Origin: Ignavibacteriota bacterium
GTDB taxonomy: Bacteria > Bacteroidota > Ignavibacteria > UBA10030 > CAVZMI01
Assembly: GCA_963776275.1 (NCBI GenBank)
Contig: CAVZMI010000006.1
Span: forward strand, 1-64,000
Reading direction: 5' to 3'
DNA: 64,000 bases
The position numbers and the translations under genes are program-made. Shown one piece after another: positions 1 to 64,000 of this stretch. The notes under the pieces were generated by a model, which worked only from the letters and a program-made list of their open reading frames with translations, did not search any database and had not been told where the DNA came from. Numbering within the stretch: the first letter of the stretch is position 1; each line of letters starts with the position of its first letter.

Positions 1-189
1 TTATTCATAATGGCATTTCCTACCGCTTTTATTTCTAACTTAATGAGAGTGGTGGCGTTATGTCTTGTGGCATCAATTTTTGGCATTCAGAAAGTTACAG
101 GCTTTATGCATGATTTTACCACATACATGGTATTCCTAACTGAACTTGCCGGCATGTGGTTATTGTGGAGCATACTTTCAAATGAATAA
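1..189 (+). CDS. 3' end of exosortase/archaeosortase-family membrane protein (partial)
   Basis: Frame 1 reads LFIMAFPTAFISNLMRVVALCLVASIFG...GFMHDFTTYMVF...NE*. The N-x-x-R and downstream His lie in TM helices, matching the Arg/His of the exosortase triad. Not in the ORF track. Confidence 0.7.
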   Translation, partial: LFIMAFPTAFISNLMRVVALCLVASIFGIQKVTGFMHDFTTYMVFLTELAGMWLLWSILSNE

Positions 190-202
190 TTTTTTAAAAA
201 GT

Positions 203-230
203 GTCGCGCCCCGCGTGGGCGCGTGGATTG
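203..230 (+). repeat. Isolated type I-C CRISPR repeat-like sequence lacking the terminal AAAC; no array
   Basis: GTCGCGCCCCGCGTGGGCGCGTGGATTG matches the I-C repeat pattern GTCGC-CCC-N-GGG-GCGTGGATTG(AAAC). Confidence 0.6.
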
Positions 231-705
231 CCCCGACAGCCATCCAAATGAAAAAAGACTATTTCAAAACTGACTGTCGGGACCGCACAAAGAACGTGCG
301 GAAACATTCTGTAAGATAATTCTTTACTCTAATTTAGAAAAAGAATCTCCTTGCTTAACAATCTCTGCAAGTATTCTCATTCATCACTCACAATTCACAA
401 TTCTTCATTGACAAGCGTGGATTGCCCCGACAGCCATTCAAATGAAAAAAGAACACGTCAACACTGGCTGTCGGGACCGCCCATCCCACTGAAAAATGTG
501 GGACGTGAATCTCACTGGAGATCGTGAGACGGAAAAAACCGAAACACGAAATCGGGCGGAAACCTGCTGAAAACTTTACAATACAAAATCGGCGATTATA
601 CTGGCTTCGCAAAATGATTCATCATCCAAAATTCACAATTCTCCATTTACAGACCCCACGCGGACGCCTAGACTGCCCCGACAGCCATGCAGGTGAAAAA
701 ATATT
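203..705 (+). repeat. Three degenerate tandem composite units (repeat remnant + CCCCGACAGCCA hairpin)
   Basis: GCGTGGATTGCCCCGACAGCCAT at 221 and 415, GCCTAGACTGCCCCGACAGCCAT at 666. ATTCATCA..CACAATTCT.CATT at ~379 and ~617. Confidence 0.8.
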
Positions 706-772
706 CGTAAACCTAAATGTCGTAACTGTCCACAAGACAGGGGGAAAAACATTTTGAATAACTCAATATTCA

Positions 773-868
773 AACCCACGGATTCATCTCAACGAGTCCG
801 TCGTTCTTTGACGACCGTGGGTCAAACAATCTTTCTTTTTTAAGAACCCATAGCTAAAGCTATGGGTT
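773..868. repeat. REP-like palindromes
   Basis: ACCCACGG...CCGTGGGT (774-822) and AACCCATAGCTAAAGCTATGGGTT (845-868). Confidence 0.65.
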
Positions 869-959
869 CTCCTGCTGATGATATCGCCTTCAACTTTACC
901 AAAACTACTATCTTTTCATCAATTATTTTCTTATCTTTTTTTATTTAGCAGGAAAATCC

Positions 960-2225
960 ATGCTCGATCTGAAATTCATCCGCGAACATCCTGACATAGT
1001 CAAAGCCGGAATTAAGGCGAAGGGCGAAGCCGACTATATCGACGATATCCTTTCAATCGACGAAAAGCGACGATCGGTCATAGGCACGGTCGAATCGATG
1101 AAATCGAAGAAAAATACCGTGTCCGAAGAAATCGGCAAATTGAAACGGGCGGGTAAGGATACTTCGAACCACATAGTTGAGATGGAACTGTTGAAAAATC
1201 AGATCAGACAGCTGGACGACGATCTTAAGATCCTGGAGTCACAGCTTCACACTCTTCTTCTCCAGGTCCCGAACGTACCACATCCATCGGTCCCCATCGG
1301 TACTACTCCAGCCGACAATCAGGTTGTTACAACCTGGGGTGAGCCTCCGGTTGTGGACTTCGAGATGAAACCGCACTGGGAAATCGTGGAACGTCTCGGT
1401 ATCATCGATTTCACACGCGGAGCGAAGGTTGCAGGAGCGGGATTCCCGTTTTATGTCGGGAAAGGCGCACAGCTCGAGCGCGCTCTCATTAATTTCTTCC
1501 TTGATCAGGCAGCCGGGCGGGGTTATCGCGAAATCTGGGCGCCTGCCCTGGTTAACGAAAGAAGCGCTCTCGGGACAGGACAGCTTCCGGACAAAGAAGA
1601 CTTGATGTACAGCATCGAACGCGATCAGCTGTATCTCATCCCGACCGCTGAAGTACCGGTGACAAATTTCTACAGAGACGAGACACTGACCGAAAAGCAG
1701 TTACCAATCCGTTACTGTGCATATACACCCTGTTTCCGCCGTGAAGCCGGATCGTATGGAAAGGATGTCCGGGGTCTTAATCGATTGCATCAGTTCGATA
1801 AAGTCGAGCTCGTAAAGTTTGTGGTCCCGCAAAAATCATACGATGAACTCGAGAGCCTCCGGCAGGATGCAGAACAACTGCTGCAGCTTCTGGGGCTCCC
1901 TTACCATACGCTCCTCATGTGTACGGCCGATATAGGATTTACCCAGACTAAGAAATACGATCTTGAAGTATGGGCACCCGGTCAGAAAAAATGGCTTGAA
2001 GTCTCATCCTGCAGCAATTATGAGGCCTTCCAGGCCCGCCGAATAAATGTCCGTTTTAAGCCCGAGAACGGATCGAAACTGGAATTTGTTCATACATTGA
2101 ACGGTTCTGGACTTGCACTGCCGCGTGTCATGGCGTCGTTACTCGAGCATTACCAGACTCCTGAGGGAAAGGTTATCGTGCCGAAAGTTCTGCACCGTTA
2201 TACCGGGTTTGAAATAATTGGATAG
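960..2225 (+). CDS. serS: Serine--tRNA ligase
   Basis: MLDLKFIRE N-terminus, coiled-coil arm, LIPTAEVP, FRREAGSYG, GLNRLHQFDKVE, EVSSCSN, HTLNGSGLA. Confidence 0.98.
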   Translation: MLDLKFIREHPDIVKAGIKAKGEADYIDDILSIDEKRRSVIGTVESMKSKKNTVSEEIGKLKRAGKDTSNHIVEMELLKNQIRQLDDDLKILESQLHTLLLQVPNVPHPSVPIGTTPADNQVVTTWGEPPVVDFEMKPHWEIVERLGIIDFTRGAKVAGAGFPFYVGKGAQLERALINFFLDQAAGRGYREIWAPALVNERSALGTGQLPDKEDLMYSIERDQLYLIPTAEVPVTNFYRDETLTEKQLPIRYCAYTPCFRREAGSYGKDVRGLNRLHQFDKVELVKFVVPQKSYDELESLRQDAEQLLQLLGLPYHTLLMCTADIGFTQTKKYDLEVWAPGQKKWLEVSSCSNYEAFQARRINVRFKPENGSKLEFVHTLNGSGLALPRVMASLLEHYQTPEGKVIVPKVLHRYTGFEIIG

Positions 2226-2245
2226 AAGGATTTTTTTCGGTTCAC

Positions 2246-4009
2246 ATGAAATCGTTACTGCGTCTCAAGCCGTATCTCCTCAAATACAAACGAACTCTCC
2301 TCGCCGGGTTCATCGCCGTTCTTATCAGCAATGTGTTCTCGGTATTCCAGCCGATTCTTCAAGGACATGCGATCGATGCGTTGAAACACGGTATTGAAAC
2401 GCACTCCGTCGACATGGTTCGTGCTTCTCGGCTACGCCGGGTTGATTCTCGGCTTTGCTCTCTGTGCAGGGTTTTTCATGTATCTGACACGGCAGACAAT
2501 CATTGTCACTTCTTGGAAAATTCAATACGACCTACGCAACGATTTTCTCCGGCACATCCAACGCCTTGATCTCCATTATTTCCAGAATACACCGACCGGT
2601 GACCTGATGGCACATGCGACGAACGACATCGGTGCAGTCAGAAACGTCGTCAGACGGGCATCATGTATCCTCTCGATACATTAATGACATTCGCCATGGT
2701 CCTTGTCGTTATTCTATCTCTCGATTGGAAACTCACTCTTATTGCGCTAACCCCGCTCCCCCTTGTATCATATGCAGTGTACAAGTTGGGGAAATCGGTT
2801 CATCAGAGGTTCGAAGAAAGGCAGGTGCAATATTCGGCCCTCACAACGCGCGCACAGGAAAATCTATCCGGTATCCGCGTCGTGAAAGCGTACGTGCGCG
2901 AGGCGTACGAGACAGATCTTTTTCACTCCATGAGCTGGTCGTATCTGAAGAAAAATATGGAACTTGCGAAAGTACAATCGCTGATGTGGCCATTGATGTT
3001 TCTTCTCATCGGCTTTTCTCTACTCCTCACGCTGTACTTCGGGGGCATGAAAGTAATTAAAGGTGAATTCAGCATCGGGACGCTCTGGGCATTCCTCGGA
3101 TATCTTACACAACTGATCTGGCCCATGATCGCTTTCGGATGGGTGACGAACATGCTGCAGCAAGGTGCCGCGTCGATGACCCGGTTAATAAAAATTTTTG
3201 ATACAGAACCTGCAATCAAGGATACACCGGAAACCGACACGACAATACGTACAATCGAGGGATCCATCGAGTTTCGTAATGTAAGCTTCCGGCATTCCAC
3301 CGGTTCCGAACCGACACTGAAAAATATCAACCTTACGATTCCAAAAGGAATGTCGCTGGCAATTATCGGAACCACAGGTTCCGGAAAAACGACGCTGGTG
3401 AATATGATATCACGGCTGTACGACGTTACCGCAGGTGAAGTTCTTATCGACGGAAAAAACATCAAAACAATTCCTCTCGACGTGCTTCGCTCACACATAG
3501 GTTATGTCCAGCAGGAAACATTCCTGTTTTCCGAGAGCATTGCAGACAACATCGGCTACGGCGTTGAGCTGGCAGGTTCGGCGGCAATCGAGGCGGTATC
3601 CGAAACCGCACAACTAAAGAAGGATATAAGCACATTCCCCCATACTTACGAGACGATGATAGGCGAACGGGGCATTACGTTATCGGGCGGACAAAAACAG
3701 CGAGTAAGCATTGCCCGTGCACTGATACGTGATCCTGCCATTCTCATCCTTGATGACGCATTATCGTCGGTCGATACCTACACCGAAGAGGAAATTCTTC
3801 ACAGACTGAAAAAAGTGATGGAGAATCGGACCAGTATTTTTATCAGTCATCGCATTTCGACGGTAAAAAATGCCGATTTCATCATCGTGATGGATGACGG
3901 GGAGATCGTTGAGCGCGGCACGCACGACGGTCTGGTTGAACTTGGCGGAATTTATGCCGACCTGCATTATAAGCAATTGCTTGAAGAAGAACTCGATCAT
4001 TTAGACTGA
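2246..4009 (+). CDS. ABC exporter ATP-binding/permease subunit A (MdlA-like); two apparent frameshifts (~2420, ~2655)
   Basis: ORFs 2246-2569, 2394-2684 and 2663-4009 join into one TMD+NBD protein. GTTGSGKT, LSGGQKQR, ILDDALS. Confidence 0.9.
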
Positions 4010-4011
4010 AA

Positions 4012-5814
4012 ATGGCAACCATCGGAATTCATGAGGAAGAAATCCTCGGAAAAGCATACGATAGTCGACTCATGAAGCGGCTTTTAGAGTATCTGAAGCC
4101 GTATCGGTGGCATGTAGGATTGGGGATTCTTCTAAGCATTATCATCGCCGCATTCGAGGGTGTCCGGCCGTACTTCACAAAACTGGCTGTCGATACGAAT
4201 ATAGCGCAGCATGATTTATCGGGACTCCTGATTACCATCCTGTTGCTTTTTGCCGTAATTGTCATCCGCGGTGTGATTCAGTACTGCAACGCCTATCTCA
4301 CTCAATGGATCGGACAGCGTACAATCTTCGATATCCGAATGCAGGTATTCCGGCACGTTCAGGGACTTTCACTGAAGTTCTTCGACCGGAATCCCATTGG
4401 CAGACTGGTCACACGCCTGACCAACGATGTAGAGGTATTAAATGAAATGTTCTCATCGGGAATCGTGATGGTATTCAGCGACGTATTCACGATCTTCTGG
4501 ATTCTCTATTTCATGTTTTCGATGAGCTGGCAGCTTTCGCTTGCAACACTCGCCGTATTGCCATTGTTATTCTGGGCGACGGCTCTCTTCAGGCGAAAAG
4601 TGCGGGAGGTGTATCGTCTCCAGCGTATCCTTGTGGCACGGCTTAATACATTCCTTCAGGAACACATAAGCGGTATGATGGTCGTCCAGATATTTAATCG
4701 CGAACGGCGGTCGTATTCGAAATTCGATTCAATCAACGCGGAGCACAAAGATGCAAACATCAAGTCGGTACTCTATTATGCAATGTTTTATCCGGGGATC
4801 GATTTGATTCAGGCGATCGCTTTCGGCCTTATAATCTGGTATGCCGGCGGTCATGCGCTTCAGGGTATAATATCGCTGGGCATCGTTATGGCATTTTTCC
4901 AGTACACTGAAATGTTTTTCCGCCCCATACGCGATCTCTCGGAAAAGTACAACATTTTACAGAATGCCATGGCATCATCCGAACGGTTATTCAAGCTTCT
5001 GGATGATAAATCAAGAATCCCGGAATCATCATCCACCGTCCCTTTGCTGAACGTGAAGGGTAAGGTCGAATTCCGGAATGTCTGGTTCGCTTATAACGAT
5101 GAAGAGTGGGTGTTGAAAAATATTTCATTCACCATCGAACCGGGGCAGACGGTCGCCCTCGTCGGCCACACCGGGGCAGGAAAAACATCGATCATTAATC
5201 TTCTGGGACGCTCATACGACATCAACAAGGGAGAAATCCTTATTGACGACATCGATATTCGCAAATTAAGCATCAGCGAACTGCGGCGAAAGATTTCGGT
5301 GGTGCTTCAGGACGTATTCCTGTTTTCCGGCGATATTTCAACCAACATCTCTCTGGGGAATCCTGCAATTACACACGAGAAAATATGCGAAGCAGCGGCG
5401 CTTGTCGGTGCAGACAGGTTTATTGACAGATTACCGGGCGAATATCGGGCGGAAGTGAAGGAACGTGGTGCAACGCTATCGGTCGGGCAAAAGCAATTAC
5501 TTTCATTTGCCCGTGCGTTGGCGTTCGCTCCGGCAATTCTTATTCTTGATGAAGCGACATCGAGCATCGATACAGACACCGAAACTCTTATTCAAAACGC
5601 CACACAACAATTATTACAGGGAAGAACTTCAATTGTCATAGCGCACCGGCTCTCGACAATCCAGAACGCCGACAATATCATCGTCCTTCATAAAGGGGAA
5701 ATTCGTGAGATGGGAGCCCACCAGGAACTTCTCGCACACGGCGGAATCTACTACAAATTGTACCAGCTTCAGTATAAAGACCAGGAAATTCGGCAGAGAA
5801 CGCGAAAGCAATGA
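4012..5814 (+). CDS. ABC exporter ATP-binding/permease subunit B (MdlB-like)
   Basis: TM domain, GHTGAGKT, degenerate LSVGQKQL, ILDEATS; directly follows the paralog. Confidence 0.93.
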   Translation: MATIGIHEEEILGKAYDSRLMKRLLEYLKPYRWHVGLGILLSIIIAAFEGVRPYFTKLAVDTNIAQHDLSGLLITILLLFAVIVIRGVIQYCNAYLTQWIGQRTIFDIRMQVFRHVQGLSLKFFDRNPIGRLVTRLTNDVEVLNEMFSSGIVMVFSDVFTIFWILYFMFSMSWQLSLATLAVLPLLFWATALFRRKVREVYRLQRILVARLNTFLQEHISGMMVVQIFNRERRSYSKFDSINAEHKDANIKSVLYYAMFYPGIDLIQAIAFGLIIWYAGGHALQGIISLGIVMAFFQYTEMFFRPIRDLSEKYNILQNAMASSERLFKLLDDKSRIPESSSTVPLLNVKGKVEFRNVWFAYNDEEWVLKNISFTIEPGQTVALVGHTGAGKTSIINLLGRSYDINKGEILIDDIDIRKLSISELRRKISVVLQDVFLFSGDISTNISLGNPAITHEKICEAAALVGADRFIDRLPGEYRAEVKERGATLSVGQKQLLSFARALAFAPAILILDEATSSIDTDTETLIQNATQQLLQGRTSIVIAHRLSTIQNADNIIVLHKGEIREMGAHQELLAHGGIYYKLYQLQYKDQEIRQRTRKQ

Positions 5815-5871
5815 TCCGACCTTTTTATCACGACTGTTGCAGCTGTCTACTGCCAATATCCATAAAAAACA

Positions 5872-5911
5872 AAAAGGCCATTGCTCCACGCGTCTGGTGG
5901 AGATGGCCTTT
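5872..5911. terminator. Hairpin between convergent genes, likely terminator for the minus-strand gene
   Basis: AAAGGCCAT..CTCCAC-loop-GTGGAGATGGCCTTT with an A-run on the left. Confidence 0.6.
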
Positions 5912-5944
5912 GAGTTTTCAACCTTTGTTTCTCGATTGACCGAA

Positions 5945-6649
5945 TTACCTTATCTTTGCCAGTTCTTCCTTCGCTCTGGCAACATATTCGCTTGTGGGGA
6001 ATTTATCGATCAACGTCTGATATGCTTCTTTTGCTTTTGCTGTATCTTTCTTTCTCAGATAAACGTGTGCAAGCATATATTGTGCATCATCACGTTTGTC
6101 TGAGCCTTTTGTTGCAATCACTTCTTCGAACGTCCTGATAGCTTCATCATACCGTTTCAGACCATTCAGGCATTCACCGGTCCAATATTCTGCTGCCGAT
6201 TTTACTTTTCCTGAAGCAGCTTCTTTTACACTCATGAATGCATTCAGCGCCTCTTCATATTTTCGAGCCTTATACTTTGCCATGGCATCGCTGTATGCGG
6301 CGGACACATCGCTTACCGGTGCCGTTACTGGGGCTGCTGGTGTTAGTGTGGATTTTGATTTATCCGTATCTTCTTGAAGCTTTCGCTCAAGCTCGACAAC
6401 CCGTGCATTCAAGCTCCGGTTATTCTGTTCCGCATCGGAAAGTTGCGCGTGCAAACTATTGATAACAGAGCGAAGTGAATCCACCTCCCTCAGGTGACGC
6501 TGTGAGTCTTGCTGTTGTGCGAGTTCTTCTTCACCCGTTTCTTCGGAGCCCGCACAGCCGCCTATCACAAGCATCCCGCCCAAGAGGATGATCGTCCCTA
6601 CAAATATTCCCATCGTGCGAACCCATAGCTGAAGTCGGCTGTCTTTCAT
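5945..6649 (-). CDS. CpoB/YbgF-like TPR lipoprotein
   Basis: Lipobox-like VIGGC, coiled coil, three TPRs ending YQTLIDKFPTSEY. Confidence 0.75.
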   Translation of the reverse strand: MKDSRLQLWVRTMGIFVGTIILLGGMLVIGGCAGSEETGEEELAQQQDSQRHLREVDSLRSVINSLHAQLSDAEQNNRSLNARVVELERKLQEDTDKSKSTLTPAAPVTAPVSDVSAAYSDAMAKYKARKYEEALNAFMSVKEAASGKVKSAAEYWTGECLNGLKRYDEAIRTFEEVIATKGSDKRDDAQYMLAHVYLRKKDTAKAKEAYQTLIDKFPTSEYVARAKEELAKIR

Positions 6650-6782
6650 TGGGTTAATCCTTTCCTCTAAAGTGACAGATTGAACACTCAGTGTTAATGT
6701 AGCAATGCAACAAGAAAAAGTCAAGTAAGAACTAATGTTTTTCTCTTGTTATTCAATACAGGAGTTGATATATTTCATTGTA

Positions 6783-8536
6783 ATGTTAACAAGTAATCAT
6801 AAAAATAACGGATGCTTTGTGGGAGAGTACGTTTTGCTGTTCCTTTGGGTACTCTTCCTTGGAGGTTGTGCAAACCTACGGCAGACACTCGATTCTTCGG
6901 GGAAACGATCGTCTGAAATATCAAAAGAGCAGCAAAATCAAGCTACAATTCGAGTTATCGACGGAGCATTATACGACGTAAAGGAAGATCGGGCACGGGC
7001 AATCCTGGAGTATGAAGAGGCTCTACAGTACGACAGTGCTGCCGGAATCCATCTGGCTATCTCGAAAGATTACTCCCTTCTTGGGAAGCACACCCCTGCT
7101 ATTCGTCACGCCAGAGAAGCACTCCGCCTCGATCCGGAAAATACCGATTATCGCCAGAACCTGGCTGATATCTATCTGGCAGCCCGGGACCTTGAATCGG
7201 CACTAAAGGAATATGAAGCGATCGTTCAGCGCGATCCAACTTCAATAAGAGTACTATACACCATCGGCCGTATCCATCAACAGCGGCAGCAATACCCGAA
7301 GGCTCTTGAGATCTATAAGACTATTCGAGATCGATTCGGGCCAAGCTGGCAGACTCTTTTTCAGATGGCAACGGTTTACGAATGGCTGAAGCAACTTGAC
7401 AGCGCGGCAACGATGTATCAAGAAATGTTGATGCTCGATCCCAATAACTCTGAATTAAAAAAACGTCTGGCCGGAACATATTTAAGAGCAAATAAACCGG
7501 ACACGGCACTTGTGTTTCTCAATGAGCTGCACCGGCAGGATTCGGCCGATGTCGAAATCAATATCACGCGGGGAAGCGTATATATCCAGAAGAAAGAATG
7601 GGAAACCGCATTCTCAATTTTTCTACCGATTGTCATGCGCGATTCAATCACGGTCGAAGCGGCGTTAGGTCTCGGTGTGGAATTCTTACGGGCCAGCCCG
7701 ATACATCGGGTGCTCTTCATTATGCTAGAATTCTTGGCGAGCATATCCGCGATCGCTTTCCCCGACAATGGCAATCGTATGTTTTTCTCGGAGATGTCGA
7801 AGTGACATCACGGCATGATTCGCTTGCTGCTGAGTACTACGAGAAAGCGATCAGCCTCAATAACAGGATTGTGGATCCTTATATCCAACTTGGACTTCTT
7901 TACTTTCAACAGAATAAACTCGATCTGGCAATCAGTGTGCTTGAGCGGGGACGCATTCTTTTCCCAGATGAATTTCGGATACTTTTTTATCTCGGTCTAG
8001 GCTACACTCAGAGCGGGAAGAATGAGCAAGCACTTCCTCTTCTTGAACGTGCCGTACGGATGGATTCAAAAAATGTCGATGCACTCGGAGCTCTCGCTCA
8101 GAATCTCGATGCATTGAAGCGTTTTACTGAATCAGACAGCATCTATGACTGTGCACTTTCACTCGATCCGAAAAATCATCTTCTTCTCAATAACTATAGT
8201 TACAGCCTGGCTGAACGAGAAACGCGGCTCGATGATGCACTGAAAATGTCGACCGTGGCTGTCGAGAAGGATTCTACAAACAGCGCCTACATGGATACCC
8301 TTGGCTGGATTTTTTTTAAGATGAAACAATACGCCGATGCACTCCGCCTGATCCAGCGAGCTGTCGATCTGCGGCAACAGGCCGGCGGCAACGATGCGGT
8401 TATCCTTGAACACCTCGGAGATATTTTTCAGGCACGGGGTGAAAAAGAAAAGGCAGTGGAGACCTGGAAAAAAGCTCTCGAGACGAATCAGACAAATCAA
8501 GGGCTTCGGGATAAAATTCAACGCTATCAACAATGA
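6783..8536 (+). CDS. TPR-repeat lipoprotein; apparent frameshift ~7685
   Basis: FLGGC lipobox. TPRs continue from ORF 6735-7805 into 7598-8536. LNNYSYSLA..DTLGW..EHLGD C-terminal motif. Confidence 0.8.
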
Positions 8537-9316
8537 CATTCAGACGCCTTATATTTCTTGCTGTATGGTGCGGCTTTCTCTGGACCGGCTGTGCCCCGAC
8601 TGCCAGTCGCCGCACACTATCTGTGAAGGATATGGATATCCAGACACTACTCTTGAAAGTCGCGCAACATCAGCGTACATTCAGGTCGATCGAAGCCGAG
8701 GGTTCGGTTGCCGTTGAAACACCAACATTTTCGAATTCAGGAAGTATTGAACTCCACGTAAAAAAACCCGACTCGATGTACGTGAAAATTGAAGCTCCGA
8801 TTCGGTATCGATGTGGCCGATATATTATTGACACAAGAGACGTTTCTTATATACAATAGTTTACAAAATCAACTCATACACGGTACGACGTTGCGACACG
8901 CAATCGGCTCGCTACTTAATCTCGATATCGATTTTTCCGATATTCTCAACCTGTGCGGCGGTGTCGTTCCTATTGAACATGAACCTGCTGTTCCCTCGGA
9001 ATATTCCACTGATGATGATAATTACATACTCGTGTTCCGCAAGCCGAAGGAGACTTCACGCTACTGGATCGATCCGATTACATTTTCAATTACACAAATC
9101 CAGGTACAGAATCCCGAGGGGCAGCTCGTGCGTGAAGTGAAATTCTCGGATTTTCGCTCTCAGAATACGACCTGGCTCCCATTTCAAATGAAGGTAAATG
9201 ATTATCAAGGTGGCAAGAGCGTCACACTGATGTATACCACTGCACGCGTAAATATACAAAACGTGACTTTCCCGTTTACATTCCCTGAGAATGCTGAACA
9301 AATTGACTGGCAATAG
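8533..9316 (+). CDS. DUF4292/LolB-like lipoprotein; apparent frameshift ~8800
   Basis: WTGC lipobox; K-K-P-D-S..KIE(GP)FGIDVA split across two frames; TPR-DUF4292-EnvC gene order. Confidence 0.7.
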
Positions 9317-9317
9317 C

Positions 9318-10529
9318 ATGCGGCATTGCATCGTTCTCATAGTATTCTCGCTTCTTCTCCGGCCGGGTTCACCGGCTGAATCCGATGATAAAGAAAAGGA
9401 CATCAAGTCAAAGCAACTTGAATTGGAACAGCTGCAGAAAGAAATTACGCAGTTTGAAGACAAGATCAAAAGCACTGAACAGCGTGAGCAAAACACCCTT
9501 GAGATGCTCGATACTTACGATCGTCAGAGCACGCTCATTAAAAAATTACTCCGCACGCTGCACGCACAGGAACGAAAACTCCAATACGACATTTCAGAAG
9601 TTGAAAATCAGATTTCCCATCTTGAAAAACAGGTATCGTTCCTACAGGACCATTATGCGCGATATGTGATCGGTGCATATAAATACGGGCGACTTTCCGA
9701 TCTTGAACTTGTTCTTTCATCGCGTTCATTAAATCAATTTGCAGTCCGTATCGAGTACCTGCAGCGATTCTCCGAACAAAGGAAAAAAGATCTTCAACGA
9801 CTTAACACAAAAAAGGAACTCCTGGAGGACAAAATCGCGCTCCTTGCAGAAAAACTTGATGAAGAGCAGCATCTTATTACAGTCAAGAGCACCGAGGAAC
9901 AAAACCTGACGAGAAAATCCGAGGAGCGGAAGGCGCTCCTTGAGGTAATTCGGAAAGACAGAAAGAATTACCGTCGCGAAATCGAACGGAAATCACGGGC
10001 TGCAAAGGAACTCGAAAAATTCATTGCCGATCTGATCGAACAGGATCGAATTCGCCGCGAACATGAGGAAGCCACTCCTCGTGATAAGACTCTTACGACA
10101 CCTCCGATTGCACCAACCGCTTCGTTCGAGGCGCAGCGGGGAATGCTGCGATGGCCTGTAGCAGTTCATGCGAAAATTGCTTCGCGTTTCGGGAATCAGA
10201 TCCATCCTCAATTAAAAACGATTACGCAAAACACGGGCGTCGATATTTCGGTTCCGAATGGAACGGATGTTCTTTCGGTGGCAGAAGGGGAAATAGCTCT
10301 CATATCATGGCTTCCATCCTACGGCAATCTGGTTATCATTAACCACGGGAATGGATACCGGACAGTGTACACCCATCTGGCAGAAATTACGGTGACAACC
10401 GGAGATAAAGTTAGCGGAGGGCAGGCAATCGGTACAAGCGGTGACTCGCTGTCCGGTCCGATGCTCCATTTCGAACTCTGGCATGAACGAGAAAAACAAG
10501 ATCCCGAAAACTGGCTGGCACGGCGGTAA
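9318..10529 (+). CDS. envC: Murein hydrolase activator EnvC family (coiled coil + degenerate M23)
   Basis: Long coiled coil. NTGVD in place of HxxxD, YGNLVIINHGNGYRTVYTHL, LHFELW. Confidence 0.85.
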   Translation: MRHCIVLIVFSLLLRPGSPAESDDKEKDIKSKQLELEQLQKEITQFEDKIKSTEQREQNTLEMLDTYDRQSTLIKKLLRTLHAQERKLQYDISEVENQISHLEKQVSFLQDHYARYVIGAYKYGRLSDLELVLSSRSLNQFAVRIEYLQRFSEQRKKDLQRLNTKKELLEDKIALLAEKLDEEQHLITVKSTEEQNLTRKSEERKALLEVIRKDRKNYRREIERKSRAAKELEKFIADLIEQDRIRREHEEATPRDKTLTTPPIAPTASFEAQRGMLRWPVAVHAKIASRFGNQIHPQLKTITQNTGVDISVPNGTDVLSVAEGEIALISWLPSYGNLVIINHGNGYRTVYTHLAEITVTTGDKVSGGQAIGTSGDSLSGPMLHFELWHEREKQDPENWLARR

Positions 10530-10530
10530 T

Positions 10531-13170
10531 ATGACACTCAAACATTTTCTTACCGGCATCCTAATCGCGTTCATTGTGTCGTTAGTTCCGACACTGATCG
10601 ACGGTCCTTTCAATCAACTTGAACAACAAGCGACAGACCTTAAACTGTTAATCCGTGGACAATCGACAATCGATACCAATATAGTTATTCTCTATCTCGA
10701 CAATAGCGATATAAATGCATTGAAACGCTGGCCGCTTCCACGAAATTATTATGCGTTACTTCTTATGGCGTTACACGATGTGGAGGTAAAAGCCGTTGGT
10801 TTCGATTTTAGTTTTTCCGATCCACAACCGGAATATGCTGAAAACGATTCTCTTCTCGTGCGAATGACCCGCACCATGGAGAATATCGTCCAGAGTGTAT
10901 ATTTCGACCGTCTTACGGGGACTGCCGCCGACACGTTGGCACCGCAAACTATTCCTGCTCGATTCGTTTATAAAATTCCCGAACAGCATTCATTCAGATC
11001 GGGAGGCCGGATAACATTACCATTCCCGGCATTACTGAATGCCAGCATGAGTATCGGTCATGCTAATCTCGCCGATGAAGCTGTAGTTCGAAATTTCCCG
11101 TTGTTCATTGAATACAACGGACAGCTTGTTCCTGCTCTTTCATTCGAGCTTGCCCGGTTATTTCTCGAGGGTACCCGATCGTCGGTTGTCGTTGCCGGCT
11201 CGTCAGCACTCATCAAATATCCTGGTGACATGAAACGTATTCCAATTCTCGATCAGGGATATGTTCGCCTTAACTATTCCGGAGGTACATCATCCCTCCA
11301 TACAATTCACTTTGTCGATTTCCTCCAGGCATACGGTGAACGAAGTTCCCAGCCCCAACCTGCACTTCTGACATCATTGAAGGGGAAGATTATTCTTATA
11401 GGTGTAATAGCAGAGGGGCGAAGCTCTTTTGTTGCAACACCCTATGCAGCAAAATTCCCTGCAGTCGGCGTTCATGCGACAGCGATACATAATATTCTTC
11501 ACTCGAATTTTCTTGTCAGTCCTGCATGGTGGGTATGCCTGGCAATCTCGTTTTTACTTGGTCTGGCTGCTTTTGTGATGATTTTTCGTTTCCGGGAATT
11601 TCGAGGATTATTACTAACCATCGGACTCTTTGCATTGTATTGCCTCCTTGATGTTCTTATATTAATTATCATCGATCTTTCACTTCCGCTTGCGATTCCC
11701 GGTATTGTCGTTCTACTTGTCAGTTTCCTTACCGTTGTGTACGAACGAAACATCATGAAAGAGACCGTCACCGAACTTGCCCGTGAAAAAGATGAAATTA
11801 CCCGGCAACTTCGGTTGAAAGAATCTCGAGTACAGGAGCTTGAAAAAAGACTTACACTTTCGTCACAACAGAACACCCCAGCAGTAAGTCTGGTCGAAGA
11901 GCTCGAACGGCAAAAACGGGCCCTTGAAGAATTAAGTTCGCGTGCAGCCGATTTACAGGTATACCAGCCCGAAGAATCTGGAGACGATGGAACACCCGAA
12001 GCATTTTGCGGCATCATTTACTCTCCAACAGGCAAGATGGCACCGTTGATCGCAATGGTAAGAAAAATTGCCTCCGGAGACGCCAATGTGATGATTTCAG
12101 GTGAGAGCGGGACCGGAAAGGAACTGATCGCCCGGGCCATTCATAGCGAAAGCCCGAGAAGAGAAAAACCGTTTATTGCAGTCAATTGCGGCGCTCTCTC
12201 CGAAAGCCTGCTTGAAAGCGAACTGTTTGGCCATGAACGAGGCGCTTTTACGGGAGCAGTAAAGGAACGGACTGGAAGATTCGAATTGGCGAACGGCGGC
12301 ACGATCTTCCTTGACGAAATTGCCGATACGAGCGAGGCGTTCCAGGTCAAACTCCTTCGTGTTGTTCAGGAGGGAGAATTCGAGCGGGTCGGGGGAATAA
12401 AAACGCTCAAGGTCGATGTACGCATCATCGCCGCAACTAATAAAAATCTCAAACAGGAAATCATGGCAAAGCGATTCAGGGAAGATCTGTATTACAGATT
12501 GAATGTGATATCGCTCCACCTCCCCCCACTTCATGAGAGAAAAAGCGACATTCCACATCTGGCGGCACATTTTCTCAACCGCGAAAATACTTCGGTACAA
12601 TTCTCGGCAAATGCGATGAATGCTCTCGTGAACTATGAGTGGAGAGGAAATATCCGAGAGCTCGAAAGTATCGTGAAACGAGCCGTAATACTGGCACAAT
12701 CGGAAGACCGGACACTTGTCCGTACCAAAGATCTCCCGCCCGAAATCATAGCGCAATTTTCGGATACGCGTAACATCGAGGAGAAAATTATTACATCACT
12801 CCGCGAAAAGAAATTTTCACGAAGTGCAATAACTGATACCGCCTCGGAACTCGGCGGTTTTAACCGCGGTACGATCGCCGAATATTTCCGCGGTTATTGT
12901 TTCAAGATATTGAACGAACAGGATTGGGATATCGAAAAAACGAGCCTTGCCATTGCCGGGACAATAGATGATCAGCTTCTCGATAAAGTCAGGAAAAAAC
13001 TTGATGAATACATGACAAATATCCGATCCTCCGTCGACAGACAACAAACATTCGATGAAAACATGCAGTTACTGAAACCGAAATATAAAAATCTCCCACT
13101 GCGATATCACAAGTATCTGGACGAACTCATTAAAGCACTTTGTGAAGGCCGCGTTAAAGACTCTCAATGA
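10531..13170 (+). CDS. Membrane-anchored CHASE2-domain sigma54-dependent activator (bEBP)
   Basis: N-terminal TM; CHASE2 (RWPLPR..YA, AVGFD, GKIILIG, GVHATAIHNIL); 3 TMs; coiled coil; AAA+ with GESGTGKE, GAFTGA, FLDEI, FREDLYYRL, WRGNIRELE. Confidence 0.92.
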   Translation: MTLKHFLTGILIAFIVSLVPTLIDGPFNQLEQQATDLKLLIRGQSTIDTNIVILYLDNSDINALKRWPLPRNYYALLLMALHDVEVKAVGFDFSFSDPQPEYAENDSLLVRMTRTMENIVQSVYFDRLTGTAADTLAPQTIPARFVYKIPEQHSFRSGGRITLPFPALLNASMSIGHANLADEAVVRNFPLFIEYNGQLVPALSFELARLFLEGTRSSVVVAGSSALIKYPGDMKRIPILDQGYVRLNYSGGTSSLHTIHFVDFLQAYGERSSQPQPALLTSLKGKIILIGVIAEGRSSFVATPYAAKFPAVGVHATAIHNILHSNFLVSPAWWVCLAISFLLGLAAFVMIFRFREFRGLLLTIGLFALYCLLDVLILIIIDLSLPLAIPGIVVLLVSFLTVVYERNIMKETVTELAREKDEITRQLRLKESRVQELEKRLTLSSQQNTPAVSLVEELERQKRALEELSSRAADLQVYQPEESGDDGTPEAFCGIIYSPTGKMAPLIAMVRKIASGDANVMISGESGTGKELIARAIHSESPRREKPFIAVNCGALSESLLESELFGHERGAFTGAVKERTGRFELANGGTIFLDEIADTSEAFQVKLLRVVQEGEFERVGGIKTLKVDVRIIAATNKNLKQEIMAKRFREDLYYRLNVISLHLPPLHERKSDIPHLAAHFLNRENTSVQFSANAMNALVNYEWRGNIRELESIVKRAVILAQSEDRTLVRTKDLPPEIIAQFSDTRNIEEKIITSLREKKFSRSAITDTASELGGFNRGTIAEYFRGYCFKILNEQDWDIEKTSLAIAGTIDDQLLDKVRKKLDEYMTNIRSSVDRQQTFDENMQLLKPKYKNLPLRYHKYLDELIKALCEGRVKDSQ

Positions 13171-13353
13171 TCTCTATTGCACTGCCTGGTAGACTTCTCT
13201 ACTGCGGGATTCTATTATTCCCGCGTTTCATATAGGGAATTCCATCATATCCATCTTGATTGCGATGATTGATTTCATTCATCATCCCTTTTATAACATC
13301 TTCATTTATATATAGTTACAATTTTTTCTTTAACAGCCCTTAAAAAATATCGA

Positions 13354-13369
13354 TGGCATGACGTTTGCA
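13354..13369 (+). promoter_or_regulatory. Sigma54 -24/-12 promoter
   Basis: TGGCATG-ACGT-TTGCA against consensus TGGCACG-N4-TTGCW, exact GG-N10-GC spacing, ~180 bp downstream of a bEBP gene. Confidence 0.8.
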
Positions 13370-13394
13370 CTTCCTATCATTAAGGTATTATATA

Positions 13395-13476
13395 CCTTGG
13401 GCATGCGTTCATCATCTTGACCGATCAACTTCCTGCAGAGGAGACAGGCAAGAGATGAACGTACGCTTTTCAAAGG
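13395..13476 (+). ncRNA. Candidate structured RNA downstream of the sigma54 promoter
   Basis: GCGTTCATC-A-TCTTG (13405-13419) pairs with CAAGA-GATGAACGT (13449-13462); inner CCTG/CAGG stem with a GAGGAGA-containing loop. Confidence 0.45.
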
Positions 13477-13623
13477 ATCAGACCGGAATTGATGATAAAA
13501 AACAATGTTAACCTGTTTGTTTTAAGGGAAAATTGCTTTTTTTGTCATTTCTTTCTTCAACCGTTCATTTTTTTGTGTTGAGGAAAAGGTAGATTCTGTG
13601 CGGTTTTTTTTCTATATTCGTTT

Positions 13624-14526
13624 ATGTTTTCCCGATACCGCACATATTTTATACTACTATCTCTGACCCTTTCTGTTCTTTGGCATAGCTGCAAAGATCC
13701 GTTACCGATTGTCTTCACGGCGGATGTAATCAACATTATTGGGCCGCTCACCGATATATCGACTCCACTCAAGGACCCGGTGGCTTTGACGACCGTCGAT
13801 TCGAGCGGGTGGGAAATCATCTCGAACGACACTTCATATAACGCGATTGCACTCCTGAGTACGATCCAGTACGACTCGGCAACAACACACCATCAGGTCG
13901 TTCTCTCGAAAGTACTGGTTCAGGATAGGTCTCAGCCGGTGTACAACAGCAGTCAGACTCAACTTGTTGGGTACAAAGGACTCCAACTCTCGCAGGTAAA
14001 AGGAGACGATGTACCAATGCACATCGAGAAAAGACGGGTTCCTATTGGCCTCGGAGACACTGCGCTCGGTTATCAATATTCAGCAGTGAATATCGATAAT
14101 GAGGGACCGGACAATTCTCTTCACTATCGGGAAGGGGAGATTTTCAATTGGACCGTTCAACTCCAGAACGCGAATCCAGTGAATATCGGTGGTATACCGC
14201 CCGGTTTGATCAGGCTGATCCAGCCATCGCCTGATTCGGTGGAAATTCTCGATGTGAATAAGGAATGTACAATCCAGTGGCTTGGTTCGAACGAATCAGT
14301 CGATCTCGTGATTAGCGATTACTACAACGGAAGTGTCAAGCCGTTAAAACATATCAATTTTCAGCATATCCAATCGAACACGGCAAAAATTGATATCCAT
14401 GAAATCCCTGTGGGCCAGTGTCTTTTTACATTTTCAACGACGACAGAGGTGACGTCAAATATCAACGGAATTCCGATACTATTGAGATTTGCATCGATCC
14501 ACAATGTGGTGGTACGAATGAAATGA
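13624..14526 (+). CDS. Hypothetical beta-rich lipoprotein
   Basis: Hydrophobic signal ending LWHSC; stop overlaps the next ATG. Confidence 0.75.
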   Translation: MFSRYRTYFILLSLTLSVLWHSCKDPLPIVFTADVINIIGPLTDISTPLKDPVALTTVDSSGWEIISNDTSYNAIALLSTIQYDSATTHHQVVLSKVLVQDRSQPVYNSSQTQLVGYKGLQLSQVKGDDVPMHIEKRRVPIGLGDTALGYQYSAVNIDNEGPDNSLHYREGEIFNWTVQLQNANPVNIGGIPPGLIRLIQPSPDSVEILDVNKECTIQWLGSNESVDLVISDYYNGSVKPLKHINFQHIQSNTAKIDIHEIPVGQCLFTFSTTTEVTSNINGIPILLRFASIHNVVVRMK

Positions 14527-16619
14527 TCCTCACCCGCAAACATACCATCATATGCTGGTTGGTTATTCTCCTGATCATCGCGGGGACAATGGGGGAGTCG
14601 ACAGCGCAGCAGGTAAGTTCCGCTCGCGGATTATCGCTCGGTGCAAAGACAGCCGATATCAATGACCTGCAATCGCTCGATTGGAATCCGGCAGGGCTGT
14701 CTCAGATTATCGATTGGGAAGTAACTTCAACAAATTTCGGGAACATCACGACACCGGACAATCGAGCCTCATTTTCTGGTATTTATTTCCAGAATTTCGG
14801 AATTGCGAAGAGGTTTCTCAATACACATTCATTCGGAATACGATATTCCCCGGGAACGATTTTTGAGGCAACAATTCCCAGTACTTATACATATTATCAG
14901 ACAACGAATCAGGGAAAAGACAGTATCGCAGTCTCGTACCCGTACAATAAAAAGGTGCATTACGCTGAACGGTATTCGATAGGGTACAGTTATCTGCTTA
15001 AAGGAAATTTTTCGTTAGGAATTGCTGCACGGCTTCTGGAGCAGCGGATCGACGACGCTATCATCAAGGAAGAATATATTCCCGGTACGCAAACAAAGAA
15101 TCCCAAAGAACAGCCGTTGGAATACACAAAGAATTCATGGAATGTCGATATCGGCGCTCAATGGCAGGTATCCCCCAGTTTCTGGATCGGAGCCGTCGGA
15201 AAAAATGTTTCGTCGTTTGATGTCGGGGAATCATCGACACAGCAAAAGGAAAAAATCAATCAGATTCTTTTCAATGTGCCCCACTTTATTCGTTTCGGCA
15301 TCGGATATTACCCGAGACGGAATATTGAGGTGGGAATCGACGCTGATACCCGTGGGGCATTTTCATGCGGGTATGAATGGAATATCGCAGGCGGACTAAT
15401 CGTGAGACAGGGTCTGGCTCTTTCCTCGGATGAAGGGGCAGGGATGAGTAGTACATCGATCGGTGTTGGATATTCCTTCAGTTCAGTAACGCTGGACATA
15501 GGCTATTTACATTACTTTCAACAATTGCTGAGAAACGGAAAAGCCCTCGCCAGCGAATTTATACGATCAGGGATATCGAATATCGAGTATAACCGATTCA
15601 CACCCGACCGGCTGGCGATTTCGTTGCACGTGAGTCTGGGACAGCTCAGAGTCTCGGCAGCGAAAATCGAATATGTCGATATGAAAACGACGGAAGTGTA
15701 CCCATCGACATCGATGTCATATGCCGGCAAACCGTTGGGAAAAGCAAGAATACGGAACGTTACAGACAGGCCGATCGCTGCACGGGTAGGATTCTTTATC
15801 AACAGGTATATGGATACTCCAACACAATCGGAATCCTATACAATCCCACCACAATCGGTGGCAGAAATTCCGTTTTCGGCCATATTTAATCCGGTGATCA
15901 AAAATGTGGCCTCGATGGAGTTGTGCGAAGGGAGTGTAACGGTCTGCTCCTCGAATAGTGACGAGAACGACGATCAGGCCCCAGTACGTATGATTGTGTA
16001 TGGAAAGAATGATTGGGACGGGAAAGTACAAACACTCGCCTCATTCGTGACTCCACGGGATCCTGACGTGATGTTCTTTACACGGAGCGTTCTGAATGCA
16101 CACAAGGATTCATTACGAGCGGTTCCAAAACAACTCGAGCGGTTTGAAAAGGCACGGCTGCTTTTCAACGAGTTTTCAAAGCGAATGATGTATGTGAACG
16201 ATCCGCTTCAGAGTAAGGACAATGTCCAATATCCCAACGAGACGTTCGCACTCAAAGGCGGCGATTGTGATGATATGACTGTGGGATTCAGCTCGATGCT
16301 TGAGAGCGTTGGTATTTCCACGGCGTTTGTGGATGTTGTGCCCCCGGATAATCCGGGGAACTCTCATGTGTATTTGTTGTTCGATACCGGACTCGAACCT
16401 GAATATGGCAGACTCCTTACCGAAAATGAAAAACGATATATTATTCGCGTCAACAATAAAGGGAGTGAAACCGTGTGGATTCCGGTTGAAACAACAATGC
16501 TGATAAGCGGTTTTGAGATGGCATGGGAAAAAGCAGCGGAAGAGTTCCTGGAAGAGGCTCGTGTGAAAGATGGACTGGCAAAAGGCTGGGTACAGATTGT
16601 TAATGTTACATCTCAATAG
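14523..16619 (+). CDS. PorV/PorQ-like outer-membrane barrel fused to an Ig-like and a transglutaminase-like domain
   Basis: Signal peptide; SARGLSLG..D..SLDWNPAGL; amphipathic strands; C-terminal QYPNET..GGDCDD..HVYLLFD (Cys-His-Asp)..WIPVETT. Confidence 0.75.
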   Translation: MILTRKHTIICWLVILLIIAGTMGESTAQQVSSARGLSLGAKTADINDLQSLDWNPAGLSQIIDWEVTSTNFGNITTPDNRASFSGIYFQNFGIAKRFLNTHSFGIRYSPGTIFEATIPSTYTYYQTTNQGKDSIAVSYPYNKKVHYAERYSIGYSYLLKGNFSLGIAARLLEQRIDDAIIKEEYIPGTQTKNPKEQPLEYTKNSWNVDIGAQWQVSPSFWIGAVGKNVSSFDVGESSTQQKEKINQILFNVPHFIRFGIGYYPRRNIEVGIDADTRGAFSCGYEWNIAGGLIVRQGLALSSDEGAGMSSTSIGVGYSFSSVTLDIGYLHYFQQLLRNGKALASEFIRSGISNIEYNRFTPDRLAISLHVSLGQLRVSAAKIEYVDMKTTEVYPSTSMSYAGKPLGKARIRNVTDRPIAARVGFFINRYMDTPTQSESYTIPPQSVAEIPFSAIFNPVIKNVASMELCEGSVTVCSSNSDENDDQAPVRMIVYGKNDWDGKVQTLASFVTPRDPDVMFFTRSVLNAHKDSLRAVPKQLERFEKARLLFNEFSKRMMYVNDPLQSKDNVQYPNETFALKGGDCDDMTVGFSSMLESVGISTAFVDVVPPDNPGNSHVYLLFDTGLEPEYGRLLTENEKRYIIRVNNKGSETVWIPVETTMLISGFEMAWEKAAEEFLEEARVKDGLAKGWVQIVNVTSQ

Positions 16620-16675
16620 GATATTGATTCATTCAAAGAATTCTTTTATATTAGATTGATAGAAGGAGGTTGGGT

Positions 16676-17380
16676 ATGAGACGCATTTTTACTATTCTTG
16701 TCCTTATTACATTTGTCACCCTGACGCTTCAGGCTGAGGATTTTATTGTAAAAAGCCTGAAAGGAAAGGCAAAAGTCCGTCATGGTGTACTAGAGACTTG
16801 GACTACAGCCAGCGTTGGTGACACATTGAAACCAGAAGATACGATTCTTACGGAACGCGGTTCGACTCTGGTCATTATAAAACCGGCCGGTATCCGTTAT
16901 TCGATTCCCGAAGCGTCGATGCTCGATATCACCGATCTTCGCAGTCTGACACAGGACGAGCTTCTCCTCAGGCTTGCGATGGAAAACATTAAAAGCGTTC
17001 CTGTCCAGCAGCGCTCAAATGATATCATGGTGCCTAACACGACAATCGTTCACGGCGATGACATCTCTAAAGACGCCGAAGCGTTGAAGCTCCCGCGCAC
17101 CGAAGTAGGTTCACTTCAAATGCACGGAGTCGAGGTATTGTATGACAATTCTTTCTATGCGAGCGGCATACTGAAATCGAAAGCTCTCATGCGGCTCTTC
17201 CCCGAAGCGCGGGATGAGTTTACATTCCGTTTCCAGCTTGCAAAAGCTTTCGAGCAGGTTAATCTCTATGACGAAGCATTGACAGAATACGTTTCTCTAT
17301 CCCAGCAACATTTTTCTAAAGAACAGAAAATAAAACTCGATAAAATGATTCAGCAATTAAAGAGCCGCAAGGAACAATAA
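16676..17380 (+). CDS. Secreted FecR-like domain protein with C-terminal TPR
   Basis: AGGAGG RBS; signal peptide; VKSLKGKAKV..W..ASVGDTL..EDTILT..GS FecR-like pattern; FQLAKAFEQVNLYDEALTEY TPR. Confidence 0.7.
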   Translation: MRRIFTILVLITFVTLTLQAEDFIVKSLKGKAKVRHGVLETWTTASVGDTLKPEDTILTERGSTLVIIKPAGIRYSIPEASMLDITDLRSLTQDELLLRLAMENIKSVPVQQRSNDIMVPNTTIVHGDDISKDAEALKLPRTEVGSLQMHGVEVLYDNSFYASGILKSKALMRLFPEARDEFTFRFQLAKAFEQVNLYDEALTEYVSLSQQHFSKEQKIKLDKMIQQLKSRKEQ

Positions 17381-17397
17381 AATTTTTATCATAGATT

Positions 17398-17431
17398 AAA
17401 AAAAAGCCCTGAGATGACTCAGGGCTTTTTT
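17398..17431. terminator. Bidirectional intrinsic terminator
   Basis: A-run-GCCCTGAG-ATGA-CTCAGGGC-T-run between convergent genes. Confidence 0.9.
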
Positions 17432-17464
17432 ATTATATTGACTAAAATTATAAACAGGAAATCG

Positions 17465-18097
17465 TTATCGCAGCATCACCATCTTCTTCACAGAGTTCCA
17501 TTTCGGCGTCGAGATTCGATAGAAATAAACGCCCGAAGAAACCATAGTACCGATCTCATTTCTGCCGTCCCAGGTTAATTCATTGTATCCAGCAGGGTAT
17601 TCGTCGTCCGTGAGTATCCGTACTTCGCGGCCAAGTGCATCGTAAATAATTAACTTGACCTTCGATGCCACCGGTAACTCGAATGCGATCTTTGTCGTTG
17701 GGTTGAACGGATTCGGGAAATTATCGTATAAATGGAATTCCTTCGGCGGACTGATTGTGAATGCTATTTCCTTCGTCCATGACTGTCCATCAGATGTTTT
17801 TATCAATGCTTTGATTTTTTGCTCTTTACCGATTGGTGAAGACCGTTCAACTGAAAACAAAAACTCAGCATCTTTTGATTGCTTTGATAGGATATCTTTC
17901 AGCATGATTCTAGATGATTCTAATTTCAGCCATGATGAGGGATTCTGGATCTCGACGGTAACATTTTTTGCGGTAACTGCTGCCGTGTTTTCAACGGTCA
18001 GTGCGAGCGAGTTGCCTTTCGAGTTGTAAGGGATTTTGTATCCTTGAGCCAGTAGAATTAACGGCATCAATATTGATGTAATGGATATCGTTTTCAT
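17465..18097 (-). CDS. Small T9SS type A sorting-domain protein (Ig-like + FlgD-like CTD)
   Basis: Signal peptide; LYDNFPNPFNPTT..IYDALGREV..WDGRN..SSGVYFYRI..KKMVMLR. Confidence 0.9.
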   Translation of the reverse strand: MKTISITSILMPLILLAQGYKIPYNSKGNSLALTVENTAAVTAKNVTVEIQNPSSWLKLESSRIMLKDILSKQSKDAEFLFSVERSSPIGKEQKIKALIKTSDGQSWTKEIAFTISPPKEFHLYDNFPNPFNPTTKIAFELPVASKVKLIIYDALGREVRILTDDEYPAGYNELTWDGRNEIGTMVSSGVYFYRISTPKWNSVKKMVMLR

Positions 18098-18122
18098 AAA
18101 GCCCTTTCACAATTTAAAAGAT

Positions 18123-18210
18123 AACCACAAAGGTCGCAGAGTTATAAATGAGTACACGGAGTATCGAACTCTGTGACCTCATCTCTCACCTCTGTGTACT
18201 CTGTGGTTAT
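18123..18210. repeat. AACCAC(A/G)GAG...CTCTGTGGTT-type palindromic intergenic repeat
   Basis: AACCACAAAGGTCGCAGAGTT pairs with AACTCTGTGACCTC..CTCTGTGGTT; related copy at 62341-62460. Confidence 0.7.
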
Positions 18211-18280
18211 ATTTTTCCCTACGGTTAAAAGACAAACTCCACCACATTATTCGTCGATAAGTTCTGTGCCTTTTACTGTT

Positions 18281-19879
18281 CTACCTGTCGCTTGTTTTGC
18301 AGCAGTTCTTGCTCCAGGCCGGTTCCATCTTTGGCAGTGGCTTTCCAATTGGCTCAGAGAGTTTTTCCAGTATATAGCCCGCGCGGTAATATAACGACAC
18401 ATATCCTGCCGGTTTCATGTACAGCCTTTCGTTAAAGCGTTTCTTCGTCAGCTCATAGGTCAATCGTACCGTCTGTTGGAAAAGCATCAAATGTAATGCC
18501 GTCCCGGCCGAGTCTTTCCGCTGTAACCGTTTCTGAGCTCCTTCAACCATCATCTCAAGACCGCGTATCAGTATTTCTGTCCCAAGCAGGCCGCTGCCGG
18601 CATCCGTACGAATTTGGACTTTCAGAGCCGCAAGTTGATCTGAGATTGATACCTCAGACCGCGTCGGTAACGTTATGACCAGTTCTATAATAGATTGTGC
18701 ATAGGGATAAAGATATTGATATCCGTCTGGTGTTACGAAGCGTTTATCATTTTTCTTTGGCTTGGCAAGGTATTCGGCTTTTATCTGTTTTTGAAATGCT
18801 TCTAATTCTTGGGCACAGGCGATAGAATCGCCAGAGATAAGGTCTTTCTTTAAATTTTGAAGGTTGCGGTCGAGTTCCTGCATGAATTTTTTATCGCCAA
18901 GCCAGCCGTTTGTGAAAGCCTGTTGTAAGCGGGTGCGGAGCGTATCGAGCATATCCAATGCTGATAGGGGATTTGGCAGATGATCCAACAGATATTCAGT
19001 ATTGAATCTCAATAATGCGTATGCTTCGCTTGTCAGCGTGGATGAGCTGTCCTGATTGACAGATGTCAACACGGAATTGAGTGTCGCTCTGGCAGCACCA
19101 ATATTATTTGCCCGGAGTAGTGCTTTAGCTGATATAAAGAACGCCAGATATTTATCGGCTGTTGGTTGTGTTGTTATCCAGCCGAGGTCGTGGGAACGGG
19201 TGGTGTAGCTGGTGAGAGTGTCGAGCCAAATGGTCGGTATAAAATACAAATACATTGGAGGAGCTGTTGGGCCGACAGTCCAGCCGTGGAATTTGACAGC
19301 TTCCTTAATTGAATCCTCTTGCGCAGCAGTCAGAGTACTTGTTGTATCACCTTCTTCCGGGAAAAATCGTTCAAGCCAAAAATAGGGATCCGCATGAAAT
19401 GACCTGATGCCTGGAAGTGCTTTGCTCATCATAATAAAATTAGATAAGTGTTCTCCCGGTACAGGTTCAAGAGTATCAGTATTGAAGCTGGCACAAGGAC
19501 CGCCCATACCTAAAATCGCAGTCCAGTCCATACTTGGCAGAGTCGGAAATCCGACAGGGATTAGTTCATTGGCCGTCAGCGAGTACCAACGACGAAATTC
19601 TTTTTCTATATATTTTGACCTAAACTTCAGATCAAGAGTATCATAAACAATTGAATTTGAATTTCTTGAAATATCTATTTCAAACGTAGAAATATTCCCT
19701 CTATTTGAAGAATCATTAATCAATGTATAATTATAATAATACATCTGCCCTTGAACACTTTTTGTTACGACACAATTCAATACAACTTTGTAAAGAAAAG
19801 GGTAATCAGTGCTTAAATTCTGAGCCTTCAATTGGATGGAAGCTAATAAAAATATTATTAAGTAAATACGATTTCCCAT
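18281..19879 (-). CDS. Secreted protein: N-terminal beta domain + three helical (FIMAH-like) repeats
   Basis: GGAGG RBS; signal peptide (LKA-Q); repeats LDTL..GW(I/L)....A/GY..L; probable frameshift in the last ~12 codons. Confidence 0.7.
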   Translation of the reverse strand: MGNRIYLIIFLLASIQLKAQNLSTDYPFLYKVVLNCVVTKSVQGQMYYYNYTLINDSSNRGNISTFEIDISRNSNSIVYDTLDLKFRSKYIEKEFRRWYSLTANELIPVGFPTLPSMDWTAILGMGGPCASFNTDTLEPVPGEHLSNFIMMSKALPGIRSFHADPYFWLERFFPEEGDTTSTLTAAQEDSIKEAVKFHGWTVGPTAPPMYLYFIPTIWLDTLTSYTTRSHDLGWITTQPTADKYLAFFISAKALLRANNIGAARATLNSVLTSVNQDSSSTLTSEAYALLRFNTEYLLDHLPNPLSALDMLDTLRTRLQQAFTNGWLGDKKFMQELDRNLQNLKKDLISGDSIACAQELEAFQKQIKAEYLAKPKKNDKRFVTPDGYQYLYPYAQSIIELVITLPTRSEVSISDQLAALKVQIRTDAGSGLLGTEILIRGLEMMVEGAQKRLQRKDSAGTALHLMLFQQTVRLTYELTKKRFNERLYMKPAGYVSLYYRAGYILEKLSEPIGKPLPKMEPAWSKNCCKTSDR

Positions 19880-19895
19880 GTTATTAAACCTCCGT

Positions 19896-22485
19896 CTATT
19901 TATTCCCATTAAATTCGAAATGAAGTGAATATGGTTCAGATATGTGATCGAAGCGTTTATTTAAATTGAAAAAACTATTTAATTTTTTGCCTGATTTTGT
20001 AAGTATGCCGATTGATTTTGTAGTATCCTGTGGATTCTTTTCTGTCTTCATTAACTCCGGATTATGATAATTGATATCAATACTCTTTCCAACACGGTGA
20101 AGTGAATGATCCTTGGCAACACCCCATTGACCGTTTATATCAAATGACCCTCCCCAAAGAAGACTCATGTCGTTTAAACTCAACGTTAACGGGATTCCAC
20201 CACCTTCTTCAGATTCAGACCAATCATAAAAGCTTAGAATTACATACAACAGATTATCTCCCATCTCAGCTGTACACCATAAATTATTAGGATGGTTTGC
20301 TGTACCTAAATCCGTCTGCCCCCATGGATTATAATATTTATCCAATTTTGTTATGTCTAAATCCGGATAGTATGTCGGCAAGATAATTATATCTGTAAAA
20401 TGTATGAGTTGTGGTACTTGAATATTCAGATTAACAGTATCAAAAACACTCGGATCAGATTTCAAATATGCTTTAATGAGATAACTTCCGGAAAATTGTG
20501 ACTGCGTAAAAGAATCCACCAAAGCTTTTCCATCTGATTGTGTAATAAGATCAAGTGTCTTTGGACCTTTTCCTCCCTGCCCAAAGAAATATCCATACTT
20601 ATCGTTGTCAAGAACTCGGTGAGCATTTGTGTAGCTATGTTGATGTCCGCCGCTGCCTTCCGTGAATTGCGCCAGTATTGTAACTCCCTCATCTCCCAAT
20701 GGTTTATCATTACAATCAGAAACCTGGATTGTAAACGACCGCCATGACTTATATCCCGGTCGATCTGCTCCTCTGCTTCTATGACTTATATTCTCAGGTG
20801 GCAGATATGGCCAAATCGTCCATGGACTATGATCTAGAATCTTCAGCTTCTTTTTCCCAACCTTCACCTCTCCCACGCCAAAATCGTTATAGTGAAATGT
20901 TTCCAGATTACAAAACTCCAGTGATGCCAACTTTGCAGGCAATTTCTTGTTACCCCGTACTAAAAGGTTTGGTGTAATATTTTTGAGCCTCGAGAGGGCA
21001 GACTGCTTCTTCATCTTTAAACTATCTTGTGTAGTCCCAATCTTCCCATCCTTAATCGAACCCGCCATACCACCCTGATCAATATACATACCGACACGAA
21101 TCTTGATCTTGCTATCTGTCGTATCCACACTATCAGCCGCAACGAATTTGAATGGAGGAAGTATATCTCTAAAATATGTATCTTTCCCGACCGATGTCAA
21201 TATCTCGCCTTTCATACAACCGTTTATTATCCCGACCTCAAACACCTGCTCGGTCGGGAATTCTTCAATACTTCCATCAGGATTTCTCTTCTTCAGTATT
21301 ATATCCGCAGTATCACCCGATGAAATATTAGACGGGTTTATCGTGACAACGATCGGTGATGGCCCGATGAGAAATCTCCATTCAACTGCTGAAATATTCG
21401 GATCACTTGTGCTGACATATAACCCAATTGTATCTGTAGTCAAAGCAATCTCTCCGTTTGCGTCAAATATGACCCTGGCAAATTCGCCATCACGCTGAAG
21501 TCCAGTGAAACTATTCCCTCTTTCACCTGTATTTAAATCTATCAATTCCCCGTATTTACCGCCTGCAGCCAGCGATATGTTCATCGTCGTACCTGCGTAA
21601 CTATCCGGTGGCACTGGACAAAGACTCCTGTCATAGAGTCCCATATATAATTCACATAAAGATCCAGAACATACGTATTCAGGTGTACTTATTTCAATTT
21701 CTGGTTCGTCTCGAAACGCATCGAGCGTTAATTGTGTCTACTACTTCTGTAAATCCATGTCGACAATCTCTAGCATCAATATACATAAGATTGGCACCTT
21801 CGTGAAGCGTGACTGTCTGTGAGGGAAAATATTCTAGCACAAAACTATCACCATCAGGATCAATAAAGGATGCGGTAACTCTGACCGTATCACCAACTAT
21901 ATAATCCGGCCCTGGAGGTTCTTGAGTTATTCCCGTGAGTATCGGCGGATCATTCGGTATAGTTAAAAATACAGTGACCCGAAACCATTCCCAATCGGTA
22001 TAGTTGGCATGCATAAAAACGAACTCCACTTTTATCCTTCCGAATTTATAGACCTCGTCATAATCATCAGTAAGCACGTTAATATGATGAGCATAAACAT
22101 ACTGAACATCTCCATCCTTAGGTTCATAAAAACAGAACATCGATACCGTGGTTCCGGTCGCGAAAACAGTACTGCCACCGGACCACCCGTAGCCACCCTG
22201 ACCAATATAATTCAGAGACAAACCCGGACTATCGAAATAAACCATTTGATCTGATCCCGCTTCCAATGTCCCCGCACACGGTGTTGACCAAGAGCATCCC
22301 ATATAACTATAACTCTTCAGTGGAGATTGTGGAACAAATGGGATGGTGGGATTTATACGGATTCTCTCGTGGATTTTAACCTGGCTTAGTGCAGATGGAG
22401 CATAAAAGAATAATAGTGCAACACAAACCAATAGGAATAATCTAAAAATCCTGATACAAGGGGTAAAAAATATACGAAATGCCAT
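19896..22485 (-). CDS. Large secreted protein with C-terminal MepA/LAS-type Zn endopeptidase-like domain; apparent frameshift ~21730
   Basis: Removing one A at ~21730 joins ORF 22485-21694 to 21644-19896 (..DTITLDAFRDEPEIEIST..MGLYD). C-terminus LNDMSL.WGG.F..DHSLHRVGKSIDI..HFEF. Confidence 0.65.
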
Positions 22486-22700
22486 TGCTTAAATCCCTTT
22501 AAGTTTGGGTTTGCACTACTTATCCTTCATATTATTACCGCAACTAAATATCGATTTGTGACAATACATTGATCGAGTAGCTGAGGGATGCCTGTTTATA
22601 CTCTTGACAGTAACTTAATACTCAAATAATGAAATGTCAATAGTTTTTAGAAAATATTTACGATGGGGGGTGAATTCAGGAGTTAGAATGCCGGTTTCAT

Positions 22701-25271
22701 CTAGTATCCTCTTGTATACACCCCGCCCTGCTTTGTAACCTTCAGATCTCTAAGTTCCGGCGCCTTGACGCGGAGTTCAAATCTGAAACCCCGGAAGTAT
22801 CCTGTAGGGTACCAGTTGAAATTCATCTCCCAGCAATGGAGATCGCGATAGATATTAACTGTGACACCTGCCACCTGCTTCGAAATTAAATCGTAGCTCC
22901 CACTCATAGTGACACGCCAGTTTTTGGTGAGCTCGAGATTTATATTTCCCTGGATATTCGAAGAACGAATCAACGAGTATGGATTCGAACGGTCGATCGA
23001 GTAATCCCATGTGAGCGAGATGTTCCAGGGGATCGAAAAAGCCGGCTCCTTATCTTGAGGACTTTTTAAACCGGTTTTTCCGCTCCTTGTGGTTGTATCA
23101 ACTGCCGTCGTTGTTGCGGACCGGCTTGATGCGCTTGATATTTTTCTTCCGCCGGATAGCGATGTCGATATATTGAACGAGAACCGGTTCAGGCGTGCAA
23201 GTCCTTGTCCATCCGATACAAGAAACCGATTGATCCGATGTGGATATCTTCCTCCCGTGGTATCGGTTTGATAAAAGCTGTATGTTGCATTTCCCCCGAC
23301 ATTAATCACACCGCCAAAATCAGTACGGTAATTAAGATTGAGATCCGAAAGACGAAGGCTATCGGCTGCTAGATTGTACGAAATATTGGCACCGAGATAG
23401 AGCAACTGATATTTTTCGGCTTCCTTTGTCGTATCGGTCTGCTCGGCTTTCGCTTCAAAATTATTTGAAATACTTAAGCTAATATTTTGCTGTTCGCCTG
23501 CAGAGGCACCACCATAGAGACTCTGCTCATAACGATCGTACCTAACGGTTGTACCAGCTTTTGCATCATAATATTGGCCGTAATAGCCCCAAAAGGACTT
23601 ACTAAAATCCGGGGTATAATTGTAACTGAGGCTCGGCATGAGGGTGTGGCGGAATCCCTGCAGCCCGAATACCCGGATAGGAAAAATTCCGTAGAGTTTT
23701 GCCGACGCTGAGAGTCCTGTCGAGAATGTGCGCACAGCTTTAAAGCCTTTATTGACGCGGGTTTTTACCGTAGAATCCGCCGTATAAAATTCCTTATCGA
23801 TGTTTTCAGGATACCATCGTTCATGGTAGCTGATTTGAGGCGAGATGGTTATATATCCTGCTTTGGGAGAAGCTGATATGCTCACATCATGACTTGCCCC
23901 GTAGCGGGTGGTTTCATCGAATGTTCCGGCTGAATCGTTCCGACTCGTTTTATCATACTCGCTCGAGAATTGACCGCTATAATTTACCCCGATTAATTCA
24001 TACCATGCAAAATCGCCCGAGGCACTTTTTCCACGCTTACTCCGTCGAAACGGATACGATTGAGAATGAGAGAAGCTGAGACTGGGCAGTCGCATCCGGA
24101 TATTTCCATTTCGCAGGTCCTGATCCCGATAAAGGTTAATCGTAGCGCTGTTTGGTGTTCCCTCCCAGCTTTTGCTCAGTGTGGCATTCGAGACAATGTT
24201 CTGGCGAAGATAATCGTTCAGATTTGTCGTAGTATTTTGATAATATGATGAACTTGCAAATGAAAAGTCGACATCCAGCCTTGTAGTCGGATTGAAATTT
24301 TGATGGTGGGTAATGCTGAGATTGTAATCCCGTTGAGTTAGATAACCGGGATCAGACTGCAGACCGTAATGCTCATTCGTCCAATTCGCACTCAGACTGC
24401 CGTCGAATTTATATCGTAGCGCGTAATTGAAAACGCCGTGAAATACCCAGCCTCCTTTTGTGTACCAATCGGCCCGTGCCGTAAGATCGGTATAATCGCT
24501 CATTGCCCAATAATAGCCCCCGCCTGAGAGATAGCGGCCGAGTCGCGCATCTTCACCAAACGACGGAGCAATGATACCCGAGCGTCGGCCGCGCTCGTTT
24601 GGAAAAACGCCGAAAGGAAGTGCAAAGACCGGCACATCGGCAATATAGAGGTAAATAGGTTCCGCAATAATTTTATCATGTGGAATTACTTTCATCCTGC
24701 TGCTTGCAAAATGATAATGAGGCTCGGGCTTGTCACACGTCGTATACCGGCCGTCCGAAACGAAAAGAACATCCTTATCCATTTTTCGGATTTCTTCACC
24801 ATAGTAAAACGCACCGCTCGACTCAGTTTCTGCCAGCTTTATCATTCCTCGCTGGGTCTTGAAATTATAGGCGATCTGTGCACCCGTGTATTGTTCACCG
24901 CCGTCGGACATTACAGGGTTACCTGTCATTTTCTTTCCCGTCGAATCGGTAGAATCCTTCACGCCGTACGCGACAAGCGTCGATGTATTCCAGTTGATAT
25001 CGACCCGTTCGGCTTTAAGTCTCGTCTCTCGATACCCGATATCTCCCTTTCCATACATTTTCATAAATCGTGTAACCGGCGAAAAGCTGATGGAATCTGA
25101 TGCACTGTATACGACAACAGTATCGACACCGCTTCGTGATGTTGTATCGGGTATGGTAACTTGTTTCGCCGTATCAACCGGAACGCGCAGTGAATCACTG
25201 ATCGTCTGTCCGGTAATGACGACATACGGAAAGCACGCCAGGAGTATTATGGAGAAAAATATCTTCACCAA
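22701..25271 (-). CDS. lptD: Putative LPS-assembly protein LptD
   Basis: OstA-like N-domain, YTTCD.PEPHY, RRSGII, C-terminal RDLHCWEM.F.W.P. Confidence 0.88.
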   Translation of the reverse strand: MVKIFFSIILLACFPYVVITGQTISDSLRVPVDTAKQVTIPDTTSRSGVDTVVVYSASDSISFSPVTRFMKMYGKGDIGYRETRLKAERVDINWNTSTLVAYGVKDSTDSTGKKMTGNPVMSDGGEQYTGAQIAYNFKTQRGMIKLAETESSGAFYYGEEIRKMDKDVLFVSDGRYTTCDKPEPHYHFASSRMKVIPHDKIIAEPIYLYIADVPVFALPFGVFPNERGRRSGIIAPSFGEDARLGRYLSGGGYYWAMSDYTDLTARADWYTKGGWVFHGVFNYALRYKFDGSLSANWTNEHYGLQSDPGYLTQRDYNLSITHHQNFNPTTRLDVDFSFASSSYYQNTTTNLNDYLRQNIVSNATLSKSWEGTPNSATINLYRDQDLRNGNIRMRLPSLSFSHSQSYPFRRSKRGKSASGDFAWYELIGVNYSGQFSSEYDKTSRNDSAGTFDETTRYGASHDVSISASPKAGYITISPQISYHERWYPENIDKEFYTADSTVKTRVNKGFKAVRTFSTGLSASAKLYGIFPIRVFGLQGFRHTLMPSLSYNYTPDFSKSFWGYYGQYYDAKAGTTVRYDRYEQSLYGGASAGEQQNISLSISNNFEAKAEQTDTTKEAEKYQLLYLGANISYNLAADSLRLSDLNLNYRTDFGGVINVGGNATYSFYQTDTTGGRYPHRINRFLVSDGQGLARLNRFSFNISTSLSGGRKISSASSRSATTTAVDTTTRSGKTGLKSPQDKEPAFSIPWNISLTWDYSIDRSNPYSLIRSSNIQGNINLELTKNWRVTMSGSYDLISKQVAGVTVNIYRDLHCWEMNFNWYPTGYFRGFRFELRVKAPELRDLKVTKQGGVYTRGY

Positions 25272-25277
25272 TTGCTG

Positions 25278-26234
25278 TTATGATTGAAAGATAAGACTTG
25301 CAGCACCGAGAATGCCTGCCCTGTTACCCAACATTGCAGGGATAATACGAACTCCGGGACGAATTGATGAGATGACTCGTGATCTGGCAGATTGTTCGAT
25401 TGCATCCATAAGGATCTTACCGGCGGCCGCCACACCTCCGCCGACGACGATTGTCCGCAGATCGAGGAGATTTAATACAGTCGCCATTGCAGCACCGATG
25501 ATCGTGCCAGTTTCCCGCAGCACATCGATCGCAAATTGGTCTCCGGCAGAAGCGGCCTGAGAAATAATCAGCGGTTCGATTTTGGTATAGTCGCCCGCAA
25601 CGAGGTCATGAATCTTCGACTGTGCACCTCTCCGGATTTTTTCGGCTGTTCGGCGGGAAAGATATTTTTGTCCTACATAAGCTTCAAGACACCCCGTGCC
25701 GCCACAATTGCACTTTGCCCCCTGATAATCGACGGTAACGTGCCCGATTTCGCCCGCTCCACCGAACAATCCGCGATAGATTTTGTCGTCGAGAATAATG
25801 CCACCTCCGACACCTGTACCGAGTGTGATCATAAGAAAACTTTTTTCTCCTATTGCTGCACCGAATCGTGCTTCACCAAGAGCCGCAACATTGGCATCAT
25901 TTTCAATCTCAATAGGGAGATCACATTGCGAGGCAAGTTGTTCGTTCAATCTCACCACTTCCCATCCCGGGAGATTCGGAGGATAGCTCACCGTTTTCCC
26001 ATCGAGCGAGACAATACCCGGCATGCCCAGTCCGACACCCTTTATTACCGCGCGATCATTGCTCTTGAGAATATACCGAATTCCCGCGAGGATTTGACCA
26101 ATAACATGTGTCGGTCCTTGTTCTGCTTCCGTTGGTAGAACGTACTCATGCGAAATTTCGCCTTTCGCGGTAACAACACCGAATTTTATCCGTGTACCAC
26201 CGAGATCGACGGCTATGGCTGTCTGTACAGTCAT
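25278..26234 (-). CDS. ROK-family glucokinase
   Basis: DLGGT, ENDAN, TLGTGVGGG, GEIGH, CNCGGTGCLE. Confidence 0.93.
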   Translation of the reverse strand: MTVQTAIAVDLGGTRIKFGVVTAKGEISHEYVLPTEAEQGPTHVIGQILAGIRYILKSNDRAVIKGVGLGMPGIVSLDGKTVSYPPNLPGWEVVRLNEQLASQCDLPIEIENDANVAALGEARFGAAIGEKSFLMITLGTGVGGGIILDDKIYRGLFGGAGEIGHVTVDYQGAKCNCGGTGCLEAYVGQKYLSRRTAEKIRRGAQSKIHDLVAGDYTKIEPLIISQAASAGDQFAIDVLRETGTIIGAAMATVLNLLDLRTIVVGGGVAAAGKILMDAIEQSARSRVISSIRPGVRIIPAMLGNRAGILGAASLIFQS

Positions 26235-27563
26235 CGTTTTTTATTCCTCCACCATTCATTTAGACGCTCACGAATGTTCTTTTCCCTGCCGTTATCGGTA
26301 GGTTTGTAATATATTTTATCCTTAAGATTTTCGGGTAGAAATTGCTGTTCAACAAAATGACCGGTATAACTATGCGCATATTTGTACTCTTTTCCATATC
26401 CAAGCGATTCCATCAACTGCGTCGGCGCATTACGCAGATGAAGGGGAACCGATAGATTCGGAAGATTTTTCACATCATTCGCCGCTTCCATGATCGCGAG
26501 ATACGCCGCATTGCTTTTGGGAGCGCTGGCCAGATACGTCGCGCAGTGCGATAGAACAATCCGTGCTTCAGGCATACCGATATAATCAACGGCAGTGAAA
26601 CAATTGGTCGCGATAACGAGTGCAAAAGGATCGGCATTCCCGATATCTTCCGATGCAAGAACAATCATACGTCGTGCAATGAATTTCGGATCCTCGCCGC
26701 CGTCGAGCATTCGTGCAAGCCAGTAGACGGCTGCATCTGGATCGCTTCCGCGGAGACTTTTTATGAATGCCGAGATAATATTATAATGCTCTTCACCGCT
26801 TTTGTCATAGCGTGCGTATTTTCGCTGGAACGCCTCTTCAAGAATTTCACGATTAATTTTTCTACGGCCTTCTTTGTCAGGCTTCGCGATGTTCGCTGCA
26901 ATCTCGAGTCCGTTCAACATGATTCGAGCATCGCCAGCCCCCAACAAAATCAGATAGTCGCGGTCTGAAAGATCAATCTTTTTCAATTGCAGTATGGCGT
27001 CTTTTTCAATCGCCATATCTATAATCTGATTAAGCTCTTCGTGTGAAAGTTCGTTCATCACAAGAACGCGGCATCGCGAGAGCAACGGCGCAATAACTTC
27101 GAACGAGGGATTCTCTGTTGTCGCTCCGATGAGCGTTATCACTCCATCTTCGACGCTGTGAAGCAGCGCATCCTGCTGTGCCTTGTTGAACCGATGAATT
27201 TCGTCGATGAACAGGATCGATCGTTTATCGAGACGCCTGCGTGATATGTCGGCTTTTTCCAGAATATCGCGGACATCCTTCACACCGGATGAAACTGCGT
27301 TTAATTGGTAAAAATCAGCCTTCGTATGTTCCGCAATAATTCGTGCCAGTGTTGTCTTCCCCACTCCGGGAGGGTCCCCAGAAAATTATTGAGGCAACCT
27401 GATCCTGTTCGATCATCAATCGCAGAGGTTTACCTTCACCAAGAATATGCGTCTGACCGACAAAGTCCTCGAGCCGTGCCGGCCGGATTCGTTCGGCAAG
27501 CGGAGTGCCGGCAAGAGAATCGCGGGACCGACGTATACTTTTTTTATCGGCGAAAAGTTCCAT
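26231..27563 (-). CDS. rarA: Replication-associated recombination protein A; apparent frameshift ~27372 in Walker A
   Basis: PLAERIRP..FVGQ.H, FWGP(PGV)GKTT, IDEIHRFNKAQQD, SAFIKSLRGSD. Confidence 0.93.
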
Positions 27564-27663
27564 GAGTCCTAAAACGAAAAAAACCAATCTCCCGCCAGAG
27601 TGAGAAAACTGGATTACCGATAAGTGGCAGGACAGGATTGGCTGGCTGATTACTATTTACTTC

Positions 27664-28008
27664 CTACTTTGAACGATGAACACGGTAGAGTGTTTCTCCA
27701 TCACGGACCATTCCATATCGTTCACGGGCAACTTTCTCTATTGTCGCCCGATCGCCATCAAGGAGTCTTGAAAAATGCTGCAGTTCTTCCCCTTCCTTCT
27801 GTAATTCCCTGACCTTGAGTTCCAGCGCCTGTTTCTGACTTTCCAATTTCATCCGCTGGAGCAACCCCCTGTTATTAAAGAGGACGAACAGCAGTAAAGG
27901 ACCGGCAATCGAGAGGAGAACAATCAGTCTTTTATTCTGGATAACCGATCTGACGATCGTCCTCCAACCTCCTGTGCGTTTCTCTCGGCGATAAAATCGG
28001 CTTTCCAT
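27664..28008 (-). CDS. ftsB: Septum formation initiator FtsB/DivIC family
   Basis: TM, coiled coil, IEKVARERYGMVRDGE. Confidence 0.85.
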   Translation of the reverse strand: MESRFYRREKRTGGWRTIVRSVIQNKRLIVLLSIAGPLLLFVLFNNRGLLQRMKLESQKQALELKVRELQKEGEELQHFSRLLDGDRATIEKVARERYGMVRDGETLYRVHRSK

Positions 28009-28083
28009 CGTATCCTAATGTAACGTTTCTTCACTCTTTTTTCAAGGGATTTATTCACTCATACCAATAGTGTACTTTATTTT

Positions 28084-30336
28084 CTATTGCGCTTCCTGTG
28101 CTCCCATTACAGCAACTGCCGTCATATTAACGATATCATTGACATCGTTGCTCATTTGCAGCAGGTGCACCGGTTTATTTATGCCCATCAGGATCGGTCC
28201 GAGTGTCTCAGCAGCCGCAAGTTTGAGCAGTAATTTTGCCGCGATTGTCGACGAGGCAAGATCAGGGAAGATCATCACATTCGCCGCCCCCTTGAGAGTG
28301 CTGAAGGGGTACAGCGTATTGATCAACTCGGGCGAGAGTGCAACATCGGCCTGCATCTCACCATCAACCATTAAATTCGGATCTTTTGCCTTCACAAGCT
28401 CCGTTGCCTTTCGCATTTTTTCGGATGTCGGATGCTTCACACTTCCAAAACTGCTGTATGAAAGCATTGCAATTCTCGGTTCGACATCGAACCGGCGGAC
28501 TTCATCGGCGACCAGCAGCGTAATATCGGCAAGCTGCTCGGCTGTAGGCTCGATATTTATCGTCGTATCGGCGAAGAACAGGAGTTGGTTTTTGAACATG
28601 ACCATATAGAGACCGGCAATTGTCGACTTCCCAGCCTTAGGTTTGATGATTTGAAGTGCCGGGCGCACCGTCTCGGGGAAATGCTGGGTTAAACCGGCTA
28701 TCAGACCATCGGCATCACCCATCTCGACCATCACAAGTCCATAATGATTACTCGACCGTATAAGAAATCGCGCTTCATTGATTGTCATTCCCTTTCGTTT
28801 CCGGAGTTCGAATAGCCGTACAGCATATGTTTCGGCCCTCTCGGATTTTGTCGGATTGATCAATTCGACGCCGTTCAGATCCAGTCCAAGTTCCTGAATA
28901 CGTTGTCTGATCGCCGTGCGGCTGCCGAGAAGGATCGGTTTGGCAATTTTTTCATCGAGAATGATCTGACAGGCACGAAGAATTTTGTCTTCGATTCCTT
29001 CTGGAAAGACAATGCGTTTTGGATTACGCTGGGCTTTATGAATGCAAATACGAACGATTTCTTTTGCCCGGCCGAAACGCGCCTCAAGGCAATCCCTGTA
29101 TTCATCGATATCCTTGATCTTAACGCGGGCGACGCCGCACTTCATTGCTGCCTCTGCAACCGCCGGAGCTTCCCATAGCAATACACGCGGATCAAGCGGT
29201 TTCGGAATGATATATTCTTTTCCGAAACGGATCGGCCTGTCGCCGTAGGCACGGATAACCGAATCAGGAACATCCTGCTTTGCAAGCTTTGCCAGAGCAT
29301 AGGCGGCGGCTACTTTCATTTCATCGGTGATTGCCGTCGCGCGACAGTCCAGAGCCCCGCGGAAAATAAAGGGGAATCCGAGCACGTTGTTGACCTGGTT
29401 CGGGTAATCCGAACGCCCGGTGGCCATGATGAGATCGTCACGCGCAGATGTTGCATCTTCATACGAAATCTCCGCATCGGGATTTGCCATGGCGAAGGCA
29501 ACGGGTTTATCCGCCATTGAACGGATCATTTCTTTTGTGACGACGCCTTTCACCGAAACACCACAGAAGACATCGGCCCCTTTCATGACTTCGGCAAGCG
29601 TCCGTTTTTCCGTCTCGGCGGCAAAATATTCTTTGTACCGATTCATCCCTTCGGTGCGTCCTTTGTAGATTACACCTTTCGTATCGCACATGACCATATT
29701 TTTACGATTGACGCCCAGCATCTCATAGAATTTCGCGCATGCGATTCCAGCCGCTCCCGCACCGTTGAACACCACCTTGATATCTACGATTTTCTTCCCG
29801 ACTATTTCAAGCGCGTTGAGCAGAGCCGCACCGCTGATGATCGCCGTCCCGTGTTGATCGTCATGGAACACCGGTATGCTCATGATCTTTTTTAGTTGTT
29901 CTTCTATGTAGAAACACTCTGGCGCCTTGATGTCTTCGAGATTTATACCGCCGAATGTCGGTTCAAGGGCTTTCACGATTCTCACTATTTCTTCCTGATC
30001 GTGTGTGTTTAATTCAATATCGAACACATCGATGTCGGCAAATCGTTTGAATAATACTCCTTTCCCTTCCATGACCGGCTTCCCAGCAAGTGCGCCGATG
30101 TCGCCGAGTCCTAATACAGCCGTTCCATTGGAAACTACTGCAACAAGATTTCCTTTCGCCGTATAGAGATAGGCATCATCCGGGTTGCCCTGAATTTCTA
30201 GGCACGGCTCGGCGACACCCGGAGTATAAGCAAGAGAAAGATCGCGCTGCGTCGCACACGGCTTTGTTAGTGTGACTTCGATTTTTCCTTTGCGTCCCTG
30301 CGAATGGTAATCAAGTGCGTCTTGTTTTCGGATCAT
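28084..30336 (-). CDS. maeB: NADP-dependent malic enzyme with PTA domain
   Basis: [41 protein letters not shown]-terminal DGEMQAD. Confidence 0.96.
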
Positions 30337-30694
30337 ACTTATTTCCTTTTTTCATTTATTCGAAGATTATACTTCATCGCTATGTGAAGAATAAATTATG
30401 GCCACTATAAAACATGATTTTCTTGACAGTAAATAATTCCTTGACGACAAAATCGCTGGAGAGTGGCGGCCAGAAGCGGGGTCGTGTGTAGGCGCAATTT
30501 CGCGCGTTTCTCTGCCACGCTCTAGAATACGGTGAGGCAGATCCGCCTTCGGCGGAGATCGAGGCACATAAAAAGAAACCCAATGAATTATCCATGCATG
30601 CTAAGGCCGAGATCGACGGATTTGTTTCCGCCATTTCAACAGTGCGCGATGGATGCAACTTCACGCGGGTTGCGATTTTGTCAGGCTTTCTTTC

Positions 30695-30724
30695 TGTCCC
30701 TTTCTTTCCGGAAAGAAAGGGACA
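30695..30724. repeat. Perfect 30-bp palindrome within a GC-rich intergenic element (~30455-30730)
   Basis: TGTCCCTTTCTTTCC|GGAAAGAAAGGGACA. Confidence 0.8.
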
Positions 30725-30800
30725 AAAAAACATTTCTATCAATCTATTTTAAGAAAATTTGCTGTTCCTTCATTAATAAAATTAATTAGTTGAAGAAGTA

Positions 30801-31109
30801 TCAGAATGAAAAAGAAAAAAGCAGCATCAATGTAAGAATTATGATCATCATCGGAAAGGTGGAAACAAATGCAATCCAGACAATCCACATCGGCCGATGC
30901 CATGCTGCATTATTACGTTTGATTAGTTTTTCGACGATGTAATTCCCGAGGAGGGCTGAAACTGCAATGACGGCCAGTAGACCTGATGTTGTAAGACGGA
31001 TTGGGATTCGTTCAGGATGAATACGGTCGATGATTCCGGCGGTGAGCAGGCCAATAAGTAATCCGTACACTCCCCCCAACCAGATTGATGTGGGTTTTTC
31101 AAGTTGCAT
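30801..31109 (-). CDS. Small hypothetical membrane protein (3 TM)
   Basis: Three hydrophobic segments; GAAGG upstream of the ATG. Confidence 0.55.
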   Translation of the reverse strand: MQLEKPTSIWLGGVYGLLIGLLTAGIIDRIHPERIPIRLTTSGLLAVIAVSALLGNYIVEKLIKRNNAAWHRPMWIVWIAFVSTFPMMIIILTLMLLFSFSF

Positions 31110-31333
31110 TGTACCTTCAATGGGCGTAACTGCATACCGCGGACTAATATCAAGAAAGAAGGGGAGAATAGCAAGAAGAATGAAGGGCTGAATACATCAA
31201 CCATAAGACCTTATGAGTTTATATACCTTACTTTTAGAACGAATGCTCGAACGATAAATTTCTAAATAAATTCATATCGGAACCCACTGAAGCAAACAAA
31301 ACAGGCTGTATTATGCCCGGAACAATCTGTAAA

Positions 31334-33199
31334 TCACTGCACCACAAGCACCGGTATCTTCAATTTATGCCTGACTTTTGAAATGGTCGTACCGAAGATA
31401 ACATCTTTTATACCGCGATGTCCGTGTCCGCCCATCACGAGGAAGTCGACCTTATTTTCATTACATAGACGGATGACTTCCTTCGCGACCTTTCCGAAAC
31501 CGAGCACGGCTTTTGCTTCAAGTCCGATCTGCCTGAGCTGATCCGCGTGCTGCTCCAAATGTTCCAAGTCAGAGCGGGCTTCATCGTCGTACGCCTCGGT
31601 CCCAAAAATCTGTCCGCCAACCCCTTCGACCACATGCATCAGCACAACGCGCGCATTATTCTGCTGAGCAATCGCCCGGGCATTCGACAGCACCTGAACG
31701 TCCAGCTTGCTCAAATCGAGCGTAACGCCGATTGTCGAATATGTCTTGGGTATCGCTTCCAATTCTTCCTTCTCCGCGAGAACAGCGGGTCGTTTTCTGC
31801 GCCACGACTTCGGCAGCGCAATGTACAGAAGCAAAAGAAAGATCGCCGCCACAGCCGGAACTACCGTGAGCCATAGAATATACGCACCTTCTCCCGCTTC
31901 CGCAATCCACCCAGAAATTGAACCCAAAGCGAGGCGTGTGTTCAAGGTCACGATGATCGCGGCGCTGATTCCGCCGAGAACTTTCACCTTCAACGAGTTC
32001 GTAAAATTACCCATTAACGATTTGTCGCTCGTAAATTGAATAAGCGGTATAATGGCAAAAGGGAGCTGCAGGCTTAAAATAACCTGACTTAGTATAAGGA
32101 GCCCGTATACCGAGCCCTCTCCTCTTAAAGAAATGATCAGTACCGCCGGAACTATTGCAATCATTCGCGTCACCAACCGTCTAATCGCGGGGCGCATTTT
32201 GAACCGGAGAAATCCTTCCATTACGATCTGGCCGGCGTACGTCCCCGTCAGCGTTGAACTTTGCCCGGACGCGAGCAGTGCACAAGCAAACAATGTGCTT
32301 GCAAGTGCTGTTCCGAGTAAAGGAGTAAGAAATTGATGCGCCTGCTGAATTTCTGTTACGATAATCCCGTTCTTCCAGAACGCTGAGGCTGAAAGGATCA
32401 GTATTGCCGCATTGATAAGGAAAGCGGCATTCAATGCAATAATCGTGTCTATTAAATTGAACCTGCACGCCTGCTTTTTCCCCCCTACGGACTGTTCGAC
32501 CGATCGCGTCTGAACCAACGCTGAATGGAGATACAGATTATGCGGCATAACGGTTGCACCGAGAATTCCGATGGCAACATAGAGGCTTTCTGATCTCAGG
32601 CGCGGTATAAACCCTGTCACGACTTCACCGATAACGGGCTTCGCAAGAAAAATTTCGATGCCGAAACACGCACCCATAATAGTAATGAGCATCACGATAA
32701 AAAATTCCATCTTCCGGATGCCGAAATTCTGGATCAGCAGGAAAATCATCGTATCGAATCCTGTGATGATCACGCCGATGACAAGCGGGAGGTTGAACAA
32801 TAAATTTAAACCGATGGCCGTCCCGAGAACTTCTGCAAGGTCGCATGCGGCAATCGCGACCTCGCACAAAATCCAGAGAACGAAAGCTACGGGCTTCGGA
32901 TAATTATCACGGCAGGCCTGAGCTAGGTCCCGCCCCGATGCGATTCCCAGCCGGGCGGCGAGCGTTTGCAGCAGCACGGCCATCAGGTTCGACATTAAAA
33001 CGACCCAGAGCAATTGATAACCGAACCTCGAACCCCCTTCGATATCGGTCGCCCAATTGCCCGGATCCATATAGCCGACACTTACCAGATATGCAGGCAC
33101 CGCAAACGCAAAAAATCGTTTGATGATCCCATAGTGTCGTGGAATGTGCACGCTGTCATGCACTTCCGATAGCGATACGATCGATTTTTCTGTCGCCAC
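31334..33199 (-). CDS. mntH: Nramp divalent metal transporter with C-terminal USP domain
   Basis: YMDPGN, MPHNLYLHS, QSSTLTGTYAGQ; USP motif VMGGHGHRGIKD.IFGTT. Confidence 0.95.
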   Translation of the reverse strand: MATEKSIVSLSEVHDSVHIPRHYGIIKRFFAFAVPAYLVSVGYMDPGNWATDIEGGSRFGYQLLWVVLMSNLMAVLLQTLAARLGIASGRDLAQACRDNYPKPVAFVLWILCEVAIAACDLAEVLGTAIGLNLLFNLPLVIGVIITGFDTMIFLLIQNFGIRKMEFFIVMLITIMGACFGIEIFLAKPVIGEVVTGFIPRLRSESLYVAIGILGATVMPHNLYLHSALVQTRSVEQSVGGKKQACRFNLIDTIIALNAAFLINAAILILSASAFWKNGIIVTEIQQAHQFLTPLLGTALASTLFACALLASGQSSTLTGTYAGQIVMEGFLRFKMRPAIRRLVTRMIAIVPAVLIISLRGEGSVYGLLILSQVILSLQLPFAIIPLIQFTSDKSLMGNFTNSLKVKVLGGISAAIIVTLNTRLALGSISGWIAEAGEGAYILWLTVVPAVAAIFLLLLYIALPKSWRRKRPAVLAEKEELEAIPKTYSTIGVTLDLSKLDVQVLSNARAIAQQNNARVVLMHVVEGVGGQIFGTEAYDDEARSDLEHLEQHADQLRQIGLEAKAVLGFGKVAKEVIRLCNENKVDFLVMGGHGHRGIKDVIFGTTISKVRHKLKIPVLVVQ

Positions 33200-33346
33200 G
33201 AACCTAAAAGTACCTTGAAGGTGCGTTTATCGAAATTAGAAATAAATTATCATACACGAGTGCTTCTATCAGATATCCAGTGCTATCATCAATACCACAA
33301 CGTACAACATTAAAAAATGGTTCGCGTTACACTGCAATTTCTACTC

Positions 33347-34339
33347 TTACCCCTTTATCCATTCCTCGGCGATTTGTACGGCATTGGTCGCCGCGCCTTT
33401 CCGGAGATTATCCGACACGATCCAGAGATCCAATCCGTTCGGAAGCGACGGATCGCGACGCAACCGTCCTACATATACTTCGTCACTATCCCACGCATTG
33501 ATCGGCAGAGGATAGAGGTTTTTCTGCGGATCATCCTGCACAATGACGCCGGGAGCTTTGCGTAGCATTTCACGTACTTCGTCCAGTTCATATGGCAGAT
33601 CAAATTCCACATTAACCGATTCGCTGTGCCCACCCACAACGGGAACACGAACGCAGGTCGCAGTTACCTTTATCGACTGGTCTCCCATGATCTTCCGCGT
33701 CTCGTCCATCATCTTGCGTTCCTCCCTTGAATATCCATCCTCCAAAAAAATATCGATATGCGGAAGGACATTATAAGCGATGGGATGCGGAAATTTCGGA
33801 TTTGCCACCGTCTCTTTAGCTATTTCTTTTTCAAGCTGATCAATCCCCCGCTTTCCAGCACCTGTCACCGACTGATACGTGCTCACGACAATACGACGGA
33901 TTTTGTACCGGTCATGGAGCGGTTTCAATGCCACGACCATCTGGATTGTCGAGCAATTCGGATTTGCTATTATTCCTTTATGTTTAAAAATTTCCTGACG
34001 ATTAACTTCGGGAACAACCAGCGGCACATTTGCATCCATCCGGAATGCACTGCTGTTATCGATCACCAGTGTTCCATGCTTCACTGCGTGTGGAGCAAAC
34101 TCCTTGCTCACGCCGGCACCGGCGGAGAAGAGAGCAATCTCAACGCCGCGAAACGAATCGGGCTGTAACGCCTCTACCTTCCATGATTTTCCGTTGAATT
34201 GTACTTCTTTTCCGGCCGAACGCTCCGACGCCAGCGGAACAAATCGTTCCACGGGAAAGCGATGTTCTTCAAGAACCTGCGTCATTTTCCGGCCGACGAG
34301 TCCGGTCGCGCCAACCACTGCAACAGTGTACTTTCTCAT
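33347..34339 (-). CDS. asd: Aspartate-semialdehyde dehydrogenase
   Basis: GATGLVG, NPNCST, STYQSVTGAG, DNLRKGAATNAVQIA. Confidence 0.97.
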   Translation of the reverse strand: MRKYTVAVVGATGLVGRKMTQVLEEHRFPVERFVPLASERSAGKEVQFNGKSWKVEALQPDSFRGVEIALFSAGAGVSKEFAPHAVKHGTLVIDNSSAFRMDANVPLVVPEVNRQEIFKHKGIIANPNCSTIQMVVALKPLHDRYKIRRIVVSTYQSVTGAGKRGIDQLEKEIAKETVANPKFPHPIAYNVLPHIDIFLEDGYSREERKMMDETRKIMGDQSIKVTATCVRVPVVGGHSESVNVEFDLPYELDEVREMLRKAPGVIVQDDPQKNLYPLPINAWDSDEVYVGRLRRDPSLPNGLDLWIVSDNLRKGAATNAVQIAEEWIKG

Positions 34340-34360
34340 ACGATTTCTTGTGTTTCCTTT

Positions 34361-34510
34361 CTACCAAGATGTCGCTCCTACGGAGCTCTGGATGATTATA
34401 ATTCTGTTTTCTTAAAAAATGTTTCTACCAATATTTCGCTCCTGACGGAGCTTTAGAAAAATAGTCCTCTGCATTTCTACAAATATGCCGTCCCGACATA
34501 GTTGAGACTA
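34361..34510. repeat. Cluster of three REP-like units
   Basis: CTACCAAGATGTCGCTCCTACGGAGCT, CTACCAATATTTCGCTCCTGACGGAGCT, CTACAAATATGCCGTCCC. Confidence 0.8.
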
Positions 34511-34534
34511 AAATATTTCATACATCTCTTGCTT

Positions 34535-35812
34535 CTATAGCTTTATAATATCCTCGTAATTTTCACGGCGACGAATTACACGGGCAGTCGAATCTTCGAC
34601 AAGTATCTCTGCAGGACGAAGCCGTGCATTATAATTCGAAGCCAGTACATAGCCGTATGCTCCTGCAGTCAATACGGCCAAAAACTCACGCCGGCGGACG
34701 GATTTCATCAGCCGGTCTTTAGCCAGAAAGTCGGTACTCTCGCAGACCGGTCCCACCACATCGACAATCTCCGAAGGCCTGTCGGTGAGCATCAATGGTA
34801 CAAGCTGATGATATGCGTGATAGAGACTGGGCCGGATGAGCTCCGTCATTGCTGCATCTACAATTACGAATTTCTTCGAGCCGGTTTCTTTTATGTACAG
34901 GACCTGTGTCACCAGAATTCCCGATTCAGCGACAAGATATCGTCCCGGTTCGATGATGATCGTGCATTCGGACGATGCGAGTGCGGGTTTGATTGCATTG
35001 ATTATTTCTGATGCCGACTCGATCGATTTTCCCTCCCCCTCCTCGACCGGAAGAGCAGGATGACTTATAGCATTAACATACTGTACGCCGAAACCGCCGC
35101 CGATGTCGATATATTTCAGATTAATCCCATTGTTGCGGAGATCCTTAACAAGCCGGACAAGCGCCTGAGCTCCGCTGATGTATGGTTCACTCGTTGTAAT
35201 TTGTGAACCAAGATGCATATGGACGCCAAGAACTTCGATTGCAGGAAGCGAAACCGCATAGGAAAACACTTTCACCGCCTGATCAATCGGGATCCCAAAT
35301 TTATTGAGCTTAAGCCCTGTCGAAATAAACGGATGCGTCCGGGCGTCGACATCGGGGTTGACCCTGAGAAATATCCGCGCTATCGTACCGCACCGCTGTG
35401 CAATCGATGAAATTGAATCTAATTCCTGAACCGATTCCACAACAAGAGAGAAAATATCTTCCTCAAGTGCACGCTCGATTTCATCGTCCCGTTTTCCCAC
35501 ACCCGCGAACGTAATGGAAGAAGGTGGAAATCCGGCGCGCAATGCAAGCAGCAGCTCCCCGACTGAAACAACGTCGGCCCGCGATCCCTGACGGACGAGA
35601 ATCTTCAGGAGAGCATCATTTGCATTTGCCTTCAATGCATATGCGATATGATACGGTATCCCATCGATTGCCGCTTTAATTTTCGTGCAGCAATCCACAA
35701 TTTCCTGACCACTATACACGTAGAGAGGCGTCCCGTATAGTTCAACAAGTTCTTCTACCGGTATACCTTCACACATTAAAGTGTTCGTATCGTCATAATA
35801 AAAATTATTCAC
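34535..35812 (-). CDS. lysA: Diaminopimelate decarboxylase
   Basis: YALKAN, KFGI, HLGSQI, EPGR, GPVCES, GAYG..SNYN. Confidence 0.97.
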   Translation of the reverse strand: MNNFYYDDTNTLMCEGIPVEELVELYGTPLYVYSGQEIVDCCTKIKAAIDGIPYHIAYALKANANDALLKILVRQGSRADVVSVGELLLALRAGFPPSSITFAGVGKRDDEIERALEEDIFSLVVESVQELDSISSIAQRCGTIARIFLRVNPDVDARTHPFISTGLKLNKFGIPIDQAVKVFSYAVSLPAIEVLGVHMHLGSQITTSEPYISGAQALVRLVKDLRNNGINLKYIDIGGGFGVQYVNAISHPALPVEEGEGKSIESASEIINAIKPALASSECTIIIEPGRYLVAESGILVTQVLYIKETGSKKFVIVDAAMTELIRPSLYHAYHQLVPLMLTDRPSEIVDVVGPVCESTDFLAKDRLMKSVRRREFLAVLTAGAYGYVLASNYNARLRPAEILVEDSTARVIRRRENYEDIIKL

Positions 35813-35845
35813 TTCGCTGTCTCTATTGTTTTTCTAATTAGAATT

Positions 35846-36529
35846 CTATGTCAATATTTGAAGCACAAGCGCGTACGGATATACCAGGGTATTGATCACA
35901 AGCGTAAAAATGTGATCAAACACCGGGACACGCATCAAGAAAATCACAACGAATACACCTATAAAACCGATTCTCCGATAACGCTCACCAATCCCCGGCG
36001 GCAATAGTGATGCGACAATATGAGAACCGTCGAGAGGAGGAACAGGTATTATATTAAAGACTGCCAGGACCACATTCAAGTAAATTCCAACATAAAATGT
36101 GTTAATTAAAAATTGCAGGAACACCTTTGCAGCATCCGGGAAACTCTCGCCCAGTAAAGTGTGGAACCCGATTATGGCAGCTACGGTTAATGTACAAATT
36201 CCCGCCATGAATAAGTTCGACAGCGGTCCTGCAATCGATACAAGAATATCATCCCTGCGATAATTACGGAAATTCAACGGATTCACAGGAACAGGCTTTG
36301 CCCAGGCAATAAATATCCGTCCGGCGGCAAGCAACGAAAATAGCGGAACAAGAATCGTTCCCACCAGATCGATATGGGGAATAGGATTCAGAGTAATACG
36401 CCCCATTTGTTTCGCCGTCGGATCACCGCACCAGAGTGCTATGAGGCCATGAGCATTCTCATGGACGACAACCGAAAGGAAAAGAATCGGCAACACATAG
36501 AGTTGATCAACAATCGATGTTAGTGACAC
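35846..36529 (-). CDS. Site-2 protease (M50) family
   Basis: HENAH, AGPLSN, FNIIPVPPLDG. Confidence 0.93.
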   Translation of the reverse strand: MSLTSIVDQLYVLPILFLSVVVHENAHGLIALWCGDPTAKQMGRITLNPIPHIDLVGTILVPLFSLLAAGRIFIAWAKPVPVNPLNFRNYRRDDILVSIAGPLSNLFMAGICTLTVAAIIGFHTLLGESFPDAAKVFLQFLINTFYVGIYLNVVLAVFNIIPVPPLDGSHIVASLLPPGIGERYRRIGFIGVFVVIFLMRVPVFDHIFTLVINTLVYPYALVLQILT

Positions 36530-36547
36530 TGCGTCTCCAGTCTCTGT

Positions 36548-37459
36548 TTATCCTCGCGGATGAAACGTCTTGTGAACCTCTTTCAAATATTCCCGATCTA
36601 TATGCGTGTATATTTGTGTCGTCCCGATATCGGCGTGGCCGAGCATTTCCTGTACCGCCCGCAGATCGGCACCTCCTTCGAGGAGATGCGTGGCGAAAGA
36701 ATGGCGGAACGTATGCGGATGCACTTCCTTCCGGATCCCCGCCGCCCGGGTATACCGATAGACGATATTCCAGACCGACATTCGCGAAATCGGACCGCCG
36801 CGGGCATTCAAGAAAAGAATGTCCTTACTTTTATGCGATTTAGCCAGATAGCTGCGCGTCCTTCTTTGATACTGGCGAATCCAGTGTAATGCCGATTTCC
36901 CGATCGGCACAATCCGTTCCTTCGATCCTTTTCCCATCACCCTCACAATGCCCTGGTTGAACAGCACGTCATGCTGGGCAAGTCGTGCCAGTTCCGATGC
37001 ACGTAATCCGCATGCATACAGCACCTCAAGCATTGCCCGGTCACGAACCAATAGCCGTTGCTGAAGCGTCGAATTCGACTTCTCCTTTGACGGTTGTTCG
37101 AGTATTGCAAAGACTTCGTTCTGGTTCAGCACCTCCGGCAGGCGCTTTTGCATCCTTGGTGCATCAAGGTGCTGAATCGGATCGTTCGAGGTAATTTCTT
37201 CATTGACGAGGTAGCGGTGCAGTCCTTTTACTGCCGAGAAATTCCGCGCCGTACTTGTTATAGCGAGATCGATTTCTTTCAATAGGGCGAAATAGGCCCG
37301 GCAATCTTCTTCTGTAACACCGTTCCAGAGCTTTGTACCGCGCATTTCAAGAAATTCTACGTACCGTCTGAGATCAAACATATATGCTTTGATTGTCTCT
37401 GCGGCAAGGCTCTTCTCCAATCGCAGAAAGCGCAAGTATGCAACAACGTGCTGATTCAT
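36548..37459 (-). CDS. xerD: Tyrosine recombinase XerD
   Basis: RDRAMLEVLYACGLRASE, GKGSKER, HPHTFRHSFATH, LGHADIGTTQIY, HPRG end. Confidence 0.92.
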   Translation of the reverse strand: MNQHVVAYLRFLRLEKSLAAETIKAYMFDLRRYVEFLEMRGTKLWNGVTEEDCRAYFALLKEIDLAITSTARNFSAVKGLHRYLVNEEITSNDPIQHLDAPRMQKRLPEVLNQNEVFAILEQPSKEKSNSTLQQRLLVRDRAMLEVLYACGLRASELARLAQHDVLFNQGIVRVMGKGSKERIVPIGKSALHWIRQYQRRTRSYLAKSHKSKDILFLNARGGPISRMSVWNIVYRYTRAAGIRKEVHPHTFRHSFATHLLEGGADLRAVQEMLGHADIGTTQIYTHIDREYLKEVHKTFHPRG

Positions 37460-37468
37460 ATCTTTACC

Positions 37469-39844
37469 TCAGATGGGGCGATCCAAACGCTCCTCTGGAG
37501 AAGATTGATCTCCTTCCTCCGGAGTCTGGGTATCCTTGACATTGTCCGCACTTTCCTCCGATGGTGCAGGAGGTTCCTGAACTGGTTCTTCCTGTTGAAC
37601 TTCCGGCTCATTAGGAAGAGCATCTTCAGCAGAAGGATAATTAATTCTTGCGTGATGGATACCGATCAGGGCGCGGAGAAACGCCTCTTTGATCTTAGTT
37701 AAATCATTGAATGTCAGATCACATTCATCTAACTGACCGTCGTTGAACCGAGCCTTAATGATCGAATCGATCTGATCTTCAATTCTGGGCGGCGTCGGCT
37801 CATCCAGGGCTCGAACGGACGCTTCGATGCCATCTGCCAGCATCACGATAGCCGCCTCTTTTGTCTGCGGTTTCGGACCGGGATACCGGTAGTCATTCTC
37901 ATTCACCTCTTCCTTACTCGTCCGCCGCCGCTGTGCTTTATGATAGAAGTAGGAAATTAAAGTCGTTCCGTGATGCTGCGGAATGATGTCGATAACCTGT
38001 TCCGGGAGACCATGCTTACGGGCAAGTTCTGTTCCTTCTTTTACATGGCTGGTCACGATAAGTGCGCTCATACTCGGCTTCAGTCGATCGTGTTTGCTTT
38101 TATGCGATTCCTGATTCTCCACAAAATATTCAGGCATCTCCATTTTACCGATATCGTGGTAGTAGGCTCCGACACGGGCCAGAAGTGCGTGTGCACCAAT
38201 TGCCTCCGCCGCTGTCTCGGCGAGTATTCCCATTGCCATGCTGTGGTGGTATGTTCCGGGTGCTTTTTTCGCAAGCTCCTGGAGCAGCGGGTGGCTGTCA
38301 TCCGCAAGATCGAGCAGCCGTAATTCTGTCGTAATCTTGAAGACTCTTTCAAACACGAAGAGCAGTCCAAATGTGAGAACAGGCGAAAACACCGCATTTG
38401 CCGCCGCCATTGTAGATTCAGAAAGAACGGTCGTAAACGTATCGGCCCGTTCAAGCGCAAGAGCAATAATCGTGATCTCGTACCCGAGGAATATATAGCC
38501 GATTGAACGGAAGATTTGAGTCCTGTGCGTGATATTACGGACTGTGTACACGCTAAGTCCTCCGGCAGCGATTGATGCAAGGACAAGCGCATAATCATTC
38601 CCTCTAATTCCCCCGATAATCATCCCGATGGCCACCGTTCCATAAAAACCTACCCGTGAATCGAATGCTATTGTCAATACCATCGACGCTGCAGGAAGAA
38701 AAATTAAATATTCCAGCGGTGCCTCTACCTTAATGTGTAGAGAAAGTAATGCCATCACGCCTTCAATCAATACAAGGATCGCGATCAAGAGGATCATGGC
38801 GCTGTCGTTGATGATACGCTGGCGGAACAGACTCAGATACAGAACAAAGAGAATGAAAATGATCGCGGAATGGACTACTTTCCCGAGATATTGTGTCAGA
38901 CTCTGCTCAGCGCCTCCACGCTCCATTGAAAATCTCTTGAATGAATCAAGTTTCAATTTCACATCTTCGGTCACTTGTTGGCCGCGGGCGATAATCATTT
39001 CGCCCTCCTGAACAATACCAACGGTTCGCGGCACATGGTCGCGCGCAACTGTCACGGTTTTTTCCGTCTGCTCGTGATCAAAGATTATATTTGGTTTGAG
39101 AAAACTCAAACCGATTTTATATGCTATCATCAACGTATCATTATCATTCTGCATTACGGTCGCGAGTCCCTGCTGCAGCCGGGCAGCGGCTTCATTGACA
39201 TCAAACACTTTCGTTTGAGGCAGTAGCTGCTCTTCGTTGTTCTTCCGGAGCGCGATCGCTGTCGTCGTCATATGTTCTTTTCGCTGGTCAATGACTCCCC
39301 TCGCATAAATCTCATCAAGAGTCTTCGTCAGTGTTTTTTGAAACAGCTCAAGTGATAAACCGGATGGGCGGAGCGATCTGAGAATCTCCAATTCACGATC
39401 CGTCAGGCGCAGTCCGACATCCTTCATCATGGCCACCATGTGTAATGACTCGCTTGCTGCTGTCGACGGTGCTGTTGTTCGTTGTTCCTTTATAACCGTA
39501 GTAAGGAGATTAAGAAAATGATGAAGACTGTCGTGCTGGCTTTGGACAATCTGGTCATTACGCTCGAACACTGGCAAGACTTCCTGCGATGCCGCGCGGA
39601 GTTCTGATTGATACTTGTATTCGTCTTTATAGACCGGAAATGAAAATGGCGCAGTCAGGTCCCGCTCAGTCCAGATTGATCCGACTTTATATTGGATATC
39701 AAACGACGCGCCTCCGGGGTAGAGCAGTGCGATAAGGAGCACGAAAATAATGCCGATGAGAAGCCTCACACCGATGTGATGCCTCCAATCGATCATTTTC
39801 CCGATATCACGGAAAAGATCCCCTATTTTTGTTTGTTGTGTCAT
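37469..39844 (-). CDS. 7TM-HD (HDIG) phosphohydrolase, PgpH-like
   Basis: Extracellular domain, 7 TMs, APGTYHHS, YHDIGK, HHGTT, YPGPKP, MLAD. Confidence 0.93.
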   Translation of the reverse strand: MTQQTKIGDLFRDIGKMIDWRHHIGVRLLIGIIFVLLIALLYPGGASFDIQYKVGSIWTERDLTAPFSFPVYKDEYKYQSELRAASQEVLPVFERNDQIVQSQHDSLHHFLNLLTTVIKEQRTTAPSTAASESLHMVAMMKDVGLRLTDRELEILRSLRPSGLSLELFQKTLTKTLDEIYARGVIDQRKEHMTTTAIALRKNNEEQLLPQTKVFDVNEAAARLQQGLATVMQNDNDTLMIAYKIGLSFLKPNIIFDHEQTEKTVTVARDHVPRTVGIVQEGEMIIARGQQVTEDVKLKLDSFKRFSMERGGAEQSLTQYLGKVVHSAIIFILFVLYLSLFRQRIINDSAMILLIAILVLIEGVMALLSLHIKVEAPLEYLIFLPAASMVLTIAFDSRVGFYGTVAIGMIIGGIRGNDYALVLASIAAGGLSVYTVRNITHRTQIFRSIGYIFLGYEITIIALALERADTFTTVLSESTMAAANAVFSPVLTFGLLFVFERVFKITTELRLLDLADDSHPLLQELAKKAPGTYHHSMAMGILAETAAEAIGAHALLARVGAYYHDIGKMEMPEYFVENQESHKSKHDRLKPSMSALIVTSHVKEGTELARKHGLPEQVIDIIPQHHGTTLISYFYHKAQRRRTSKEEVNENDYRYPGPKPQTKEAAIVMLADGIEASVRALDEPTPPRIEDQIDSIIKARFNDGQLDECDLTFNDLTKIKEAFLRALIGIHHARINYPSAEDALPNEPEVQQEEPVQEPPAPSEESADNVKDTQTPEEGDQSSPEERLDRPI

Positions 39845-39959
39845 AAACAGAAAAAGCGAACCGCGTTTGTGTCCGCTTTCGTTCTATTATTATATAACTT
39901 TTCAACAGAGATGCAAGGAGAAGGTATCAAGATAAAAGATGAATGAAAAGATGGCTGGA

Positions 39960-40943
39960 TCAACCCTTGTGTTTCAATTCTTGCAGGAGTCTCTGCATAT
40001 CTTCCGGTAATTCGGAATCGAATTGAAGGAAGGTTCCCGTGGAGGGATGAATAAATCCTAGTGTTTTGGCATGCAGCGCCTGACGCGGTATCAATTCCAA
40101 TAAATTACGCATATGAGCCTGCCGGTGTCGGTCGGAACCCGCCCAGCTTGCATTCCGCCCCCCGTACGTCGGATCACCGAAGACGGGATGATGTATATGA
40201 GCAAGATGAACACGAATTTGATGTGTGCGGCCGGTTTTTAATTTTAGTCGTACGAGCGCGAGTGAATCAAATTCTTCCATCACTTCGTATTCCGTCACTG
40301 CGCTTTTTCCGCCTGTTACGACCGTCACTTTTTTCCGGTCTGATTTACTCCGACCCAGGCTGGCCTCTACCATTCCACGCTTTTGTTTAAACAAACCCCA
40401 CACGACGGCCCAGTATTCCCGCTCCACCGTTTTCCTTGCAAACTGTTTTGCCAGTCCTGCATGTGTTGCATCGTCTTTCGCCACAACAAGGAGCCCCGAC
40501 GTATCTTTATCTAAACGATGAACGATTCCCGGCCGTTCAACGGTATTCGCCGTTGAAAGTTTTTTCGAATAATACAGAAGAGCATTGACCAATGTTCCAG
40601 TGTAGTTTCCATAAGCGGGATGGACTACCATTCCTGCCGGTTTATTAATCACCAGAAGATATTCGTCTTCATATAATATTGAAAGGGGAATTTTTTCCGG
40701 CCGGGCTTCTGAAGGCGGCGGTTTGGGAATTACGACATGAATTTCATCGCCTGGCGTAACCAGATAACTTGGTTTGACAGGCTTACCATTGACTGTAACG
40801 AAGCCGGCTTTAATTCCCTGATGAACTTTCGAGCGGGTTGCTTTTTGTATATGACAGGCAAGATATTTATCGATCCGCTCTTTTGTTTTCCCCGGCGGGA
40901 TAGTGAAATGGAGTTGTCGATGTTGTGGAGCGTTGTCCGTCAT
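39960..40943 (-). CDS. rluD: RluA-family pseudouridine synthase (RluD-like)
   Basis: S4 domain, NKPAGMVVHP, HRLDKDTSG, TGRTHQIRVH. Confidence 0.9.
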   Translation of the reverse strand: MTDNAPQHRQLHFTIPPGKTKERIDKYLACHIQKATRSKVHQGIKAGFVTVNGKPVKPSYLVTPGDEIHVVIPKPPPSEARPEKIPLSILYEDEYLLVINKPAGMVVHPAYGNYTGTLVNALLYYSKKLSTANTVERPGIVHRLDKDTSGLLVVAKDDATHAGLAKQFARKTVEREYWAVVWGLFKQKRGMVEASLGRSKSDRKKVTVVTGGKSAVTEYEVMEEFDSLALVRLKLKTGRTHQIRVHLAHIHHPVFGDPTYGGRNASWAGSDRHRQAHMRNLLELIPRQALHAKTLGFIHPSTGTFLQFDSELPEDMQRLLQELKHKG

Positions 40944-41600
40944 TTTTGTACGTGCTGGTCGGGATTGCGGTGTTCCTGGGCTGTTACCATGTCGCCCGAC
41001 GACGGTGTGAATTGAATTGGCTCGTTATGCGGTGAATCAGACAAGGCAAGCGGCTCTTTATCCCGCATCACTTTATGCGAAAATAGCAGAAGGAGTATGA
41101 CTCCGATGGTTACCGATGCGTCGGCGATGTTAAACACCGGCCATCGGCTGATGTGGATCCCGAGAAAATTTATATTAAAAAAATCAACGTCGATAAAATC
41201 CACCACACGGCCAGTAAAGAGACTTCCGCCATCGAAGAAAAGTCCATAGAACATACGATCGATGAAATTTCCAACGGCGCCACCCAGAATCATGGCAAGG
41301 GGAAGGCGCAGTATAAGGCTTTCGTTTCGTGCTTTGTATAGATAAATGAGAATTGCGATGCTGGCGATAATTGAAAAAATCGAGAAGAAGAATTTCCCAC
41401 CCCCGGGATCGATGCCGAATGCCATCCCGGAATTTTCAATATAGGTCCGATCGGAGAAAGTCGCCCAGCACCGGAATGCTCGAGCCATACCGCATCCCTT
41501 CCCAATGGATTCCGAGCGAGGGAATGGCGAGACCCTTCACAACAAGTTTTGTTACCTGATCGGCAATGATAATACTTAACGTCACAAACAGAACGCGCAC
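40940..41600 (-). CDS. lspA: Lipoprotein signal peptidase II; apparent frameshift ~41450
   Basis: GTG start: MRVLFV..ADQVTK.. then shifts frame to TYIENSGMAF, GGAVGNFIDR, VVDFID, FNIAD. Confidence 0.92.
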
Positions 41601-41649
41601 GGATTCTCCTGATTTCGTCTCAATTGGTTTTATAATAGTATACGCAAAA

Positions 41650-42180
41650 TTACCGGCCGCGTTTCAATTTGCACCGCAGACAGAGCTGAGCATGCGGAAC
41701 CGCTTCAAGCCGCTCTTTTTCGATAAGCTTACCACAGTCGTTACATCGTCCGTATTCGCCCCGTTCGATCCTTTGCAGGGCATCATCGAGGTAATTGAGA
41801 AATTTGCTTTCCCGTGATGCAAAGAGAAATGTTTTTTCACGCTCCATTGCATCGGTACCCTGTTCCATATGAAGGGAGTAGGTCGAGTTTTCGCTGATGT
41901 ATTCTCCCGTTGTAGTATCCATCATGCTTTCCTTCAGGGTATCGAGCTCCTCGAGAATCTCTTTACGTTTATCCATGATGATCTTTTTAAAATATTCGAG
42001 ATCCGCCTTACCATATCCTGCAAATTTTACTTTTTTCGTCGGTTCAGGCTTTGCTACAACTTTGGGTAGAACCGGCGTTCGTTTCTTAGCTGCTTGAACT
42101 TTCTTCTTGGACGTGGCAACCCCCCTTTTTTCAGGTTTTCGACTTGCGGTTCCTGATTTTGTTCCTTTTTTTGCTGGCAT
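41650..42180 (-). CDS. dksA: TraR/DksA C4 zinc-finger protein with Lys-rich N-terminal extension
   Basis: YGRCNDCG..IEKERLEAVP...CLRC; lies between ileS and lspA. Confidence 0.85.
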   Translation of the reverse strand: MPAKKGTKSGTASRKPEKRGVATSKKKVQAAKKRTPVLPKVVAKPEPTKKVKFAGYGKADLEYFKKIIMDKRKEILEELDTLKESMMDTTTGEYISENSTYSLHMEQGTDAMEREKTFLFASRESKFLNYLDDALQRIERGEYGRCNDCGKLIEKERLEAVPHAQLCLRCKLKRGR

Positions 42181-42222
42181 TCGAATTTTTCTCCTTCTGC
42201 TCTTGGAAAAACACTGATGGTA

Positions 42223-45200
42223 TTACACGCGTTGAATCCCAATTTCACATTCTTCGCCGTTGACATCCCACGATGCGGAATATTCACCCGGTGCATACGC
42301 GGTGGAAAGTATTTCAGCCAGTGTTTCTGATTTTATATACGCCCCCATCTCTTCTATTGCCACCTGAAGAGACGACGTGGTGTGATAGTAAATGATGATA
42401 CGTTCGGTGACATCAAATCCTGCATCTTTTCGCATCGTCTGGATTTTATTTACAAATTCGCGGGCGTTTCCTTCGCGTATTAACTCTTCATTCAGTTCTG
42501 TATCAAGCGCCACTGTCACTTCATTATCGGATTCCACGACCCATCCTTTAATCTCTTCATGCAGAATATCGAAATCTTCCCGGTCAATTACAACTCTCTG
42601 GCCGTTAACATCGAATTCTTCCTGTCCTTTCCGTTCAATGTTGTTGATTTCCCTGGCTGTAAATTCTTTCACCCGTGCTGCAATTTGTTGAACATGCTTC
42701 CCGTGCTTCGGTCCAAGAACCTTGAAATTCGGTTTTGCACGTTTTTTAATTACACCGCCTTCATCGGTAACATATTCGATGGTTTTTACATTAATTTCTT
42801 CAAGAATAACATCCTCCATGCTTTGAATCCTCGACCGATCCTGGTCACCGGCTACCGGCACGATAATTCTGCGCAGCGGCTGACGCACCTTGAGGTTCGA
42901 TTTGCTGCGAATCGAACGTACAAGATATACAATTCTCTGAGCACGATCCATTCTGTGTTCCAACTCGCTATCAATCGCCGCTGCATTACACTCGGGAAGT
43001 AACGATAGGTGAACCGAATCGTACGGTTCTTTCCCTGTTACCGAATTGAGATTTCGATAAATTTCTTCGGCCAGAAAGGGTGCAAACGGAGCCATGAGCT
43101 TGGTCACGGTTGTCAGACATTCGTAGAGCGTCTGATATGCCGCGTTTTTATCTTTGCCCTGCTCGCTTTTCCAAAACCGTCGCCGGTTACGTCGGACATA
43201 CCAGTTCGAAAGCTGATCTATAGTGAAATCGGACACAAGCCGTGCTGCACGCGTCGGGTCATAACTGTCCATATACTCGGTATATTTCTGCACCATTGTA
43301 TTCATAACCGAGAGTATCCACCGATCGATCTCGGCACGTTCGGCCGGCGTGATTCGTTCTTCCTTAAATTGCCATAAGTCGACGTTTGCATAGAGAGCAA
43401 AGAACGAATAAGTATTGATAAGTGTACCAAAAAACTTACGCTGGACTTCGGTAAGCAACTCGACATCGAAAAGTTTCGGCCTCCATGGAACACTGTTTGT
43501 CACGAGGAACCAACGGACCGTGTCCGCACCGTATGTCGCAATTGTCTCCAACGGATCGACAGCGTTTCCCCGAGACTTCGACATCTTCTGCCCATCCTTA
43601 TCAAGAATCAATTCGTTCACCATCACATTGCTGTAGGCCGGCTTCCCGAAAATGAATGTTCCGATCGCATGCAGAGTATAGAACCAACCGCGTGTCTGAT
43701 CGATTCCTTCGCATATAAAATCGGCCGGATAATTTTCTTCAAAATAATCGCTGTTCTCGAAAGGGTAATGGTACTGTGCAAATGGCATCGCCCCGGAATC
43801 GAACCAGCAATCGATCACTTCCGGAACACGCCGGTACACCGTTCCATTCTTCATGAAAATGATGCGATCCACAAAAGGCTTGTGTAAATCAAGACCTTTA
43901 CCCCCGACGGGCGATCGATTCCCTTTTTCGTCTTCCACCATTCCCTTAAACAACTCATCTACCGAACCGACACAGAACATGTCGCTTCCATCCTCGGCGA
44001 TCCAGATCGGAAGAGGAGTACCCCAATACCGGTCACGTGACAGTGCCCAATCTTTGTTCTCATCCAGCCAGTTGCCAAAACGTCCGGTGCCAACTTCGGG
44101 TGGTATCCAGTTAATCTCATTATTCAACGACTTCATCCGTTCGGCGTATTTTGTCGTTGTGATGTACCACGATGTTCTTGCGTAGTAGAGCAAGGGCGAT
44201 TTACATCGCCAACAATGCGGATAACTGTGGACGATGGTCTCTTTCTTATATAAAAGATGCCGGGACTTCAAATTCTGGATAATCATCGGATCGGCGTCCT
44301 TAACAAACTGACCGGCAAAATCTGTGATCTCCTGCGTAAATGCACCGCTCTTATCCACGGGATTGACTGTAGGAAGATCGTACTCACGTCCTACCTGATA
44401 ATCGTCTTCACCGAAAGCAGGTGCAATATGGACAATCCCCGAACCGTCTGTCGTCGTCACAAAATCAGCTTCAATGACATAGAAGCCCTTACGATCAACC
44501 GGAACATAATCGAACAACCGCTCATACTCTTTTCCGGCAAGTGCCGATCCCTTATAACGGTCGATGATTTTAAATTCACCGTCAAGCGCCGAAAGCCGCT
44601 CTTCGGCCAGAATCAGTTCCTCTCCTTTATGAGAGATTTTTACATAATCGATATTGGGATGGACGGCAAGAGCGACGTTTGAAATGAGAGTCCATGGTGT
44701 TGTCGTCCATACAAGGATCGAGGCATCCTCATTCTTCAATTTCATTTTAACATAGACCGAAGGATCCTTGACATCTTCGTATCCCTGTGATACTTCATGA
44801 GAAGACAGCGGGGTTTCGCATCGTGGACAGTACGGCTGGATTTTAAAGCCCTTCGTAATCATTCCTTCGTCAAAAAATCGTTTGATCGCCCACCAGACCG
44901 ACTCGATATACTCATTTTTATATGTGACATAGGCGTCTTTAAGATCAACCCAGTAACCCATCCGCTCGGTCATTATTTCCCAATCCCTGGTATACTCGAA
45001 GACCGATGCCCGGCAATCATCGTTAAATTTTTCTACGCCGTATGCTTCGATTTGTTCTTTGTGTTTGAACCCGTGTTCTTTTTCAACTTCAATCTCTACA
45101 GGAAGTCCATGCGTATCCCATCCAGCTTTGCGATGGACCTGATACCCGCGCATTGTCTTGTAACGACACACAAGGTCTTTGAGCGTTCGGGCCATTACGT

Positions 45201-45372
45201 GATGGATGCCCGGTTTCCCGTTGGCAGTCGGGGGGCCTTCATAGAACGTAAATCCCGGTTTGCCATCGCGTTCTATCAGGCTCCGGTGGAAAATATCATG
45301 TGCATTCCAGAACGACAGGATCTGTTGTTCGATATCAGGATATGAAATTTTATCGGTAAGTTCTTTGAACAT
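42223..45372 (-). CDS. ileS: Isoleucine--tRNA ligase (type 2)
   Basis: EGPPTANG.PGIHH, GWDTHGLP, WTTTPWT, EGIDQTRGWF, KMSKS. Confidence 0.97.
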   Translation of the reverse strand: MFKELTDKISYPDIEQQILSFWNAHDIFHRSLIERDGKPGFTFYEGPPTANGKPGIHHVMARTLKDLVCRYKTMRGYQVHRKAGWDTHGLPVEIEVEKEHGFKHKEQIEAYGVEKFNDDCRASVFEYTRDWEIMTERMGYWVDLKDAYVTYKNEYIESVWWAIKRFFDEGMITKGFKIQPYCPRCETPLSSHEVSQGYEDVKDPSVYVKMKLKNEDASILVWTTTPWTLISNVALAVHPNIDYVKISHKGEELILAEERLSALDGEFKIIDRYKGSALAGKEYERLFDYVPVDRKGFYVIEADFVTTTDGSGIVHIAPAFGEDDYQVGREYDLPTVNPVDKSGAFTQEITDFAGQFVKDADPMIIQNLKSRHLLYKKETIVHSYPHCWRCKSPLLYYARTSWYITTTKYAERMKSLNNEINWIPPEVGTGRFGNWLDENKDWALSRDRYWGTPLPIWIAEDGSDMFCVGSVDELFKGMVEDEKGNRSPVGGKGLDLHKPFVDRIIFMKNGTVYRRVPEVIDCWFDSGAMPFAQYHYPFENSDYFEENYPADFICEGIDQTRGWFYTLHAIGTFIFGKPAYSNVMVNELILDKDGQKMSKSRGNAVDPLETIATYGADTVRWFLVTNSVPWRPKLFDVELLTEVQRKFFGTLINTYSFFALYANVDLWQFKEERITPAERAEIDRWILSVMNTMVQKYTEYMDSYDPTRAARLVSDFTIDQLSNWYVRRNRRRFWKSEQGKDKNAAYQTLYECLTTVTKLMAPFAPFLAEEIYRNLNSVTGKEPYDSVHLSLLPECNAAAIDSELEHRMDRAQRIVYLVRSIRSKSNLKVRQPLRRIIVPVAGDQDRSRIQSMEDVILEEINVKTIEYVTDEGGVIKKRAKPNFKVLGPKHGKHVQQIAARVKEFTAREINNIERKGQEEFDVNGQRVVIDREDFDILHEEIKGWVVESDNEVTVALDTELNEELIREGNAREFVNKIQTMRKDAGFDVTERIIIYYHTTSSLQVAIEEMGAYIKSETLAEILSTAYAPGEYSASWDVNGEECEIGIQRV

Positions 45373-45399
45373 GCTTCAGCAAATAATGATAGATAATGA

Positions 45400-46248
45400 T
45401 CACGCAATCTCAAGCGATCGCACAATTTCTTTCATAAGCTTTGTCAGTTTCGGTTCGGCTTTTGTCGCAACAACGATAATTTCTTCAAGCGATGCCGGCT
45501 TGAGAGAATCCGGAAAACATTCGTCGGTAATGACTGAAATTCCCAGAATATCCATTCCCATGTGGACAGCGACGATGCTTTCCGGTACCGTGGACATGCC
45601 GACAACATCAGCTCCTGTCCAACGCAGGAAACGGTATTCGGCCCGGGTCTCGAGATTCGGACCCTTCACCGAGATAAGAACTCCTTTTTGAACAGGAATT
45701 TTATTATCAAGTGCAAGCTGTTCGGTCAGCGCTATCAATTTCTTGCTGTACGGTTCAGACATATCGGGAAACCGCGGACCGAGTGAATCATCATTCTCTC
45801 CGATCAGCGGATTATCTCCGGTAAAATTAATATGATCTGTGATGATCATCAGATCGCCTGCTCGAAAAAGCGGATTCAATCCCCCGGAGGCATTCGACAT
45901 CAGGAGCGTTTTGACTCCTAATCCGGCTTTCTGAGACATCACACGGACAGGGAAAGTGATCTGCTGCATAGTGTAGCCCTCATAATAATGAAAGCGCCCC
46001 TGCATTACAACGACTTTTTTCCCTGCCAACGTTCCGAAGATCAGCTTTCCCTGGTGAGTCTCAACCGTTGCTATCGGAAAGTGCGGAATGTTTCCATATT
46101 CCAATACCGTTTCTATTTCGATTTCCTTGATCAGACCTCCCAATCCTGTCCCGAGAATAATACCGATAGCTGGCTGCATCGATGTATTGGATCGAATATA
46201 GGTTAGTGTCTCGTTGATCTGCTGCCGCAGCGGCGGTATGGTAGTCAT
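45400..46248 (-). CDS. Purine-nucleoside phosphorylase (family 2)
   Basis: [33 protein letters not shown]. Confidence 0.93.
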
Positions 46249-46278
46249 TGCTGTTTCCTTTTAAAAACCCTCGATAGC

Positions 46279-46815
46279 CTATGTATCAAGCGTTCTGACA
46301 ATCTCGTCAATATCGAAGTTCGCTTTCCCGGTTCCTTTCGACATTGAGCGCTGTAGTTGCTCGTCATCATCAAGTTCAAGAGCTTTGAGAAGGTCGACTT
46401 CACTATGGAGAAGTACTTTCAGCCGGCTGAGCATTGCTTCCTTTTTGGCCTTCAGAGTCGAGACTTCTTCTTTCACTTTTGACAGATCGACCCTGGCCCG
46501 ATCGACAATCTGATTTGCCTTCAGCTCCGCTTCCTGAACGATGAGTTGAGCTTCTTTCCGTGAATTCTCAAGTGATTTTTCGGCTGTTTCCTGTGCCTGA
46601 GTGAGCGTCTGGCGCAATGTCGTTTCAAGCTGCTTATAGTCCTTCATCTGGGTATCAAGTTCCAGGACCTTATCCTTCAGCTCCTTGTTGTGTTTCAGCA
46701 GGTCTTCAAATTCTTTTGAGACCATGTCGAGAAACGTTTCCACCTCGATAGGATCGAACCCCCGCATCCCCTTCTTGAATTCCTGCTTTTTAATGTCAAT
46801 CGGTGTCAGTTTCAT
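46279..46815 (-). CDS. divIVA: DivIVA domain protein
   Basis: LTPIDI..QEF..GMRGFD..EVETFL followed by coiled coil. Confidence 0.88.
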   Translation of the reverse strand: MKLTPIDIKKQEFKKGMRGFDPIEVETFLDMVSKEFEDLLKHNKELKDKVLELDTQMKDYKQLETTLRQTLTQAQETAEKSLENSRKEAQLIVQEAELKANQIVDRARVDLSKVKEEVSTLKAKKEAMLSRLKVLLHSEVDLLKALELDDDEQLQRSMSKGTGKANFDIDEIVRTLDT

Positions 46816-46863
46816 ACTTATTCTCCTTACAGGTCGCAGACCACAATGTACTGTAGCCTACGG

Positions 46864-47547
46864 TTATCGTTGACCGAAGATTGCCGTTCCAATACGAAGC
46901 AATGTCGCCCCCTCTTCAATTGCTACTTCAAAATCATTCGTCATACCCATCGAGAGATGGCGAAGATGAACACCGGGGAACCGCCGTATCTCTATCTTCT
47001 CTTTCAGCTGTCGTAATTGGCGAAAACAAGGACGTGCCGTTTCGGGATCAGGAAGAAACGGACCGATGGTCATCAATCCAGTTATGTGAACATGATACAA
47101 TGACGAAATTTGCTCGACCAGAGTAAAAACCCCATCGGGAGTAACTCCAGTTTTTGTCGCTTCGTCTGTTGTATGTACTTCGATAAGGATATCGACATGC
47201 CGGTTTCGCTTTATTGCCTGTTGCTCTATCTCTTCAGCAAGGTGAAAACTATCGACTGAGTGGATAAGAGAGACAGAATCGATAAGGGTCTTCACCTTAT
47301 TAGTTTGAAGATGCCCTATAAAATGCCAGCGAATATCGGCAGGGGTAATTTTTTCCTGTTTCTGTCGTAATTCCTTAACGTAGTTCTCGCCAAAATCCCG
47401 TTGTCCGGCGTTGTATGCTTCGAGGATCTTGTCGATCTCAACCGTTTTGGTAACAGCAATGATGTCAATCTCTTCCGGGTTTCGCCCCACCCGGTTACAA
47501 ACGGAACGTATCTGCGAGCGAATATTTCTTAGGTTTTCCGCTATCAT
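46864..47547 (-). CDS. yggS: PLP homeostasis protein
   Basis: [37 protein letters not shown]. Confidence 0.96.
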
Positions 47548-47658
47548 TTTCTATCGTAATTTATAAATATAACCGAAACACCCCGCAAAAGCAATTTTCC
47601 TGGCGTAAATAAAAATATGCTTGCTTTTTTCTATCGAGAATGATACTTTGACCCTACT

Positions 47659-49077
47659 ATGAACCTGTACGATTTCGAAAATTACGAGGATGATGAAGAA
47701 GCAACTCGTCGAGAGAAGCGGATGGATGAGGAGATTAAGAAATTCGAGGAATTGCTGAAGAACGGGAATATTGGCATCACCAATATCGACGCTCTAGAAG
47801 AAATTATTACCTTTTTCTTCGAGCACGACAGGTTCGAGGAAGCGCTCCATTTCATCAACGCCCTTCTCGAAATCACATCATATAGTGCCGATGCCTGGCT
47901 GAAAAAGGGGATGGCGTTGAACAACCTGCAGCGATATCCTGAAGCCCTGGAATGTTATGACCGGGCGATTTTACTCAATCCGATCGACCCTGATATTCAT
48001 CTGAATCGAGGTATTACCCTCGATAATCTTAATAGAATTGATGAGGCAATGCAGGCCTTTAACGAGGCAATCCGGATCGATCCAAATAACGAAGAAGCTC
48101 TTTTTAATAAGGCTATCACGCTCGAGAAGCTGGAACGTTATACTGAAGCCGAGAAGATATTCCGCTATATCGTCGAAAACTCTCCAGACCATCACGATGC
48201 CTGGTATGAGTTGGGATATTGTTATGATTACCTCGACCGGCTAGATGATTCACTTAAATGCTATGAGGAACACCTCAATCGCGATCCATATAACTACAAC
48301 GGATGGTATAATAAGGGAATTGTGCTAAACAGGCTTGGACAGTACAGTAAGGCTATAGAGAGCTATAATATCGCTCTGGCAATAAAAGAAGACTTACCGG
48401 CTGCTTGGTATAATAAAGGAAATGCTTTTGCCAACATGGGACGCCTTTATGAGGCCATCCAGTGCTATAAGGAGACAATTATACTGGAGGAACAGGATGT
48501 TCCGGCATGGCATAATATGGGAAATGCCTACGAAGAGCTGGGAGACTATCACGAGGCCATCCGCTGTTTTACACAGGCAATCAAAGAAGATGAAAAGCAC
48601 TACGAGTCGTATTTTGGGAGAGGGAGCTGCTATGATTGCCTCGAAGAATACCAAAAAGCTTTAGCCGATTATACAAAAGCTCTCTCGATCCACCATGATT
48701 ATCAGGAACTCTGGTATGCGAAAGCTGACGTGGAATATAATCTGGGGATGTTGAAAGAGTCGCTGGCCAGCTACAGAATGGTCATCCGCATTGATTCGTC
48801 GAATCTTGAGGCGTGGTTTGATTACGGCGATACGCTTGCCGAATGCGGGGATTTCGTCGAATCGCTTGAGGCGTTGAATACCGTCATTCAGCGGAATGAT
48901 CGGTGGGCTGCCCCGTATTACTGTCGGGCAAAAGTATATTTTGCTCTCCAACGACCACAGGATGCCCTTGAATCCCTCAGAATATGTTTCCGGCTTGATC
49001 CCTCAAAGAAACGGTCATTCGAGGATGAATTCCCGGGGGCATTACTCCTTCCGGAATTTGCCGAGTTCAGAAACTAG
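47659..49077 (+). CDS. Cytoplasmic TPR-repeat protein
   Basis: About 11 consecutive 34-aa TPRs (AWYNKG..A...Y..AI). Confidence 0.92.
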   Translation: MNLYDFENYEDDEEATRREKRMDEEIKKFEELLKNGNIGITNIDALEEIITFFFEHDRFEEALHFINALLEITSYSADAWLKKGMALNNLQRYPEALECYDRAILLNPIDPDIHLNRGITLDNLNRIDEAMQAFNEAIRIDPNNEEALFNKAITLEKLERYTEAEKIFRYIVENSPDHHDAWYELGYCYDYLDRLDDSLKCYEEHLNRDPYNYNGWYNKGIVLNRLGQYSKAIESYNIALAIKEDLPAAWYNKGNAFANMGRLYEAIQCYKETIILEEQDVPAWHNMGNAYEELGDYHEAIRCFTQAIKEDEKHYESYFGRGSCYDCLEEYQKALADYTKALSIHHDYQELWYAKADVEYNLGMLKESLASYRMVIRIDSSNLEAWFDYGDTLAECGDFVESLEALNTVIQRNDRWAAPYYCRAKVYFALQRPQDALESLRICFRLDPSKKRSFEDEFPGALLLPEFAEFRN

Positions 49078-49201
49078 TGTCGAACGTCTCGATTCAAAAA
49101 TAACTTGAATAAGTCGGAGCGCCATATAATGCTATTCCATCCGATTCCCGTTAGTTTTAATCCTATAAATTCTTCAAGTTATTTTTGGTACTCGACACTA
49201 G
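49074..49201. mobile_element. Candidate MITE / long inverted repeat bounded by CTAG
   Basis: CTAGTGTCGA..CAAAAATAACTTGAA (49074-49109) pairs with TTCAAGTTATTTTTG..TCGACACTAG (49173-49201). Confidence 0.55.
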
Positions 49202-49346
49202 CTTCACAGATTCCACGATGAAATCATGATCCAGAATCGGCCGTCCAAGCCTTATCAACATGATGTAAGATTTATGTTTTAAAAATCTTAGGTCGAGACA
49301 TCGAGTCCTCAAAAAACAACGATATATAAACGAAACAGCATCAATA

Positions 49347-50225
49347 ATGGTAATACAACCTTCTTCAACAACACGGGTTGTCGGGATATTCGGTCATCCG
49401 ATTTCCCACACCTACTCCCCTCTGATTCACAACAGCGCGTTCAGCGAGCTCGGGTTGGATTTCCTTTATCTTCCATTTGACGTTCATCCGCAGAACCTGA
49501 AGTCTGCGCTGCGTGGACTCACTGCCCTGGGTATTGTCGGGGTCAATATCACAATTCCTCATAAAGAGAATGTCATTCCACTTCTCGATGATGTTGTCAA
49601 CGAAGCCCGTGCAATTGGCGCGGTCAATACTATTGTCAATGACGGAGAAAAACTTCGTGGATATAATACCGATATCATCGGCGTCTTCGAAACACTCCGC
49701 CCGTATGCGGAAGAGATAGAAGGACGTGAAGTGGCAATCATCGGTTCCGGTGGTGGTGCGCGTGCTGTCATGTATGTACTGGTGCATCAGCTTAAACCTC
49801 GATACATCCATATTGTTCACCCGGATATTGAATACGCAATCACTCTTCGAAAATTTTTCCTAGACAATTTCGGATTCAAGAATATCGCGGCGGTCGACCT
49901 CTATATGCCGGCAACAGTCTCAAAGTTTAACGGTTCGGCACTCATAGTAAACGCTACACCGGTCGGAATGTTCCCAAAAATTGATGAGTCACTTCTCGAA
50001 ATACCCGAGGCGTTTCACTCACAGCAAATTGTATTCGACTTGATATATAATCCAATAAAAACAAAATTTCTCCGTTTCGCTGAATCGAAGGGAGCCCGCG
50101 TGATCGGAGGACTTGACATGCTTTTACATCAGGCTGCAAAGTCGTTCGAACTCTGGACGTTGCAACCCATGCCGCTCGAAAAAGTCCGATCAGTGCTCCA
50201 TAATGCCATAGCGAATGCGGAATAA
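49347..50225 (+). CDS. aroE: Shikimate dehydrogenase
   Basis: GHPISHTYSP, NITIPHK, GAVNT, NTD, NATPVGM, DLIYNP. Confidence 0.95.
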   Translation: MVIQPSSTTRVVGIFGHPISHTYSPLIHNSAFSELGLDFLYLPFDVHPQNLKSALRGLTALGIVGVNITIPHKENVIPLLDDVVNEARAIGAVNTIVNDGEKLRGYNTDIIGVFETLRPYAEEIEGREVAIIGSGGGARAVMYVLVHQLKPRYIHIVHPDIEYAITLRKFFLDNFGFKNIAAVDLYMPATVSKFNGSALIVNATPVGMFPKIDESLLEIPEAFHSQQIVFDLIYNPIKTKFLRFAESKGARVIGGLDMLLHQAAKSFELWTLQPMPLEKVRSVLHNAIANAE

Positions 50226-50243
50226 AGGGATGGATAGTGGCGT

Positions 50244-51089
50244 ATGGAACTGGAACCTACACTTCATGAAAAATACACAAATCTGCAATCTCTTCTACAG
50301 CGTCTGGGAAGCATTGTTATCGGGTTTTCGGGTGGAGTCGACAGCACCCTCCTACTGAAAGTCGCTGTCGATGTCCTTGGGACAAAGGCTCTTGCCGTAA
50401 TCGGAAAATCCGAGATATATCCAACGCGTGAATTCGAAGAAGCTCTTCAACTTGCAGACAGGATCGGCGCACGGAAAATCGTCGTTCAAACGGGAGAAAC
50501 CGATCAAATAAAATTTCAGGAGAATCCGCCTGATAGATGTTACTTTTGCAAATCCGAGCTCTACTCGAAGCTCCATGAAATCGCGCAGCAGGAAGGCATT
50601 CCCTGGATTGCCGATGGAACAATCGTCGACGATATCGACGACTTCAGGCCGGGAATGAAAGCACAGAAAGAACAGGATGTCGTATCACCACTCCTCGAAG
50701 CCGGCATGACTAAACAGGATGTACGCGTTCTTTCACAACACCTGGATCTACCGACATGGAACAAGCAGTCGTTCGCATGCCTTTCATCCCGTTTCCCGTA
50801 CGGAACAGCAATTTCAAAAGAGAATCTGAATAAAGTCGACGGTGCCGAGATGGTGCTGCACGATCTTGGATTTATATCATATCGCGTCCGCTTCCACGAT
50901 GAACGAACAGCCCGCATTGAAATCGGACAATCAGAATTTCAGCGCTTCCTCGATCCATCATGCCGCAGCACGATTGTTTCAGAATTCAAGAAGCTGGGAT
51001 TCCTATACATAACGCTTGATCTTCAGGGATATCGGACAGGATCGATGAATGAGGTGCTTTCAATAGCTGAGAAAGAACGGTATCTGTAG
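50244..51089 (+). CDS. larE: ATP-dependent sacrificial sulfur transferase LarE family
   Basis: PP-loop SGGVDS, RCYFCK, DFRPG, ACLSSRFPYG, TLDLQGYRTGSMN. Confidence 0.92.
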   Translation: MELEPTLHEKYTNLQSLLQRLGSIVIGFSGGVDSTLLLKVAVDVLGTKALAVIGKSEIYPTREFEEALQLADRIGARKIVVQTGETDQIKFQENPPDRCYFCKSELYSKLHEIAQQEGIPWIADGTIVDDIDDFRPGMKAQKEQDVVSPLLEAGMTKQDVRVLSQHLDLPTWNKQSFACLSSRFPYGTAISKENLNKVDGAEMVLHDLGFISYRVRFHDERTARIEIGQSEFQRFLDPSCRSTIVSEFKKLGFLYITLDLQGYRTGSMNEVLSIAEKERYL

Positions 51090-51109
51090 GTGATTACTTT
51101 TTCAAGGTT

Positions 51110-51400
51110 CCCCCCTAATGGGGTTCGAGAGTCCCGGAGGGACGGGATCTGGGTAGAAAATGCAAAACAAAAATCCATCGAGCTCCGTTAGGAGCGGAAT
51201 CTTGAAATATATGTCATGCATAAAAAGATGTCACCCCTGATGGGGTTCATAATTTGTTTGATGTGCGAATAATACCAAGATAACACCCCTAACGGGGTTT
51301 GAAGTCTCGGAAGGACGGAATCTTGGTAGAAAAAGCAAAACAAAATTTATCGGGCTCCGTTAGGTCAATGTGCACTCCGAGGGAGTCGGAGTGAGCGGGA
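51110..51400. repeat. REP/BIME-like cluster
   Basis: GGTAGAAAA..AGCTCCGTTAGGAGC, CACCCCTGATGGGG, TACCAAGATAACACCCCTAACGGGG; two ~175-bp duplicated units; same family as 34361-34510. Confidence 0.8.
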
Positions 51401-51480
51401 TATAAAAATTAATATTCCACCCGATTACTCTGAGAAAAAAATTAAAAGCCTGGATGCCGAGTTAAACAGCTTCATCTTTT

Positions 51481-51521
51481 GCCATATCTAAGCCAAGGGC
51501 TTATGAGCCTCTGGCTCAGAG
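51481..51521. repeat. Dispersed 41-bp repeat, copy 1 (copy 2 at 58274-58314)
   Basis: GCCATATCTAAGCCAAGGGCTTATGAGCCT(C/A)TGGCTCAGAG, one mismatch between copies. Confidence 0.85.
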
Positions 51522-51594
51522 ATAATCGGATAGATACAGTCGGATTATAAAATCGCAATACGCTTAATGTAAATGATAAAAATCGAGAAATCCG

Positions 51595-53097
51595 TTGGAG
51601 GCATCGGTGGCCCAGCGTTTCCCGAAATCGTTTTACAACACCATCACGCTTGTCGGAGTCGGACTTGCCCTTCTGAGTCTCGGAACTATCGCCATCATGT
51701 TTTTGATGGATGTTTTCGGAATATTCAAATCTCCATATATCGGTATATACACATATCTGGTTCTTCCATTTTTCCTTGTGATCGGATTGATCCTTATTCC
51801 AATCGGAATCACTCGCCAGCGACGACAACTCAAGAAACGCTTTTTAGAGGAACGCAAATCATTAATTATTGATCTAAACATCCCGGCTCATCGGTCGGCG
51901 GTAATGTTCGGTATCGTGGGATTTATTCTTTTCATGTTTCTCAGCGCGGGCGGTAGTTACGAAGCCTACAATTATACTGAATCTGTCGAATTCTGCGGGA
52001 AAGTCTGCCACAGCGTGATGCGTCCGGAATACACGGCATACCAGCATTCGCCCCATGCCAGGGTCACATGTGTGCAGTGCCATATCGGTGAAGGGGCTGA
52101 CTGGTTCGTCCGGTCAAAAATTACCGGCTCATACCAGGTTTACGCAACTCTCGTTAACGTCTTCCCACGACCTATTCCAACGCCAATCAGAAACCTCCGC
52201 CCTGCACGTGAAACTTGCGAGCAATGCCATTGGCCTCAGAAGTTTCATGGTAACAAGGAAATGGTAAAGACATATTTCCCATTCGATCAGACAATTCCGG
52301 TCTCCAAAATCATCATGCAGATTAAAACCGGCGGCGGAATGAGCGAACTGGGTCCTACCGAAGGTATCCACTGGTATATGAATACCGCTTATACTGTCAG
52401 CTATACCACTACCGATGAAAAGAGACAGGTCATACCATGGATTAAGGCTGTGAGTCTTGATGGAAAGACAAAAATTTTCAAATCAATCGATGCTGATGTA
52501 AGCGACACGGCATTGGCTAAAGGCGAGTACCGGAAATTCGACTGCCTCGACTGCCATAACCGTCCTTCACATATTTACTATCCGCCCTTCCGGTCTTTAA
52601 ACGATGCGATGTCGTTGAATAAAATCGATACAACGCTTCCGGGCATTCGCACCATTGCATCGGACGCGCTTATCAGACCTTATTCAACATGGATTAACGC
52701 GCTGGATTCTATCAAACTTATCATTGAAAACGCATATAGAGAGAAATCGCCTGAAATTGTAGCAAGTAAGGCAAAAGAACTCGAAAATTCTGCACACGAA
52801 GTACAGGCAATCTACTTAAGGAATTTCTTCCCTGAAATGAAAGTGAACTGGAAAGCGTACCCCAACAATATCGGGCACCTGTACGACCAGGGCTGCTTCC
52901 GTTGTCATGATAACAAGCATATATCGGACGACGGTGCAGTACTTACAAATAATTGTCAGTCATGCCACATTATCGTCTCTCAGGGACCGCTGAAAAAACT
53001 CGATTCATCTCTATCTGGATTACAATTTAAACATCCCGCAGATATCGGGGATGCATGGAAAGAGATGCGATGCAGCGAATGCCATACAGGAGAATAG
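51595..53097 (+). CDS. Membrane-anchored NapC/NirT-family multiheme cytochrome c (7 heme motifs)
   Basis: 3 TMs; CGKVCH, CVQCH, CEQCH, CLDCH, CFRCH, CQSCH, CSECH. Confidence 0.92.
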   Translation: MEASVAQRFPKSFYNTITLVGVGLALLSLGTIAIMFLMDVFGIFKSPYIGIYTYLVLPFFLVIGLILIPIGITRQRRQLKKRFLEERKSLIIDLNIPAHRSAVMFGIVGFILFMFLSAGGSYEAYNYTESVEFCGKVCHSVMRPEYTAYQHSPHARVTCVQCHIGEGADWFVRSKITGSYQVYATLVNVFPRPIPTPIRNLRPARETCEQCHWPQKFHGNKEMVKTYFPFDQTIPVSKIIMQIKTGGGMSELGPTEGIHWYMNTAYTVSYTTTDEKRQVIPWIKAVSLDGKTKIFKSIDADVSDTALAKGEYRKFDCLDCHNRPSHIYYPPFRSLNDAMSLNKIDTTLPGIRTIASDALIRPYSTWINALDSIKLIIENAYREKSPEIVASKAKELENSAHEVQAIYLRNFFPEMKVNWKAYPNNIGHLYDQGCFRCHDNKHISDDGAVLTNNCQSCHIIVSQGPLKKLDSSLSGLQFKHPADIGDAWKEMRCSECHTGE

Positions 53098-53113
53098 GTA
53101 GGAGAGTAGCAAT

Positions 53114-53200
53114 GTAGGACGGGCAGTCTGCCCGTCCTACAAGATTCTTCTGGGCAACTTGGCCCGTGGTGAGTCAGATCGAACCACAAGTCGTCCTACA
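53114..53200. repeat. GTAG-type REP palindrome
   Basis: GTAGGACGGGCAGTCTGCCCGTCCTAC plus a second GTCCTAC end at ~53200. Confidence 0.75.
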
Positions 53201-53215
53201 CTTTTTCCTCCCCTT

Positions 53216-54478
53216 CTATTTCTGATCCGTTATGATCCGATGTTCCAGCATGTCAATCAGTTTCCTTGTGAAGGGCAGGTTCTGTATTCGAGTCCGTACT
53301 GCCTCGGGAATTGCCCACCAAATTCTGACAGTTAAACGATTTTTTTCCCCACCACCATTTTTTACAAATGGAACAATCGAATACCTTGTGGAAACATACA
53401 AGTGCTCTTTTGCCGCAGGATCAATCTTGGCGATTGGACACAAAATCCATCTCTGAACGGGCTTCAACGCTGCCCAAAATCTTGCGCGTTCCCAATAATC
53501 AAACTTGAAAAGTGACGCCCGTGTGCCTATTGTCGATCCGTTCGACTGTAGACATCGATATTCGTTTATTATCGAATCATAGACTGAAAGCAGATTGATA
53601 ACCGCGTCCTCAAGGTTAGCCTTTTTTCGAACCAGATTGCGAACCTTGATTGCATCTTCCGGATCATATCGGGCAATCTCAGGGAGGATATTCCGGGCTT
53701 CAAGCGGCTTCGTCAGGGCTTGAAATCCGAAATTCATCAGACGCAGCGTATCGAATTCCTCCGAAGTCACCATCGGGCCGATGCCGCTAAAATCACAGAG
53801 AATTACAGCAGCTCCTGTTGCCATCGATTCGATCGCCGCTTTGGCTTTGGCAAAAACGATGTCGTACTTCCCTAGAATCTTTTCCGGGTTTTGAACATAA
53901 TTCGTTTGCATACCGACCACATCGAGATCAATCCCGGCTTGAAGGCATGCTTCGCGAACAGCAGGCACGTGAGTGCGATCATTTGCGTAGTTGCTAAAAA
54001 CGAGAGCCTTTAAGGGTTTTTTAGGAAGAGGCGCACGAGGCATGAAGCGATGCGTATCAACAAAATTCGCTAGAAACGCTATTGTATTTTCCGGAACCCC
54101 GTCTTCCTTCATCCTTGCCATACATTCGAGACTTACTCCCATATATAGAAGGATATGCGGATGAAATGGAGCTCTGTCTCCCCAGAAGGTGTGATTATGA
54201 CAGACAAAGAGTGCAGGAGTTGTTCGAAACTGTTTCATCGCAATCAAGGTGGAAACGCGATGCTGTCCATGAATAATATCCGGTTGGAATTCTATTTGTG
54301 CAGGATTATCCGTAACGGGAATACCTGCTGCAACGAGTCCCTGTGCAATTTTCCCTTTCCTGATAGTGTAGATCTCGGGAGTGTAACCCCGCCGTTTCAA
54401 CTCGAGTACTACATCTCGTGTATAAAGGGGCACCCCGCTGTATGTTTCCAACTCAAGCGTCGTTAAGAGTATCTTCAT
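53216..54478 (-). CDS. Glycosyltransferase, GT-B/GT4-like
   Basis: MKILL..SG...Y..D...EL..RG, PDIIHGQH, NFVD..RF, AIESMATG. Confidence 0.8.
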   Translation of the reverse strand: MKILLTTLELETYSGVPLYTRDVVLELKRRGYTPEIYTIRKGKIAQGLVAAGIPVTDNPAQIEFQPDIIHGQHRVSTLIAMKQFRTTPALFVCHNHTFWGDRAPFHPHILLYMGVSLECMARMKEDGVPENTIAFLANFVDTHRFMPRAPLPKKPLKALVFSNYANDRTHVPAVREACLQAGIDLDVVGMQTNYVQNPEKILGKYDIVFAKAKAAIESMATGAAVILCDFSGIGPMVTSEEFDTLRLMNFGFQALTKPLEARNILPEIARYDPEDAIKVRNLVRKKANLEDAVINLLSVYDSIINEYRCLQSNGSTIGTRASLFKFDYWERARFWAALKPVQRWILCPIAKIDPAAKEHLYVSTRYSIVPFVKNGGGEKNRLTVRIWWAIPEAVRTRIQNLPFTRKLIDMLEHRIITDQK

Positions 54479-54939
54479 GGTATTGGATATTTTTCCGACA
54501 AACTATTAATGAGTCTTCTGCCTTCAGATGATTTCCTCGGGTTGAAATAGGTTTTCCCACACTCCGATCTTTGATATTTCGTGCAGGCGTATTGAGAGGA
54601 TGTTCCGTGATCGACCAACCCTTCTTCTTTTCTGGCAACTCAACGATTTTGTAACATGTCAGTATTTGATCTGGTATCGCGTAGCGATGCTATGCCCTGT
54701 AATTTTATTAGGAACTAAAAGTTCTCGGGGCACTCGTGTGTGAAATTTACAGTGACAGATTCATAAATGCAAGTGTCATGGATTTTATTGCGATACAAAT
54801 ATACACTTTTCAGAAATGCCAGCAAATTCCATTATCGATACTTCAAGAACAAGAAGTGAAGTTATTCATAGGAACTTTTTCTCCCGCCGAGCGTCCACAA
54901 AGTAGAAGGATGATGACAACAACTTTTTCGGTGTCTGGT

Positions 54940-55435
54940 GTAGGATACGAGAACCGTCTTCTGAATCCTGAAGATTTTAAGGATGATAAAAAGGATGCGG
55001 GCGAAATGGGAGCCGGTCACACCGTAACCGTATTGTAAGAAATCATACCGGTCGGAGTTGAAAGTCCTTTCGTGAAAAAAGTGGACTCTCTTAAATATCA
55101 ACAGCAAAAGCTCGTATCGTCCGGTGACGAGATCGCAACAATAAAATCTCGTTACAAGAAACCCGACGGAGAAAAAAGCATCGAGATGATCCAGCCGATC
55201 CCGAACCGGGAAAAAGAGTTTCAGGCTGTCTCTTCAAAATACCCGGTTCGCCGCGGCCGTTGCGATGTTCGGAATGGTCTTACGGGACTCGAAATTCAAG
55301 GGAATAAGCTCGTTTGATGACGTTATTACTATCGCAAAGGGTGCTCGTGGTGAAGATCCGGAAGAATATCGCGCTGAATTTATTCGTCTTGTAAAAACTG
55401 TCAAGGATCTTCCTCTGGCGAAGGAAAAGGATTGA
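54940..55435 (+). pseudogene. 3' remnant of YfbK-type vWA protein (DUF3520 region)
   Basis: [28 protein letters not shown], in-frame TAA, frameshift ~55240, then FAAAVAMFGMVLRDS..YRAEFIRLV; no N-terminal vWA part. Confidence 0.8.
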
Positions 55436-55488
55436 AACAGCTGTTTCGTGAAAAGACCCGGATTTTTCAATTCCATAGAAGTGGTATT

Positions 55489-55528
55489 ACCGTCCCGCCC
55501 TGCGTCTCTTGGCGGGGCGGTTTTTTTT
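55489..55528 (+). terminator. Intrinsic terminator
   Basis: ACCGTCCCGCC-loop-GGCGGGGCGG followed by T8. Confidence 0.85.
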
Positions 55529-55537
55529 ATGAGTTCC

Positions 55538-55566
55538 TTGCATTCCTTCGATTGATAGTATATCTT
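55538..55566 (+). promoter_or_regulatory. Sigma70-type promoter of mutS
   Basis: TTGCAT-N17-TATCTT, 8 nt before the ATG. Confidence 0.55.
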
Positions 55567-55574
55567 TTATTACT

Positions 55575-58173
55575 ATGTCGACTCCATTAATGAAACAATA
55601 CGCCCAGGTGAAGGCAAAGTATCCGGATACGATACTACTCTTCCGTATGGGCGATTTTTTCGAGACATTCGATGAGGATGCCAAGACAACATCGAAAGGT
55701 CCTGGGAATAACCCTGACTCGCCGGGGCAACGGCGCCGCCGGCGAAGTTCCCCTGGCCGGATTTCCCCATCATGCCCTCGAAACATATCTGCCTAAACTG
55801 CTTAAAGCCGGATACCGTGTGGCTGTTTGCGAACAGCTCGAAGACCCGAAATTCGCCAAAGGGATCGTCAAACGGGATGTCATCGAGGTCGTGACTCCCG
55901 GTGTGGCTTTTTCAGATAAGGTACTCGATCAGAAGCAGAATAATTATCTTGCGGCCATAGCCCTTCCTTCTCCCCTGGCAACGGGAAATGATATTGTCGG
56001 ATTTGCTTTCACCGATGTATCGACAGGAGAATTCGGCGTAATGGAATTCCCGCTTCACCAGCTCAAGGAACAGCTTTCAACAATTTCACCGGCTGAGCTG
56101 CTTGTCCAGAAACGCGACATTGACGCAGTCAGGCAACTTACCGGTTCCATATTTCAAGGCCTCTTTTCTAAAGTCGACGACTGGATTTATACATTCGATT
56201 ATGCTTACGAGCTGCTGATTACACATTTTAAAACCCATTCGCTTAAAGGTTTTGGATGCGAGGTATTTCATACAGGAATCATTGCTGCCGGCGCAATCAT
56301 GAATTACCTGCAGGAGACACAGAAGGCAAACCTCCTGCATATTAAAAAACTTACCCCGCATGACATCAGCGATTATATTGTCCTCGATGCATCCACAAAA
56401 CGGAATCTCGAAATTACTTCTTCCATTGCCGGGACAAACGACGGCACCCTCTTCAGCGTCATCGATCGAACTCAAACTCCGATGGGAAGCCGGATGCTGA
56501 AACAATGGATCAACCGGCCGTTAAAAAAGCTTGGGCCGTTGCGCGAACGGCTCGCTGCCGTTGACGAGCTCGTTCATCATAACGATATCCGGAAATTGCT
56601 GGCCGAAATTCTTGCGCCAATCGGTGATCTGGAACGGCTCATAGCCCGTATCTGTACAAATCGTGCCACTCCACGCGAGATGAACGCCCTTAAAGCTATT
56701 CTTGCAACCATCCATGAACTTAAGAGCGCGATGACGAAGGTGGCATCTCCCACACTTGCGGCTATTCGTGACGGACTTCAGGAGCTCAACGATATTGTCG
56801 ATCTTATAAGCCGCGCAATCAGCAATGATCCACCGGCTGTACTTGCCGATGGAGGCGTCATCCGATCCGGATACAACGCCGAACTTGACGATCTGCGTAC
56901 ACTTACGCACAGCGGGAAAGAATGGATCGCAAACCTACAGCGCCAGGAGAAAGAGCGTACCGGAATATCATCGTTAAAAGTGGGATTCAATAATGTATTC
57001 GGCTACTACATAGAGATTACCAATGCACATAAGGATAAAGTACCGGCGGAATATATTCGCAAGCAGACCCTTACGAATGCCGAACGGTACATCACTCCGG
57101 ACTTGAAGGAATATGAAGAAAAAATTCTTCATGCTGAAGAAAAAACAGTTACTCTCGAAACCGAATTATTCAATCAGGTCCGCTCGACTGTTGCTGAGCA
57201 AGCAGGATTCATCCAGGAAGATGCGCGTTTTATTGCTGCCCTCGATTGTTATATTTCGATTGCGACGACAGCTGTTGAATATCGATACGTCATGCCCGAG
57301 CTTGACGAAGGATCGAGAATAGAAATCACCGAAGGCCGCCACCCTGTCATCGAACAGCTGCTTCCACCCGGTGAACGATATATTCCAAACGATACCCTGC
57401 TCGACACAGGCGATCAGCAGATCCTCATTATTACCGAACCGAACATGAGCGGGAAATCGAGTTACCTCCGCCAGGTCGGACTCATCTGCCTCCTCGCGCA
57501 GATTGGAAGCTTTGTCCCTGCGACAAAAGCACACCTTGGTATAGTCGACAAGATATTTACGCGTGTGGGTGCTTCGGATAACATTGCATCGGGTGAATCG
57601 ACGTTTTTGGTCGAGATGCACGAGGCAGCAAATATTGTAAACACTGCAACACCAAAAAGTCTGATACTTCTAGACGAAATCGGACGCGGGACAAGCACTT
57701 TCGACGGAATCAGCATTGCCTGGGCTCTCACAGAATATCTGCACCAGCATATCGGGGCAAAGACTCTTTTTGCTACACATTACCACGAGTTAAATGAATT
57801 GGCCGATCTTTTCCCGAGAATAAAAAATTATAAAGTCGAGGTACGGGAATACGGCGACAAAGTGGTGTTTCTACACAAAGTCACACCCGGTTTCGCCGAC
57901 CATTCGTACGGAATTCAGGTAGCACAGATGGCAGGACTTCCAGACGAAGTCACCGAACGCGCCAAGAAAATCCTGCGCAATCTTGAAGGCTCGGAGCTTA
58001 CGGCGCACGATAGCGCTAAAAAGCCGGGCCGTGTTCAACCGGAAGTGCAGATGACATTGTTCGAGATGAAGGACGACGCGTTACGAACGGAATTACAGGA
58101 CCTCGATCTTAATTCGCTTACACCACTCGAAGCGCTGCAGAAACTCGCCGAGTTGAAAAAGAAGTGCTCTTGA
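55575..58173 (+). CDS. mutS: DNA mismatch repair protein MutS; apparent frameshift ~55697
   Basis: [16 protein letters not shown], then [50 protein letters not shown]. Confidence 0.96.
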
Positions 58174-58273
58174 ATTATCAAACTTGACAAGGGGACATCT
58201 TGATAGTTATGTACCATCGATATAACCAGTCTTACCATACAGCTGGGTCACCGAGTTAATCCGCACTTTCATA

Positions 58274-58465
58274 TGCCATATCTAAGCCAAGGGCTTATGA
58301 GCCTATGGCTCAGAGGTGACCTCATAGAAATAATTGACTTGAAGCGGTGGTCTCGATACTTGCCCTGAGTCCGCCGGAGGCGGATCGAAGGGTGGCTGGT
58401 AAGAATGGTTCGACTCGTCCCGACAAAGTCGGGACTCGCTCACCACAAGCTCGGCCACCTGGCTA
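58274..58465. repeat. Nested REP-like palindrome mosaic
   Basis: 41-bp repeat copy 2; GCCCTGAG[TCCGCCGGAGGCGGA]TCGAAGGG; GGTTCGACT[CGTCCCGACAAAGTCGGGAC]TCGCTCACCAC. Confidence 0.7.
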
Positions 58466-58506
58466 TGACGAATTGTGATGTGTAAACTACCAGGGGAGCA
58501 TGACAA

Positions 58507-58929
58507 ATGAATACATTCCACATCCGAGAAATGACCATCGCCGATTTCGACTCGATGATCGAGCTTTGGAAACGAACGCCTGGGATCGGACTGAGCGACG
58601 CGGATTCAAAGGAGAATATCAATACATTCCTCGAAAGAAATACGAAGTTGAGTCTTGTTTGCGAAATCAATCAAAAAATCATCGGAACAGTGCTATGCGG
58701 CCACGACGGCCGCCGCGGATACATCTATCATTTAGCCGTGGACGATGCATTCCGGAAAAAAGGAATCGGGAAAGAACTTGTTGAGCAATCACTTGTGAAA
58801 TTACGGCAACAGGGTATTTCGAAGTGCCATTTATTTCTATACAACGACAATGAAGATGCAATGCAGTTTTATGAAAAAACCGGATGGAAAAGACGTTATG
58901 ATCTTTTGATCTATTCGAAAGATACATAA
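58507..58929 (+). CDS. GNAT N-acetyltransferase (YpeA-like)
   Basis: GHDGRRGYIYHLAV..RKKGIG..N..A..FYEK.G. Confidence 0.92.
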   Translation: MNTFHIREMTIADFDSMIELWKRTPGIGLSDADSKENINTFLERNTKLSLVCEINQKIIGTVLCGHDGRRGYIYHLAVDDAFRKKGIGKELVEQSLVKLRQQGISKCHLFLYNDNEDAMQFYEKTGWKRRYDLLIYSKDT

Positions 58930-59141
58930 CCAACGGTTGGACAATATATTATTGAGAAGAAGAATCCACAACTCTTCTTCTTTTCAGATTACTTCGATAG
59001 ACTTCACTTCTCTCGTTGGCTGTTGTGGAAAACACAAAGTGCACAAAGTACCGTTGATAAAGCAATTAATGAGGACACAAAGAAGAATTTCAGTCTTCTT
59101 CTTCATTGAGTATAATTCAGATATCCGACTCTATCATCATA

Positions 59142-60083
59142 ATGAATATCTCTGACAATATTCTTTCCTGGCTTCTCTCCGGCGATCCCGCAATACGCTG
59201 GCAGACACTACGGGATCTCATTCATGCCAAACCATCGATAACAGAGCGAGAAAGACAGAAGACAATGACCGAAGGATGGGGCGCGCGGCTTCTGGCACAC
59301 CATCAGGCATCGGGAATGTGGGCCGGGGGACTCTATACGCCGAAATGGATATCCACAACTTATACCCTTCTCCTCTTACGCTCGATCGGTCTCCCCGCCG
59401 GCGATCCGCGGATTATAAAATCCTGTATATTACTCCTGGATAACGGGTTGTATAAAGACGGCGGAATTAATTTTCACTTCTCGATGAAATGCAGTGAAAC
59501 ATGCGCCACAGGGATGACTCTTGCAATTCTCTCGCATTTTCAAATCGATGATGAGCGGCTTGAAACCCTCGTCCGGTATTTATTCAGAGAACAAATGCCC
59601 GACGGCGGCTGGAACTGTAAGGCATATAGAGGAGCCACTCATAGCTCATTTCATACAACGATATCTGTGCTCGAAGGATTACACGACTACGAGAAACTGC
59701 AACGGCCGCTCTCGCATCAGGCAAAGAAATATCAGAAGCGGGCAATAGAATTTCTCCTGCGGCATCGGCTCTACAGGTCTCACAGGACAGGTGAGATCGC
59801 CGATCCGAAAATACTTCGGTTCTCCTTCCCTGCCCGGTGGCATTATGATGTGCTCCGGAGTCTCGATTTCTTCCAGGAAAGTAAAGTCAAGCATGACAAC
59901 CGGTTACACGATGCAATAGAACTAGTAAAAAAGAAAAGAACCGACGATGGACGATGGCTGCTTCAAGGTAAACATGCAGGTAAGACATTTTTTGAAATGG
60001 AAAAGGCAGGACAGCCAAGCCGGTGGAATACATTGCGGGCGTTACGGGTTCTACAGTGGTACAAGGGTGAAAATAATGATTAA
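59142..60083 (+). CDS. Conserved protein with prenyltransferase/squalene-cyclase-like repeats
   Basis: WLL.GDPAIRWQ, YTPKWIST, EQMPDGGWNC, RWHYDVLR, PSRWNTLRA. Confidence 0.7.
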   Translation: MNISDNILSWLLSGDPAIRWQTLRDLIHAKPSITERERQKTMTEGWGARLLAHHQASGMWAGGLYTPKWISTTYTLLLLRSIGLPAGDPRIIKSCILLLDNGLYKDGGINFHFSMKCSETCATGMTLAILSHFQIDDERLETLVRYLFREQMPDGGWNCKAYRGATHSSFHTTISVLEGLHDYEKLQRPLSHQAKKYQKRAIEFLLRHRLYRSHRTGEIADPKILRFSFPARWHYDVLRSLDFFQESKVKHDNRLHDAIELVKKKRTDDGRWLLQGKHAGKTFFEMEKAGQPSRWNTLRALRVLQWYKGENND

Positions 60084-60118
60084 ACCACTCCAAGATAGAA
60101 AAGGCTGCCTCTTTATAT

Positions 60119-61036
60119 TTACAAAATCTTCAGTCTCTTCAATTCTTCCTTCAGAGTAGCAATAATATGACGTGTCAGTTCAACATTATCCGTCCTGACA
60201 TGTCTTGATCTTAACCACACAATATTTTTCGGCTCACGGGCAGCATTAAAGAAAAGTTCCGTGTTGTACCGGGGGATCTGTTCATCGTTTTCTCCATTTA
60301 TCATCACCAGAGGGATCGGGGAAATTTTATCTGCATAGCGCATCGGTTCCAGCGGACGGAGAAGAAGTGCTCCGGCCGATCCTACAAATTCACTCATAGC
60401 CGGACCCTTATATCGTGCCACGTTGTGCCTGATCATTGTATGGAGTTCTCCCCCGCCATACACCATCGCAGCCACTGCCGCCCGGCGATCATGTGCTACA
60501 ATCGCCGGAACGAACGGGGCACCGAAACTGTACCCGAGAATCACAAGCTTTGAAGTATCTACATCCTTACGTTGAAATAGATAATCTGTTGCCAGCATAG
60601 CCGACGGAACCATGTCGAATAATGCCTGCCGCACGGCGGGAAGATCCCACAAGACCCTCCAGAATGTGTACGTTTCGCGCGGCTCGTACGGATAATCGAG
60701 AGCGAGGATTATAACGCTGTCGATATCCATCGCGTAATCAATAGCATATTTGCCGGTAGCTTTGCCCCCTAAAAGGAGAATAACCGGATACCGTTTCGTC
60801 GTATCGCGAGGAACCAGCAATCCGCATTCCACCTTGAAGCCATCTACGTTGCGAAGGGTGATCCAATACTTTCCAGCGACGGAATCGCTGCACTCGACAA
60901 CTTCTGCCAGCATGCCACGACGCGACTGAAAATATTCAGAGTAGTCCCTGAACGATAGATAAGCTACGAGAGTAAAGAGAATCAGGAGGAGAACAAGGAT
61001 TATTCCAACAATCAGCTTGAATGATAGTCGTTTCAT
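60119..61036 (-). CDS. Membrane-anchored alpha/beta hydrolase
   Basis: N-terminal TM; GYSFG nucleophile elbow; GENDEQIP; C-terminal His. Confidence 0.85.
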   Translation of the reverse strand: MKRLSFKLIVGIILVLLLILFTLVAYLSFRDYSEYFQSRRGMLAEVVECSDSVAGKYWITLRNVDGFKVECGLLVPRDTTKRYPVILLLGGKATGKYAIDYAMDIDSVIILALDYPYEPRETYTFWRVLWDLPAVRQALFDMVPSAMLATDYLFQRKDVDTSKLVILGYSFGAPFVPAIVAHDRRAAVAAMVYGGGELHTMIRHNVARYKGPAMSEFVGSAGALLLRPLEPMRYADKISPIPLVMINGENDEQIPRYNTELFFNAAREPKNIVWLRSRHVRTDNVELTRHIIATLKEELKRLKIL

Positions 61037-61234
61037 TGCAATGTGATAGGATGTCAACGGAAAGATACAACTAACATTGGAAAGGTACAAATTTGGAGAT
61101 AAACCATATTCTTAATTTAAAACAATTGCAGTGATTGCAATGAATGAACTATGATCAATAAAATTCGACTCTTGACATGAGATTATGTATATTTTAATAA
61201 ATAAACTTCGATAATCCCAAACATCAAAATTCTT

Positions 61235-61801
61235 ATGAACAGGGGCATTCTTTTCCTTATCATCTCGATCATCTGGGTAGCATCCGAAATCATTCTGGCA
61301 CGGCTGAAAAGGTCCGGCTCGTCCGATCCGGCACAGGATAAACATTCCTTGAGAATTCTCTGGATAACGATAGCTGTTTGTGTCAATATCGGGATCTTTT
61401 TGGGATTTTGGGGTAAAGGTTTTATCCGGGAGGGGAGTTTCACTATTTCGGTCACAGGGCTAGCTTTCATCATCATCGGATTGATCGTTCGATGGATTTC
61501 GATAATCTCGCTACGGAGGTTTTTTACCGTCGATATCAATATTGCACATGATCATCGACTGGTGACGAAAGGTATTTACCGGATCATCCGCCATCCGGCA
61601 TATTCCGGCAGTTTACTTTCTTTTCTAGGGTTAGGAATGGTCTTCTCGAGCTGGATTTCGGTTGCGGTGATTTTTATCCCTATTCTTCTAGCATTCCTTT
61701 ACAGGATCCGGGTTGAAGAGAAAGCACTCATCGCCCATTTTGGTGATGAGTACGTTCGGTATTCCATCTCAACCAAACGGTTGATCCCGAGAATCTATTG
61801 A
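61235..61801 (+). CDS. Isoprenylcysteine carboxyl methyltransferase family protein
   Basis: HRLVTKGIYRIIRHPAYSG..RIRVEEKAL...FGDEY. Confidence 0.92.
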   Translation: MNRGILFLIISIIWVASEIILARLKRSGSSDPAQDKHSLRILWITIAVCVNIGIFLGFWGKGFIREGSFTISVTGLAFIIIGLIVRWISIISLRRFFTVDINIAHDHRLVTKGIYRIIRHPAYSGSLLSFLGLGMVFSSWISVAVIFIPILLAFLYRIRVEEKALIAHFGDEYVRYSISTKRLIPRIY

Positions 61802-61812
61802 CAGATCTTTCT

Positions 61813-61962
61813 ATGGCTATTAAATATAATTCTATTGTTCCGTGGGGGCGGTCATTTGAAGAATACCGGCTGATGTTTCATCTGACTGCTGATGACCTCG
61901 ACCTCACGATCCTCGGTTGTGCCGATGGTCTTGCCAGTTTCAATGCCGAAATGTATAAAAGG
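61813..61962 (+). pseudogene. N-terminal fragment of a SAM-dependent methyltransferase
   Basis: VPWGRSFEEY..MF.L....ILGCADG.ASFNAE, ending after ~50 aa. Confidence 0.65.
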
Positions 61963-61975
61963 AGATTCGAACATA

Positions 61976-62312
61976 ATGGGAAAAAATCTAAAATTAGATA
62001 TACCACTGAACCTCGAAAACTTCACGACCGACGACTACCATGAGCTCTGGAATCATCTCGGTCCGATTGAAATCCGTATGATCGAAAAATGCGGAAAATG
62101 TAAACACGCTTTAGATGATGTATTTGTCTATCAGCATCCGTACGATAAACCGGCCGGAGTGTGTAACGCATTGCTCCACGTGCTCGATCTGTATACATGG
62201 AGAGTTGCGCTCGGATTTCCGTCATGGGAATCCGATAACAGAAAGCTGCCATCGCATCCACTGCCCGGCTAAAAAAGGAACAATCTGGGAAATGAAGAAA
62301 TTGGAGAGATAG
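61976..62312 (+). CDS. TIGR04076-like small Cys-containing protein; apparent frameshift ~62245
   Basis: AGGAG RBS; GKCKH..D.F..P.GVC..L..GFPSW..(R)IHCP..GTIWEMKK. Confidence 0.6.
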
Positions 62313-62340
62313 AGATTACGATGCCAATATGAAATTTAAA

Positions 62341-62460
62341 CTCTGTGTCCTCTGTGCTCGATAGAATTATAGATATCCTCTGTGGACTCCGTGGTTATAT
62401 TTTATCATTGATAAAAAGAAAAACACGGAGATCACAAAGGATCCACGGAGGACACAGAGT
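62341..62460. repeat. CTCTGTG../..CACAGAG palindromic repeat
   Basis: CTCTGTGTCCTCTGTG (62341) and CCTCTGTGGACTCCGTG pair with CACGGAG..CCACGGAGGACACAGAG. Confidence 0.7.
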
Positions 62461-62544
62461 ATATATTCCTTATGTTTTTTCAAAGAAAACGATTAGTAAT
62501 GGAACAGATTCTATATTATTATTGTTTTTAATAATAATAAGGAT

Positions 62545-62573
62545 TTGCAAAATTGAATTCTTTATTGTATATT
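62545..62573 (+). promoter_or_regulatory. Sigma70-type promoter of the leader-cysE-cysK unit
   Basis: TTGCAA-N17-TATATT; only 5 nt separate it from the sORF ATG at 62579. Confidence 0.65.
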
Positions 62574-62578
62574 TTATT

Positions 62579-62674
62579 ATGGTAATTTACAATCATAGTA
62601 TCTCTGCTCTTTCAATCGGATCTTTTCCGATATCCAATTCGTGTATCTTCTGCACCTGTAGCTGCTGTTGTTGA
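62579..62674 (+). CDS. Polycysteine leader peptide (31 aa), probably leaderless
   Basis: MVIYNHSISALSIGSFPISNSCIFCTCSCCC*; 6 Cys in the last 10 codons; 90 nt upstream of cysE. Confidence 0.75.
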   Translation: MVIYNHSISALSIGSFPISNSCIFCTCSCCC

Positions 62675-62704
62675 TCATGTAATCAACACAGCCCTTTTCT
62701 TTTT
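62664..62704 (+). terminator. Attenuator terminator overlapping the Cys codons and stop of the leader
   Basis: GCTGT(T)GTTGAT-CATGTA-ATCAACACAGC (11 bp, one bulge) followed by CCTTTTCTTTTT. Confidence 0.65.
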
Positions 62705-62764
62705 ACACTCTAATAGATTTTCACTATAGTTTATTCATATAAATTATTCTTAGGAATCAACGTC

Positions 62765-63574
62765 ATGGTCAACCATCATTTTCTCGAGACACTCGATGCC
62801 AATAATGGCAAGTTTTCAATTTACCTTCCTTCCAAACCGAAGGCCCAGCAATTCGTCGATCAACTGATTCATTTTCTTTTCCCGATTACTGCCGGAGTGA
62901 GTTTATCTATCCAGCAGCTTGAATTACGACTGATGCATCTCCGACTGGAATATGAAGAATTACTCGAACCCCTCGCCTGCTATTTCAAACATCCGCTGAC
63001 AGAGCTCACGGATAGTTATTTCAACAATCTGCCCGTCGCTTATGAACTCCTGTTGAAAGATGCGAAGGCAATCGAAGAATTCGATCCGGCTGCCTACTCA
63101 ATCGAAGAGATCATCATTTCATATCCCGGATTCTATGCCATCGCCGTACACAGATTGGCGCATCATATGTACACGCTGGAGATCCCCATTCTCCCACGCG
63201 TGATCTCGGAATATGCCCACAGCCTAACGGGTATCGACATCCATCCGGGAGCAAGAATTGGCGAGTCGTTTTTTATCGATCACGGAACAGGCATCGTCAT
63301 CGGTGAAACGACAGATATTGGGGCCAATGTGAAGATGTACCAGGGTGTGACGCTGGGGGCACTCAGCGTGAAGAAATTGCTTGCTAATAAGAAACGTCAT
63401 CCCACAATCGAGGATAATGTTATTATTTATTCTGGAAGCACAATCCTCGGAGGCGACACGGTCATCGGGCATGATTCGATCATCGGCGGGAACGTATGGC
63501 TCACGGAAAGCGTTGAACCATATACAGTTGTTTACAACAAGCATGAAGTCAGCGTACGAAATACAAAAGGTTGA
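62765..63574 (+). CDS. cysE: Serine O-acetyltransferase
   Basis: DPAA..EEII.SYPG..A...[39 protein letters not shown]. Confidence 0.95.
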
Positions 63575-63618
63575 TATCCGAATATTATAACCAGTTGTCA
63601 AGAATATGAAGGTGCAGC

Positions 63619-64000
63619 ATGAAAGCGAACAATATACTGGAAATCATAGGCCGGACACCTCACGTGAAGATCAACAGGCTTTTCCCTGCCGGTGTCGAAG
63701 TATGGATGAAACTTGAGCGGGCCAATCCCGGGGGAAGCATCAAAGACCGCATAGGTTTGTCGCTAATCGAGGATGCAGAGAAGAAGGGCTATCTGAATAA
63801 AGACAGCGTGATCATCGAGCCGACTTCCGGAAATACCGGTATCGGTCTGGCCATGGTCGCAGCCGTCAAGGGCTATAAAATAATTCTCGTGATGCCCGAG
63901 TCGATGTCGGTTGAACGTCGCAAGTTGATGTCTCTTTATGGAGCTAAATTTGAGCTCACTCCGCGCGAAAAAGGAATGAAAGGAGCCATCGAGCGGGCAT
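63619..64000 (+). CDS. cysK: Cysteine synthase A (partial, runs off the window)
   Basis: [51 protein letters not shown]. Not in the ORF track. Confidence 0.96.

Follow-up and report, generated by a model that had tools for sequence, protein, structure and literature searches.

In the classical attenuators of enterobacteria (trp, his, leu, thr, ilv), the leader RNA is organised in four segments, and an antiterminator helix (2:3) competes with the terminator helix (3:4). In the pyrBI and pyrE leaders of E. coli, the translating ribosome itself blocks the terminator hairpin, and no antiterminator helix takes part. For cysteine, mycobacteria are, to our knowledge, the sole group with experimental proof of control by leader peptides, and the control there is translational. 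The study of the mycobacterial leader Ms5788A and the 'Cys ribulon' (Canestrari et al., bioRxiv 10.1101/834739) describes a 5'-terminal short ORF (sORF) that has no Shine-Dalgarno (SD) sequence, with consecutive Cys codons upstream of genes for cysteine or sulfur metabolism, and proposes that stalling at the Cys codons relieves repression by blocking an RNA duplex; the SD of the following gene is locked up in this duplex, and the response extends to several loci in each genome. Another close case is uORFC-8-2, upstream of cysS in Rhodobacterales, a predicted ribosome-mediated attenuator that combines Cys codons within a stem with a terminator carrying a U run and is proposed to sense Cys-tRNA charging (Brewer et al., RNA Biol 2021, PMC8632094). 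In Actinobacteria, candidate Cys leaders are short ORFs that carry their Cys-codon runs close to the stop and lie before cys operons or cbs; that study reports no conserved terminator hairpins and suggests Rho (Seliverstov et al., BMC Microbiol 2005, PMC1262725).

Here we describe a candidate leader upstream of the cysE-cysK operon of an uncultured peat bacterium (Ignavibacteriota bacterium), found in a window of 64,000 nucleotides (the whole stretch analysed, contig CAVZMI010000006.1, positions 1 to 64,000; Table 1). With the classical attenuators it shares a leader ORF containing codons for the end product, a terminator-like hairpin before the first gene and a design in which the position of the ribosome would decide the outcome; it differs from them in that the control codons lie inside the 5' arm of the putative terminator itself and an antiterminator is not evident. 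The difference from pyrBI and pyrE is in the signal, which in those leaders is UTP-dependent polymerase pausing, giving the ribosome time to catch up, and not amino-acid-dependent ribosome stalling. The position before cysteine genes, the probable 5'-terminal location, the missing SD, the consecutive Cys codons and the proposed role of stalling are all reminiscent of the mycobacterial leaders. Those leaders belong to another phylum, with no apparent sequence relation to this one, and as the elements are short the likeness is treated as an analogy. Whereas the mycobacterial duplex, as described, acts on the SD, the hairpin and U tract found here lie 60 nt from the SD and look transcriptional, and one locus was found in the genome as against the several reported to respond in mycobacteria. 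In uORFC-8-2 the Cys codons are a tandem pair (positions 14-15) located in the first stem of two, and the gene controlled is cysS, in alphaproteobacteria, and not cysE-cysK. Compared with the Actinobacteria candidates, the present leader has a hairpin followed by a U tract, which overlaps the stop codon. Literature searches found no cysteine leader attenuator for this lineage, in agreement with what the original prediction had stated.

Table 1. Features of the cysE-cysK leader region, in window coordinates
Feature	Position	Strand	Basis
Sigma-70-like promoter: TTGCAA (62545-62550), 17 nt, TATATT (62568-62573)	62545..62573	+	9/12 matches; putative function
Leader sORF, 31 codons + UGA: MVIYNHSISALSIGSFPISNSCIFCTCSCCC*	62579..62674	+	Translated by frame
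Small hairpin inside the sORF (AUCGGA / UCUUU / UCCGAU)	62615..62631	+	Computed fold
Sensor, six Cys codons (proposed)	62642..62671	+	Read from sequence
Hairpin; 5' arm 62664-62675, loop 62676-62681, 3' arm 62682-62692	62664..62692	+	Computed fold
U tract UUUUCUUUUU, putative termination point	62695..62704	+	Sequence read
Second promoter-like site TTTACA-17-TATAGT, past the hairpin and before cysE	62702..62730	+	10/12 matches
SD-like AGGAA of cysE	62752..62756	+	Sequence read; kept in G001 and G002
cysE, serine O-acetyltransferase, 269 aa, first regulated gene (proposed)	62765..63574	+	ORF, NCBIfam
cysK, cysteine synthase, runs off the window end	63619..64000	+	NCBIfam cysK/cysKM models, N-terminal 127 aa

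The leader frame and its start

The leader sORF has Cys at codons 22, 25, 27, 29, 30 and 31, that is, six in its last ten codons, as originally claimed. The 3.7-Mb genome, read from stop to stop in six frames, contains 176,634 frames of at least 10 codons; among them it is the only one with six Cys in the last ten residues, and four frames have five. The CCC at codons 29-31 gives three consecutive Cys codons upstream of the cysE-cysK operon, whose first product matches the NCBIfam model for serine O-acetyltransferase EpsC at 156.1 bits (cut-off 150). The leader peptide matched no Pfam family, and an Rfam E-value scan of 62200-62900 gave only sub-threshold chance matches to miRNA, lncRNA and snoRNA families, with no leader family covering the sORF and hairpin. 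No other Cys leader was found before a recognisable sulfur gene in the window's own genome, where the next genes were judged by eye. A 109-codon GTG-started frame (62345-62674) was considered as a gene and rejected: in the related genome G001 it is closed upstream (36 codons stop to stop), and it has no Pfam match.

Direct reading also confirmed the promoter-like site, whose TATATT box is separated from the ATG by 5 nt (TTATT), and no motif of the AGGA/GGAG type is present upstream of this ATG. Promoter-like sites are common in the region, with 8 found near the leader versus 5.0 +/- 2.1 in shuffles. We compared the locus with those of the two other members of its family (f1), G001, of the same genus as the window's genome (G000), and G002, of another genus and with a CysE that is 75% identical. 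The promoter boxes are kept in these relatives although the flanks differ (25/65 identical upstream): G001 has TTGGAA-17-TATATT with 5 nt to the ATG, the spacing seen in G000, and G002 has TTGACA-16-TAGATT, with a TG before the -10 box and 8 nt to the ATG. Of 31 leaders of the class, 10 have a sigma-70-like -10 box whose end lies 5-11 nt upstream of the sORF (3/3 in f1 and 6/7 in the f17 relatives), as against 1.3/31 at shifted control positions, and an SD-like motif precedes only 1 of 30 sORFs versus 20 of 31 cysE starts. The window's sORF, which has no SD, is probably leaderless or nearly so.

The second promoter-like site, between the hairpin and cysE, is also present in G001 and outscores the site upstream of the sORF; in G002 the sole plus-strand promoter-like site upstream of cysE is the one before the sORF. 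We rejected it as the main cysE promoter, since it has no counterpart in G002, and from the sequences compared it is probably a chance match. The presence of a better-scoring site (10/12) between hairpin and cysE in both G000 and G001 is an observation that goes against an attenuator reading. It would also fit an sORF that encodes a working Cys-rich micropeptide and has a terminator to itself, with cysE-cysK driven from 62702-62730 independently of the sORF, and a hairpin with a U tract would suit the end of such an independent small gene. Yet only the Cys tail of the peptide is conserved, family members differ in its length (22 to 31 aa), it has no Pfam match, the second promoter is absent from G002, and the link with cysE recurs in six families with unrelated peptides, so that we regard an independent micropeptide gene as quite improbable.

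The hairpin and its conservation in the family

The 5' arm of the hairpin is formed by Cys codons 29-31 together with the UGA stop. The structure (GCUGU-U-GUUGAU / loop CAUGUA / AUCAAC-ACAGC) has 11 pairs and one bulge, and folded alone it reaches -11.6 kcal/mol (z -3.57, with 1 of 200 shuffles as good). Directly 3' of it come CC and the U tract UUUUCUUUUU, and the cysE ATG at 62765 starts 60 nt past this tract, with cysK next; in its coordinates and layout the locus is as the original prediction had described it. A simple terminator scanner flagged neither the G000 nor the G002 hairpin, the former because the bulge splits the stem. The modest stability of the G000 hairpin (-11.6 kcal/mol) and the weak U tract of G002 are further observations against the attenuator reading.

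A Cys-rich sORF was found before the orthologous cysE in 3/3 genomes of the family, and in all three the Cys run and the stop form the 5' arm of a hairpin, with loops and stem lengths that differ between the genera; this architecture is represented by three genomes, two of which are near-identical over the hairpin. The leader of G001 has the same start, frame and 31-codon length, with identities to G000 of 25/34 nt in the promoter, 20/33 nt in codons 1-11 and about 96-98% over the rest, and its U tract, UAUUCUUUUU, has one change relative to G000. The leader of G002 has 22 codons (MNNRRTIYYPAHLTCICTCCCC, ending CICTCCCC), and the equivalent hairpin reaches -15.8 kcal/mol (z -4.90), followed by the weak U tract UUUCAUCAUUAUU. 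Within the family, then, the leader peptide is conserved in its Cys tail only, at lengths of 22-31 aa. The Ser content was also compared, given that the original prediction had pointed to seven Ser residues in the leader, Ser being the CysE substrate: the leader has 7 Ser in G000, 6 in G001 and none in G002, and serine was rejected as a second signal. A search with the CysE alignment, based on N-terminal peptide patterns, gave three genome loci and one metagenome locus, the latter identical to G001. A search for sequencing runs containing the locus listed no RNA run, and three DNA runs yielded only the contig of a G001-like strain, with no new variants.

When the Cys run was paired with downstream sequence and compared with 300 shuffles, z was -3.0 in G000, -4.0 in G001 and -4.6 in G002. 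Among 23 relatives whose Cys run ends the sORF, such pairing reaches p <= 0.05 in 8, and is thus not general.

A proposed attenuation mechanism

We hypothesise that the leader is a ribosome-mediated, cysteine-sensing transcription attenuator of cysE-cysK, the terminator arm being covered by the stalled ribosome itself; we hold this to be somewhat more probable than otherwise. Transcription would start at or a few bases from the ATG at 62579, and the leader would be translated without an SD. The last three Cys codons and UGA would act as the 5' arm of an intrinsic terminator, a role suggested by the sequence and its computed fold. With scarce Cys-tRNA(Cys), a ribosome would stall when its A site is occupied by one of the Cys codons 27, 29, 30 and 31, and, from the geometry, its footprint would cover the arm, so that no hairpin could form and the polymerase would continue into cysE-cysK. 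With ample cysteine, the ribosome would finish and depart, the hairpin would form, and most transcripts would be expected to end near 62700-62704. A separate antiterminator helix would not be needed and is not evident: in the leader folds, no separate antiterminator helix competing for either arm of the hairpin was seen, as had been anticipated.

The masking geometry agrees with the claim that stalling on the Cys run masks the arm for part of the run. A stall at Cys27 leaves 6/11 terminator pairs and a stall at Cys29-31 leaves 0/11, whereas a stall at Cys22 or Cys25 leaves all 11/11, so that the arm stays free. A ribosome at the stop codon also leaves 0/11 pairs, and termination in replete cells therefore depends on the kinetic assumption of fast release or of uncoupling; it would require release faster than polymerase escape, or a pause. 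The small hairpin inside the sORF, whose stem is identical in G001 with two changes in the loop and which has no clear counterpart in G002, could, speculatively, be an RNA polymerase pause signal.

A more specific version of this hypothesis is that the locus is a minimal one-hairpin attenuator, in which the sensing codons are the terminator arm and there is no antiterminator, within a lineage-wide set in which one leaderless poly-Cys sensor, always before the same gene, is joined to at least three outputs; we put this forward tentatively. The outputs, assigned with the same reserve, would be a classical multi-helix terminator switch in families f17, f9 and f30, direct occlusion in f1 and perhaps in some of f28, and SD sequestration in f22.

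Cysteine-rich leaders across the class

To place the locus in its lineage, Cys-rich sORFs, defined by four or more Cys within 10 codons, were sought before cysE homologues, and in the same class they were found at 31/94 loci in the sense orientation versus 1/94 in antisense. Together with the 3/3 in the family, this bears out the expected association with orthologous cysE, and the original interpretation as a whole is partly supported. Six families of the class show the link, their peptides being unrelated in sequence, and elsewhere in the phylum a Cys-rich sORF precedes cysE at 4/55 loci. A chance origin, in which an AT-rich spacer happened to hold an open frame together with a repeat rich in UGU and the complement of that repeat, would draw on the ease with which UGU/ACA repeats yield Cys codons plus hairpins and on how common promoter-like hexamers are in the spacer; set against the single frame among 176,634, the conservation across two genera and the sense-antisense difference in the class, it is hardly credible.

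The relatives appear, from their sequences, to couple a Cys sensor to differing outputs: canonical terminators, hairpins that pair with the SD, or a Cys-codon hairpin. Relatives in families f17, f9 and f30 have a strong canonical terminator downstream of the Cys sORF (for example AAGCCCUUCG...CGAAGGGCUUUUUUU, -21.3 kcal/mol), which makes transcription attenuation by Cys leaders plausible in the class, and the f17 relatives do look like classical attenuators. In f22, the Cys sORF lies 53-61 nt from cysE at 15/26 loci, without a terminator, and a recurring UCC...GGA pairing, in sequences read by eye, involves the SD; the output in this family looks translational rather than transcriptional.

The f22 leaders raise the alternative that the sORF of the window, too, senses cysteine but acts on cysE translation initiation, through SD sequestration, or on mRNA stability, the hairpin being a structural or processing element and not a terminator. 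The poly-Cys sORF studied by experiment in mycobacteria (Canestrari et al., bioRxiv 10.1101/834739) works on translation, by releasing an SD from sequestration, and the weak U tract of G002 is compatible with it. In the G000 fold, moreover, there is weak pairing between the cysE SD region and GAUUUU (62716-62721), but the spacer is AT-rich, two of the 6 pairs are G-U, and G002 shows no clear conservation of the pairing. The hairpin of G000 and G001 is followed by UUUUCUUUUU or UAUUCUUUUU, excludes the cysE SD and lies 60 nt from it, which argues for a transcriptional output, and we consider the translational one unlikely at this locus, albeit worth keeping in view.

Transcription attenuation by direct masking, if it operates here, would extend the cysteine-leader principle to an uncultured peat bacterium and would point to transcriptional control of a simpler kind, in which an arm of the single hairpin doubles as the sensor. 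Annotation pipelines would gain a concrete, unannotated candidate regulator of cysE. Three outputs around one sensor would make attenuator evolution testable by comparison and, if true, would represent a natural series of attenuators built and rebuilt around a fixed sensor.

Pattern scans gave a further view of the distribution. Using TGYTGYTGYTRR-N4-14-CAACA across the order (277 genomes, with TGG also admitted as a stop), the leader-like loci among the first 30 were the three family members only, and the inspected L022, L023 and L040 were coding sequence. Across the class, 176 of 401 genomes had a match, in a sample that counts the unpublished genome G588 in its denominators only, and among the matches listed, 70 inspected loci included 7 real leaders, most of the others lying in coding sequence. 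Six of these leaders precede cysE; the seventh is upstream of cysH, at a distance of 360 nt.

Layout of the leader upstream of cysE-cysK

All the elements named in the original prediction, namely promoter boxes, ATG, sORF, hairpin, U tract, cysE and cysK, were located by reading the sequence (see the table). The ATG of the leader sORF lies 5 nt 3' of the TATATT box and the cysE ATG lies 60 nt past the U tract, the identities of cysE and cysK being backed by NCBIfam matches. The 5' arm of the hairpin starts at base 2 of Cys codon 29, runs through codons 30 and 31 (both Cys) and the UGA stop, and ends one U later. On folding, the isolated hairpin reached -11.6 kcal/mol (z -3.57; 1 of 200 shuffles equally stable) and the whole 197-nt leader a z of -4.18; a simple terminator scanner made no call on this bulged hairpin. 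The promoter scores 9/12, in a spacer where promoter-like matches are common (8 observed vs 5.0 +/- 2.1 expected).

Of the stop-to-stop frames of 10 codons or more in the 3.7-Mb genome (176,634 over the six reading frames), the leader sORF alone carries 6 Cys among its final 10 residues; four frames carry 5. A chance origin of the sORF-hairpin is effectively excluded. The peptide had no family match in Pfam, nor the leader region in an Rfam scan, and no second leader of the poly-Cys type was found in the same genome. The sORF-hairpin is a genuine regulatory element, both conserved and unannotated, and in all likelihood a sensor of cysteine.

Features of the leader in the window and of related loci (f numbers, families of relatives; L numbers, individual loci; G numbers, genomes)
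Feature	Position or locus	Strand	Basis or remark
Promoter-like pair TTGCAA-17 nt-TATATT	62545-62550 / 62568-62573	+	Direct sequence reading
Leader sORF MVIYNHSISALSIGSFPISNSCIFCTCSCCC*	62579-62674	+	Frame translation
Hairpin	62664-62692	+	5' arm 62664-62675
CC then U tract UUUUCUUUUU	Tract 62695-62704	+	3' of hairpin
cysE	Start 62765
cysK	Start 63619
sORF ending ...TCPCCCMMCCC*	L074, about 1370-1527		G596 (f22)
PAPS/APS reductase gene	L074, about 1888-2598		NF002537 match, 292.6 bits
Out-of-class sORFs 5' of cysE	L223 (G857), L203 (G893), L206 (G830), L250 (G650)		Four genomes, other classes of the phylum
Classical-looking Cys attenuators 5' of cysE, f17	L142, L141, L140, L125, L144, L124, L156
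Classical-looking Cys attenuators 5' of cysE, f9	L163, L172
Leaders with UCC(N)...GGA pairing, f22	L069, L070, L079, L082, L151, L160, L166, L175 and others

Leaders in the same family

The element, with a Cys-rich sORF 5' of the orthologous cysE, is also present in both other genomes of the same family (f1) in the comparison collection, G001 of the same genus and G002 of another genus, whose CysE proteins are 99% and 75% identical to that of the window. From 62612 onward G001 is about 96-98% identical to the window (60/63, 29/30, 59/60 and 781/810 positions), whereas upstream of about 62611 identity drops below 80% (20/33 in codons 1-11, 25/34 in the promoter, 25/65 further upstream). This boundary, which falls inside the sORF and is also a loose end in a contig, suggests a recombination breakpoint, and neither the spacing of the promoter nor the start codon nor the length of the ORF changes across it: the G001 promoter is TTGGAA-17-TATATT, 5 nt before an ATG of the same position, frame and ORF length, and its leader peptide is MIIFDHTTLISSIGFSPISNSCILCTCSCCC*. 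The comparison with G001 amounts to a natural experiment.

In G002, the only + strand promoter-like site upstream of cysE is located before the sORF (TTGACA-16-TAGATT, whose -10 box is preceded by TG and ends 8 nt from the ATG), and the leader has 22 codons, MNNRRTIYYPAHLTCICTCCCC*. Its hairpin (14 pairs, -15.8 kcal/mol, z -4.90) differs in the loop and takes its 5' arm from the stop and the four Cys codons before it; a weak U tract (UUUCAUCAUUAUU) follows, at which the scanner calls no terminator. The comparison of the three leaders shows that the peptide is free to vary outside its Cys tail. What is kept is predicted translation from a promoter-adjacent start, a Cys run at the end of the ORF and, further downstream, a complement of that run. 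Serine, which had been put forward as an additional signal, was rejected in this role, with 7 and 6 Ser in the leaders of the window and G001 and none in that of G002.

Cysteine leaders in the class and their putative output structures

CysE homologues (E <= 1e-40) were found in 90 of 401 sampled genomes of the class Ignavibacteria. We analysed 94 upstream regions, comprising the class cysE loci and four loci of the order, each of at most 700 nt (at most 1000 nt for matches starting late in the protein); contig ends shortened three of them to 9, 223 and 416 nt. A Cys-rich sORF (start codon, at most 120 codons stop to stop, 4 or more Cys in a stretch of 10 codons) was present on the sense strand in 31/94 regions vs 1/94 on the antisense strand, distributed over f1 (3/3), f22 (15/26), f17 (7/20), f28 (3/6), f9 (2/8) and f30 (1/1); none occurred in the loci of f2 (3), f7 (2), f8 (6), f10 (2), f13 (11), f33 (2), f16, f23, f32 and f36. 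Outside the class, among the best-scoring 55 cysE loci of the phylum, a non-random sample, the counts were 4/55 sense vs 0/55 antisense, the clearest leader being MQQLRNHSFVPVSFTVKGFAALCCCCPLYCCCCMA*. That the sORF is a micropeptide gene of its own and cysE is transcribed from a site at 62702-62730 is unlikely because the peptide is not conserved, G002 lacks that site and the linkage to cysE recurs with unrelated peptides. One f22 genome, G596, has a further poly-Cys sORF 360 nt 5' of a PAPS/APS reductase gene, and therefore some relatives may carry more than one Cys-leader locus. A frame ending in CKCPCCC* or CKCRCCC* is repeated in five genomes of one genus (L100-L104, g118), with no recognisable gene downstream, and probably represents conserved coding sequence read in an alternative frame.

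In 10 of the 31 leaders a sigma-70-like promoter has its -10 box ending 5-11 nt before an in-frame start (f1 3/3, f17 6/7, f9 1/2), compared with a mean of 1.3/31 at shifted control positions; f22 and f28 leaders have none at this distance and may use other promoter types. SD-like motifs, loosely defined, precede 1/30 sORF starts vs 20/31 cysE starts. This pattern fits sORFs translated leaderless or nearly so, with predicted 5' UTRs of 0-3 nt. As a separate observation, the sORF begins with AUGGU in the window and with AUGAU in G001, and in both genomes these five bases can pair with AUCAU in codons 5-6 (62579-62596), the G-to-A change preserving the pairing; such a 5'-terminal hairpin would bear on leaderless initiation, but it is very weak and perhaps due to chance.

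The leaders differ in what follows the Cys run and fall into three architectures. In f1 the ORF ends in the run, which itself serves as one arm of a hairpin. When the final 18 nt of the ORF were paired with the 40 nt that follow, the duplex gave z -3.0, -4.0 and -4.6 against 300 shuffles in the window, G001 and G002, and an f28 genome (G608) behaved similarly (z -2.3). Such pairing is not a general rule, since p <= 0.05 was reached by only 8 of the 23 leaders whose Cys run is terminal. In f17, f9 and f30 a mid-ORF Cys run is followed by 10-15 codons and then by a strong canonical terminator (for example AAGCCCUUCGUUG...CAGCGAAGGGCUUUUUUU, -21.3 kcal/mol). In the f17 and f9 loci, TTGACA-17-TATCTT precedes the ATG by 8-9 nt. 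The end of the peptide is conserved (e.g. RFSRG) and overlaps a CGCG...CGCGAAGG element, after which comes a terminator of 13-15 bp with a U run. A consensus fold derived from seven f17 leaders pairs the Cys codons with a segment further downstream, and by eye that segment, CGAAGG, can alternatively pair with the terminator 5' arm CCUUCG, so that we read these leaders as putative classical multi-helix switches. In f22 the ORF ends in the Cys run 53-61 nt before cysE, with no terminator seen in between, and a recurring UCC(N)...GGA pairing that includes the cysE SD, read by eye, suggests translational control. That one bacterial class couples the same Cys sensor to several output structures adds to the interest of the finding.

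Proposed mechanism and comparison with known systems

Assuming, as a rule of thumb, that a ribosome covers 12 nt past the first base of its A-site codon, stalls at Cys29, Cys30 or Cys31, or a wait at the stop codon, leave 0/11 terminator pairs, a stall at Cys27 leaves 6/11, and stalls at Cys22 or Cys25 leave 11/11. On this basis we propose a one-hairpin scheme as the simplest working model: with the ribosome absent or departed the hairpin would form and transcription would stop at the U tract, while a ribosome stalled on the Cys codons at the end of the ORF would block the hairpin and let the polymerase continue into cysE-cysK. Replete cells would need ribosome release before the polymerase clears the U tract, or loose polymerase-ribosome coupling, and this requirement is the weakest link of the model.

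Classical leader-peptide attenuators, the closest systems by mechanism, have an antiterminator, and the element in the window differs in doing without one; no competing antiterminator helix was seen in its leader folds. At pyrBI and pyrE the ribosome likewise blocks a terminator without an antiterminator, the signal there being UTP. By sensor, the closest are the mycobacterial poly-Cys leaderless sORFs, which work through release of a sequestered SD, with transcriptional action at other loci left by the authors as a possibility (bioRxiv 10.1101/834739). Other published predictions are Cys leaders in Actinobacteria, there without terminators (PMC1262725), and the cysS uORFC-8-2 motif of Rhodobacterales, whose first stem holds two Cys codons and which has a terminator (PMC8632094). 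In agreement with the statement that none was described in this lineage, full-text searches of a collection with few subscription journals found no report of such a leader in Ignavibacteria or Bacteroidetes. An output through translation or mRNA stability would resemble the mycobacterial mechanism, and the f22 leaders point the same way; for the element in the window we consider it rather improbable, and we lean towards the complete reading as a one-hairpin transcription attenuator. The general principle is of moderate interest, to which the fused design of sensor and terminator adds.

Two further structures were noted. A small hairpin at 62615-62631, with a stem conserved in G001 and absent from G002, could, as speculation, be a pause signal. 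A nested long inverted repeat, CTCTGTGTCCTCTGTG ... CACGGAGGACACAGAG (62340-62470), separates the leader promoter from the gene upstream, with a related element at the same site in G001; its 16-mer has 27 copies (at most 2 mismatches) dispersed through the genome, and the repeat looks like a member of a REP-like family and is possibly the terminator of the upstream gene.
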